From positions 1 to 39,692 of the forward strand of contig CAYIRQ010000001.1 of assembly GCA_964365905.1 (NCBI GenBank): a stretch of DNA of 39,692 nt. The letters run 5' to 3'. Under the pieces are notes generated by a model, which was not told where the DNA came from, did not search any database, and was given only the letters and a program-made list of their open reading frames with translations. This document shows, piece by piece, positions 1 through 39,692 of the stretch. The position numbers and the translations under genes are program-made. Each line of letters begins with the position of its first letter. The first letter of the stretch is position 1. Source of the stretch: an uncultured Candidatus Peribacteria bacterium (GTDB lineage: Bacteria > Patescibacteriota > Gracilibacteria > Peribacterales > Peribacteraceae).

Positions 1-223
1 CCAGTGTGTCGAATGTTTCCCTCGTTCCATCACTATCGAATTTCCCGAGGACTGCATATCGAAATTTCTCGTCGTTTGTCGGCGGATTGGACCCATACTG
101 CTGAACATCCTCCACAATGTTAAAATCTGGCATAGAAGTTGGCGCATCCTCCCACAGGCGTCGATGCTCGAAGTCTCCGAGATTGCCTTCCTCGCGCCCC
201 ATCCTGAAATGAATGTGCTTCAT
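1..223 (-). CDS. hypothetical protein, N-terminal part only (ORF runs off the left edge)
   Basis: Hand translation of the minus strand from ATG 223-221 gives MKHIHFRMGREEGNLGDFEHRRLWEDAPTSMPDFNIVEDVQQYGSNPPTNDEKFRYAVLGKFDSDGTRETFDTL..., with no stop before position 1. It is absent from the ORF track because it is open-ended. It starts 7 nt after the stop of ORF 230..574. No family recognised. Confidence 0.35.
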   Translation of the reverse strand, partial: MKHIHFRMGREEGNLGDFEHRRLWEDAPTSMPDFNIVEDVQQYGSNPPTNDEKFRYAVLGKFDSDGTRETFDTL

Positions 224-229
224 GGCGCT

Positions 230-574
230 TTATGCATGGTCAATTTCCTGTTCGAGGGCGGAGAGGACACCCGCTTCCTCGATGCCGATGCGCTCTTTGA
301 GGGATGCGAAGGCGGCATCCTTGAGTGTATGGAACGCAACCCTTGAACGCTCCAGGAATGTTTCCCAGAGGCGGATGTACTCCTCGAATGCCTCCCGGTA
401 TCGCGCACCTCTCTGCTTCGCTTCTTCCGGCGTTTCATTTTCATAGATATCTCTGAGAAGCGGGAGATTCCGGGTCGTGAGCTCCTGCTCGATCTCTCCC
501 ATGAGGATGTCATAGAGGACGGCGGGATTCGCGGGCTCAGCCTGCTTTGTTTGTGTCTTTTTCTTCGCGGGCAT
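230..574 (-). CDS. hypothetical protein (acidic, helical)
   Basis: 114-aa ORF with protein-like composition (…LYDILMGEIEQELTTRNLPLLRDIYENETPEEAKQRGARYREAFEEYIRLWETF…). It is tightly spaced with the next minus-strand ORF. No family recognised. Confidence 0.5.
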   Translation of the reverse strand: MPAKKKTQTKQAEPANPAVLYDILMGEIEQELTTRNLPLLRDIYENETPEEAKQRGARYREAFEEYIRLWETFLERSRVAFHTLKDAAFASLKERIGIEEAGVLSALEQEIDHA

Positions 575-639
575 ATCGTCTCATTCTAGCAGAGTTTCAC
601 CTTTTTCGCCATATCGCATAAGCCTCTTTTCTCTCCCTC

Positions 640-930
640 TCAGGTATCGCTTGGCACGGGCATTCCGACGTGCCCACGAATCTTGATCGTATCCAGGATC
701 GTTGCAGTGAGGTCTTCCTCGAGTGCGTCGATGCGCTGCGTGAGTGCATGGACCGCTTTCGTGTTTGTCTCGATCTTGGCAGAAAGTCGCTGTTCCACAG
801 AGACTATCTCCTTTGCTGTTGCCCCGATCTCGCCGGAGAGCCGCTGCTCCATCGCGGACATGTGGTTCACGACGTCCCGGAGCGTGATATCGGGCGCTTT
901 CTTCTTCTGCCGCTTGTTTTTCATGAGCAT
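640..930 (-). CDS. hypothetical coiled-coil protein
   Basis: The ORF 640..969 begins with TTG only 12 nt from tRNA-Lys. I prefer the internal ATG at 930 (MLMKNKRQKKK…). Heptad-like sequence follows (…MSAMEQRLSGEIGATAKEIVSVEQRLSAKIETNTKAVHALTQRIDALEEDL…). No family recognised. Confidence 0.45.
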   Translation of the reverse strand: MLMKNKRQKKKAPDITLRDVVNHMSAMEQRLSGEIGATAKEIVSVEQRLSAKIETNTKAVHALTQRIDALEEDLTATILDTIKIRGHVGMPVPSDT

Positions 931-981
931 AGGGAAGGGGAGCGTACGCCGTCTCTCGCTCGCGTGCAATGGAAGCCTGTG

Positions 982-1057
982 TGGTGGGTCGGGCGGGGAT
1001 TGAACCCGCGACCAATGGCTTAAAAGGCCACTGCTCTACCGACTGAGCTACCGACCC
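982..1057 (-). tRNA. tRNA-Lys (anticodon UUU), CCA encoded
   Basis: The reverse complement reads GGGTCGG-T-AGCTCAGTCGGTAGAGC-A-GTGGC-CTTTTAA-GCCAT-TGGTC-GCGGGTTCAATCCCCGC-CCGACCC-A-CCA. This gives a 7-bp acceptor stem, D and T arms, and an anticodon loop CT-TTT-AA. Confidence 0.9.
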
Positions 1058-1220
1058 ATTTCCCACGAAAGACAAACCTTCGGTTTTTCTTTCGTGGGCT
1101 ATCTTTTCCTTAGAAGAGTCGCTCAGCGCCGGGGCCCGCGAGACCCGTCGCTTCGCGAATCATTTTGTAAAGAGCATCCCTTCGACTTTATAAGTATACG
1201 CCAACTTAACTTTTTTTGTT

Positions 1221-1754
1221 TCACTCCAACCGAAACCCGATCTTTCCCTTCTTCTCCGGCTCCACCGGAGTCATCAGTTGCCGAATCGCTTCGAAGACGA
1301 CCGCGAACTGCTCATCATATTTCTCCTCGAGTTCTGCAAGTTTCCGGGCGAGATCTTTGTGAGTTGCAAGAATTTCACGGAGACGGACGAAAGTCCTTAC
1401 AACTTGAATGCTGACTGCAACAGCCCGGGGACTACTCAGAACATTTGCAGCCATGACAGCACCATGTTCTGTGAATACCAAGGGTAGTTTACGGCGCCCT
1501 CCCCATTTCAATCTTGATGTCGCAAAATGCGATATCAAGTTATCAAACTCGTTCTTATTCAGACGGAAGACAAAATCTTCAGGAAAACGACTTCTGTTTC
1601 GCTTTACCTGTTCATTCAAACGAGCAGTTGTCACACCGTACAGTTCCGCCAAATCGCTGTCCAGAATCACTTTCTGTCCCCGGATGAGCAGGATGGATTG
1701 CTCAATACGTTCAGCAGGGATGAGGGAGCGATTTTTCGTCATCTGATATTCCAA
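1221..1754 (-). CDS. ORF6N (KilA-N-related) domain protein
   Basis: The N-terminus IRGQKVILDSDLAELYGVTTARLNEQVKRNRSRFPEDFVFRLNKNEF matches the ORF6N signature as I remember it (iRGqkVmLDsDLAelYgv…L…VkRN..RFP.dFmF.L). The C-terminal half is a coiled coil. Confidence 0.85.
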   Translation of the reverse strand: MEYQMTKNRSLIPAERIEQSILLIRGQKVILDSDLAELYGVTTARLNEQVKRNRSRFPEDFVFRLNKNEFDNLISHFATSRLKWGGRRKLPLVFTEHGAVMAANVLSSPRAVAVSIQVVRTFVRLREILATHKDLARKLAELEEKYDEQFAVVFEAIRQLMTPVEPEKKGKIGFRLE

Positions 1755-1805
1755 TGTGGAATCTCAAACACAAGGTCACAGATTGTGACCTTGAAGCATG
1801 CACAT

Positions 1806-2756
1806 TCACTCCCTCCACGTCACCGCCGCTCCCAGTGTGGTGCCGAAGCCAAGAAGCAGCAGAAGGTTCATGGCGGTGATCGGTGCTCCTGTCTTTGGGA
1901 GAGATCCGATGATGGCGACCTGCGTGCGTGCGGAGCGCTCGCGGAGCGGCACGCCGGCGATCGCGCGACCGGAGACCGTGGCGACAACGGTCGTCTGCCC
2001 CGAGACCGCTTTGCCATTCCCGACGCGCATGGTGAAACTGCGCTCCCATGTGCCTTGCGGCTCGAGAATCGTGACTGTCCACATCACCTGATTGCCGCTC
2101 TGATAGCCGCCAAAGAGATCGATCGGAGAGAGCCGGTCGGGATCGAAGCGAACGATCACGGGAAGGTCGCGAAGCATGCGATCCGTCTGATTTTGCAAGC
2201 GCACTTCGAAGCGCGCTTCGCCTCCGGCGGTAATTTCCGGTGTCTGTGTGACGAGCGAAAATGTGACGAGTCGCTCCGTGCGTCGGGGGAGAGGAGGTCG
2301 CGCGCGGGGGAGGGTTCCTTCGAATTCGGGTTCGGGTTGGGGTTCGGGTCTGGGCGTTGGCCTCGGGATCACGACCGCTGATTCCGCGCAGGGAAAGTGC
2401 TTCACGAACTCGATGCTGCGTCCTTCTTCCAGAGTGCGACGCATCGGGAGAACCGGCCGACATCCTTCGGGCGCGATGAACGTCACGCGATATTCTCCTT
2501 CCGGCTGATCATGTGCGATATACGGAGTCGTGACTTCAAGCGTCGTTGCTCCGCTTCCAAATTCATAATACAAAAACGCCCGCAGTCCAGAGGGTTGCGT
2601 TTCGATGCTCACCGAACCTCCCGTGAGCGCCTGCACTCTCTCAAGATGACCGTTCCTGAGCGGCGGAAGAACGAGCACGGCACCGAAGGTGACGGCGAGA
2701 ATGTAGAGCCCGATACGGGGAAGAGACATAGGGAGCACGAGGGAAAAGGAATGCAT
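1806..2756 (-). CDS. LPXTG-anchored cell-surface protein (PEGA-like and DUF11/CARDB-like regions, tentative)
   Basis: The C-terminus …IIGSLPKTGAPITAMNLLLLLGFGTTLGAAVTWRE has LPKTG, a hydrophobic stretch and a charged tail, which is a sortase sorting signal. The signal/TM segment MHSFSLVLPMSLPRIGLYILAVTFGAVLVLPP follows the internal ATG at 2756. The longest ORF extends to 2813. Confidence 0.7.
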   Translation of the reverse strand: MHSFSLVLPMSLPRIGLYILAVTFGAVLVLPPLRNGHLERVQALTGGSVSIETQPSGLRAFLYYEFGSGATTLEVTTPYIAHDQPEGEYRVTFIAPEGCRPVLPMRRTLEEGRSIEFVKHFPCAESAVVIPRPTPRPEPQPEPEFEGTLPRARPPLPRRTERLVTFSLVTQTPEITAGGEARFEVRLQNQTDRMLRDLPVIVRFDPDRLSPIDLFGGYQSGNQVMWTVTILEPQGTWERSFTMRVGNGKAVSGQTTVVATVSGRAIAGVPLRERSARTQVAIIGSLPKTGAPITAMNLLLLLGFGTTLGAAVTWRE

Positions 2757-2835
2757 GAAATCATCTTGGCCATATCTTGTCAAGCGGTAGCACGGCCATC
2801 TTGGCCGTGTCATACCACCTGCGCCACTCCTATTT

Positions 2836-3636
2836 TCAATCCCTCCTCTTCAGCGGCTTCGACGTAGCTTCCTGATTGTGGCAGTGCTCCGGATCATTCG
2901 AGCTCATCACCCTGCGACCAGTCGTTGCGAGACGGGCGGGAATGGCGCCGGTCTTGCGCGCCGTGAGTCGCTGTGCGAGCTTCGTGCGCATGCTCATGAG
3001 GCTCGCGGATTGCGTCGCAGTTCTCTCTACTGCAGTTCCGAGAAGCGCGCACACGGGAGAAAATTCAAACGCGATACGTCCGCCTTCGAGGAGTTCCTTT
3101 GAAAGTTTCGGTGGCGCGGCGCATCCTCTCGGAAGGATGTATTGCACGGAGTAGGATCCTTCGGGAAGACCTTTTTTTGTGAAGGGAGTCTTTCCTTTGA
3201 TGACATCCCATGGCGTCTTGAGTTCAAAAGGAAGTCCTGCGGGGGAACTATGGACGCTGACAGCGTCGCCAAGCCGTGTGTAATCATAATCCACGGAAAA
3301 GGTGAGCGTCCCTCCTGCAGGAAGCACTCCCGAAGCTGTTCTTCCATTGATTATTTTCACGTCGCTTCCGCTCGTCACCGTGATCACGGCTTCCGCACCC
3401 GCTGGAGGAGTCACGATGAGAGCATAGGGCCCTGCCGGTCGTTCCGAGGAAAAGGTCTCAAACTTCCCCTGGGTGATGATTCCTCCCCCAGCGGTGAGGG
3501 TCCAACTCCCAAGATGCAGATGCTCCATTTGTTTGACTTCGACAACCCCCGTTCCTTCTTCCGCTCTCGCAACGGGCATCGCAGAGAAAGAAACGGCGAG
3601 AAGAAACGATGGGACAACAAGGATGCGTGAAACCAT
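2836..3636 (-). CDS. secreted protein, paralog of the N-terminal part of 1806..2756 (PEGA-like, tentative)
   Basis: The internal start at 3636 gives the signal peptide MVSRILVVPSFLLAVSFSAMPVARA|EEG. The longest-ORF start at 3693 would overlap the divergent pgk start. It shares LPEGSYSVQYILPRGC…LLEGGRIAFEFSPVC with QPEGEYRVTFIAPEGC…LEEGRSIEFVKHFPC of the neighbouring gene. Confidence 0.6.
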   Translation of the reverse strand: MVSRILVVPSFLLAVSFSAMPVARAEEGTGVVEVKQMEHLHLGSWTLTAGGGIITQGKFETFSSERPAGPYALIVTPPAGAEAVITVTSGSDVKIINGRTASGVLPAGGTLTFSVDYDYTRLGDAVSVHSSPAGLPFELKTPWDVIKGKTPFTKKGLPEGSYSVQYILPRGCAAPPKLSKELLEGGRIAFEFSPVCALLGTAVERTATQSASLMSMRTKLAQRLTARKTGAIPARLATTGRRVMSSNDPEHCHNQEATSKPLKRRD

Positions 3637-3686
3637 AAAAAAAAGATGGAAAGCGTATATGACAATATAATCACGATCTTCCATTT

Positions 3687-4949
3687 GTGTCAATGCCGTA
3701 CAATGCGCTCATGACACTGCGGAATATTCACCGGGAGAAAAATCTGCGGGGAAAACGAGTGCTCGTGCGCGCGGATCATAACGTGGAACTTGAGGCGAGG
3801 GGAGGGCTGAAAGACGATCGCAAGCTCAGGATCACGCTCCCGACGATCGATTTTCTCCTCGAGTCCGGCGCGAAAGTGATTCTCATGACGCACATCGGCC
3901 GACCGAAGGGAAACGTGATCGAAGAACTTCGCGTGACGACGGTTGCGAAGCATCTGCAAAAACTCCTGAAACATTGCAAGGGCATGCATGTCGCCCGCGA
4001 GACCGTGGGGCCATCCGTTCAGGCACAGCTCGAGAAATTGAAGGACAGCGAGATTCTCTACCTCGAGAATGTGCGTTTTCAGCCTGCGGAAGAAAAGAAT
4101 GATCCCGCATTCATCAAGGCACTTGCATCACTCGGGGAGATCTACGTGAACGAAGCATTCCCGTCGATTCATACGTATGAAGAAGCGAGTACGTGCGGCG
4201 TTGCGCGATTGCTTCCCGCGTTTGCAGGATTTCAGCTCGAGCACGAGATTGATGCGCTTGCGGGAGTGACAGAGGACCCGCGACGCCCGCTCCTCCTCAT
4301 CATCAGCGGTGCGAAAATGGAGACGAAGATCCCGGTTATTCGGCGGTTCCTCACGACCGCGGATCATATTCTCCTCGGCGGATGCATCGCGAACACGTTC
4401 GTTGCTGCGCGGGGATTCGATGTCGGCGCTTCGCGGTATGGACAGAAGGAAGTGGAATTCGCGCAGGAGATCATGCTCGAGAGTGAGAAAGAGGGGATGG
4501 CCAAGGTGCAGGTTCCGTGGGATGTCGTTGTTGCATCGGAAGCAGCGGAAACGGCAACCAAATTGGATCTGCCGGTCGAGGATGTATCCGGGGACATGAG
4601 CATCTTCGACATCGGGAAAGTGACGATCGAGCGCTATCGGAAGTTGATTGAGCAAGCGGGAACAATTATCTGGAATGGCCCTGTCGGATACTACGAACTC
4701 AATCGTTTCTCCCATGGAACGAAGCGGATTGCGGAAGCGCTCGCCACTGCGACGAAGCATGGAGCGCGCACGATCGTCGGAGGAGGGGACACCCTCGATT
4801 TTCATACCCGTTACGAATACCCGCTCGATGTCTACTCCTTCGTGAGCACGGGTGGGGGAGCGATGCTGGAATTTCTTGCAAGCGAGAAACCGCTTCCGGC
4901 GCTCGTGCCGTTGCTTGCGAAAAGCGAACGACAGGCCGTCGTTGTGTAA
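3687..4949 (+). CDS. pgk: phosphoglycerate kinase
   Basis: 420 aa. Motifs include GKRVLVRADHNVEL, ISGAKMETKIPVI, WNGPVGYYE and GGGDT. Length and motif order are typical for PGK. The start could alternatively be the ATG at 3711. Confidence 0.95.
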   Translation: MSMPYNALMTLRNIHREKNLRGKRVLVRADHNVELEARGGLKDDRKLRITLPTIDFLLESGAKVILMTHIGRPKGNVIEELRVTTVAKHLQKLLKHCKGMHVARETVGPSVQAQLEKLKDSEILYLENVRFQPAEEKNDPAFIKALASLGEIYVNEAFPSIHTYEEASTCGVARLLPAFAGFQLEHEIDALAGVTEDPRRPLLLIISGAKMETKIPVIRRFLTTADHILLGGCIANTFVAARGFDVGASRYGQKEVEFAQEIMLESEKEGMAKVQVPWDVVVASEAAETATKLDLPVEDVSGDMSIFDIGKVTIERYRKLIEQAGTIIWNGPVGYYELNRFSHGTKRIAEALATATKHGARTIVGGGDTLDFHTRYEYPLDVYSFVSTGGGAMLEFLASEKPLPALVPLLAKSERQAVVV

Positions 4950-4983
4950 TTCCAAAGACAATAGAACAATGTACCATTGAGTC

Positions 4984-6276
4984 GTGCCTTCACAAGCGCC
5001 AACGATCCGCTCATGGGTTTCTCTTGTTTGGAGCAGGCTTCGGAGCCTCTCCGCGCACCGCCTGAGCGTGTGGCTCCTTCTCGCTGCGAGTGCCGGGCTC
5101 TTCGGAACAGTTATCATCGTCGCACTCCCTTCCGCGCGCATTCGTGTGTGGCCGAGGGTTACGCTCGTGAGTCACACGGCGAATGTTCTTCTCGTGGTGT
5201 CGGGCTCGACCATTCCCGTGAATCGTCAGCATGTCCTTCCACTGCTGCCTCTCACGGCATCCATTCAACGATCGCTCACCTTCGATGAAATCAGCAAAAA
5301 CTTTCTCGGGGAAAACGCAGAAGTCACGATGACGATCATTAATGAAAGCAAAGAGTCGTACGATCTGCGTGGAGGAACGAGACTCGTGAATCAGGCGGGA
5401 ATGATTTTCCGCACACTGTCTCCGATCACTGCGCCGCCTGCATCTCTCACAGGGCCGGGGTTCGTTTCGGTACGCGCACGAGCCGAGCCAAAGGATCTCT
5501 ATTATGAGATCGTGGGGGAGCGCGGCAATGTCCCCCCGGGGCTCAAGTGGGAATTCCCCGGCCTCTCGCTCGAGGATCGGAAGGTGCTCTACGCACGTAA
5601 TCTGGAAGCAGCAACGGGCGGGGCCACGGTCTATGGAACTCTCCTGCGCGAAGAAGATTTGGAGCTCGCGAAACGCCAACTGGAGCAGGAACTTTTGAGA
5701 GCAGCGAAAGCGCGCATCGAGGAGGAGGTGGAGGCTCTCCAGGCAGCGACAGGCCATAACACTGTTGTCCTGCAGTATGACGTTCTCACGCGTGCCAGCT
5801 TCTCCGGCGTTGTTCTCCCCATGCATCTCGTGGGTACCTCCGTGACCTCGCTTCCGGTCGAGGGCGGACTGCGCTACACGGTCCTCGCCTATGACAAGGA
5901 CGCGCTCCTCGGATTTCTCCTCCCCGGCCTCGCGGATCACGTGGAGGATGGGTACGACCTCATCGAAGGGAGCGTGCAGCGGGAGAGCATCTCCGTGAAC
6001 GTCATCGAGTACGACGACAATCTCCAGTGGGTGAAAATCACCGCGGAACTCACGGGAAAGCAGCGTGCCGCACTCTCTGCGGCATCGATCGGAGGTCGCG
6101 CATTTGGCGAGAAGGTCCGCGAAGCGATCCGTGGCACGACCGTCAATGATGCCGAGCGCATTATCCAAAATTTCACGGAGGTAGATCATGTCGAAGTGTC
6201 GGTCTGGCCGCCGTGGCGGCGAAGCCTCCCATCGCTCCCCAGCAACATCGTCATACTTCCGCAGGTCGAACCCTGA
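4984..6276 (+). CDS. membrane-anchored hypothetical protein (possibly Baseplate_J-like fold, weak)
   Basis: 430-aa ORF with a GTG start. It has an N-terminal TM segment (LSVWLLLAASAGLFGTVIIVAL). The body (…GTRLVNQAGMIFRTLSPITAPPA…VSVRARAEPKDLYYEIVGERGNVPPGLKWEFPGL…NLEAATGG…) loosely recalls gp47/Baseplate_J proteins. This is unverified. Confidence 0.6.
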   Translation: MPSQAPTIRSWVSLVWSRLRSLSAHRLSVWLLLAASAGLFGTVIIVALPSARIRVWPRVTLVSHTANVLLVVSGSTIPVNRQHVLPLLPLTASIQRSLTFDEISKNFLGENAEVTMTIINESKESYDLRGGTRLVNQAGMIFRTLSPITAPPASLTGPGFVSVRARAEPKDLYYEIVGERGNVPPGLKWEFPGLSLEDRKVLYARNLEAATGGATVYGTLLREEDLELAKRQLEQELLRAAKARIEEEVEALQAATGHNTVVLQYDVLTRASFSGVVLPMHLVGTSVTSLPVEGGLRYTVLAYDKDALLGFLLPGLADHVEDGYDLIEGSVQRESISVNVIEYDDNLQWVKITAELTGKQRAALSAASIGGRAFGEKVREAIRGTTVNDAERIIQNFTEVDHVEVSVWPPWRRSLPSLPSNIVILPQVEP

Positions 6277-6281
6277 TTGTC

Positions 6282-6908
6282 ATGCTGAGCTCGACGAAGC
6301 ATCTCCGCGCCATCCTTCTCGGCCTCGTCTCGCTTCTCTTCGGCCTTTTCCTGGCCGCATTCCTCATCAGCGTGCTCTTTGTACTTTCAAAGTTCGAGGG
6401 AACGGCGCATGGGGAAATTCCAAAGGGTGAGAATGCCTGCGCGCTCGTCTTTGGATCTGCAATTAAGAAAACAGGGGAGCCGGGGCCTGCGATTGTGCGT
6501 CGTGTCGCCGCCGCAGTGGATCTTTATGAAGAGGGGAATGTGGGGACACTCATCATGAGTGGGGGGAGGGGAAAGGGGATTTCTATGAGTGAAGCAGCTG
6601 TGATGGGGAGTGTTGCGCGCGATGCGGGAGTTGAGGCAGGAGATATCGTGCTTGAGGAAAAGGCAACATCGACGCTCGAGAACATTAAATTTGCTCAGGG
6701 TGCCATACGGTCACAGTGTACGTTCGTCCTCGGTGTGAGCGATCGGTATCACCTCGCACGGATCGAACTCCTCGCATGGCGGCTTGACGTACCCCTGAGA
6801 ACATATTCCGCCGGCGGCCCAGAGAATCCGCTCCTCGAAATGAAAGATATCGTTCGCGAAGCGATGGCGATCGTGTATTACCTGCCGTTTCTGATTTGGA
6901 GTTTCTGA
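6282..6908 (+). CDS. YdcF/SanA-type DUF218 domain membrane protein
   Basis: An ATG at 6282 lies just after the upstream stop at 6276. An N-terminal TM segment is followed by ALVFGSAIKKTGEPGPAIVRRVAAAVDLYEEGNVGTLIMSGGRG…SEAAVM…A…GV…DIVLEEKATSTLENI…VSDRYHLARI, the DUF218 pattern. Confidence 0.8.
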   Translation: MLSSTKHLRAILLGLVSLLFGLFLAAFLISVLFVLSKFEGTAHGEIPKGENACALVFGSAIKKTGEPGPAIVRRVAAAVDLYEEGNVGTLIMSGGRGKGISMSEAAVMGSVARDAGVEAGDIVLEEKATSTLENIKFAQGAIRSQCTFVLGVSDRYHLARIELLAWRLDVPLRTYSAGGPENPLLEMKDIVREAMAIVYYLPFLIWSF

Positions 6909-6985
6909 ATCGTACAGTGTACAAATTGCCCCTATTTTATGATCTGTCGAGCGTTTATTCCTCACCTCTGTGGAAAAGGGAGATG

Positions 6986-7013
6986 TGTTAACATAAAATG
7001 CATTATGTTAACT
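6986..7013. other. dif-like Xer recombination site (11-6-11)
   Basis: The sequence is TGTTAACATAA-AATGCA-TTATGTTAACT. The arms are inverted repeats (10/11). The right arm matches the E. coli dif XerD arm TTATGTTAAAT (from memory) at 10/11, and the inner left arm CATAA is also shared. It lies 18 nt upstream of the xer ATG. Confidence 0.6.
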
Positions 7014-7031
7014 AATTAGTTTTCAACAGAT

Positions 7032-7961
7032 ATGTCTAAAACCTCTCCCCTCGCCCGTGCAGTTGATCGCTATCTCCTGCACCTCGAGTCCGAGCTCGGG
7101 AAATCGCCGCTCACGGTGAAGAACTATGCGCACCAGCTCAAAGACTTCCTTTCTGCCGTAACCATCTCCTCCCCTCTCAAAATAGATAAGAAGGTCGTGC
7201 AACTCTATAAACAGCATCTGCATCGGTTTGAGAACAGAGATGGCACGCAGCTCACCGTGCGCACGAGGAATCACCGTCTCACGGTCCTTCGAGCGTTCTT
7301 GCGGTATCTGATCCAGGAGGAAGAACTTGATGTCTACCCACCGGACCGTGTTCAACGCTTAAAAGAAGACCCTCGACAAGTAAAGGTTCTCTTTATCGAG
7401 GAGGTCGAGAGTCTTCTTGATTCACCAAACACAGGTACTCTTGCCGGAAAGCGGGACAAGGCTATCCTCGAGCTCTTTTTCAGTACAGGCCTTCGTCTTG
7501 CAGAACTCCGAAGCCTCAATCGGAAGGACCTCAACTTCACAACGAGGGAAATCAGTGTTCGCGGAAAGCGTGGGAAGATCCGACTCGTTTTTGTATCTGA
7601 TCGAGCCGCAGCGACTCTCAAGGACTACCTTCAAGGCCGCATTGATCATCTCTATCCCCTCTTCATCCGCAATCTCACGCGGACGCAGCATATTCTCCCG
7701 CCGGGGGAAGAATATCGTCTGTCCCGTATTAGCATTTACAAGATTGTGAAGAAATACGCGCTGAAAGCAGGGATTGTTTCGGATCCATCACCACATACTC
7801 TGCGTCATAGCTTTGCAACAGACTTATTGCGAAATGGAGCGGATTTGCGATCGGTGCAGGAATTGCTTGGACACAAAGACCTAAGTACAACACAGATATA
7901 TACTCACGTTACGAATCCCCAACTGAAGGAGGTACATAAGAAATTTCACAGGAAGATTTAA
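7032..7961 (+). CDS. tyrosine recombinase, XerC/XerD family
   Basis: 309 aa. It has an N-terminal SAM-like core-binding domain (…LSPLTVKNYAHQLKDFL…). The catalytic C-terminus reads …GLRLAELRSL… HTLRHSFATDLLRNGADLRSVQELLGHKDLSTTQIYTHV, carrying the R…HxxR…H…Y residues. Confidence 0.9.
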   Translation: MSKTSPLARAVDRYLLHLESELGKSPLTVKNYAHQLKDFLSAVTISSPLKIDKKVVQLYKQHLHRFENRDGTQLTVRTRNHRLTVLRAFLRYLIQEEELDVYPPDRVQRLKEDPRQVKVLFIEEVESLLDSPNTGTLAGKRDKAILELFFSTGLRLAELRSLNRKDLNFTTREISVRGKRGKIRLVFVSDRAAATLKDYLQGRIDHLYPLFIRNLTRTQHILPPGEEYRLSRISIYKIVKKYALKAGIVSDPSPHTLRHSFATDLLRNGADLRSVQELLGHKDLSTTQIYTHVTNPQLKEVHKKFHRKI

Positions 7962-7973
7962 CTTGCTAATTCT

Positions 7974-8408
7974 ATGGAAAAAGCTCGTCGCGGCATGATC
8001 GGCATATACCAATTGAAAAACGTGAAAACCGGAGAATGTTTCATTGGATCCTCTCCAAGCATTTGTAATCATTTCAAAAAACATTTAGGCAAACTTGCCC
8101 TTGGAGAGCATCCGAATACAAGTCTCCAGCAGCAATGGGACAGAGATGGAGCAGAAAGCTTTGAATTTGTATTTTTGGAGATCGCAGCGAATAAATATAC
8201 CCTTCGCGAGCGAGAGGATTATTGGCTGCAAAAGACTCAGGGAGTTCGGATTGGTGATGAGCATCAATATGCTCACGATTATGCTGATGGAGTCGGGAGA
8301 CTGACAATTTCGAAGGATTTGAAAGAGTCTCTGAAGCAGCTCGGTATTGGGAGTATGGATAACACTGCTCGTTCATTAATTCTTTTCTATAAACAGACTT
8401 CATTATGA
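7974..8408 (+). CDS. GIY-YIG nuclease domain protein (copy 1)
   Basis: GIYQLKNVKTGECFIGSS…HLGKL…REREDYWLQKT carries the GIY…(Y/F)IG…R…E signature of small GIY-YIG (homing-endonuclease-like) proteins. The region is AT-rich. The stop overlaps the next start (ATGA at 8405-8408). Confidence 0.8.
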   Translation: MEKARRGMIGIYQLKNVKTGECFIGSSPSICNHFKKHLGKLALGEHPNTSLQQQWDRDGAESFEFVFLEIAANKYTLREREDYWLQKTQGVRIGDEHQYAHDYADGVGRLTISKDLKESLKQLGIGSMDNTARSLILFYKQTSL

Positions 8409-8851
8409 ATGCCCCATCTCTCAAAGGTATTTATCAGATCAAGAATGTCCTTACTGGTGAGTGTTACATTGGTTCTTCTTTCAACATTCAAAGGAGATTG
8501 GCCGACCATATGAGATATTTGTCAGATGGAGTGCATATCAATAAAATGCTGCAGGGATCATGGAAAAAATATGGATCAGAGAATTTTACAATTTCGATTC
8601 TGGAAATTGTTGGAGATGATCTTGCTCTCGCTGAAAGAGAGATCTTCTGGGTAAAGAAAACTCGCGCGGAAAAAGACGGATTTAATACAAAGACTGATCA
8701 ACACAAATATTCCTCTGTTATTGTAGTTAATCTAACCACGAAGTTTGAGTTGGAAAGCTTAGGCATGGGGTCAATGCAGTCGACATTAAGTCAACTTCTG
8801 AAGTTTTATCAGAAGCAGCATGGCAGTAAGCCCACTACTGAACGATTATGA
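8405..8851 (+). CDS. GIY-YIG nuclease domain protein (copy 2, tandem paralog)
   Basis: GIYQIKNVLTGECYIGSSFNIQRRLADH…AEREIFWVKKT is a textbook GIY-YIG. The C-terminal tail LESLGMGSMQSTLSQLLKFYQKQ parallels LKQLGIGSMDNTARSLILFYKQ of copy 1. There is an ATGA overlap with the next gene at 8848-8851. Confidence 0.85.
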   Translation: MNAPSLKGIYQIKNVLTGECYIGSSFNIQRRLADHMRYLSDGVHINKMLQGSWKKYGSENFTISILEIVGDDLALAEREIFWVKKTRAEKDGFNTKTDQHKYSSVIVVNLTTKFELESLGMGSMQSTLSQLLKFYQKQHGSKPTTERL

Positions 8852-9384
8852 GAATCAGATTTTTCAATTTAATTGTAAGTCTTCGAAAGATTCCGGCTTG
8901 TAGAGCCAGATATCCCCAACAGGCCGCATCCTTTATCGGTTTATATGAAAAACCGATGCTGGGTCAATGCGCTTCTGTGTTAGAAGAGCTGGCAAAAAAA
9001 TCGCGCGATGCATCGTGGCTACTCAAGAACTTGTTTATTGAGGGTTTCCTCATACACGCGAGGAATGTTCGAGATTTTTTGTTCAATCCTCCCGTGAACT
9101 GGAATGACGATATTGTCGCAGCGGATTACCTGACATCTTGGAATAAAAAAATAAAGAAAGAGTGCAAGTTTCTCCACTCTAAAAAAGCCCAGATAGATCG
9201 ATCTGCACTACATCTGTCATACTCACGCATAGATTACGAAAGTAAGGGAAAGTTGGAGATCGAAGATTGCCTCAGAATTAATGGTGAGTTGGAGATAGTA
9301 TGGTGTGAATTCTGGGCGAGATTGCCGGATGAGAAGCGCAGATGGTTTTTAGAGAGGAATGAATGGTCCCCTCCGGCCTCGTAA
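8848..9384 (+). CDS. hypothetical protein (no recognisable family)
   Basis: 178-aa ORF translationally coupled to the GIY-YIG pair, with the same AT-rich composition. Sequence includes …WLLKNLFIEGFLIHARNVRDFLFNPP…IDRSALHLSYSRIDYE…. An alternative ATG lies at 8956. It ends inside a terminator hairpin. Confidence 0.6.
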   Translation: MRIRFFNLIVSLRKIPACRARYPQQAASFIGLYEKPMLGQCASVLEELAKKSRDASWLLKNLFIEGFLIHARNVRDFLFNPPVNWNDDIVAADYLTSWNKKIKKECKFLHSKKAQIDRSALHLSYSRIDYESKGKLEIEDCLRINGELEIVWCEFWARLPDEKRRWFLERNEWSPPAS

Positions 9385-9410
9385 GGAACAGCGGAGGGGG
9401 ATTTTTCTTC
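9368..9410. terminator. bidirectional rho-independent terminator between convergent genes
   Basis: The stem CCCCTCCG (9368-9375) pairs with CGGAGGGG (9392-9399), followed by ATTTTTCTTC on the + strand. It lies between the stop of 8848..9384 (+) and the stop of 9411..9740 (-). Confidence 0.55.
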
Positions 9411-9740
9411 TCATGCAATCTGATCCATCTTCGCTGCCACAATGAAGTCATTCTCACTGAGGCCACCGATCGCATGCGTCCAGAGCGTGAGCGTCATGGA
9501 ACCCCAGCTCACTTCGAAATCCGGATGATGATTCTCACTCTCGGCGATATCAGCGACCTTCTCAAAAAACGCGCGTGTTTCTTTGAAATTCTTAAATTTG
9601 AATGTACGTGCAATCTTCTTCCCGTTCTCACTTAGCTTCCATTCCGGTGTTTGCTTCCGGAGTTCTTCCGCTTCACTTCGTGTGAGCGGCGCGACGCCGC
9701 CTTTGCAGGGGAGGCAGTGTTTGGAGGTGAGAGAGGACAC
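9411..9740 (-). CDS. pterin-4-alpha-carbinolamine dehydratase (PCD/DCoH)
   Basis: 109 aa. Motifs include …W…ENGKKIARTFKFKNFKETRAFFEKVADIAESENHHPDFEVSWGSMTLTLWTH…GGLSENDF. The HHPD core and the length are typical of PCD. Confidence 0.9.
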   Translation of the reverse strand: MSSLTSKHCLPCKGGVAPLTRSEAEELRKQTPEWKLSENGKKIARTFKFKNFKETRAFFEKVADIAESENHHPDFEVSWGSMTLTLWTHAIGGLSENDFIVAAKMDQIA

Positions 9741-9797
9741 GCGGTGATTGTGGCATGAGAATATGACCAGCGCACCCCTCCGTGGGTGCGCTTTGTT

Positions 9798-10226
9798 TCA
9801 AGCAGTTTCCACGAGCCATTCACCGGATGCGGATGACCACGGATAGTCCTCAGGAATACTTACAAGTTCCGCCTTCACAGGATTTTCATGGATATAGCGT
9901 AAAGCAATTTCAGCATTGTCCGGTAAACGGACATGGAAACGTGGTTGCCATATTTTTGAAAGACCAAGATCAAAGGTAAGGCCGGATTTGTAAGAGTTCA
10001 TTATTTTGGAAATGGATTCCGGTGGAGGGATAAAAAGAAGGAAATGGCAATGGTCTGGCATGATAACGAATCCGTATAAAAGAAAAGGTCGCTGCTTTTG
10101 TACCCGATAGAGGCATTCAATCGCTTCTCGCGCATATGCAGGGTTGGCAAAAACCGGCTCTCGATTTGCAGTGACGGTTGTCACGAGCATGAGGACATCA
10201 TTTTGTACAGGATGACGTTGGGTCAT
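9798..10226 (-). CDS. REP-associated tyrosine transposase / IS200-like Y1 (HUH) transposase
   Basis: …LLYGFVIMPDHCHFLLF… carries the HUH motif as H-C-H. …ALRYIHENPVKAELVSIPEDYPWSS carries the catalytic Tyr and the NPV…LV…WSS tail typical of RAYT/COG1943. The ORF-track start at 10271 lies inside the tandem repeat, so I prefer the ATG at 10226 (MTQRHPVQ…). Confidence 0.8.
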   Translation of the reverse strand: MTQRHPVQNDVLMLVTTVTANREPVFANPAYAREAIECLYRVQKQRPFLLYGFVIMPDHCHFLLFIPPPESISKIMNSYKSGLTFDLGLSKIWQPRFHVRLPDNAEIALRYIHENPVKAELVSIPEDYPWSSASGEWLVETA

Positions 10227-10253
10227 AAAGGCGTAGAGAATATCACATGAAAT

Positions 10254-10315
10254 CGCAGCCACGGAGGGCATATGACCGCAGCCACGGAGGGCATATGACC
10301 GCAGCCACGGAGGGC
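10254..10315. repeat. 23-bp tandem direct repeat, 2.7 copies (CGCAGCCACGGAGGGCATATGAC)
   Basis: Read directly from the sequence. Two copies are identical (10254-10276 and 10277-10299). A third copy (10300-10315) diverges into a GCAGCC/GGCTGC hairpin. Confidence 0.9.
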
Positions 10316-10396
10316 TGCTCTGATATATGGGATCATTTCATAAACCAGAGCGCCCCGGAGTTTATGGTGAGCCAAGTCGAACTGCGGGCGCGATCC

Positions 10397-11590
10397 TTAG
10401 ACAATTTTCACTCTCACAAACTTCCTCTTCCCCACCTTCACCACCACCCCCTTCGCCCAGGCTTCGGGGGTCAGGCCCTCTTCCACTTTCGCATTCACAT
10501 CCTTCACTACTTTCTCATTCATCCTCACTCCCCCCTGCTCAATGAGCCTCCGTGCTTCGCTTTTTGATGATGCGAGGCCGCCTTTCACAAGGGCATCGAT
10601 GAGCAATGTTCCCTTCGGTACTTTGAGCTCAGGAACCTCATCAGGCACTCCCCTCTCCTTGAAGACCTTCTCAAACTCTTTCTCAGCCTTAGCGGAAGCC
10701 TCAGATCCGTGATACATCGAGACAATTTCCTTCGCGAGTCTCATCTTCGGTATTTTTGGGTTCACCTCTTTGCCCTCTATGCCCTCTCGTACCTCTTTCA
10801 CCTCTCGTAATGGCATATCCGTACAGCACTCCATATAGAGAGGAATGAGATCGTCCGAGAGCGACATGAGTTTGCCGTACATATCGGCAGGATCATCATC
10901 GAGGTACACGCAGTTCTCGTAGGTCTTGCTCATCTTCCGGCCATCCGTCCCTTCGATGAGCTTCGTCGTGAGGACGAACTTCTCGCGTTTGCCGTAGGCT
11001 TTCTGGAGTGTACGGCCGCAGAGCATGTTGAACTCCTGATCGGTGCCGCCGATCTCGCAATCGACATCGAGCATGACGGAGTCATAACCGACCATGAGCG
11101 GGTAGAGGAATTCATGAACGGAGACGGGTTTCTCTTTGCTCATCCTCTCCGCAAACATCGCACGCTCCTCCATCTGCTGCACGGTGAAGAGACTTGCATG
11201 GTGGAGAATATCGCCATAGGTGAGCTTCTCCAGCCACTCATGGTTGTATCGGATTTGCACTTTTTTGAAATCGAGCACCTTCGATGCCTGCTCCTTGTAC
11301 GTCTCAAAATTCTTCTCCACCTCCCTCTTCGTGAGCGGCGCGCGCTGCGTGTCTCTTCCGGAAGGATCCCCGATCATCGCCGTGAAACTCCCGATGATGA
11401 GGATGGCTTCATGACCGCTATCGGCAAATGCCTGGAGCTTGCGCATCGGGATCGTATGCCCGAGATGAATCTTCGTGCTCGTGGGATCAATCCCCCAGTA
11501 GGCGCGCAACTTCTTCCTGCTCGCAAGTTTCTCCTCCGCCAATTTCTCCGGAATCACTTTCGCGACGGCGCGGGTGAGAAGATCGTTCAC
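10397..11590 (-). CDS. tyrS: tyrosine--tRNA ligase
   Basis: 397 aa with a GTG start. It has the HIGH motif (HLGH in …GIDPTSTKIHLGHTIPMRKL…), IGDPSGR, the KMSKS motif (KMSKT) and a C-terminal S4-like domain (SKSEARRLIEQGGVRMNEKVV). Confidence 0.95.
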   Translation of the reverse strand: MNDLLTRAVAKVIPEKLAEEKLASRKKLRAYWGIDPTSTKIHLGHTIPMRKLQAFADSGHEAILIIGSFTAMIGDPSGRDTQRAPLTKREVEKNFETYKEQASKVLDFKKVQIRYNHEWLEKLTYGDILHHASLFTVQQMEERAMFAERMSKEKPVSVHEFLYPLMVGYDSVMLDVDCEIGGTDQEFNMLCGRTLQKAYGKREKFVLTTKLIEGTDGRKMSKTYENCVYLDDDPADMYGKLMSLSDDLIPLYMECCTDMPLREVKEVREGIEGKEVNPKIPKMRLAKEIVSMYHGSEASAKAEKEFEKVFKERGVPDEVPELKVPKGTLLIDALVKGGLASSKSEARRLIEQGGVRMNEKVVKDVNAKVEEGLTPEAWAKGVVVKVGKRKFVRVKIV

Positions 11591-11610
11591 TTGCGGGTAG
11601 GTTATAGGTT

Positions 11611-12006
11611 TTAGGTTTTAGGTGGTAGGGCCAATATTTGAGCCGCCTTTTTGCCATCTTGAGCCATTTGTTTCTTGAGTTCTACTGCAGTCTCGAATTT
11701 TTGAATATCTCGCAGCTTTGCAACTACTTCAATCGTCATGTTGTCTAATACCTCAAACCTATCACCTAACACCTCAAGGATATGTATTTCGCAACTCATC
11801 GTGTCTCCAAACGTTGGTCGCGGACCATAGTGCATCGTCGCGGGAGAATTTTTCGCACCCACGGAGGGGTGCTTTAACAATGCACGGACGGCGTAGACTC
11901 CCTCCTCGAGCTCCTTCGGAACCATTCCGAGATCCAGATTGAACGTGGGAACTCCGAGCGCTTTTCCCCTCCCACTCCCCGAAATGACGGATGACGTGAA
12001 TTGCAT
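11611..12006 (-). CDS. riboflavin kinase (stand-alone RibF C-terminal-type domain)
   Basis: 131 aa. VISGSGRGKALGVPTFNLDL… GVYAVR… MHYGPRPTF… EIHIL… matches the bacterial flavokinase pattern G.V..G.g.Gr.LG.PTaN… and …R.e.kF.s.eeL..Qi..D. Confidence 0.75.
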   Translation of the reverse strand: MQFTSSVISGSGRGKALGVPTFNLDLGMVPKELEEGVYAVRALLKHPSVGAKNSPATMHYGPRPTFGDTMSCEIHILEVLGDRFEVLDNMTIEVVAKLRDIQKFETAVELKKQMAQDGKKAAQILALPPKT

Positions 12007-12035
12007 ATCCCCATGGTATACTCGACCAAACGCGC

Positions 12036-13913
12036 ATGCAGCTCATGATCCCTCTTTCCGGGCGATGGAAGGTTCTCCTCGCGGCTGCAGTCCTCATCCT
12101 TCTCATTCTCGGGGGGACGTTTTTCTTTTTCCGCAACGGCAGGAGCTCGGGTGACTTAAGGCTCGCGCATCTCGAGGGCATCGCCCGCATTCTCGAAACG
12201 TATCGCGAGAGAAATGGCTTCTACCCTCAACCCGCCGCCCGCATGGAGACGCTGGAGGGAGTGAAACATGTCTGGGGATATCGAAGCAGCCGCCCGGCGC
12301 TTGCTTCCTGCACCGTGAAGATGATGGACGGAGTCGTGGACCCCGAATCTTCTGCGTGCGGAGGAGAAATCTATGACGTCGAGGGCAACGTCATTGGCTG
12401 GAAGGGGACGATCGCGCTCGAGAGCGCGGGGAACAGCGTCGAAGTCGCGGGGAGAGAAGGTCGTCTCGTCGCTCCCCTCGGAGACATGCTGAACGCGCTC
12501 CCATCAGATCCCGGTTATGGCTCCACTCCTGATCTTACGAAGTACGGATTCGGGGAATACATCTACGCCGTGCGCATGCCGGAGGATGGTGCAGTCGGCA
12601 AGGGCGGCGCCCAATACCAACTTGCTGCGACCGTGAGGGATCCCGCGACCGGAACCCTCAGAACCTTCATCCGCGGGGATTACTTCGTGCGTTCCGAGGA
12701 ACGGGGGACGCTCCCTCCTTCCCTCATCGGACCGGGCATGCTCCTGAATGAAAAGGGAGAGCCCGTGGGAGTCGCTCCACTCCACGTTCTCATCGATACA
12801 CAGGCGCAAGGGTATCCGAATCCCCTCCTTGGGGAAGGAGAACATGTGCTCCGGCAACTTTCCGTCCATGGCAAAGCGGATGTTCTGCAGAATGTTCTCG
12901 AGCGACGTATTGAACTCCTCCCGCTGCTTCCGGAAGGCTCCGCGCGCGAAGAACTTTCTTCCTCACTCTCGACGCTTGATGATTCCGTAACCAATCTCCT
13001 CACGACACTAACGGAAAAAGAAGCCGAACCGGTTCAGGCGGAAGGTCTGAGTCGCTCAGAAGTGCAGGTGAATGAGCTTGCGATGAATGCGGAACTGGCG
13101 CTTGCAACCTATCTTTCTGCGGTGGCGGAAGAAGCCGAGCAGATGCTTATTGCCGAACGGGACGAGCGATCTTCGCATGTGGCAGCGCTTTCGGGAGCCC
13201 TGCTTGCACTCCTTGATGTTGAGAAAGACGCGCTCTTTGCCCGCGATGAAATCCTCAAATATCTCGATGGAGAGGGTATCGAAGAGCAGGCGCGGAGTCG
13301 CGCCGGACGCAAGATCGAGAACGCGCTTGCGGGTATTCCGGATTTTTCTTCTCAGCGACTCTTCCTCACGGAGGAAGCGGAGAAAGCCATTCAGGAGCTT
13401 GGGGAAGTCGAGGGTGAAGCCCCTGCCACATCTGCATTCTCCGGGGGCACCACGACGCAGACCACCCTCATTCCCGCCGTTTTTGCGCTCACGGTGTCGC
13501 AGGAACTTTCCGTTCTTCTCAGGGAATTGCGCGGCATCCTGCGCGATATTCAGGAGGATCTTCAGAATCCCTCGATTCCCATGGAGGAACTGGATGATGC
13601 CATGCGAAGGCTTTCACGAGCCCTTCGCAGCGAGATGGAGCGCGTCGAAGGATTGCTCAGAGAACTTGCACCGGCGGAGAATCTCTCATCACTTCTTGCC
13701 GCATTCCAAACGGAGCGCGCTTCTCACGCATCGCTCGCTCTCGCTCATCTCTCGAAAGCAATGAAACTCCACGGGCACTTTGCTCCACTCCTGTTCTCGA
13801 AGGAGCGTCTCGAAAATATCGTTCTTCGGGGGCAAACGGGAGTCCCGGATGTATCCGCCTATGAACATCCTGAGGAAGCCGAATACCAGGGCATTCCGTA
13901 TCCTTTACCTTAA
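12036..13913 (+). CDS. membrane-anchored hypothetical protein (pilin-like head without a prepilin motif, acidic coiled-coil tail)
   Basis: 625-aa ORF with an N-terminal TM segment (WKVLLAAAVLILLILGGTFFFF). This is followed by …RLAHLEGIARILETYRERNGFYPQP…, a pseudopilin-like phrase. The C-terminal half is rich in E, L and A. Its stop overlaps the ROK start (TAATG). Confidence 0.65.
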   Translation: MQLMIPLSGRWKVLLAAAVLILLILGGTFFFFRNGRSSGDLRLAHLEGIARILETYRERNGFYPQPAARMETLEGVKHVWGYRSSRPALASCTVKMMDGVVDPESSACGGEIYDVEGNVIGWKGTIALESAGNSVEVAGREGRLVAPLGDMLNALPSDPGYGSTPDLTKYGFGEYIYAVRMPEDGAVGKGGAQYQLAATVRDPATGTLRTFIRGDYFVRSEERGTLPPSLIGPGMLLNEKGEPVGVAPLHVLIDTQAQGYPNPLLGEGEHVLRQLSVHGKADVLQNVLERRIELLPLLPEGSAREELSSSLSTLDDSVTNLLTTLTEKEAEPVQAEGLSRSEVQVNELAMNAELALATYLSAVAEEAEQMLIAERDERSSHVAALSGALLALLDVEKDALFARDEILKYLDGEGIEEQARSRAGRKIENALAGIPDFSSQRLFLTEEAEKAIQELGEVEGEAPATSAFSGGTTTQTTLIPAVFALTVSQELSVLLRELRGILRDIQEDLQNPSIPMEELDDAMRRLSRALRSEMERVEGLLRELAPAENLSSLLAAFQTERASHASLALAHLSKAMKLHGHFAPLLFSKERLENIVLRGQTGVPDVSAYEHPEEAEYQGIPYPLP

Positions 13914-14785
13914 TGTCCTCCGTCATTGGGATTGATCTCGGCGGAACGAAAATTCATGGGGCGCGCTTTGATGCAGAAACATTTGAGGTACAGGCGGAAG
14001 AGCGGGTCCCAACACATGCGGAGCAGAAATTCGAGCATGTGCAGAGAGACATGCTCGGACTTGCGCGACGTTTAAAGACAGAAGATACCGTTGCGGTTGG
14101 CATGGGCGTTCCCGGCCTTGTGGGGAGAGGCGGTGTGATTGCAACATTGCCGAACATTCCGGGTGCCGAAGGAGTCGCGCTCGCTTCGAGCTTTGAGAAA
14201 GAACTCCGGCTCCCCGTGATCCTCGAGAATGATGCGAATTGCTTTGCGCTTGCGGAAGCAGCGCACGGAAGCGGGAAAGGTCATGACATCGTGATCGGCA
14301 TCACGATGGGAACGGGGGTCGGCGGGGGCATCGTCATTCATGGGGAACTTTTTCGCGGCCACCACGGATTTGCGGGAGAAATCGGGCACATGCTTCTGAG
14401 GCCCGGCGAGCCGCCGTTTAGAGCACACGATCAGCGCGGGGACGTCGAACAGTTTCTTTCGGGAACCGCGATGGGAAAGCGGTGCGCCGAAGCAAAAAGA
14501 CCGAAGGAATATCTGGAAGGAGAGGCATGCGCGTTCCTGCATCCGCAGCTTTTCCGCGAAATCGCGTGGATGTCGGTCAGTCTCACGCACCTCCTCGATC
14601 CGAGCATCATGATCTTCGGAGGCAGTGCGGGAAATCCTCTGAAACCGCATCTTTCTGAAATTCAGAAAGAAATGGAGCGATGGATTCTCCCCGGCACCCC
14701 GTTGCCGAAACTTGCAGTTGCAACCTTTCGACGCGCCGCGACGCGCGGTGCGGCGATTTTGGCGCTCAGGAAAGTGTCGAAATAG
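13913..14785 (+). CDS. ROK-family sugar kinase (glucokinase-like)
   Basis: Motifs include VIGIDLGGTKIHGA…, GVPGLV, ENDANCFALAEA, GITMGTGVGGGIV and GFAGEIGHM. The usual CxCGxxGCxE zinc motif is replaced by RAHDQRGDVE. Confidence 0.85.
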   Translation: MSSVIGIDLGGTKIHGARFDAETFEVQAEERVPTHAEQKFEHVQRDMLGLARRLKTEDTVAVGMGVPGLVGRGGVIATLPNIPGAEGVALASSFEKELRLPVILENDANCFALAEAAHGSGKGHDIVIGITMGTGVGGGIVIHGELFRGHHGFAGEIGHMLLRPGEPPFRAHDQRGDVEQFLSGTAMGKRCAEAKRPKEYLEGEACAFLHPQLFREIAWMSVSLTHLLDPSIMIFGGSAGNPLKPHLSEIQKEMERWILPGTPLPKLAVATFRRAATRGAAILALRKVSK

Positions 14786-14835
14786 AGCCAAAAACGTGCT
14801 ATACTGCATGGATATACCTACACCAAAAATTTCTC

Positions 14836-16425
14836 ATGCGTTGGAGAAATATCCTCCTCTGCGCACTCCTCCTCCTCCCGCTCGCCATTCTTCCCGCTCA
14901 TGCCGGGGAGGGTACGCATCCTGCGGTTCTCCTTCGAAGGGTCATTCCTACGGAAAAACCAAAGGAGGCGAAAAGCAGAATCACGTTCACCGACGGATGG
15001 CGGAGGCCCCATTCGATTCGATCGCATTTCCGTGATTCCTGGCATCGGTCGCGGGGCGTGGACATCCTGGGAGCGGAGGCCGCTTCTGCATCGAGCGTGT
15101 ATGGCGCTGAGCTCTCCCGTACGCAACGTCTCGCGAACCTCGTGGATCTCATCAATCAGAATTTATTGCTCTCCGTCTCGTTCGTTCTCGCGGCGGTCGT
15201 CATCTCGGTTCTTGGAACACGTTCGAATCTGCGCCGAAAATGCACCACGATGATCTGCGTGCTCGAGCGTGTCATGGTCCCGCTCGACAAGCATTTCCAG
15301 CACGCGCGCCTCCTCCTTCGCTTCTTCCTCCTCGCATCGGGTATGGGAGTTCTTTTCTGGCTCACAGCGGTCTATGCGGCCGCGGAGACAGCGGTTCTCG
15401 TAAACACGGAGGCCTTTTACCGCATCGATGATCTCGACACCGGGGCGGATGTACAGCTCAAGTTTGGTGATGTCGTCAATGAGCAACTCAATTGGGAACG
15501 AGCGACGGGCCGCTTCCGCTTCACGGATGACCTCTACATCGAGGGGAATCTCGAAGTTGCGGGGACACTGTCCGGATCCTCGACGATCACGCTGAGCTCC
15601 CTCAAGGGCTGCGACACGATCGATACCACGATCAACGGTGTGCTCACGTGCGGGACGGATGCAGGGCCAGGCGCCGCCGTGAATATCCAGACCTTCACCG
15701 CAACAGGGACATGGACAAAGCTAACGCCGGCGCCGACGGTCACGCGGATCCAGCTCTGGGGTGGCGGCGGATCGGGCGGACGAGGCGGCAGTGCCGATGC
15801 CGGTGGAGGCGGAGGCGGCGGGAGTTATCTCGATGTCCTTGTTGCGACCTCCACACTCAGTGCCACAGAAACCTGTGGGGTCGGACCGGGAGGCGCTGCA
15901 GCAACGTCGGATGAACAGAACGGCAACTGGGGAGGGCAAACGACATTCGATGTCTATCGGGCGTATGGAGGTGGTCCCGGTTTCGGCGCAACAAACACGA
16001 ATGGTGGCGGTGGTGGTGGCGCTTGCCCGTTTGCAAACGGAAATATCGGCACGGCGTCAGCCGGCGGCACCGGAGGGTGCGGGGCGGCTGCCGGTGTGGA
16101 TGACTATCTGGGAGGAGGCGGCGGAACCGTCAATGGCGGAGATAGTGGGACAGGGGGCGGCGGAGGAGGACTCGGCGTCACGAGCGGAACCGAGGGTGCA
16201 GGGGGGAGAAGCATCTATGGAGGTGGTGGCGGTGGCGGCGCCGATGGGGGTGCCACGCCCACGTCGGCTGGCGGAGATTCTCTCTATGGGGGTGATGGTG
16301 GAATAGGTTCAACGGCAACCACAGTAGCGACGAATGGCGCTCAGCCGGGGGGCGGCGGAGGCGGTTCGGAATCAGCGAATTCCGGTGCCGGGGGCGCCGG
16401 AAAATGCATCATCACGTCGTGGTGA
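14836..16425 (+). CDS. multi-TM surface protein with a C-terminal glycine-rich (ALK/LTK Gly_rich-like) domain
   Basis: The ATG at 14836 gives the signal peptide MRWRNILLCALLLLPLAILPAHA|GEG. The ORF-track start at 14680 overlaps the ROK gene. There are two further TM segments, then a LKFGDVVNEQLNWERATGRFRFTDDLYIEGNLEVAGTLSG module. The tail reads FTATGTWTKLTPAPTVTRIQLWGGGGSGGRGG…GGGGGGG…. Confidence 0.7.
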   Translation: MRWRNILLCALLLLPLAILPAHAGEGTHPAVLLRRVIPTEKPKEAKSRITFTDGWRRPHSIRSHFRDSWHRSRGVDILGAEAASASSVYGAELSRTQRLANLVDLINQNLLLSVSFVLAAVVISVLGTRSNLRRKCTTMICVLERVMVPLDKHFQHARLLLRFFLLASGMGVLFWLTAVYAAAETAVLVNTEAFYRIDDLDTGADVQLKFGDVVNEQLNWERATGRFRFTDDLYIEGNLEVAGTLSGSSTITLSSLKGCDTIDTTINGVLTCGTDAGPGAAVNIQTFTATGTWTKLTPAPTVTRIQLWGGGGSGGRGGSADAGGGGGGGSYLDVLVATSTLSATETCGVGPGGAAATSDEQNGNWGGQTTFDVYRAYGGGPGFGATNTNGGGGGGACPFANGNIGTASAGGTGGCGAAAGVDDYLGGGGGTVNGGDSGTGGGGGGLGVTSGTEGAGGRSIYGGGGGGGADGGATPTSAGGDSLYGGDGGIGSTATTVATNGAQPGGGGGGSESANSGAGGAGKCIITSW

Positions 16426-16464
16426 TCGGGTAAAAATGATAGTTGTCTTCGGGAGAGAAGTTCC

Positions 16465-17595
16465 TTAGTCCTTCGTCTCCCAATTGAGCTCGATGAACCC
16501 GGCGTCTGCGAACTCGTTATTGAGTCCGGAGCCAGAGGCCGTCATCTTGAGGAGGAAGGTCATGTAGTCGTCCGCAGTGAAGGTGCCGCTGCTTTCCGGG
16601 CCCGTGATCGTTGCGATTTGCCAGTTCGCGCCCGTGAGGCCCGACCCGCCCGAGAGCGGAACAATGGTGTCATTGGTATCCAGAAGCTTCACGTTGAGCG
16701 AGCCGCCGGAGCCTCTGTAGCTAAACTGAATCGGCTTCACCGGATCCCAGCTGCGGAAGGTATTGGGGATCCGCACCTGCGTCGCGATCCAATACTGCTG
16801 CGCGGTCGTCTTCGTCGTCTGCCAGCGGTAGTAGTTGATAGAACTTCCAGAGCTATAAAGCGCGGAGAGCGTTCCCACTTTGCTCGCGCCGCTCCCGAAG
16901 TACGTGGCATTCGGGTACGTGGGCTTGAGCCAGACGATGGATCCGCTGCTTGCGCTTCCGCTCGTCCAACTCAGCTTCCCGGTCGAAGGATCCACGGAGA
17001 GGAGCCTGCCGGACGCTGTGGCCGCGCTTTCCGGCCATGTGTACTGCACGTTATTGAAGGAGGTTGCGCCATCGAAGGAGACGGCGCCGCTCGCGGAGAG
17101 GTTGCCGGTGATCCGGAGATCATCGGAGAATTCAAATTCGTTGAACGTATCGGAGAACTTCAATGTCTTATTACCGGCATCATTCCCAAATGTGAGTGTC
17201 GCATCGGCGGCAGTTTGATCGTCATTGATCGTGAGATCACTGTCCGTTCGCACGGCTCCTGAAGCAGTGAGAGCCCCGTGGACATTTGCTCCCCCATCGA
17301 CCCTCAGAGAGGAACCAGAAAGAGATCCCTGAACTGAAAGGTCATCCGTCAATTCAAAGCGTCCATTGTCACGATGCCATAGAAGTTTCTCATTGAGCAC
17401 TTCACCGAAACGGAGTTCTATTGGTGTTGTCCCATCTCCTTCACCAACGTAGTCGAACGACTCGTTATTCACGAGGAGAGTAGTTGCCGAGAGAGCTTGC
17501 AGTGGAAATCCACCGGCGAAAAGTGCAAGAGCCGCGGCGGATCCAATCCACCGACAAACGTTATCGCTTTGCCGTCTTTTTGTCTGTTTCTTCAT
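16465..17595 (-). CDS. secreted surface protein, paralog family member
   Basis: The ATG at 17595 gives the signal peptide MKKQTKRRQSDNVCRWIGSAAALALFAGGFPLQALSA. It contains the module LRFGEVLNEKLLWHRDNGRFELTDDLSVQGSLSG. Its C-terminal domain is homologous to the C-terminus of the 1026-aa ORF. Confidence 0.7.
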   Translation of the reverse strand: MKKQTKRRQSDNVCRWIGSAAALALFAGGFPLQALSATTLLVNNESFDYVGEGDGTTPIELRFGEVLNEKLLWHRDNGRFELTDDLSVQGSLSGSSLRVDGGANVHGALTASGAVRTDSDLTINDDQTAADATLTFGNDAGNKTLKFSDTFNEFEFSDDLRITGNLSASGAVSFDGATSFNNVQYTWPESAATASGRLLSVDPSTGKLSWTSGSASSGSIVWLKPTYPNATYFGSGASKVGTLSALYSSGSSINYYRWQTTKTTAQQYWIATQVRIPNTFRSWDPVKPIQFSYRGSGGSLNVKLLDTNDTIVPLSGGSGLTGANWQIATITGPESSGTFTADDYMTFLLKMTASGSGLNNEFADAGFIELNWETKD

Positions 17596-17669
17596 GTTTT
17601 TGGTATTCCGAATAGTATAGCATGAACTCGTTCTCTCGTGCGGGGTCATATGATGGGTTTGGAAAGACG

Positions 17670-20600
17670 TTACTGTACGGGCAGCTCCACGAAGTCGAGC
17701 GTGAGATCGCCGGTGTGCATCTGGAAGTTATCCTTCGCATACATTTTGAGCTTCACGAGGAAGTCCTGTCCGGCTGTCCATGTCGGAGACCCTCCGAAAT
17801 TGAGCGTCGTCGTCGTCCAGCTCGTGCTTGCGAGGCTTGTGGAGGGACCCCCCGTGAGCGTGACCGGAGCACCATTCGTGTCGAAGACGGAGATATCCAT
17901 CTTGTTGTTGGCGGTGTCCACCGAAGTCGAGCGGTAACTCACTTTGAGCGCGCCGCTTCCCCAGCGCACAAACTCAGGGGAGAGCGTGATGCGAATGGAA
18001 ATGTCGTAGTCCTGGAGAGTCGAGGATGTGCTCGTCCAAAGGTAGTAGTTCCGGAGCGTGATGTTGTCGTGCGACACATACATGCGGCCGACGTTATTCG
18101 TCGCGTCGCCCTGATAGCTCGCGTTCTGATGTTCCGCATGGTAGATCTGCTGCATGGTGCGCTCGCGATCGTCGTTCGTGAGCACGCGCTTATCGGTCAC
18201 CGTCTGGAGACCACCTGCCTGCGTCGTGACTTCCGCAAGCGGGATGTAACTCTCGTCGGTCGGGTAGGTGGACAGCCGCGCCGTGATGCCGCCGGATCCG
18301 AAGAAGATGTAGTTCAAGGCATTATTTGTGAGCGAAAGATTTTGGCCGGAGAAACTGCGGTTATTTCCCGCAAGCCGGTAATTCCCCGGGTTCACCTTCA
18401 CCGTAAGACCGCCGCCGGAGGCGACTTTGAGCGCACCCGTGAGCGTCCGAAGGTCGATAGTATTAATGAGACCGGAGACCGTCAGGCTCCCCGTGACGGT
18501 GAGATTCCCCTGAATGCGCACGTCGTCATTGAAGTTGAATCGGTCGTTTGCGATATCGAAGCTGAACATGTTCGCGATGGTGCTCCCGAACTGCAGACCG
18601 ATGGAGCTCCCTTCCGAACCATCCGCATCGATCGCGAAGGTTCCCCTGTTCGTTCCTGCCGGGATAGTGCTTACCGGCAATAGTCCCCCGCTCCCAAGGA
18701 CGGCAATGGAGCCGCTCGCCGTCCCCGTATCGTGCTTATCGAGGAGATCGGCATTGAGCGCGAATGGCACCGAGAGCACCGGTGAGCGGTCGACGGTGTC
18801 GCTGCTCGTGTTGACATCGAGGAGCTCGTAACTCGTGTCGGCCGCCGCCGAGGCTTTCACTTCGACCTGCAAGAAGAGATCTGTCAGTGTGCTCGTATCC
18901 ATTGTTTGGAAATTGAGAAGCGCAGTGACGCTCCCGAGGCTGACCGAGAAGTAGCCTTGGCTGTTCGGCGTCACCGTATGCACCTCCTGCCAGCCGGCGT
19001 AGTTTGAGGATCCGGTGTTGATGGCGCCGGTGCCGGTTGTATCCGAGGAAACATAATCCGCGCTCTTCCATTCGCTGAAGCGGATCGTATGCGGCGTTGT
19101 CACTGCCGTCCCGTTACTTGTGAGCAGGTGTCCGTGGTAAACGTGCTTCTGCGGAACCGTGACTTCCGCAAATGCCAGCTTGCTCTTGCCGAGGGTCATT
19201 GCAGCAATTCCCGTGAGAAGGAGCAGGAGCGTGAGATGCGAACGTGTGAAGGATCCACCATTCGGTCCTTTTCTCCCGGAAACGTTCTTGCCTCTCATTC
19301 GTCGAGCAACGTTGCGCATCCTTTTTTGTGCGCTCTCGCGCGTCGGCTTGAACGCGAGGAGAATCGCAATGAGGAGCAGGACGAGCGCGAGCAGAATGTT
19401 GCGCTGCAGGAGCAGAGTGTTGTATGAAGTCTCCGGGGCGGGAGAACCGCCGTACGCACCCGCTCTTGGAGTGCCAAAGATGTCCGTTCCCCCAGAGCGA
19501 TGCCAGGCATCCTGGAATCTATTGCGCATGAGGCTCTGCACCGGGCGATGCCACGCATCGAGATAGCGCATCCCATTTGCACCTCTCCTCTGAGACGGAG
19601 CAACCTTGGCGTTGCTTCGCTTGGGTTCGACTTTCTTCGGCACCGGTCTCCCGATGAGTCCTTCTTTCGGAATTCCTGGAGGAGCAGCGACTGGTGCGGC
19701 GGGCGCTGCGGGACGGGGTGATGGCGTCTGCGGCGCCTTCGGTGGTTGAGGCGTAGGAGCCGGGGGGGGCTGTGACGGAGGACTGCCTGGAACCCGCCTG
19801 CCGCCGCCTCCAGGTGATTCGTTGCCTCCGTTGCCACCAACACCTGTTCCACCGCCTCCACCACCCACACTGCCTCCACCGCTCGTTCCATACGGCAAAC
19901 CCGTCACAATTTGATAGTTCGCACCCGTGACGGGCAGATTGAGATCGGTGATCCCCGCTTCCTCCAGTTTGTAATTCGCGCCGATCTTCGCGCTTTTCTC
20001 CACGTAGTCTGTGACATCCCCGTACATGCGATAGTTCGTGCCTTCTGCAGCCTGCGCTTCTCCGGGGTTTGCAAGAAAACCCGCCGCAAGGAAGGTGAGG
20101 AAAACGAGAGCAAGCGTACTCATCCCGCTTCCCCCCGCATCGTTTCCTTTCTCCACTGCCGTCTGCTTTTTCTCCATCTGCATCATCCAATGCTTCAGTG
20201 CCTCCTGCGTCATGCGCATTTCGGAGGCGATCAAAACGTTCGTTACGTCATGCTCGCAAACTTTCACAGCGTTGCACCCCGCTCTCTTGAGCCAATGAGA
20301 AGGCGTGTCACCGAAGAAGAATCCATGCCGACGGATAATGCGCCCGATGGAGGACGCGGAGAGCGTGACGCCGTGCTCTCTCCTCAATTTCTCCCGTATG
20401 CGCTCACGACTCATCTTCGGGTCCGTCGTCCGATGGTTTCGAATGATCTCAATGACTTCCGGCGATGCTTCCGGTTGTCTCATTGTTCGTGGTCGCTTCG
20501 ATCGGTCCTCGAGCGTCGAAGGATCCGATGGATCAAATCGCTTCGCCCAGCGATTGAATGTTGCCGGTGTGATATCAAACGCTTTGCATGTCCTGCGAAC

Positions 20601-20750
20601 ATTTCCACACTCGAGCGCATATGCAAACCATCGCAATCGCTCTTGAGCAGATGTGCTCAGGCTCAGAGCATTCGCCCTTTGGATCAGTCTCCTGATGTCC
20701 TCAAGCGAAGCATTCTGCCTCTCAGGCTTTTTATTATTTGTATTATCCAC
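17670..20750 (-). CDS. large surface protein; longest ORF has an IS481-like transposase HTH N-terminus in frame (alternative start 20123)
   Basis: 1026-aa uninterrupted ORF. Residues 1-150 are HTH-like (…CGNVRRTCKAFDITPATFNRWAKRFDPSDPSTLEDRSKRPR…IIEIIRNHR…SASSIGRIIRRHG). Residue 210 onward gives MSTLALVFLTFLAAGFLANPGEAQA (signal/TM), then a Gly/Pro-rich linker, a WHR motif, two TM segments and a beta-rich ectodomain of about 550 aa. Confidence 0.7.
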   Translation of the reverse strand: MDNTNNKKPERQNASLEDIRRLIQRANALSLSTSAQERLRWFAYALECGNVRRTCKAFDITPATFNRWAKRFDPSDPSTLEDRSKRPRTMRQPEASPEVIEIIRNHRTTDPKMSRERIREKLRREHGVTLSASSIGRIIRRHGFFFGDTPSHWLKRAGCNAVKVCEHDVTNVLIASEMRMTQEALKHWMMQMEKKQTAVEKGNDAGGSGMSTLALVFLTFLAAGFLANPGEAQAAEGTNYRMYGDVTDYVEKSAKIGANYKLEEAGITDLNLPVTGANYQIVTGLPYGTSGGGSVGGGGGGTGVGGNGGNESPGGGGRRVPGSPPSQPPPAPTPQPPKAPQTPSPRPAAPAAPVAAPPGIPKEGLIGRPVPKKVEPKRSNAKVAPSQRRGANGMRYLDAWHRPVQSLMRNRFQDAWHRSGGTDIFGTPRAGAYGGSPAPETSYNTLLLQRNILLALVLLLIAILLAFKPTRESAQKRMRNVARRMRGKNVSGRKGPNGGSFTRSHLTLLLLLTGIAAMTLGKSKLAFAEVTVPQKHVYHGHLLTSNGTAVTTPHTIRFSEWKSADYVSSDTTGTGAINTGSSNYAGWQEVHTVTPNSQGYFSVSLGSVTALLNFQTMDTSTLTDLFLQVEVKASAAADTSYELLDVNTSSDTVDRSPVLSVPFALNADLLDKHDTGTASGSIAVLGSGGLLPVSTIPAGTNRGTFAIDADGSEGSSIGLQFGSTIANMFSFDIANDRFNFNDDVRIQGNLTVTGSLTVSGLINTIDLRTLTGALKVASGGGLTVKVNPGNYRLAGNNRSFSGQNLSLTNNALNYIFFGSGGITARLSTYPTDESYIPLAEVTTQAGGLQTVTDKRVLTNDDRERTMQQIYHAEHQNASYQGDATNNVGRMYVSHDNITLRNYYLWTSTSSTLQDYDISIRITLSPEFVRWGSGALKVSYRSTSVDTANNKMDISVFDTNGAPVTLTGGPSTSLASTSWTTTTLNFGGSPTWTAGQDFLVKLKMYAKDNFQMHTGDLTLDFVELPVQ

Positions 20751-21057
20751 GTTGTGAAGCCATGAAATTGATGTGTATTTCCACAGATCATTCTATCATA
20801 TTTTGCAACATTGCGCTTCCCTCTCTTTGATTGTTTGCTTGCTTTTTTGCATGCAGGATGGACAGGAGATTCTGGCTTTCTCAAAAGACTTTTCGATTTT
20901 CGACTTCCATCTTTCTGAACATTTCTCTTTTGAGACTGTCTCTGCAAGGTTTTCAAGAATTCGTCTCTCTCTGAGCAGAACTCTCCCCTCTATCGGACAT
21001 TCATCTCCCTGTGTACAGACGTTGCTCATCTCTCTGCTCAAAGCTACTCTTTCGCCG

Positions 21058-22119
21058 ATGAGACAGTTCTTCTCCGGGTTCGCGGTTCTCCTGGTCTTGA
21101 GTATTTTTTCTCCCCCTGCGTTTGCGCAGCAGTCTTTTACAGACGTCCCTCAGGATCATCCCGCCTATGCCGCGATTGAACATCTCAAGTCAATCGGTGT
21201 ACTCCAAGGGTATCCCGATCCCAAAGCCCTAGGGGCTCCCCTTCGGGGAGGGGACCCTTCGGGTCGGACATTCCAGCCGGACCGAACGGTGAATCGTGCG
21301 GAGGCAACGAAGATTATTGTCGCACCGAGAGCCACTGCCGATGCATTGGCAACGTTCACCACATCTCCGTTCATGGATGTCCCCGAGGGAGTGTGGTATC
21401 TCCCGTACGCCGAAATGGGACGACAGGTTTTTGGATTTCTCGACGGGCCGCCGAAGAGGATGAAGTTCGAAGGCGAACGTGGTGTGCAGAAGGTGGAGTT
21501 CCTCAAGATGCTCCTCACGACCTATCAGGTGGATACCTCCGCATTCAGCGAGATCACGTTACCACTTGCGAGAGATGTCACGGATGCAAACGCGTGGTAC
21601 TACCCGCACCTTCGCTACAGCCTCACGGCTTCGATGACGATGGTTGGGAATGACGGGCTGCTTTCCCCTGCGAAACCTCTCACGAGGGGAGAGGTTGCGC
21701 TGCTCCTCTACCGGTTCCTCATGTACCGCGAGAATCGCAGAACGCAGGCGCTCCTCTCTGAGGCCGAGCAGGAAATCGTCCGCATTCTCGATGCCCTCGG
21801 GAAGAATGATATTCTGCAGGCGGAATACGCATCCGCACGGGCACTCCTCGCTTCCCGCGGCGCCCATGCGAGTCGTCCGGATACTCCCCTTGTGAAAGCT
21901 GCACTCAAGGTGACGGAAGCATTCCGCACGCTCGTGCGCGCGTATCGCGCGGGCCTCAACAAGGATTTTAACATGGTCATCGAGCTCACGAAGCAGGCAT
22001 GGACGCTCTCCAATCAGGCACTGGAATACAGTGCGGACATGGGGCCCATCGTCGAGCAGCTCCAAGCAAGCGCGCATGCGATGGCGGAGAGCGCAAGATC
22101 TCTTGGAAGGAAACCTTAA
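21058..22119 (+). CDS. SLH (S-layer homology) domain protein
   Basis: The ATG at 21058 gives the signal peptide MRQFFSGFAVLLVLSIFSPPAFA|QQ. An SLH repeat follows: SFTDVPQDHPAYAAIEHLKSIGVLQGYPD…FQPDRTVNRAEATKIIV, plus two degenerate repeats. The ORF-track start at 20773 adds 95 implausible residues. Confidence 0.75.
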   Translation: MRQFFSGFAVLLVLSIFSPPAFAQQSFTDVPQDHPAYAAIEHLKSIGVLQGYPDPKALGAPLRGGDPSGRTFQPDRTVNRAEATKIIVAPRATADALATFTTSPFMDVPEGVWYLPYAEMGRQVFGFLDGPPKRMKFEGERGVQKVEFLKMLLTTYQVDTSAFSEITLPLARDVTDANAWYYPHLRYSLTASMTMVGNDGLLSPAKPLTRGEVALLLYRFLMYRENRRTQALLSEAEQEIVRILDALGKNDILQAEYASARALLASRGAHASRPDTPLVKAALKVTEAFRTLVRAYRAGLNKDFNMVIELTKQAWTLSNQALEYSADMGPIVEQLQASAHAMAESARSLGRKP

Positions 22120-22221
22120 GGAATCTCTGATTAATGCCGACATCGGAGCGCGGATTCGGCTATCCGCGCTCCGCAGCGCAGGTAACCGAACCTGCGCTGC
22201 GGTTGATCAGAGGTTCCTTAA
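22116..22221 (+). other. 106-nt inverted-repeat / three-way-junction element (MITE-like or structured 3'UTR RNA)
   Basis: A 19-bp outer stem pairs 22116-22134 with 22203-22221 (two G.U pairs on the + strand only). It encloses two perfect 10-bp hairpins: 22145-22172 GGAGCGCGGA(TTCGGCTA)TCCGCGCTCC and 22173-22200 GCAGCGCAGG(TAACCGAA)CCTGCGCTGC. Confidence 0.5.
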
Positions 22222-22303
22222 CCCTTTCCCTTCAAGGTTGTGCTTCAGCGTGTCAAAGACGTGCTCTTGCTACACAACGACGGAAATCGCCGGACATTCT
22301 CCC

Positions 22304-22333
22304 GTTAGCCGGCGGTTTAAACCGCCGGCTAAC
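22304..22333. terminator. perfect 30-nt palindrome, possible tkt terminator (no U-tract)
   Basis: GTTAGCCGGCGGTTTAAACCGCCGGCTAAC is a 13-bp stem with a 4-nt loop. It lies 45 nt downstream of the tkt stop, between convergent genes. No T-run follows on either strand. Confidence 0.4.
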
Positions 22334-22377
22334 CGACAGGGGCAACATGGAATTCATTCCGTATTCCGTCGTCGTGT

Positions 22378-24705
22378 CTAGAACCCCTCCCTCAATGCTT
22401 CCGCATTCGGCAATTTTCCGGGCGGACACGCTCTTTTTTTCCAGAACGTCCGAAGATCCTCAATATATTTCCCCCTCCCCTTGAGCTCCTGAATGAACGG
22501 GAGAATGGAGGGCCCGAAGCGACTCAAGGATGCGCTGCGCTTGATGGTCGAGAGCACTGTCACGAGAACGTCTTCCCCTCCGCAGACTTCCGCATGCACT
22601 TCATCGAGGACGGCATCGGCAATACTTTCGGCATCGAGTCCCGCGAGAGCGCGCAAATCTTTATCGGAACCGGAGGGGAAATAGTGATTCACACCGAGGC
22701 GGCGAAGCGAACACGGCAACTGAAAATCGGCGATGACATCGGCTACCTGTGTCGCAAGACCTCCTTCGCTACAGTGATCTTCGACGACGATGAGATGCGC
22801 GGTTTCGAGTGCCGCTCGAATGATTGCAGTGGCATCCAGGGGGCGAATGCAGGGTACATTGAGCACGCGAACCTGCTCATGATGCTCCTGCTGCAACGCA
22901 TCCGCGGCTGCGAGCGCTTCATGGACTTCGATGCCGGTTGTGATGATGGTTGCTTGATCCGTGAGATCCCCTCTGCCACGCAGCAGGTCAGCTTTTCCTT
23001 CAAAGACGTAATTCTCCGAAAAGAATGGCTTTCCATTATCTATTAAAACCTGTGGATGTCCGCTCCGTGGGAAGAAGATGTACACACTCGTCGTGCCTTC
23101 TGCAATAAACTCCAAAGCCTTCTCGGCCATCGCGGCCGCTTGATTACTGTCACATGGCATCCAGACCTGCGTGTGATCGAAGGGAATATTGAGATAATGT
23201 CGTTCTTGGTGTGTTTCGCCGTCTTCCCCGACGGAAATACCGGCATGCGTGCAATCGTGGAGTACCGCGCATCGCGTGTGACCGCAGTTGATATCAATGA
23301 GGCGCGCATTTGCGCGCGCTTCATTCGTTCCGAACGCCGCAAAGGTGTATGTGACGGGGAGCAGTCCCGACTGACGCAGACCGGCAGCCATCATGTACAT
23401 GTTCGCTTCTGCAACGCCCACGTTGATCACGCGCGCAGGTGCAAGCGAGGTCGAACCTCCCTCAGAGAGAGCCATCGCCACTTTCTCAAATCCTCCCGAT
23501 CCTGCGAGATCTGCATGGAGGACGATGATGCGAGGATCTACCTTCATCAGATTTTTGATGTGGACTGCCCCAAAATCTGTTCGTGCCGATCCTTTACCTG
23601 CAGTGATCGTTCGCGCAACCTTCGGCGGCGGTGGCAATGGTTTTGCAATCTGAGATCTGAAATCTGAATTCCTCTTCCGATGTTTCTCATATTTCTTCAC
23701 AAGCTCCTCAAGTGACGGAAGTTCATTCAGCGCTGCTGCAGCAACCTCCTCCTTGAGCGGCGTCCCATGGAAATTCTCTTTCCCTGTATTGCTCCCCTGC
23801 TCCATGAGCGGAACACCGTGCCCCATCGTGGTGTAATAGCAGAGGAATGTCGGAATTCCTCTTTCCGTTTCCCCATGTTCTTTCCGGAGCGTATCTGCAA
23901 GGTCGAGCGCTGCGAGCACCTGACCCGGATCGTTCCCATTCTGCACTTCGATCACGTTCCAACCCGTAGCTGCAGCGATGCGTGCAAAGTCGGCGATGAC
24001 CGTCTTTGAGGGGAGATCGGAGAGCTGTACGTCATTCCAATCGCCATGCACGAGGAGATTACTCAGGGCGAGTCGCGGAGCAAGTCGGAATGCTTCCATC
24101 ACCTGACCTTCCTGAGAATCGCCGTCCGCGAGCAGAACATCGACGACTCCGGGCTTTTTCTGATACTGGAGGCCCAGCGCAACGCCGAGACCGTTCGAAA
24201 CTCCCTTTCCAAGCGGCCCCGCTCCGAATGGAATGGATCCGATGCCAGCCTCCGCATGCCCGGGTAAACCGTTCGGCGTTCGAAATGTATCGATGATTAC
24301 CTGCGGAGACTGGAGACGAGGATCATCTCCTTCCCTTCCGAACAACCACTCAAGTCCATACGCGAGAAGTGAAAGATGACCTGCGCTCATGCGGAGGGGT
24401 TCGTCGATTGCAAGATTTCTCCGCACGTTCAGAAAGTAGGCAAAGGTGAAAGAAGAGAGCGGTCCACCCGGATGCCCGGATTGATGCTTCGTCGGAGCCT
24501 GAATGCAGAGATGCGCCATGATCTGCTGCGCGAGGCTGTACGCTTCTTTCTCTTCCTTCGGCAACTCCTTCGCGCATCCAGGTCCAATCCAGTGCATGGC
24601 TCCTTCCTGCGATGCGCCGATCACCCGCTGCAGAGACATCGGAACATCCTTCGGGTCTTTGCCGATGAGAGCCGATGGAGGCGGACGTGAGGACACAGGC
24701 GGCAA
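22378..24705 (-). CDS. tkt: transketolase (single-chain)
   Basis: 775-aa ORF. Motifs include …SGHPGGPLSS…, …LLADGDSQEGQVMEA…, …HGDWNDVQLS…, …HADLAGSGG… and …GISVGEDGETHQ…, which are transketolase TPP and pyrimidine-binding motifs. The start may be the internal ATG at 24639. Confidence 0.9.
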   Translation of the reverse strand: MPPVSSRPPPSALIGKDPKDVPMSLQRVIGASQEGAMHWIGPGCAKELPKEEKEAYSLAQQIMAHLCIQAPTKHQSGHPGGPLSSFTFAYFLNVRRNLAIDEPLRMSAGHLSLLAYGLEWLFGREGDDPRLQSPQVIIDTFRTPNGLPGHAEAGIGSIPFGAGPLGKGVSNGLGVALGLQYQKKPGVVDVLLADGDSQEGQVMEAFRLAPRLALSNLLVHGDWNDVQLSDLPSKTVIADFARIAAATGWNVIEVQNGNDPGQVLAALDLADTLRKEHGETERGIPTFLCYYTTMGHGVPLMEQGSNTGKENFHGTPLKEEVAAAALNELPSLEELVKKYEKHRKRNSDFRSQIAKPLPPPPKVARTITAGKGSARTDFGAVHIKNLMKVDPRIIVLHADLAGSGGFEKVAMALSEGGSTSLAPARVINVGVAEANMYMMAAGLRQSGLLPVTYTFAAFGTNEARANARLIDINCGHTRCAVLHDCTHAGISVGEDGETHQERHYLNIPFDHTQVWMPCDSNQAAAMAEKALEFIAEGTTSVYIFFPRSGHPQVLIDNGKPFFSENYVFEGKADLLRGRGDLTDQATIITTGIEVHEALAAADALQQEHHEQVRVLNVPCIRPLDATAIIRAALETAHLIVVEDHCSEGGLATQVADVIADFQLPCSLRRLGVNHYFPSGSDKDLRALAGLDAESIADAVLDEVHAEVCGGEDVLVTVLSTIKRSASLSRFGPSILPFIQELKGRGKYIEDLRTFWKKRACPPGKLPNAEALREGF

Positions 24706-24740
24706 GGCTCAGACTTCTCCCGGTGATCCGATGCGGCGCT

Positions 24741-25004
24741 TCATCGGGAAGGCGACGGAGATGGCGCAAGCCGAAGCACATTCTCCATCTCCATTTCGTG
24801 TCGCATTATCAGCGCCTTGACGGCATGCAGACGATACCAATCATCGGGGTCAATCCCCTCCCCTCCCCTCGCAACCTCCAGGCGTCGCTGCTCTGCGCAC
24901 AGTTCATCGTGGGTCATGTGGCCAAGGCTGTCCATGAGCGCGGCCACAGGCCTCGCTGTACTGCCGTCCACCGGATCCGCCGGAGCAACTCCCCATCTTC
25001 CCAT
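24741..25004 (-). CDS. small hypothetical protein (uncertain)
   Basis: This minus-strand frame is the only protein-like reading of the tkt/Gmad2 gap (MGRWGVAPADPVDGS…MTHDELCAEQRRLEVARGGEGIDPDDWYRLHAVKALIMRHEMEMENVL…). The competing + ORF 24817..25167 is R/S-rich junk. No family recognised. Confidence 0.35.
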   Translation of the reverse strand: MGRWGVAPADPVDGSTARPVAALMDSLGHMTHDELCAEQRRLEVARGGEGIDPDDWYRLHAVKALIMRHEMEMENVLRLAPSPSPSR

Positions 25005-25060
25005 AGATGCGGAGCATAGCGGAACAGGGACGTTGCGCAAGGTTGTGGCGCGGCATCGCG

Positions 25061-25576
25061 TCAAAAACGTACGGGAACGGTCACGAGGCTCGCTTCCCCC
25101 CCATCCAGCGCGGATTCCTCGAACACTTCGAGCGTTCCCTGTCGACCGCTGGGCTGCGGATAGGTGATATCGGCAGAAAATGCGCTGAAGTCCACTGTTT
25201 CCGATACTTCCGCAGTCGTAAATCCATCGACAAGGATCGTCTCATCCGCATCGCGAAGACGATAACGGACAGTGCCCTCAAAGACGCGCGCTTCTCCCTT
25301 GAGCGTAAGAGGAAACGAAGCAATATCTCCGGATCGGGGAGAAGTGACGCGAATATTTCCTTCTTCCACCTCCTCAGGAACTGATTCCGTGAATGACTTC
25401 CATCCGGCGCGACACGACCGCACGATGCTCTCCTGAACGGTGAACCCGGCGGAAGCGCACTCCTCGAACGTGGTAACGCCGATGATCCGTCGCGCGTATC
25501 GCGCTCCCGCAAGCACGGGGATAAGCAGGAGGAGGATGCCGAGGAAGAGGAGAATTCTCTGAAGCATGTGGTTCAT
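25061..25576 (-). CDS. membrane-anchored Gmad2-type immunoglobulin-like domain protein
   Basis: The ATG at 25576 gives MNHMLQRILLFLGILLLLIPVLAG (TM). The body reads …GNIRVTSPRSGDIASFPLTLKGEARVFEGTVRYRLRDADETILVDGFTTA…GTLEVFEESALDG…, the pattern of the GerM-associated Gmad2 domain. The longest ORF (to 25924) would overlap the divergent gene. Confidence 0.7.
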   Translation of the reverse strand: MNHMLQRILLFLGILLLLIPVLAGARYARRIIGVTTFEECASAGFTVQESIVRSCRAGWKSFTESVPEEVEEGNIRVTSPRSGDIASFPLTLKGEARVFEGTVRYRLRDADETILVDGFTTAEVSETVDFSAFSADITYPQPSGRQGTLEVFEESALDGGEASLVTVPVRF

Positions 25577-25619
25577 TGTATGTCCGTGTGCATCCGGGGT
25601 ATAGTGGTTTTGCTTCTTT

Positions 25620-27212
25620 ATGCACCGCTCCGCCATCTTCTCCCTCGTCGCTGCAATACTTTTCGTGCCTCTTGCGGTCGGTGCGGCCGGTCTCTCTGTC
25701 ATGATTGATGGACGGACAGTGGTGTTCTCGGACGTGCCGGAAGACGCATGGTTCTCGACATACGTGCAACAGGCTGCAGAAGCGGGAATTGTCAGTGGAT
25801 ACAGGGATATGCAGGGGAACCTCACGGGGAAATTCGGGCCGGGTGATCCCGTGACGATCGCACAGGCACTCAAAATTGCCGTGGAGGGAGCTGGGTATTC
25901 AGTTACACCAATTTCTGCATTCAATTGCTCAGGACCATGTCATTGGGCGACTGGATATGTCCAGCTTGCGCATGACAGGCACTTTCCATTTTTTGCCACA
26001 GATGGGGAATACCTTGTTGAAATTGATCGTCCTGCAATACGCGCGGAGCTGGCACAGATTTTTGTTGATGCTTTCAAGCCCACTCAAAAGGTTGACACGA
26101 TTATCCCCGAGACGTACTCGGATGTTGATCTCAGCGACTCAGAACACTATGCAGGCGCCATTAATTCTTTGACACAGGATGGCATTTTATCCGGCGACGG
26201 GCAGTGCAATATTCAGGAAAGTGGCTGGTGTCCCAGAACCACTTTTCGTCCCAAGGATGTTATCAACCGCGCGGAGACCGTGAAGATCGTGATACGAGCA
26301 CGTGAAGTCTATGGAGAATTAGAAGGAAGTATGGAACAGGAAAAGAATTCCTCGAGTGTTGTTACATACACCGACGATGGATTCACACCCTCGGAGCTTC
26401 ATGTGAAAAAGGGAGAACGTGTGACTTTCCTGAATACCTCTGCCCACATGATGTGGATTGCTTCTGACCCGCATCCCGATCATACGAACCTCGAGTACTT
26501 TGATGCCGGGAGAGGGTATGATCAGGGAGAAACGTACGAGTTTGATTTCCTGCGCGCTGGCAGGTGGGGATTTCATAATCATATGAATCCGCAGCATCGT
26601 GGATTGATTATTGTCGAGTCCGGTGAATCGGATGGCTCCTCGACTTGGAAAACCTACACGAATTCTAAATACGGATTTGAGTTTAAATATCCGCAAAATC
26701 TTGATCTTCCCTGTTTAGGCGATGGTTTCAGCGACTGCGACCCGGAACAAGAATGGAGCTACATTGAAATATGGGGTTCTCTTGAAAATGATCCAAGAAT
26801 CATGACTATTAATATATATGAACCTGGAGATTGCGGTTTGGTGCTAAGCCGACAAGGTCCTGACCCTAAGTACAGCTACGTCTACAAAGAAAATGGTCTT
26901 ACTCTTGGGTTGGAAAACTTTGTTGAACATATTCGAATGTACAATAGTTCGTATCTAAAAGATGCCAGCTCTGCTAATAAGCGCACGATAGGAGAATCGA
27001 TTACATTAACTTCTGTAGCAGGATTACCTGCCTATAGTTTTTCCTACACAAATGACCATCTGGATGGCTGTGGTGATTTTTCACTATTTGTAAACAAAAA
27101 AGCCACCGCTCTTTATTTAGAAAAAAACAATGTTTTATACACTTTTCATTTCTTTTCGGATGATATTGTTGCAGACAATATTCTTTCAACATTTAGATTT
27201 ACCAAGCCATGA
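25620..27212 (+). CDS. SLH-domain surface protein with a Cys-less cupredoxin-like domain and an AT-rich C-terminal module
   Basis: It has a signal peptide (MHRSAIFSLVAAILFVPLAVGAAG). SLH repeats follow (VFSDVPEDAWFSTYVQQAAEAGIVSGYRD…; YSDVDLSDSEHYAGAINSLTQDGILSG…FRPKDVINRAETVKIVI). Then comes a cupredoxin-like segment (GFTPSELHVKKGERVTFLNTS…GRWGFHNHMNPQHRGLIIVE), then WKTYTNSKYGFEFKYP…. Confidence 0.8.
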   Translation: MHRSAIFSLVAAILFVPLAVGAAGLSVMIDGRTVVFSDVPEDAWFSTYVQQAAEAGIVSGYRDMQGNLTGKFGPGDPVTIAQALKIAVEGAGYSVTPISAFNCSGPCHWATGYVQLAHDRHFPFFATDGEYLVEIDRPAIRAELAQIFVDAFKPTQKVDTIIPETYSDVDLSDSEHYAGAINSLTQDGILSGDGQCNIQESGWCPRTTFRPKDVINRAETVKIVIRAREVYGELEGSMEQEKNSSSVVTYTDDGFTPSELHVKKGERVTFLNTSAHMMWIASDPHPDHTNLEYFDAGRGYDQGETYEFDFLRAGRWGFHNHMNPQHRGLIIVESGESDGSSTWKTYTNSKYGFEFKYPQNLDLPCLGDGFSDCDPEQEWSYIEIWGSLENDPRIMTINIYEPGDCGLVLSRQGPDPKYSYVYKENGLTLGLENFVEHIRMYNSSYLKDASSANKRTIGESITLTSVAGLPAYSFSYTNDHLDGCGDFSLFVNKKATALYLEKNNVLYTFHFFSDDIVADNILSTFRFTKP

Positions 27213-27874
27213 AACTTTTCCTCGATACCGCAAATGTCGCGCACGTCGCCGAAGTCGCTTCCTGGGGGGTGCTTGATGGAGTGACGACGAATCCAACGTT
27301 GGTCGCCAAAGAAGGTACCCTTCGACAGAGCTCAGGGCCCGGAATGTTTAAGGAGGTCGTCCTCGCAATGTGCGAACATGTCCCCTGTGTTTCTGCGCAA
27401 GTCACTGCAAATGATTTTGAGGGAATGAAGAAGCAGGGGGAGGAATATAGTGCATGGCATAAGCATGTGGTTGTGAAAGTTCCGATGACGACCGAAGGGC
27501 TCAAGGCGCTCAAGTACTTTCGCTCAAAGGAAATCAAAACCAATACGACGCTTGTTTTCTCCACGACTCAGGCGCTGCTGGCAGCGAAGGCCGGCGCGAA
27601 CATCATCAGTCCCTTTATCGGACGTCTCGATGATGCGGGGGAAGATGGGATGGGCTTGATCGAAGAGATCATGGAGGTTTGGCAGAACTACGATTTCGAT
27701 TGCGAAGTGCTCGTGGCATCCACGCGGCACCCACGGCACATTGTGGACGCCGCGCGTCTCGGTGCGCATATCTGCACGATTCCCTATGAAGTCTTCGTGA
27801 AACTCCCAAAGCATCCACTCACGGACAGCGGACTGAAGAAGTTTCTCGAGGATTGGGAAAAGGCGAAAAAATAG
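27209..27874 (+). CDS. tal: transaldolase / fructose-6-phosphate aldolase (short, type 3B)
   Basis: 221 aa. It reads MKLFLDTANVAHVAEVASWGVLDGVTTNPTLVAKEG… and has the Schiff-base Lys context HVVVKVPMT. Also present is …SPFIGRLDD…. An ATGA overlap joins it to the upstream stop. Confidence 0.92.
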   Translation: MKLFLDTANVAHVAEVASWGVLDGVTTNPTLVAKEGTLRQSSGPGMFKEVVLAMCEHVPCVSAQVTANDFEGMKKQGEEYSAWHKHVVVKVPMTTEGLKALKYFRSKEIKTNTTLVFSTTQALLAAKAGANIISPFIGRLDDAGEDGMGLIEEIMEVWQNYDFDCEVLVASTRHPRHIVDAARLGAHICTIPYEVFVKLPKHPLTDSGLKKFLEDWEKAKK

Positions 27875-27899
27875 GGTTGGGGTTGGGGCTGGGGTTGGG
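27874..27899 (+). repeat. G-quadruplex-type G-tract repeat (GGG TT GGGG TT GGGG CT GGGG TT GGG)
   Basis: Read directly. Five G3-4 tracts separated by 2-nt loops fill most of the 38-nt tal-gnd spacer. The repeat begins at the G of the tal TAG stop and ends 13 nt before the gnd GTG start. Confidence 0.5.
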
Positions 27900-27912
27900 A
27901 TAGTATGGCCGT

Positions 27913-28818
27913 GTGAAGCAGATCGGTGTCATTGGCTTGGGAAGAATGGGGGCAAATATCGCTCGACATCTCCTCGAGCAGAAGATTGACCTTGTTGTCT
28001 GGAATCGAAGTCCGGAGCCGAGGGTGGAACTCGCAAAGGAAGGTGCGCTCGCTTTTGAAACCTTGGAGAAGTTCATGGAGGCGCTGAAACCGCCACGTAT
28101 CGTTCTCCTCTTTCTCCCAGCAGGAAAGGTTATCGATGATATGTTGGAGCAGCTCCGAAAACCTCATACCGATACCCTAAAACCTCATGACGTTGTCATC
28201 GATGGGGGAAACTCCTTCTTCCGTGATTCCATCAGACGTTGCGAAGAATTGAAGAAAGCAGAAATTCATTATCTCGATATGGGGACGAGCGGCGGTCTCA
28301 GTGGCGCGCGACACGGAGCGTGCCTCACGATCGGCGGCGATGAAAAGGTGTTTAGTGAAGTGGAATGGGTCTTTCAGGCAATTGCTCAACCCCAAGGGTA
28401 TGCGTACGTCGGTCCGCAAGGAGCGGGCCACTATGTGAAGATGGTTCATAACGGCATGGAGTACTCTCTACTCCAGGCATACGGCGAAGGGTTTCAGGTG
28501 CTTGCCGAAGGCCCATACAAAGATCTCAATTTCGCAAAGATTGCGGATGTTTGGTCCCATGGAAGCATCATCCGCTCGTATCTTCTGGAGCTTGCAGCAA
28601 AAGGATTTCACGCGGATCCACGGCTTTCGAAAATCGAAGGAAGGGTGGGAGGAGGTGAAAGCGGAACGTGGACCGTGCAGGAGGCAAAAAAAACAGGCAC
28701 GCCCGTGCCGATGATCGAGCTCGCTCTTAAAGCCCGGGAAGATTCACAGAAGGAGCCGACCTTTGCGACAAAGGTTGTCGCAGTCCTGCGGAAACTCTTT
28801 GGAGGTCATGAGCTTTGA
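27913..28818 (+). CDS. gnd: 6-phosphogluconate dehydrogenase (decarboxylating), short form
   Basis: 301 aa with a GTG start. It has a Rossmann motif IGVIGLGRMGANIARHL. Other motifs are …IDGGNSFFRDSIRR…YLDMGTSGGLSGARHGACLTIGGD…, …AGHYVKMVHNGMEYSLLQAYGEG… and …VWSHGSIIRSYL…. Confidence 0.9.
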   Translation: MKQIGVIGLGRMGANIARHLLEQKIDLVVWNRSPEPRVELAKEGALAFETLEKFMEALKPPRIVLLFLPAGKVIDDMLEQLRKPHTDTLKPHDVVIDGGNSFFRDSIRRCEELKKAEIHYLDMGTSGGLSGARHGACLTIGGDEKVFSEVEWVFQAIAQPQGYAYVGPQGAGHYVKMVHNGMEYSLLQAYGEGFQVLAEGPYKDLNFAKIADVWSHGSIIRSYLLELAAKGFHADPRLSKIEGRVGGGESGTWTVQEAKKTGTPVPMIELALKAREDSQKEPTFATKVVAVLRKLFGGHEL

Positions 28819-29011
28819 ACGATATGTACCGTTGTACCGGTACAAGAGTACATTCAAAATGAGACTACGGTTCCGAAGATGGATATCAGAGGATATGCGA
28901 AGTACGTGCTGAAGAACGGGAAGGTGGAGGAGAAGAGGGAAATTCTTGGGTGTCTATGGGACATGTTTTGCCATAGCTTACCCCTCATTGTTTGAGTACA
29001 ATTCGCTCACT

Positions 29012-31582
29012 ATGAGCATGGAAACTCCCACATCCAGCTTCCTTGTATTGGCACTCCTGCTGTCTGCCTGTACTCCTGCCATTCCTTCCGGCGGAGGCAC
29101 AAGTCAGAACGTATCTGAACCGGATACGGCTCAGATTGCCTCCGCACCATCAGCGGATGCAGTGGGAGATTTCACGATCACCGGAGTGGTTACAGCCGAT
29201 GCGGCTGGCTTCGGTGAGGACGTGCCGTATAAGGAGCCTACGCTGTCGATCAATCCAAAACTGGCCGCCGATTTCTCGACGGATGAGGTGAAGAACATCG
29301 CTGCCTTGGCAGAGGCATACGGCATCACGCTGAGTGCCAAGGAAAAGCAGCTCCTCTCTCAGCGCAAGTTCCTCATGAAGCGACTCGCGGATACGAACAT
29401 CGTGCCGAAGCTCACCTCCGAGCGGAGCCGTGAGTTCCTGGGTCTCTACAATGCCGTTGCCGGTGGCGATGCGAAGTCGCGAACACAGGCGAATACGCTC
29501 TTCTGGACTTCAGACATCTTCCTGCACTCATACACTCTTCTCCAAGTAGAGCTCCTCAAAGAGATGGAGAACACTGTGTTCGCTCCGGCAATGCGGGCGC
29601 TGAGCAAAAAGTTCTACCAGTCCGCCGCAGAGAAGCTCGCGCAAGTTAAGACCGATGCCGAGCGGATGAAGTGGAGGAAGGCGCGAAATTACTTCGCGGT
29701 TCCCCATGCGTTCTTCTCCACCTCGATTCCGCCGCTCTCGAAGGAGAGCTACGTCGATGCTAATGGCGCGGCACGCGATCCTGCAGCTGTGCGCGATGCG
29801 TTTGAGGAGGAGGACAAAGCTGCCGATACCGAGGAAAAGGCCAAAGCATTCATTGATACGCTCGGCCTCGACGCGGAAAGCAAGGCGGAGGTACTCGCAG
29901 ATCTCCATCGAATTTTCGATCCCCAGGAACCCGATGTGCCTGCGGTCTTCAAACCAGAGTACGACGACTACGCAGCGAAGAAGCAGATTCAGTTTAAAGT
30001 CGATTTTTCGCAGTTCACGCCCCGCAGCCACTACACGAGTAGTTCCTTCCGCAGGCAGTATTTCCGCGCGATGAACTGGTACATCCAACTGCCATTCTTC
30101 GTGGAGAGTGATCCGCTCACGGACTATGCCTTCGCGATCAGCCAGCTCATGGCCGAGCATCCTGAGCAGCTCAAGAGTTATAGCCTCCTGGAATCCACGA
30201 TCAATTTCATGGTGGGCACGAGCGATGACCTGATGCCCGTGGACTACCTGAATGCGCTCGAGGCAACGAAGGGGAAGCCGGACCAAACGGCAGAGATCCG
30301 CTCCTACCTGCTCAAAACGAAGCAGCCCAAGATCAAGAGCATCGCAGCACAGTATCCGACTGTCGGTGAGAAGCAATCCGCTGATGTCCTCGCTGCGACA
30401 ACCGGCATGCGCTTCTTCAGCGGCAAGTTCATCATGGATTCCTACTGGACGGGCTACCTGACGCAAGGAGATGAAGCGCCGCGCCCAGGCTACCCTGCCA
30501 AGCTACCGCCGATGGCCTCGTCCCTCCAAGTGATGGCACTGCTCGGCTCGGAGTATGCCAAGCAGAAGATCCCGACCCTCGATTTCTACACACCGCAGAA
30601 CGGCAAGGCGATTGAGAAGGCCATGAGCGAGCTTGCGCAGGAAGTGCAATCGATGACGGATGCCGACTGGCGGGAGAACGCCTACACGACAGCGCTCTGG
30701 ACGATCAAGGGACTCTTCGACTTCGAGCAGAAGCATCGCAAAGAGCTTCCGCTCTTCATGCAGAGCGAAGCCTGGCCTGCCAAGACCCTCCAAACTGCAG
30801 CGGGGTTCTGGACGGAGGTGCGTCATGCGGTACTCCTCTACGCAAAGCAGTCGTTTGCGGAACTCGGCGGTGGCGGCCCATGCGATCCGCGCGAGGTTCC
30901 CGATCCGGCTAAGGCGTACATCGAGCCGCAAGCACTCGCCTACAGGCGTCTCAAGTATCTTGCGGAGAGGACACACCAAGGCCTCCGGAATCTCGGCTTC
31001 ACACTGCAGAACTTCCAGCCGCTTGAGGCGTACGTCTCTGCCATGGATACGGTCATTGCGTACACCGACAAGGAGCTTGCGAATACTGTTCTTACCGAGA
31101 ATGTTGTTGAGCAGCGCCACGATGAGCCCGATCAGCCAGGCGGCAAATGCATCTGGTACGAGATCACGCAGAGCGACTGGGAGACGCTGCGCAAGGAGCT
31201 GATCAATCAACTCGACGCGGCACTGCCGATTCCTGTTGAGGGGCGTGTGCTCTCCGCGAAGGATAAGCGCGCTGCCATCGTGGCAGATGTGCACACCGGC
31301 GGCGATTCGCTGAACCCCCATCAGATCCTCTACGAAGGAACTGGCGTGCCCTACGTGATTCTCACTGCCGTGAAAGATGCGAATGACCCGCGCCTGGGGA
31401 TTGGCTTCACCTACTCGCAATTCGAGTTCCGTGAGCCGCTGGGCGGCAAGCGCCTGACGGACGAGGAGTGGCAGACGCGGTTCTACGAAGGTGAGGATGA
31501 GAACAACCCCTTCCAGTACACCGCTCCCTCGATATGGCCGCAACTCAACAGCTGGTACGCCCCCCTCTTCCCATCGCAGTAA
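29012..31582 (+). CDS. DUF3160-like lipoprotein
   Basis: The ATG at 29012 gives MSMETPTSSFLVLALLLSAC|TP, which has a lipobox. The body contains …FTPRSHYTSSSFRRQYFRAMNWY…, which I recall as the (F)KPRGHYT…YFRAM.W signature of DUF3160. Size is about 850 aa. The family call is from memory only. Confidence 0.7.
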   Translation: MSMETPTSSFLVLALLLSACTPAIPSGGGTSQNVSEPDTAQIASAPSADAVGDFTITGVVTADAAGFGEDVPYKEPTLSINPKLAADFSTDEVKNIAALAEAYGITLSAKEKQLLSQRKFLMKRLADTNIVPKLTSERSREFLGLYNAVAGGDAKSRTQANTLFWTSDIFLHSYTLLQVELLKEMENTVFAPAMRALSKKFYQSAAEKLAQVKTDAERMKWRKARNYFAVPHAFFSTSIPPLSKESYVDANGAARDPAAVRDAFEEEDKAADTEEKAKAFIDTLGLDAESKAEVLADLHRIFDPQEPDVPAVFKPEYDDYAAKKQIQFKVDFSQFTPRSHYTSSSFRRQYFRAMNWYIQLPFFVESDPLTDYAFAISQLMAEHPEQLKSYSLLESTINFMVGTSDDLMPVDYLNALEATKGKPDQTAEIRSYLLKTKQPKIKSIAAQYPTVGEKQSADVLAATTGMRFFSGKFIMDSYWTGYLTQGDEAPRPGYPAKLPPMASSLQVMALLGSEYAKQKIPTLDFYTPQNGKAIEKAMSELAQEVQSMTDADWRENAYTTALWTIKGLFDFEQKHRKELPLFMQSEAWPAKTLQTAAGFWTEVRHAVLLYAKQSFAELGGGGPCDPREVPDPAKAYIEPQALAYRRLKYLAERTHQGLRNLGFTLQNFQPLEAYVSAMDTVIAYTDKELANTVLTENVVEQRHDEPDQPGGKCIWYEITQSDWETLRKELINQLDAALPIPVEGRVLSAKDKRAAIVADVHTGGDSLNPHQILYEGTGVPYVILTAVKDANDPRLGIGFTYSQFEFREPLGGKRLTDEEWQTRFYEGEDENNPFQYTAPSIWPQLNSWYAPLFPSQ

Positions 31583-39692: not shown

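Follow-up and report, generated by a model that had tools for sequence, protein, structure and literature searches.

The window, the whole stretch of 39,692 nucleotides analysed here, is all of contig C1 in a 1.21 Mb assembly of 119 contigs that is estimated to be 97% complete. Within it, a 123-bp intergenic gap with a G+C content of 35% houses a 28-bp near-palindrome, which stands in front of a gene for a tyrosine recombinase. The features of this core region are as follows.

6986..7013, no strand: candidate dif site, with left arm 6986-6996 (TGTTAACATAA), central region 6997-7002 (AATGCA) and right arm 7003-7013 (TTATGTTAACT)
7032..7961, plus strand: xer, a 309-aa XerD-like tyrosine recombinase (Pfam PF00589, 7.5e-43, and PF02899)
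7974..9384, plus strand: variable low-GC cargo at the tail of xer, with two GIY-YIG nuclease genes (7974-8408 and 8405-8851) and a 178-aa ORF (8848-9384), as assigned with Pfam/NCBIfam

Positions 6986-7013 read exactly TGTTAACATAAAATGCATTATGTTAACT, that is TGTTAACATAA-AATGCA-TTATGTTAACT, which bears out the 11-6-11 dif layout that the original prediction had proposed from the letters of the DNA. Its particulars are borne out as well: the arms pair as inverted repeats at 10/11 positions, 18 nt lie between the end of the site and the xer ATG at 7032, and the inner left CATAA belongs to a core, CATAA...TTATGTTAA, that is shared with Escherichia coli. The XerD arm that it had quoted is correct, and the right arm matches this arm at 10/11 positions in the E. 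coli K-12 dif, printed as GGTGCGCATAATGTATATTATGTTAAAT (PMC2731167). Over the full length, 19 of the 28 positions are identical to E. coli dif.

Palindromy by itself is unexceptional: where 0.4 would be expected, the window has five inverted repeats of the 11-6-11 form that match at 10/11 positions or more, the other four being GC-rich hairpins. What exceeds chance is the dif-like sequence together with its conservation. Between convergent genes at 22145-22332 stand three perfect 11-6-11 palindromes rich in G+C, with a fourth at 23297-23324. An Rfam search of these palindromes at 22.1-23.3 kb matched no family, and they are probably terminator or REP-like hairpins. The candidate site has the form by which dif sites are recognized, with about 28-31 bp and two inverted arms round a centre of 6-8 (up to 11) bp, and it shares their further properties of sequence kinship with known dif, a non-coding position, a G+C content below that of the genome (21% for the site vs 55% for the contig) and a single copy. 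The genome-wide count suggested at the outset gave one match in 1.21 Mb with up to three mismatches allowed over both arms, as expected for dif.

The product of xer consists of a Phage_integrase domain and a SAM-like N-terminal domain, and it is the only PF00589 protein encoded in its own, 97% complete genome. Nine of 13 near-complete relatives likewise have one PF00589 gene, and the remainder have additional integrase-like genes. The protein scores below the equivalog cut-off of each NCBIfam model considered: XerD TIGR02225 (242.9 bits, cut-off 329.6), XerC TIGR02224 (236 bits, cut-off 335.15), archaeal XerA NF040815 (208.6 bits, cut-off 220) and XerS NF003462 (110 bits, cut-off 267). The closest PDB chain is E. 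coli XerD (1a0p, 127.9 bits); XerA (4a8e) gives 114 bits and XerH 51.7 bits, where closeness to XerH is judged by the sequence of the structure 5jjv vs 1a0p. In sequence type the recombinase is hence XerD/XerC/XerA-like, and neither XerS- nor XerH-like. All six catalytic residues (R, K, H-x-x-R, H, Y) align with those of XerD 1a0p. The predicted recognition helix spans residues of about 230-241 (LSRISIYKIVKK), in which I233 aligns with Q221 of XerD (catalytic Tyr279 stands at chain index 277, an offset of +2).

A lone Xer-type recombinase with its site beside the gene is the mark of the single-recombinase class, and the locus was assigned to this class in the original prediction. That assignment is upheld by the presence of a lone tyrosine recombinase in a genome that is 97% complete, by the single copy of the site and by a gene-site pairing kept in every close orthologue. 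On the sequence evidence as a whole, we consider it highly probable (about 0.9) that a single XerD-like recombinase of a Candidatus Peribacteria bacterium (Peregrinibacteria, candidate phyla radiation, CPR) uses the near-palindrome as its dif site. The proposed role of the site and the lone Xer is very probably ordinary housekeeping, in which joined sister chromosomes are separated.

Conservation of the pairing and co-variation of arms and recombinase

Conservation of the site with its gene was a check that the original prediction had called for, and the pairing is kept. Across about 90 Peribacteria genomes, every close Xer orthologue has a site 37-350 nt upstream. In 61 genomes of the same family, all 45 orthologues with at least 63% identity (45 genera) carry an 11-6-11 site 37-267 nt upstream, and in a second scan, of named genomes, so do 54/54 close orthologues for which upstream DNA is present, at 37-350 nt; the two sets share members. 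The site is found upstream of 0/24 distant CPR Xer genes (43-50% identity). A search with the 20-mer core across the family returns essentially one strong match in each genome. To the left, the order of a 430-aa gene, a DUF218 gene, the site and xer is syntenic at about 40 loci, and the genes 3' of xer differ between relatives.

This synteny bears on the reading of the 28 bp as the att site of an integrated mobile element, or as an IMEX mimic of dif, with xer as its integrase and the low-GC GIY-YIG stretch as its cargo. Such a reading gains from the G+C content, which falls to 39-50% over xer and the three genes behind it, from an IS200-like gene nearby, and from the fact that mobile DNA commonly gathers in terminus regions (PMC2731167). 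However, a second full site or half-site was not found within the window, the order of the 430-aa gene, DUF218, site and xer is shared in about 40 genera and only the genes behind xer differ, and Xer is the sole recombinase, with a gene-site pairing that holds through the whole Xer tree. An element would also leave the convergence of polar words on the site, described below, unexplained, and we consider this reading most unlikely. The cargo at 7974-9384 (G+C 0.39-0.43 vs 0.55) is no part of the dif/Xer mechanism and occupies a variable slot at the tail of xer; the GIY-YIG genes, the 178-aa ORF and the IS200-like gene are all of low G+C and occur in 0-3 relatives.

Several loci depart from the common arrangement. 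At L231 the dif core is flipped relative to xer (TTAACATAA-TGCATT-TTATGTT), the sole such case in about 90 sites. At L104, L105, L119 and L123, insertions of 100-200 nt that are hairpin or MITE-like (e.g. GTCACCCTGAGCTTGTCGAAGGGC) stand between the start of xer and the site with its flank motif. At L015 (G011) and L020 (G001), the full site is followed on its 3' side by a second right arm, 9 nt and TGTGGAAAA, and this extra right-arm copy could have been left behind by an integration or duplication at dif. In 14 of the 61 family genomes (G002, G004, G007, G008, G012, G042, G051, G052, G062, G065, G066, G072-G074), the only Xer is 41-46% identical and has no adjacent site; a pattern search for the dif of these 14 genomes gave matches no commoner than in a reversed control, and a convincing palindrome was not found.

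The arms of the site fall into three types, each of which is paired with its own residue at position 233 of Xer.

AACAT arm type: TTAACATAA ... TTATGTTAA, 63 sites, residue 233 = I or V (63/63)
AAGAT arm type: TCAAGATAA ... TTATCTTGA, 15 sites and 2 hybrids, residue 233 = N (17/17)
CGTAT arm type: TTCGTATAA ... TTATACGAA, 6 sites, residue 233 = R (6/6)

The two arms switch type jointly, and hybrids make up 2 of 86 distinct sites. In a maximum-likelihood (ML) tree of Xer, the CGTAT type forms one clade (support 100/99), to which the Xer of the window is sister, and the AAGAT type requires at least six changes on well-supported branches, with N233 found in 6/6 AAGAT lineages. Residues 232, 236 and 237 likewise co-vary with arm type. 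The arm positions that vary among the types are 22-25; in the XerD system, binding specificity was found experimentally to be set by dif positions 23/24, and the XerD structure predicts a contact of Q221 with dif position 24 (PMC2731167). The co-variation of arm type with residue 233, at the position of XerD Q221, argues strongly, if indirectly, for one Xer protein reading both arms of the site. Residue 233 changes between I, N and R in step with both half-sites, at least six times from I to N, which offers a natural test of outer-arm reading by recombinases of the Xer/Cre type, and the pairing of residue and arm could guide the retargeting of tyrosine recombinases.

The CGTAT sites, which read ACTTCGTATA-AAATGCAT-TATACGAAGT, share 10/13 bases with each arm of loxP, with an 8-bp spacer. 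These loxP-like sites occur at L112 (G056), L102 (G075), L193, L198, L235 and L242, where they are paired with Arg at Xer residue 233.

Polar words, GC skew and the position of the terminus

Identification of a dif site also relies on the convergence of strand-biased words of the KOPS type. In the relative G024, an unsupervised ranking of strand-skewed 8-mers yields GGGGAGGG-type words, whose polarity extremes lie at 362-373 kb, where the site is at 366.2 kb, and at 1.157-1.160 Mb, the locus of DnaA boxes and dnaN. The words defined in G024 were tried on three other genera.

G022:C8: site at 355,852; G-rich word maximum at 353.5-355.7 kb; cumulative GC-skew maximum at 355,889
G056:C7: site at about 155.6 kb; G-rich word maximum at 155,551-155,556; cumulative GC-skew maximum at 130,773
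G076:C1: site at 250,967; AGGGGA maximum at 249,011; cumulative GC-skew maximum at 275,682

In a leave-one-genome-out design, each sequence was examined blind with the 20 top-ranking words of the remaining genomes, and p values were obtained by permutation. The switch in polarity falls at the following distances from the site.

G076: 220 bp before the site, p = 0.002
G056: 46 bp before the site, p = 0.0005
G022: 159 bp before the site, p < 0.0005
G024: 338 bp before the site, p < 0.0005
Window: 427 bp before the site, p = 0.03

In the window as in four relatives, the site thus lies where KOPS-type words converge. Polarity is highest in AGAGGGGA (82%), AGGGGAGT (84%) and AGGGGATT (83%), which share an AGGGGA core and each rank first among words of the same composition (mean 54-56%, sd 7%); overall G/(G+C) on the strand of the polar words is only 0.509. 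An orientation of 70-84% is a moderate bias. In the window, AGGGGA occurs on the plus and minus strands at 8:1 left of the site and at 12:28 right of it (Fisher p = 0.002), and two of the polar-word positions stand close to the site on either side.

6559..6581, plus strand: polar-word cluster GGGGGGAGGGGAAAGGGGATT, in which GGGGAGGG, two copies of AGGGGA and AGGGGATT overlap; aimed at the site from the left and marking the blind switch of the window
7042..7052, minus strand: first polar (KOPS-like) word right of the site, CCTCTCCCCTC, read on the minus strand as GAGGGGAGAGG; inside the opening codons of xer and aimed at the site

A C-rich run 3' of the site in most relatives is the same kind of polar word on the bottom strand. 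The genome of the window encodes an FtsK gamma domain (PF09397, 87 bits, at G000:C112:2470-2649 in a 789-aa frame), and the domain is also encoded in 7/7 relatives tested. The words are read as KOPS-like because their polarity converges on the site, because this polarity is motif-specific and because FtsK gamma is encoded. In this respect the AGGGGA-core words appear to behave like FtsK-orienting polar sequences converging on dif, and their polarity suggests that FtsK gamma would bind the polar word and activate Xer. FtsK-orienting words known so far are G-rich and aimed at dif, such as KOPS, GGGNAGGG, in E. coli (PMC5357621). In practice, the site and the AGGGGA-core words can serve for orienting Peribacteria MAG scaffolds and verifying them, and for locating the terminus in cases of weak GC skew.

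The convergence of polar words in the window and four relatives, together with the GC skew of G022, speaks for a probable location of the site at the terminus. The distance between the cumulative GC-skew maximum and the site is 37 bp in G022, 25 kb in G056 and G076 and 123 kb in G024. In the window, where the skew is weak and noisy, the maximum lies at 19.8 kb and not at 7 kb. Contig G024:C1 (1.377 Mb) also has a weak GC skew, with a cumulative maximum at 490 kb on a plateau of 325-500 kb, and generic leading-strand words trained far from the site switch at 507-525 kb in this genome, tracking the GC skew and not dif. Both the skew maximum and the generic-word switch are about 125-160 kb off the site, so in G024 the specific word family is partly uncoupled from mutational skew. 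Mutational skew is treated here apart from the motif-specific words because the generic words switch at 507-525 kb. The meeting point of the replication forks and dif may be uncoupled in some genomes (G024:C1, G056:C7, G076:C1).

Gene orientation was dropped as a marker of the terminus, since the gene-strand bias round the site is close to 50:50 in all four contigs. The flip in orientation near 9.4 kb, which the original prediction had taken as a hint of the terminus, is real and, with the strand bias near 50:50 around the site, uninformative on this point.

The dnaA gene lies 28-97 kb from dif in 9/9 family genomes that have both on one contig (G024, G010, G011, G001, G022, G056, G067, G076, G064). 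In these nine genomes dnaN lies either on another contig or, in G024, 794 kb off beside the DnaA-box cluster. The coordinates on G024:C1 are 338450 for dnaA, 366221 for the site and 1159865-1161455 for the DnaA boxes and dnaN, so that 794 kb of the 1.377 Mb contig separate the site from the DnaA-box/dnaN locus. This cluster, the sole one in G024, comprises six boxes within 1 kb (1,159,865-1,160,176) directly upstream of dnaN in the region of the skew minimum. As dnaA is near dif and far from the DnaA-box/dnaN locus, it is no origin marker in this family, and its placement warns against annotating origins by dnaA in Peribacteria genomes.

The mirror image of the terminus model would place the replication origin at the site, AT-rich and flanked by DnaA boxes close to dnaA, in a lineage with reversed skews. 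The distance of dnaA (28-97 kb), the DnaA-box-like 9-mers flanking the site and the tendency of G024 genes near the site to point away from it can all be read in this way. It would need a C-rich leading strand, against the general rule, and the only real DnaA-box cluster of G024 adjoins dnaN, 794 kb off, at the opposite switch in polarity. Along the long arm of G024 from 366 kb to 1.16 Mb, eight of nine marker genes found by motif (rpoB, rpoC, S12, L3, atpB, secA, gyrB and dnaK; EF-Tu differs) point the same way as replication from 1.16 Mb and would run head-on to replication from the site. Known FtsK-orienting words are moreover G-rich and directed to dif (PMC5357621), and the sequence itself is that of dif, beside xer. 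The model is hardly credible and was rejected because the DnaA boxes and dnaN occupy the opposite pole and because neither the sign of the skew nor the direction of highly expressed genes fits it.

With the site as the probable dif at the terminus, a mechanism can be proposed. The lone XerD-like recombinase would bind both near-identical arms, with two monomers at each site and four in the synapse of two sister sites, and strand exchange across the AATGCA central region would resolve chromosome dimers. The helix round residue 233, the equivalent of XerD Q221, would read the outer positions of the arm, 22-25, and the mirrored ones in the left arm. AGGGGA-core words on both chromosome arms would guide a gamma-domain FtsK to the site, where FtsK probably activates recombination at the septum, as in the XerCD, XerS and XerH systems. 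Binding, catalysis and FtsK dependence at the site are predictions of this scheme.

Flanking motifs and the possible control of xer

The immediate flanks of the site contain short motifs that may play a role in the control of xer or of the site.

6969..6977, plus strand: DnaA-box-like 9-mer TGTGGAAAA, reverse complement TTTTCCACA, with one mismatch to TTATCCACA; 8 nt left of the site
6971..6999, plus strand: promoter-like TGGAAA-N17-TAAAAT, overlapping the left arm; 9/12 matches, one found vs 0.4 expected in shuffles
7020..7028, plus strand: putative degenerate inverted copy of the 9-mer, TTTTCAACA, a weak match with two mismatches to TTATCCACA

The original prediction had described a promoter overlapping the site and had suggested autoregulation. 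The sequence TGGAAA-N17-TAAAAT exists as described; as a promoter it is a weak match, at 9/12 and with one found against 0.4 expected. The promoter-like form of the relatives differs, and reads TTGAAT-N17-TATGTT across the site (by eye). Autoregulation of xer through the overlap of site and putative promoter may follow from this arrangement.

Taken to its limit, this argument would make the palindrome an operator only, at which Xer or another dimeric regulator controls xer transcription with no role in dimer resolution. The site stands 18 nt from the start codon and overlaps a promoter-like match, relatives show their own such match (TTGAAT-N17-TATGTT, by eye) across the site, and the co-variation with residue 233 would fit pure autoregulation equally well. 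Against a sole operator, polar words converge less than 0.5 kb away in five sequences, with the GC-skew maximum of G022 37 bp off; the universal dif core is kept, with 19/28 positions identical to E. coli dif; and the site is kept even where insertions of 160-350 nt lie before xer. We consider an operator alone very unlikely, and the site may well serve as an operator in addition to the dif role that we favour.

The DnaA-box-like 9-mer is a widespread companion of the site. As TGTGGAAAA or TGTGGATAA, it is present in 27/45 genera at a spacing of +8/+9 to the right arm and precedes the C-rich run, where the background is about 0.2 boxes/kb; the loci that carry it fall in the range L004-L127. 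Five loci add TTATCCACA or TTTTCCACA at -18 to -20 on the left as an inverted box, and the sister clade (L102, L112) has TTTTCCACA or TTTTCAACA at the equivalent of 7020-7028. The same variant of the 9-mer occurs in the oriC-like cluster of G024, and the 9-mer keeps company with the site where insertions part the site from xer. These matches suggest that DnaA could bind at the flank. Conservation of the 9-mer may be partly translational, because its GTG is the sole in-frame xer start at about 14 loci. On the other side of the site, an 8-bp palindrome, TCAATTGA, adjoins the left arm in most genera.

A tentative and rather doubtful extension of these observations is that the dif of Peribacteraceae forms the centre of a conserved control module. 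It would comprise a DnaA box at fixed spacing on the right, at times a second, inverted box on the left, the TCAATTGA palindrome on the left and a dnaA gene relocated to a distance from dif of 2-8% of the chromosome, while oriC was left with dnaN at the opposite pole. DnaA at the terminus would then couple the initiation status to xer expression or to the access of Xer to dif. If true, DnaA occupancy beside dif would link the initiator with dimer resolution, and we know of no such link from any described bacterial system.

Comparison with known Xer systems

XerC/XerD and dif, with FtsK and KOPS, operate in E. coli and most bacteria (PMC2731167, PMC3025954, PMC5357621). The Peribacteria system shares with them a 28-bp, 11-6-11 site that is low in G+C, non-coding and single-copy, with a CATAA...TTATGTTAA core, and it has a recombinase nearest XerD with identical catalytic residues, an FtsK gamma domain and converging G-rich words. 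In contrast to XerC/XerD, it has one recombinase, both arms are nearly identical and of the XerD-arm type, and the site is fixed beside the gene. The polar words of Peribacteria (AGAGGGGA, AGGGGAGT, AGGGGATT), with their AGGGGA core, also differ from the E. coli KOPS, GGGNAGGG.

The use of a single recombinase is shared with XerS/difSL of streptococci and lactococci and with XerH/difH of Helicobacter and Campylobacter. Both of these systems are located at the terminus and are FtsK-dependent, and FtsK gamma is encoded here. The Peribacteria protein, however, lies outside both families (110 bits vs a cut-off of 267 for XerS; 52 bits for XerH vs 128 for XerD), and difSL, with 31 bp, an 11-bp centre and unequal arms, differs from the canonical 11-6-11 site. 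The archaeal XerA/dif systems (Pyrococcus, Thermoplasma; 4a8e, 5hxy) likewise combine a single XerC/D-like recombinase with a canonical 28-bp dif, and the Peribacteria protein is highly similar to XerA in sequence. Differences from XerA are a score under the XerA cut-off of 220, the presence of FtsK gamma and polar words, and a dif at the junction of polarity. A gene-adjacent dif had been put forward as a hallmark of XerS, XerH and archaeal XerA alike; gene-linked sites are described for XerS and XerH (PMC5357621, PMC2731167), whereas the xerA/dif module is present in some archaea and the linkage of the XerA gene to its site is variable (PMC5357621).

The XerL/dif system of the Legionellales, described by comparative genomics, consists of a single recombinase and a partly palindromic, low-GC dif of about 30 bp near the GC-skew maximum (PMC9765430). 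Both are lineage-specific single-recombinase systems in a lineage thought to be without a described one. XerL is a divergent Xer clade whose gene is not generally adjacent to dif, and it is genetically proven, whereas the dif role of the Peribacteria site is a prediction from sequence. The 'Cand' subgroup of Smyshlyaev et al. (2021) gathers Xer-related simple tyrosine recombinases of candidate phyla that are proposed Xer stand-ins (PMC8138268); that study classifies the proteins only, without a recombination site, its location or a polarity signal. The genome paper of Ca. Peribacter riflensis places origin and terminus by GC skew and leaves Xer, dif and FtsK unmentioned (PMC4736985).

No paper joining dif, Xer and the candidate phyla radiation was found in the literature searched, and the locus provides a concrete, testable system of chromosome dimer resolution for a CPR lineage, none of which is described in that literature. 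Single-recombinase Xer/dif as such is already known, and the Peribacteria case is, for CPR, unpublished in the literature searched. What the case adds to the known systems is the co-variation of residue 233 with the arms, the candidate polar word of Peribacteria and the unusual position of dnaA and DnaA-box-like sites beside dif.

Follow-up and report, generated by a model that had tools for sequence, protein, structure and literature searches.

Gene organization of the locus

The window analyzed here, a stretch of 39,692 nucleotides, derives from an uncultured groundwater bacterium of the Candidatus Peribacteria (CPR) with a small genome (1.21 Mb), and contains three adjacent genes, here called A, B, and C, whose products are rich in glycine, serine, and threonine (Table 1). 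Their open reading frames lie where the first-pass annotation had placed them. The B product comes to 394 aa when counted from an upstream ATG at 17649, and a promoter-like site is found at 14777-14805, ahead of the ATG of A. The genes that flank the cluster (tyrS, a ROK kinase, a transketolase, and a gene for an SLH-domain protein) are of the housekeeping kind and not phage genes, and domain searches found no capsid, tail, integrase, or DDE domain.

Table 1. Features of the A/B/C locus. Positions are those of the window; a slash marks the predicted end of a signal peptide or signal-peptide-like segment.
Feature	Position	Strand	Remarks
Gene A	14836..16425	+	529-aa ORF; signal/TM1, Trp/His/Arg loop, TM2, signal-peptide-like TM3, module, Cys junction, Gly_rich_2 tip
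A Trp/His/Arg motif, predicted extracellular loop	14983..15075	+	Common to C; BLASTP A/C E 2e-7, z 15.7
A third hydrophobic segment	15250..15384	+	Basic n-region, ends VYA/AAE; signal-peptide-like
A module	15388..15585	+	BLASTP, profile search, shuffle test
A Cys-x-Cys-GTD junction	15586..15699	+	Homology to orthologue P0186 stops just past the junction (tip-swap boundary)
A Gly_rich_2 (PF21722) tip	15700..16416	+	38.5 bits against a cut-off of 24.3
Gene B	16465..17595	-	376-aa ORF; Sec signal peptide, two modules, junction, C-terminal jelly roll
B C-terminal beta-sandwich (CBM-like jelly roll)	16468..16920	-	Paralogous to the C-terminus of C; AF2 pLDDT > 90
B module copy 2	17080..17256	-	Three beta-strands in AF2, pLDDT 88-91
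B module copy 1	17302..17484	-	Starts at predicted mature N-terminus (ALSA/TT)
Gene C	17670..20750	-	1026-aa ORF; HTH, TM1, Gly/Pro loop with Trp/His/Arg motif, TM2, internal signal peptide, ectodomain
C C-terminal CBM-like jelly roll	17673..18161	-	Paralogous to the C-terminus of B
C shoulder-like domain	18168..18431	-	Homologous to shoulder domain of cyanophage A-1(L) long tail fiber gp34
C module	18465..18662	-	BLASTP against A and B, profile search, shuffle test
C N-terminal ectodomain, beta-sandwich	18852..19145	-	Highest conservation within C; 56-67% identity among family members
C internal signal-peptide-like segment	19167..19319	-	Ends LAFA/EV
C Trp/His/Arg motif, TM1-TM2 loop	19476..19568	-	A/C BLASTP and shuffle test
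C N-terminal HTH_28/HTH_32	20280..20651	-	Like IS481 transposase N-terminus; without DDE domain
SLH-domain neighbor, divergent from C	20773..22119	+	PF00395, E 2.7e-10; conserved partner of the C-B pair

The shared module and its distal domains

A, B, and C share a module of ∼60 aa that was recovered in all-versus-all BLASTP alignments (A/B, E 6e-15, 35% identity over 110 aa; A/C, E 3e-8; B/C, E 2e-14, with an alignment spanning the module through the C-terminus). In Smith-Waterman comparisons against 300 shuffles, the module pairs all scored z = 8.6-23.8, and the C-terminal domain of B and C taken alone scored z = 18.6. The first-pass annotation had described three paralogous proteins with a common module, and a further common C-terminal domain in B and C, and both similarities are significant. 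Two copies of the module are present in B (residues 38-98 and 114-172). The placement proposed for two of the three proteins, directly behind the last TM segment or signal peptide, was found in B, where the module follows the signal peptide, and in A, where it follows the last hydrophobic segment; the module of C lies ∼170 residues downstream of its last hydrophobic segment.

Within the genome, a module profile finds only these three adjacent genes. Searched more widely, it identifies 1,084 representative protein clusters. The module hardly extends beyond the Peregrinibacteria/Peribacteria class: it is present in 68 of 201 genomes of the class, and one borderline match lies elsewhere in the phylum. 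Invariant F-G, F, and D-D columns are maintained in 53 homologues. No Pfam, NCBIfam, or PDB entry matches the module, in keeping with the earlier statement that no named family was recognized, and no counterpart was found among solved phage fibers. The module is an unnamed, lineage-restricted unit of ∼1,100 clusters and provides a domain definition that the databases lack. Its usual place is immediately behind a signal peptide. Among the best 138 of the 1,084 representatives, the median start of the first copy is residue 41.5, 89 of the 99 proteins with an early start have the module behind a hydrophobic N-terminal segment, most proteins carry two to three copies (maximum 14 in a local re-count), and 79 are devoid of any B/C domain. 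One protein has 38 matched module stretches in the library search, and collagen repeats, BclA_C, Mtd_N, or CBM_5_12 domains are found on other proteins with the module. In 44 of the 53 members of the B family, the stretches that separate the modules match the beta-helix family Bactofilin (PF04519), with scores of 25.7-41 bits that are mostly at or below the cut-off; B of the window gave no match at E < 1 (gathering score 27.9). Bactofilins are cytoplasmic polymer formers, whereas proteins of the A/B/C type are exported, and the likeness is one of a solenoid repeat, not of function.

The C-terminal folds of B and C are CBM61/CBM22-like jelly rolls that resemble the ends of Klebsiella-phage tailspikes and fibers, such as the lectin-like domains that end the phage K2-2 TSP and Kp7 gp52. 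Foldseek matches to the B jelly roll include the Eph ligand-binding domain, CBM61, CBM4, and tailspike C-termini; these matches are weak (E 1e-3 to 1e-6, TM ∼0.4-0.58 on target) and uninformative on the ligand. The CBM likeness is at the level of the fold only (TM on target 0.48-0.58, E ∼1e-4), and a Pfam search of the jelly roll yielded no match. The middle domain of C (residues 774-861) is homologous in sequence to the shoulder domain of phage A-1(L) gp34, with the C-family profile matching residues 59-149 of PDB chain 8kec_A (PDB 8KEC) at E 5.9e-7, and the same shoulder is the top Foldseek match (E 3.6e-6). In the phage, this domain is trimeric and anchors the fiber to the baseplate (PMC10966104). 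Other genomes join the N-terminal ectodomain and module of C to different distal parts.

In A, residues 289-527 match Gly_rich_2 at E 1.7e-9, and the C-terminal 240 aa end in the same GKCIITxW motif as relatives. While the nearest relatives of this tip sit on unrelated Asn-rich proteins, that of A sits on a Peribacteria anchor and module. Full-length relatives of A are rare, the tip alone is widespread, and in the A orthologue of the closest relative (P0186) the Gly-rich tip has been swapped for an unrelated domain. A and C also share a second segment, absent from the first-pass annotation, in which a Trp/His/Arg motif lies between two TM helices; the sole other match in the genome to the motif of A is C. 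A is a chimera in which the membrane anchor of C is joined to the module, and it is restricted to its lineage. The replaced tip in P0186 and the 79 representatives without B/C domains bear out the earlier picture of a paralogous exported family with a common proximal module and exchanged distal domains.

Export signals and a proposed surface fiber

CPR bacteria, Peribacteria among them, are thought to be attached to other cells, and the molecules of contact are largely uncharacterized. Signal peptides were read directly from the sequences. B has the features of a type I signal (basic n-region, h-region, and A-x-A), which ends at ALSA/TT. At the internal site of C, 36 of the 38 homologues have Ala at -1 and 35 of 38 have Ala or Val at -3, and two C homologues start at this internal signal peptide. 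By analogy to the conserved site of the C family, segment 3 of A may be cleaved at VYA/AAE.

A, B, and C are probably exported surface fibers of the phage-tail-fiber type, with surface location, trimeric state, cleavage, and ligand all putative. B would be secreted by Sec, leaving the module as its mature N-terminus, and A and C would be precursors in which the fiber is preceded by a membrane hairpin (two TM segments with the extracellular Trp/His/Arg loop between them). The fiber part of A and C would begin at the signal-peptide-like third hydrophobic segment, which would either anchor the fiber or be cut by signal peptidase. Each fiber would pair a conserved proximal part with a distal domain that binds the ligand and can be exchanged, with the point of exchange just after the module and junction motif. 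In the proximal part, the module would form a three-stranded beta unit with bactofilin-like beta-helix turns after it, and its repeats would lengthen the stalk; distally, B and C would bear a CBM-like jelly roll and A a Gly-rich domain. The fibers are probably trimeric, and would stand at the surface near the co-conserved SLH protein and bind glycans of a partner cell or of the cell's own envelope. In favor of this reading, Peribacteria are reported to encode S-layer proteins together with large extracellular proteins that have a presumed part in attachment (PMC4736985). The structure models are of monomers only, and beta-helices of the bactofilin type can consist of one chain.

A comparable system is found in the MAT (mosaic adhesive trimer) fibers of Bdellovibrio bacteriovorus (Caulton et al. 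2024, PMC10769870). Each is a family of secreted fiber proteins of a bacterium with a life on other cells, presumed in the case of the CPR host, and both combine a conserved beta-rich element right after the signal peptide, presumed to hold the fiber on the surface of the producer, with a beta-helical stalk, freely exchanged C-terminal tips, and phage-like parts. The MAT N-domain, however, is single and ∼130 aa long, whereas the A/B/C module has ∼60 aa and is repeatable. C scored 14.3 bits (E 0.026) against NF053851 Bdello_MAT_N, for which the cut-off is 60, and did so at residues 574-641, away from the module; A and B gave no match to this model. A Pfam search for the S74 chaperone/protease domain of the MAT S74 subgroup detected no Peptidase_S74 in A, B, or C; the other MAT subgroup, NS74, is marked by a trimeric beta-prism stalk with a tip. 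Unlike the MAT fibers, the A/B/C proteins belong to a CPR host, and two members lie behind a TM hairpin, one of them fused to an HTH. Phage fibers share the plan of a conserved proximal and a variable distal part, but A, B, and C are chromosomal and Sec-signaled, include a core pair with the SLH gene, and have no virion genes nearby.

The gene order SLH-(HTH) C-B is conserved: SLH-C-B recurred in all five family genomes inspected and on two further contigs, and 11 of 11 family genomes had C. Identity of the C ectodomain was 53-55% across most family genera and 46% in one (TyrRS, 62-71%). The dN/dS values of B (0.108) and of the end of C (0.067) were close to that of the neighboring ROK kinase (0.101); B and C are under purifying selection and evolve at a housekeeping-like rate. 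The first-pass annotation had envisaged a local expansion under diversifying selection, which does not hold for B and C: this old syntenic pair forms a predicted surface apparatus common to the lineage, not a local expansion that evolves quickly. Conservation this strong is easier to reconcile with a constant ligand or a structural role than with variable recognition of hosts.

It is possible, if rather doubtful, that B and C are instead structural parts of the envelope that build, space, or anchor the S-layer and wall, as stalks linking membrane, wall polymer, and the SLH protein, and bind the cell's own surface polysaccharide, and are not adhesins for partner cells. The retained gene order, the core status of C, and the near-housekeeping rate all point in this direction, as does the description of Peribacteria as heavy in surface polysaccharides and encoding S-layer proteins (PMC4736985). 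However, the domains are of the phage receptor-binding-fiber type, relatives swap tips freely, which would be unusual for a purely structural part of a lattice, and an interaction of B and C with the SLH protein is only putative. As fibers, A, B, and C may function in attachment to partner cells. Together, the module, the conserved three-gene surface locus SLH-C-B, and the clear boundary for the exchange of tip domains provide concrete candidates for attachment or envelope architecture.

The HTH domain of C and further alternatives

The N-terminus of C matches the Pfam families HTH_32 (PF13565, 45.4 against a gathering score of 33.7) and HTH_28 (PF13518, 28.3 against 25). Against the IS481-family transposase model NF033577 it scored 77.1 bits, below the cut-off of 224, with only positions 2-116 of 284 of the model covered, and Pfam and NCBIfam searches detected no rve/DDE domain in C. 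The same HTH domains occur in ∼21 of 120 C homologues among the matches listed, and in 12 genomes 8 of 11 HTH copies were fused to or directly upstream of module-bearing genes, which include those for a 4126-aa protein and a B-like protein. Because HTH identity between genomes (42-55%) tracks ectodomain identity, the HTH is not a recent IS remnant. In some genomes it is a separate ORF or is absent at the locus. The system stands out most for the recurrent HTH fusion and for its conserved internal signal-peptidase site, and together these hint at an unusual precursor or signaling design.

One such design, compatible with the fiber reading but unlikely, would make C a membrane-tethered one-component regulator in the manner of ToxR and CadC, with transcription controlled by the transposase-derived HTH in response to a ligand of the fiber or loop. 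C has the same layout of N-terminal cytoplasmic DNA-binding domain, TM, and extracellular part, but its HTH is of the transposase type in place of the OmpR-type winged helix, it has three hydrophobic segments, and its extracellular part is a fiber. The in-frame fusion in this genome, the recurrence of the HTH beside module genes, and its covariation with the ectodomain would suit a regulator. Arguing against this, the HTH is separate or missing at some loci, cleavage at the conserved signal-peptidase site would part the fiber from the HTH-bearing membrane part, DNA binding by the HTH is only predicted, and some fusions in draft MAGs could be artefacts of gene calling or assembly. An equally tentative proposal is a composite precursor system made up of the cytoplasmic transposase-derived HTH, the membrane hairpin with its extracellular Trp/His/Arg loop, and a tail-fiber-like ectodomain that has a signal peptide of its own; depending on the Peribacteria genome, one, two, or three ORFs encode these parts. 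Were they to stay associated after cleavage, the fiber would dock on the hairpin loop and contact with a partner could be relayed to the HTH; this would amount to a transcription switch that senses contact while tethered to the membrane, assembled from a phage fiber and a domesticated transposase domain.

The homology of C to a long-tail-fiber domain, the fold matches to fibers and tailspikes, and the IS481-like HTH might also suggest that A, B, and C are tail-fiber genes left over from a prophage, tailocin, or mobile element. This origin is very improbable given the housekeeping flanks with no capsid, tail, integrase, or DDE domain, the synteny across genera under purifying selection, and the Sec signals and TM segments, which are absent from virion fibers; no relatives of A, B, or C were found in IMG/VR viral contigs. 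Chance or low-complexity resemblance, for which the Gly/Ser/Thr-rich composition of all three proteins could speak, is the least credible reading and is ruled out by the z scores against composition-preserving shuffles, the invariant columns, and a profile that is unique to these genes in the genome.

Three related genes in a housekeeping neighbourhood

The adjacent genes A, B and C encode putative surface proteins that share a module of ~60 aa. The first-pass annotation had recognized both this module and a C-terminal domain common to B and C by eye, and the all-against-all alignment it proposed confirmed them. BLASTP aligned the module of A with those of B (E 6e-15) and C (E 3e-8), and joined B and C in a single alignment running from the module through the C-terminus (E 2e-14). 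Measured against 300 composition-preserving shuffles, all module pairs reached z = 8.6-23.8 and the C-terminal domain of B and C taken alone z = 18.6, ruling out chance similarity. Two module copies are present in B (residues 38-98 and 114-172), and a Trp/His/Arg motif flanked by two TM helices is common to A and C (E 2e-7, z 15.7). When the four module copies were combined into a profile, it matched only A, B and C in the 1.21-Mb, 119-contig genome.

The genes are flanked by tyrS, a ROK kinase gene, a transketolase gene and a divergent gene with an SLH domain, and their homologues are named for Candidatus Peribacteria, Peribacterales, Peribacteraceae or Peregrinibacteria. The setting is chromosomal and non-phage; a prophage or tailocin remnant was rejected on the basis of these housekeeping flanks, the kept synteny and the finding of no relatives among IMG/VR viral contigs. 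Upstream of the ROK kinase gene lies a gene whose 625-aa product has a TM segment at its N-terminus and matches no Pfam entry; this gene keeps the same position in the locus of the closest relative (L013) and in that of a near-identical strain (L014).

Coordinates of the features discussed, in the window unless a related Peribacteria genome (handle:contig:coordinates) or locus is named
Feature	Location	Strand	Description
A	14836..16425	+	ORF, 529 aa
B	16465..17595	-	ORF, 376 aa
C	17670..20750	-	ORF, 1026 aa
A, third hydrophobic segment	15250-15384	+	signal-peptide-like by appearance
C, third hydrophobic segment	19167-19319	-	conserved signal peptide, A/V-x-A motif, inside longer ORF
C, TM1-TM2 loop	19656-19898	-	low-complexity
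C, N-terminal IS481-like HTH	20241-20750	-	recurs across Peribacteria
IS481-like HTH copy	G135:C5:147846-148061
IS481-like HTH copy	G072:C33:26514-26738
IS481-like HTH copy	G135:C7:80771-81235
IS481-like HTH copy	G184:C2:83744-84217
L014 differences, A tip	15900-15920	+
L014 differences, B junction	~16921-17079	-
625-aa protein	12036-13913	+	upstream of ROK kinase
801-aa and 1287-aa proteins	L001 13430-21669	-	near C-B pair
Longer TyrRS ORF	G082:C1:207506-208804
Longer TyrRS ORF	G135:C5:47214-48533
Longer TyrRS ORF	G163:C4:91108-92394

Spread and predicted fold of the module

The earlier remark that the module belongs to no named family holds: Pfam, NCBIfam and PHROG contained no family for it, including when a protein carries five or six copies, and PDB sequence searches with module and B-family queries returned only noise. 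The profile search that the annotation had suggested, run also on 1.84 billion representative proteins, yielded 1,084 clusters at E <= 1e-3 (459 at E <= 1e-10). Among the best 138 of these, the first copy begins at a median residue of 41.5; it starts within residues 1-70 in 99, and a hydrophobic N-terminal segment precedes it in 89 of those 99. In most members of the family the module is read as marking where the mature protein begins. Proteins in this set mostly carry two or three copies; the highest local count was 14, and 38 matched stretches were listed for one 6,674-aa protein in the search of representative proteins. Among whole genomes of class Peregrinibacteria/Peribacteria, 68 of 201 encode the module, usually in several genes together on one contig, and a single borderline match came from the other genomes in a 301-genome sample of the phylum. 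Bacterial surface fibres that are modular and have phage-like parts are already known as a kind; what is new here is an unnamed module family confined to this lineage.

In the AF2 model of B (53-sequence alignment, mean pLDDT 76), each module forms three short beta-strands (pLDDT 71-91), after which the chain runs on in extended segments. In 44 of 53 B-family members, the spacer separating the modules matches a bactofilin beta-helix repeat with a score at or close to threshold; bactofilin family membership was rejected by the score cut-off. Because of the three-strand model and these spacers, the module may be read as a stalk-building unit in which a beta-meander would be combined with solenoid turns. 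Other module proteins bear collagen repeats, BclA_C, Mtd_N, CBM_5_12 or F5/8-type C domains, several of which are elements of trimeric fibres. At the locus of another Peribacteria genome (L001), 801-aa and 1287-aa proteins encoded ~2 kb from the C-B pair carry the module right behind a signal peptide, plus other fibre-like repeats (e.g. RIGIRTTAPDNPLEVVG), and the gene for a 579-aa polytopic membrane protein adjoins theirs.

Export signals, precursor design and the HTH domain

The Sec signal of B is standard and ends ALSA/TT, directly ahead of module 1. A and C each contain three hydrophobic segments, with basic residues between the second and the third, a placement that puts the Trp/His/Arg loop outside and a short basic loop inside. 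The third segment of C resembles a signal peptide preceded by a Lys/Arg-rich stretch; across 38 homologues its cleavage motif has Ala at -1 in 36 and Ala or Val at -3 in 35, and two C homologues begin exactly at this internal signal peptide. Its counterpart in A, VYA/AAE, lies directly ahead of the module. Signal-peptidase cleavage would release the C fibre, and the long ORFs of A and C may be precursors that are processed to yield a membrane hairpin plus a secreted fibre. The loop between TM1 and TM2 of C contains a poly-Gly run followed by a Pro-rich stretch (PPSQPPPAPTPQPPKAPQTPSPRP), probably an extended extracellular spacer.

Since C homologues fall into length classes of ~570-660, 750-830 and 930-1050 aa, and in one genome the TM-loop-TM part has an ORF of its own, we consider C most plausibly a fusion in which an HTH unit, a membrane-hairpin unit and a secreted-fibre unit have been joined. 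We regard this TM-hairpin/HTH precursor design as new. Approximately the first 160 residues match HTH_28/HTH_32, like the N-terminus of an IS481 transposase; no DDE domain was found in C, and IS481-transposase family membership was rejected by the score cut-off. HTH domains occur in ~21 of 120 listed C homologues, and of the 11 HTH copies found in 12 genomes, 8 are either fused with a module-bearing gene or immediately upstream of one; a 4126-aa ORF and a B-like 430-aa ORF are among the partners. The association is robust and suggests that the domain has been domesticated and is functionally linked with the fibre family; it is also the basis of an unlikely alternative, signalling reading, in which the HTH would be the regulatory part of C, and of a more novel case, likewise improbable, in which contact of the fibre with a partner cell would be relayed to the HTH.

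A conserved pair and exchangeable tips

Structure prediction, proposed earlier as a test for trimeric-fibre or beta-helix folds, gave three-strand modules in B and confidently modelled C-terminal beta-sandwiches in B and C (pLDDT > 90). The best fold matches of the sandwiches are galactose-binding-like jelly rolls: CBM61 (TM 0.51-0.58 on target), CBM22, CBM4, Cry toxin domain III and C-terminal domains from tailspikes and fibres of Klebsiella phages. Residues 774-861 of C are homologous to residues 59-149 of cyanophage A-1(L) gp34 (profile E 5.9e-7), this gp34 chain is also the top Foldseek match, and the matched region is part of the trimeric shoulder domain that anchors fibre to baseplate (PMC10966104). 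The last 240 residues of A exceed the Gly_rich_2 threshold; a PDB search with this tip returned nothing, and a literature search on PF21722 (Gly_rich_2) yielded plant papers only.

The first-pass annotation had interpreted the locus as locally expanded and under diversifying selection, with swapped domains. For B and C the first part fails. The order divergent SLH gene, (HTH) C, B is kept in 5 of 5 extracted family genomes and two other contigs, and C is present in all 11 family genomes tested, with an ectodomain identity of 53-55% in most family genera and 46% in one (TyrRS in the same genomes, 62-71%). Compared with L013, where B is 77% identical and synonymous sites are near saturation (pS ~0.65), making dN/dS approximate, values were 0.108 for B and 0.067 for the end of C, near the 0.101 of the ROK kinase, and 0.20 and 0.16 for the anchor and module of A. 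Because of this conserved synteny, ectodomain identity and low dN/dS, B and C are an old, conserved pair. The conserved SLH-C-B locus, like the module family, is a new finding.

The swapping of distal domains, on the other hand, was borne out. The L013 gene at the position of A retains the anchor, the module and the Cys junction at 59% identity, with a tip unrelated to that of A; the Gly-rich tip of A is ~52% identical to tips of Asn-rich proteins without its anchor or module; and elsewhere the N-ectodomain and module of C occur with different distal parts. Among the best 138 of the 1,084 clusters, 79 module proteins lack any B/C domain. Tips are thus genuinely exchanged, at the boundary that follows the module. 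The A anchor (residues 1-184) was found in 1 of 80 other family genomes, its sole paralogue in this genome being C.

On balance, A, B and C are probably surface fibres of a tail-fibre-like family, in which the proximal module is conserved and the tips, which would bind glycans or ligands, can be exchanged; we infer their surface location, oligomeric state and ligands, as we do their cleavage. The working analogue is the mosaic adhesive trimer (MAT) fibres of Bdellovibrio (PMC10769870), in which, too, a conserved beta-rich element follows directly on the signal peptide and tips are swapped; membership in the MAT family itself (NF053851, Bdello_MAT_N) was rejected by the score cut-off. A structural role of B and C in the envelope, supported by their conservation and pairing with the SLH gene, is a less likely reading.

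L014, from Hainich groundwater and 99% identical, differs at 7 nucleotides in 6.5 kb, all in the A tip or B junction, with no change in the ROK gene, the 625-aa gene or the end of C. Those in the A tip comprise three nonsynonymous and no synonymous changes within six codons, a clustering that is suggestive in numbers too small to carry weight. In the tyrS homologues of three related genomes, TyrRS matches as two pieces within one longer ORF (464-529 aa vs 397 aa in the window), which suggests an insertion of ~50-130 aa in the enzyme.

Follow-up and report, generated by a model that had tools for sequence, protein, structure and literature searches.

Is a 1026-aa reading frame that begins like a transposase and ends like a cell-surface fibre one gene or two? 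The question is raised by an ORF (17670..20750, reverse strand) on contig CAYIRQ010000001.1 (GCA_964365905.1; positions 1 to 39,692) of a groundwater CPR bacterium, Candidatus Peribacteria; this 39,692-nt stretch is referred to below as the window. The reading we favour, with a probability of about 60 %, is that the ORF is a genuine and recurrent three-module fusion, which would be processed to give a membrane-tethered regulator of a fibre operon. The in-frame TAG at 20795-20793 is followed by GTG 20750 as the earliest start codon, where the ORF begins, and it ends with a TAA/TAG-type stop at 17670-17672; its N-terminus lines up with those of orthologous HTH proteins. It contains, in this order, an IS481-type HTH, a signal-like membrane segment, two further hydrophobic segments, and a 498-aa fibre-like ectodomain with a CBM-like jelly roll (all features of the ORF given below lie on the reverse strand). 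No SLH domain was found in the ORF using Pfam, and the divergent neighbour (21058-22119) carries one. When the 1026-aa protein was looked up, no identical entry was on record, and the full-length homolog search gave a single match (P0001). This match was rejected as evidence on the junction of the two parts: the 5' end of its contig (L001) is chimeric, with a response-regulator fragment attached at DL(K/N)LP, and is uninformative there. Scans of positions 16300-21300 detected zero sigma-70 promoter-like sites and one terminator-like hairpin, fewer than expected by chance.

The first module (module A; 20280..20750, aa 1-157, net charge +14) was characterized using Pfam, NCBIfam, AF2 and Foldseek as a bipartite (possibly paired-like) HTH derived from an IS481 transposase and predicted to be cytoplasmic. 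The preliminary description of this locus had claimed an IS481-type HTH that is not followed by a DDE/rve core, and both parts of the claim are borne out. The bipartite HTH spans aa ~34-157 and exceeds the Pfam cutoffs for HTH_32 (aa 64-139; E-value 1.2e-11; 45.4 bits vs. a cutoff of 33.7) and HTH_28 (aa 37-88; 28.3 bits vs. 25). In addition, aa 38-157 matched positions 2-116 of the 284 positions of the NCBIfam IS481 transposase model NF033577 (E-value 1.6e-21); the score of 77 bits is far under the whole-protein cutoff of 224 because the catalytic half is absent. Zero rve matches were found by Pfam in the 1026-aa protein, and tblastn with true IS481-type transposases matched the window only at 20313-20684, which is the HTH part, in a single copy. 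A search for terminal inverted repeats or IS ends around the HTH gave short, chance-level repeats only. The distant HTH homologs (E-value ~1e-17) are complete IS481-type transposases with the domains HTH_28, HTH_32, rve and rve_3. All Pfam HTH matches were to transposase-type families, with none to the OmpR/PhoB-type winged helix (Trans_reg_C).

The AF2 model of module A is an all-helical fold with pLDDT >90 for aa 11-160. Its top Foldseek matches were the Pax5 and Pax6 paired domains (probability 0.89-1.0), but with E-values of 0.15-0.2 and low TM-scores, because the two subdomains are differently oriented. A profile search of the PDB gave a designed repeat protein as its sole match, which was discarded as spurious. 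Among 76 family members of all architectures, 6 HTH residues are invariant and 26 are nearly invariant, which indicates purifying selection; the DNA-binding residues are conserved. Module A is followed by a linker (20133..20279, aa 158-206) that is predicted to form one long helix; within the clade of the window it is conserved, also in P0005, which is split.

At the junction, the frame was said earlier to be open, and this holds: there is no stop through the ATG at 20123-20121 (M210), and the frame continues into MSTLALVFLTFLAAGFLANPGEAQA, directly followed by AEG. It had also been proposed that a domesticated transposase fragment lies upstream of a surface gene that really starts at 20123. 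Domestication is retained from this proposal, whereas the start at 20123 is disfavoured. The position of M210 is occupied by S, T or H in the closest fused relatives (L005, P0004 and P0006), the junctions of which are homologous to that of the window (G-x-G, then the h-region), and only 4 of the 34 fused proteins described below have a Met within -15..+3 of the first membrane segment. Neither a -10-like box nor an SD was found upstream of any internal Met, ATG 20123 included. The internal ATG (20121..20123) is followed by an A, and the resulting ATGA is possibly a relic of the overlapping stop and start of split orthologs. A G6 run (20131..20136) lies 8 nt upstream of ATG 20123, and if one base were lost anywhere in the final 63 nt before this ATG, the HTH frame would end at the TGA of ATGA. 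Programmed frameshifting was considered and rejected; the -1 frame after GAGAAAAAG is open for ~200 codons with no homolog and no sign of a designed shift.

Three hydrophobic segments were observed, at aa 207-229, 445-471 and 504-522. The first (TM1; 20049..20132, aa 207-234, GSGMSTLALVFLTFLAAGFLANPGEAQA) resembles an internal signal peptide and has an AxA motif of the signal-peptidase type at its end (AQA at 232-234). It leads into module B (19419..20048, aa 235-444), predicted to be extracellular, which consists of a small domain (AEGTNYRMYGD...YQIV), a Gly/Pro-rich low-complexity stretch and a WHR juxtamembrane motif. TM2 (19338..19418, aa 445-471) and a basic, probably cytoplasmic loop (19242..19337, aa 472-503, net charge +10) come before TM3 (19167..19241, aa 504-528), a second internal signal-peptide-like segment, which ends in AFA (526-528); two relatives (L007 and L012) have an ordinary N-terminal signal peptide at the TM3 position. 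Both AxA sites stand after a hydrophobic h-region. In fused and split relatives alike, the conserved (A/L)E(S/G)xS(Y/F) sequence that opens domain B is immediately preceded by an AxA-like motif, and another is found ahead of the conserved TxP..H.Y.GHLL start of module C. The charges of the HTH and of the loop fit an N-in topology of the three segments. Since the AxA motifs are kept after TM1 and TM3, the product may well be a polyprotein cleaved by signal peptidase, leaving a membrane-anchored HTH.

The fibre-like ectodomain (module C; 17673..19166, aa 529-1026) has an N-terminal beta domain that is conserved in all relatives, a middle part without a monomer model, and a C-terminal jelly-roll domain (17673..18164, aa 863-1026). 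The latter is similar to carbohydrate-binding modules as well as to domains at the distal end of phage tail fibres and tailspikes. Foldseek matched the jelly roll to CBM61/11/22/27 and to the C-termini of Klebsiella phage tailspikes (E-values 6e-5 to 1e-3). No sequence family was detected for the fibre part using Pfam and NCBIfam.

When relatives were searched exhaustively, 34 fused proteins of at least 700 aa with the same plan were found, including that of the window. The identity of their HTH parts to that of the window is only ~37-55 %, and the fused architecture is thus beyond chance. At the DNA level, an uninterrupted fused ORF is present at the syntenic locus, beside the divergent SLH gene, in three of 11 Peribacteria reference genomes (L005, L006 and L008). 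The HTH is a separate gene of 178-195 aa in the other eight, and also in three metagenome contigs. In these split forms the HTH stop and the ATG that starts the exported protein are -4 to +5 nt apart, and the exported protein begins with MRRF... or MKK.... A stop codon between the two parts, the presence of which in relatives had been named by the preliminary description as evidence that would refute it, is found in about two thirds of the orthologous loci, and the remaining loci are fused. It follows that the fused and split states alternate in evolution, and that membrane tethering is not essential to the role of the HTH, since the HTH is a separate soluble protein in the split loci. A crude NJ tree suggests repeated fusion and fission; the window's three closest relatives, named above, are all fused. 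For the genome scan, an initial alignment of 27 sequences was set aside as too diverse. When metagenomes were scanned for sequences close to aa 1-245, only 40 %-identical split loci came up, and no contig near-identical to the window was found in the searches of proteins and metagenomes.

Gene order is also maintained around these genes. The order SLH, HTH, (B), C, p394-like paralogs is kept at 13 loci from different Peribacteria species, with 39-60 % identity in the HTH and with modules C that are 43-56 % identical to the window's. In the window, the divergent SLH-domain protein (21058..22119, forward strand), which is syntenic in nearly all orthologous loci, likely starts at ATG 21058 and not at 20773. 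The downstream fibre paralog of the p394 type (16465..17595, reverse strand) has its own TATACT box and signal peptide, and its position is conserved in relatives. Furthermore, a paralogous family of ~250-aa HTH-TM proteins was observed, the genes of which overlap the start of a downstream gene for a giant exported protein (632 to 4758 aa) by 1-11 nt in five of five cases. Public records label the relatives of the HTH genes as 'transposase' or 'hypothetical'. Because the pairing recurs across the lineage, either fused or as tightly coupled genes, we regard it as a real gene family and not as insertion-sequence debris. No bacterial description of an HTH-fibre gene family was found in the literature searched, and within that literature the pairing, as delimited here by sequence comparison, is so far undescribed.

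The regions upstream of the HTH genes contain a conserved 21-nt direct repeat with the core AAGTTCA, which is arrayed up to 11 times; the 11-copy array is that of L013 (4820-5860). Co-oriented matches to the motif numbered 63 within 1.3 kb upstream of HTH genes vs. 6 in ~116 kb elsewhere, and a simplified pattern gave 8 matches in one locus (L013) vs. 0.20 expected. The same motif is located upstream of all five paralogous HTH-TM loci, which were not used in motif building. The window has one degenerate copy (AAATGTTCAGAAAGATGGAAG; 20904..20924, reverse strand; score 15.9), 174 nt before GTG 20750, as a candidate operator, and one equally good match elsewhere. The motif could alternatively serve as a promoter element or be bound by another protein. 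IS481 ends may contain the sequence GAAGATTCAA. A comparison of the motif with IS481 terminal repeats was dropped: a plasmid search for IS481 relatives gave only ~30 %-identical IS481 transposases, and the IS481EU paper gives the termini only as TGT..ACA.

In the favoured reading of a processed three-module fusion, module A would be a cytoplasmic HTH taken from the N-terminus of an IS481-family transposase, without the catalytic core, and fixed at the locus. Module B would comprise the signal-like TM, the small extracellular domain, the low-complexity stretch and the second TM, and module C the second signal-like TM together with the fibre-like ectodomain and its carbohydrate-binding-type jelly roll; in most Peribacteria these modules are adjacent genes, which would be translationally coupled. 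Translation from GTG 20750 would give one polypeptide, which the Sec pathway would insert via TM1 and which signal peptidase I may cleave after AQA(234) and AFA(528). Such cleavage would leave an HTH of ~234 aa anchored by TM1, the end state of the free-standing HTH-TM paralogs. The other products would be a membrane protein with a hairpin topology, beginning with AEGTNYR..., and a fibre, beginning with EVTVPQK..., that is either released or bound to the wall. The HTH is proposed to recognize the conserved 21-nt repeat ahead of its gene and to control the operon of the fibre; the divergent SLH gene may be under its control too. The output of the regulator would thus be tied 1:1 to the production of the exported protein.

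More tentatively, and on balance we think this unlikely, the HTH might act as the cytoplasmic 'handle' of an export-coupled circuit that tethers the locus to the membrane. Being an N-terminal extension of the fibre's signal sequence, it would reach the membrane with each exported molecule, and by binding the 21-nt repeat array beside its own gene it would tie the locus there. If this were true, the tether could aid co-transcriptional and co-translational export of very large proteins, and intramembrane cleavage of the leftover signal anchor could free the HTH, reporting export flux to the promoter. The fused, coupled and HTH-TM forms would then represent a single Peribacteria-wide device in three versions, with a domesticated transposase DNA-binding domain and relics of its binding sites as components.

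Two separate products, with the surface protein made from ATG 20123 as a signal-peptide precursor and the HTH as a regulator that recently lost its stop or as an untranslated relic, are an improbable alternative to the processed fusion. The ATGA at M210 is the same as the stop/start overlap of the split orthologs, most orthologous loci are split, and a plausible h-region and AxA site follow M210. However, the HTH is complete and can be aligned over its full length with functional relatives, and every ribosome that starts at GTG 20750 would read through, since the junction has no stop. The sequence MSTLAL has no basic n-region, unlike the N-termini of the split forms, and the unconserved M210 and the absence of a -10-like box or SD upstream count against this alternative as well.

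An assembly or sequencing artefact, with one base missing or extra in an A5 or the G6 run and a real HTH gene of ~209 aa ending at the TGA of ATGA, is to be rated lower still, as very unlikely. The in-frame …KGNDAGGSG followed by the h-region fits the junction pattern shared by the window's three nearest fused relatives, nothing like the frame-shifted tail CRWRKSRRQWRKETMRGEAG is seen in relatives, and fused orthologs are common in independent assemblies; this is to be set against a +1 frame that stays open across the final 63 nt until precisely that TGA, the presence of both homopolymers within those 63 nt, and the lack of a near-identical contig for cross-checking. Hardly credible is a decaying IS481 copy that was inserted by chance upstream of a surface gene, with an HTH that is junk on its way out. 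It would account for the GC3 of the first 120 codons (0.47-0.57), which is lower than in the remainder (mostly 0.65-0.82, apart from the junction and the Gly/Pro-rich stretch), and for the label given to relatives by annotation pipelines, but it is contradicted by the synteny of diverged HTH genes at the 13 loci and by the conserved DNA-binding residues. Moreover, neither an rve remnant nor terminal inverted repeats accompany the single copy in the window.

How does the fusion compare with known systems? Transmembrane transcription regulators such as ToxR, CadC and TcpP are the class surveyed in PMC10269533, and by its predicted layout, a DNA-binding domain (aa 34-157) combined in one polypeptide with one or more transmembrane regions, the ORF would belong to this broad class. 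The likeness lies in the order of an N-terminal cytoplasmic DNA-binding domain, a linker, a membrane segment and a remainder outside the cell, and in a regulator that acts or is made at the membrane. In contrast to ToxR and CadC, the ORF has a transposase-type bipartite HTH in place of an OmpR-type winged helix and three hydrophobic segments in place of a single pass. Its outside part is structural cargo (a fibre with a CBM-type end) rather than a small sensor, its conserved signal-peptidase-type sites suggest that the parts are separated after insertion, and many relatives encode the same parts as separate genes. Of the two readings in the preliminary description, the ToxR/CadC-like membrane-tethered DNA-binder is the better one, since fused orthologs are common and mostly have no junction Met. 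The likeness is topological only: a winged helix is absent and the fibre is not an obvious sensor.

IS481-family transposases share the N-terminal HTH_28 and HTH_32 module with the ORF, but the latter has no DDE core, inverted repeats or mobility, its locus is fixed across a bacterial class, and its downstream partner is an exported fibre instead of a catalytic domain. IS3-type elements encode HTH-only OrfA regulators, and the OrfA/OrfB arrangement is similar in that an HTH-only product is encoded immediately before a second reading frame, to which it is coupled. FbcH of Bradyrhizobium is a cytochrome b/c1 precursor polyprotein cut at an internal signal peptide. Polyproteins of this type resemble the ORF in having several mature proteins in one frame and internal signal-like segments with AxA sites; here, the first product would be a DNA-binding protein, and cleavage is proposed from motifs. 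Phage tail fibres and tailspikes, as well as bacterial fibre adhesins that carry carbohydrate-binding modules at the distal end, also combine a conserved N-terminal part with a variable C-terminal part and a jelly-roll end domain. The fibre of the ORF differs in that it belongs to no detectable sequence family, is chromosomal, is made with membrane-anchoring modules, and has no phage genes near it.

The domestication of transposase DNA-binding domains is well documented in eukaryotes, and the present family would be a clear bacterial case. It would also point to a possible regulator of surface-protein genes and to a possible DNA site, in a lineage in which, to our knowledge, nothing is known about regulation. 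The domain would be coupled to large cell-surface proteins of the kind thought to mediate CPR attachment; in the Peribacteria genome paper (PMC4736985), large cell-surface proteins were flagged as intriguing and strain-variable. The occurrence of the same modules in fused, translationally coupled or membrane-anchored form would constitute a natural experiment, which bears on the links between gene fusion, signal-peptide processing and membrane-tethered transcription factors.

A second gene in the window has the same membrane plan. The paralog at 14836..16425 (forward strand), correctly described before as having this TM architecture with no HTH, consists of a signal peptide, a TM, a basic loop, a signal-like TM and a Gly_rich_2 ectodomain, and its juxtamembrane stretch is homologous to that of the ORF (28 % identity; E-value 1e-12).

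When the 1026-aa ORF (17670..20750, minus strand) was searched against domain models, a transposase-type HTH was found at aa ~34-157. GTG 20750 is the first possible start past the in-frame TAG at 20795-20793, and the N-termini of the orthologs align with that of the ORF at every residue. Pfam HTH_32 (E-value 1.2e-11; 45.4 bits, cutoff 33.7) and HTH_28 (28.3 bits, cutoff 25) were matched above their cutoffs, and HTH_29, HTH_33 and HTH_23 more weakly. The first 116 of the 284 positions of the NCBIfam IS481 transposase model were matched as well (E-value 1.6e-21); as the catalytic half of the model is unmatched, this match scored 77 bits, far under the whole-protein cutoff of 224. Genuine IS481-type transposases (with HTH_28, HTH_32, rve and rve_3) were distant matches and covered only 20313-20684 of the window. 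Neither an rve remnant nor a second HTH copy was found anywhere in the window, nor were IS-like inverted repeats flanking the HTH module. The frame is open across the ATG at 20123 (M210) into GSGMSTLALVFLTFLAAGFLANPGEAQA, followed by AEG. The preliminary description, which had reported an IS481-like HTH, no DDE/rve core and no stop before the TM segment, was thus confirmed in each detail tested. GC3 was 0.47-0.57 in the first 120 HTH codons (20391-20750, minus strand) and 0.65-0.82 over most of the remaining ORF, except the TM1 junction and a Gly/Pro-rich stretch.

Three hydrophobic segments (aa 207-229, 445-471 and 504-522) were identified by hydropathy. Given net charges of +14 in the HTH part and +10 in loop 472-503, the positive-inside rule predicts that both are cytoplasmic and that 235-444 and 529-1026 lie outside. 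In an AlphaFold model of the N-terminal 245 aa, built with 76 relatives, two helical subdomains (pLDDT above 90 for aa 11-160), a long helix (150-200) and a helix at 211-225 were observed. Its best structural matches were the paired domains of Pax5 and Pax6, with Mos1 and TnsB lower down. Bipartite HTHs are typical of transposase N-termini; as the E-values were weak (0.15), a paired-like bipartite fold is consistent with the model rather than proven. In the ectodomain model, confidence was high at both ends, a beta-rich domain (N-terminal) and a jelly roll (C-terminal), and the middle 200 residues were not resolved as a monomer. Structural matches of the jelly roll were carbohydrate-binding modules (CBM61, 11, 22 and 27) and, in phages, distal domains of tailspikes and tail fibres. 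Relatives conserve the first ~240 residues of the ectodomain and differ in its C-terminal half, so the ectodomain is probably a fibre whose tip is exchangeable and probably binds sugar. For the paralog at 14836..16425, the same TM plan without an HTH, as previously described, held (signal peptide, TM, basic loop, signal-like TM); its ectodomain is Gly_rich_2, and its juxtamembrane stretch is homologous to that of the ORF (E-value 1e-12).

With the HTH part as query, a word-indexed search returned two stand-alone 181-aa proteins only, and an exhaustive HMMER search returned 1211 relatives, 32 of them with E < 1e-30. The best 150 of the 1211 fell into four groups: proteins of 800-2100 aa with an N-terminal HTH and the window's plan, proteins of 230-290 aa that have, besides the HTH, a single TM near the C-terminus, proteins of 150-230 aa with the HTH alone, and complete transposases (330-350 aa) with much weaker scores. 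An AxA-like motif after a hydrophobic stretch was present in all 34 fused proteins examined (the window and three genome loci included). A Met within -15 to +3 of TM1 was found in only four of them, so that a separate ATG start is impossible in most.

The reference-genome scan yielded 11 loci, ten labelled Peribacteria/Peregrinibacteria and one merely "Patescibacteria group". The preliminary description had asked whether the junction is always open in orthologous loci. It is open at three (L005, 1044 aa; L006, 990 aa; L008, 1008 aa), and a stop separates the two parts at the other eight and on the metagenome contigs L002, L003 and L024. In these split loci, the HTH gene (178-195 aa) stops -4 to +5 nt from the ATG of the exported protein, which opens an ordinary signal peptide (e.g. 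MRRF... or MKK...). Gene order is kept: a divergent SLH gene, the HTH, module B (TM1, small extracellular domain, low-complexity stretch and TM2) if present, module C (TM3 and fibre-like ectodomain; 43-56 % identical to the window's) and paralogs of the p394 type. Module B is missing from L007 and L012, and two relatives (P0031 and P0083) have the HTH and module B without module C. Across a bacterial class, one chromosomal locus keeps a domesticated IS481-type HTH, and the partner to which it is physically fused or translationally coupled is an exported fibre. A rough NJ tree built from the HTH has fused and split forms interleaved, which suggests repeated fusion or fission in the family's history. 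The window's own clade comprises L005, P0004 and P0006 (fused) and P0005 (split); a linker helix is common to the clade and a G-x-G just before TM1 to its fused members. Split HTH proteins (L002, L007, L009-L015 and L024) have short hydrophobic or proline-rich C-terminal tails before the coupled start codon (…GVYAS, …GIFAS, …PVFGS, …LPLPPLPTS). Only one close relative of the fibre part was found (L001 1-2686; 75-89 % identity), and it is a mosaic: a receiver fragment of a response regulator meets the window's aa 270-760 at a shared DL(K/N)LP, and these residues are followed by the C-terminal domain of the neighbouring p394 gene; it is either a chimeric assembly or a recombination between tandem fibre paralogs.

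It had also been proposed that the surface gene has its own start at 20123. Shine-Dalgarno motifs were not found at gene starts in this window, and a TAYRNT box lies within 45 nt of 7 of the 16 gene starts, compared with 5.7 % of random positions. A TATACT/TATAAT-like box is often located 19-36 nt before the start codon (e.g. starts 12036, 17595, 25620 and 3687), a spacing which suggests very short leaders. Stop/start overlaps are frequent between neighbouring genes (e.g. TAATG at 13913). Downstream genes here would then need either a promoter of their own or termination-reinitiation, which would account for the tight stop/start spacing in split loci and for the tolerance of stop loss when the next product starts with a cleavable signal sequence. 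Before the internal Mets from aa 150 to 560 there is no TAYRNT box, which argues against independent use of ATG 20123, and the S, T or H that aligns with M210 in the window's clade speaks against a conserved internal start. We also leave a small probability that the open junction is a frameshift artefact, one base off before ATG 20123, because no near-identical contig for cross-checking was found by exact look-up of the protein or by a metagenome scan for close relatives. The "ATGA" at 20123 resembles a relic of the overlapping stop/start arrangement, and loss of one base within the preceding 63 nt (with runs of A5 and G6) would restore it; against this, the fused members of the clade have the matching G-x-G and the same substitutions at M210. 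We consider it quite likely that the fusion is real. The mechanical ORF starts of two neighbours are probably too early (20773-21057 and 17596-17649); homology and signal peptides place the start of the SLH gene probably at ATG 21058 and that of p394, which has a TATACT box before it, at ATG 17595.

Paralogs of ~250 aa with the HTH and one C-terminal TM were located at L016 (8001-8828), L017/L018 (8001-8750), L019 (6001-6756), L021 (6001-6765) and L022 (6001-6741). All five looked up overlap the start of a very large gene by 1-11 nt, with products of 4758, 3559 and 3069 aa and, for two reaching the sequence end, at least 2106 and at least 632-640 aa. Laminin_G_3, LVIVD, FG-GAP or Peptidase_S74 domains were found in four of the five. 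Upstream, SLH-like genes are conserved at two loci and LemA at two others, never both. From these and the fused and split loci, the HTH family in Peribacteria is always directly before a large exported protein, whether soluble, membrane-anchored or fused.

When upstream regions were compared, a 21-nt motif (consensus RAAAGTTCAGRNACATGCGCN) was found. At 13 loci, 63 matches were counted in the 1.3 kb ahead of the HTH start, 62 of them co-oriented with the gene, using a model built partly from those same regions; in ~116 kb elsewhere in these loci only 6 matches were found. The motif forms direct-repeat arrays of up to 11 copies spaced 67-100 nt apart with unconserved spacers (L013 4823-5804; L009 5245-5900; L014 3696-4673; L002 1208-1490). 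In L013, a simplified pattern had 8 matches (0.20 expected), a number reached in none of 200 shuffles. One co-oriented copy also lies 220-321 nt upstream at all five HTH-TM loci, which were unused in model building. We hypothesize that the HTH binds this motif, whose two conserved blocks, ~10 bp apart, suit a bipartite HTH. The window has a degenerate single copy (20904-20924, minus strand), 174 nt before the start.

The fused protein would be inserted with the HTH inside the cell, and signal peptidase would cut after AQA(234) and AFA(528). The positions of both motifs coincide exactly with the ends of the true signal peptides in split orthologs, and the motifs lie directly before the conserved sequences that open domain B, (A/L)E(S/G)xS(Y/F), and module C, TxP..H.Y.GHLL. 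After cleavage the HTH would stay anchored by TM1, an end product with the architecture of the free-standing HTH-TM paralogs, and may act as a DNA-binding regulator of its own locus. These processing and regulatory steps are tentative, at somewhat less than even odds; to genuine fusion with processing and regulation taken together we assign a probability of about 0.6.

The topology is like that of transmembrane transcription regulators (ToxR, CadC), and a broad definition of such regulators (PMC10269533) fits the fused ORF. The reading in the preliminary description of a genuine membrane-tethered fusion stands, with corrections. The ORF is not a member of the ToxR family, because both the type of DNA-binding domain and the outside part differ. 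The ORF has the N-terminus of IS481 transposases without their defining catalytic and mobility features. No published description of the HTH-fibre module was found in the literature searched; the Peribacteria genome paper (PMC4736985) mentions S-layer genes and extracellular proteins that are large and vary between strains, without reporting this module. We regard it as a family not described before, in which a domesticated transposase domain has given rise to putative membrane-linked regulators.

Elsewhere in the window, a low-GC stretch (8001-9000, GC 0.40) lies between a gene for a tyrosine recombinase (Phage_integrase; 7032-7961) and a fragment of an IS200-like Y1 transposase (9798-10271), and 7032-10271 may be an integrated element. 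A second SLH-domain protein, with a cupredoxin-like domain, is encoded at 25620-27212 (plus strand).
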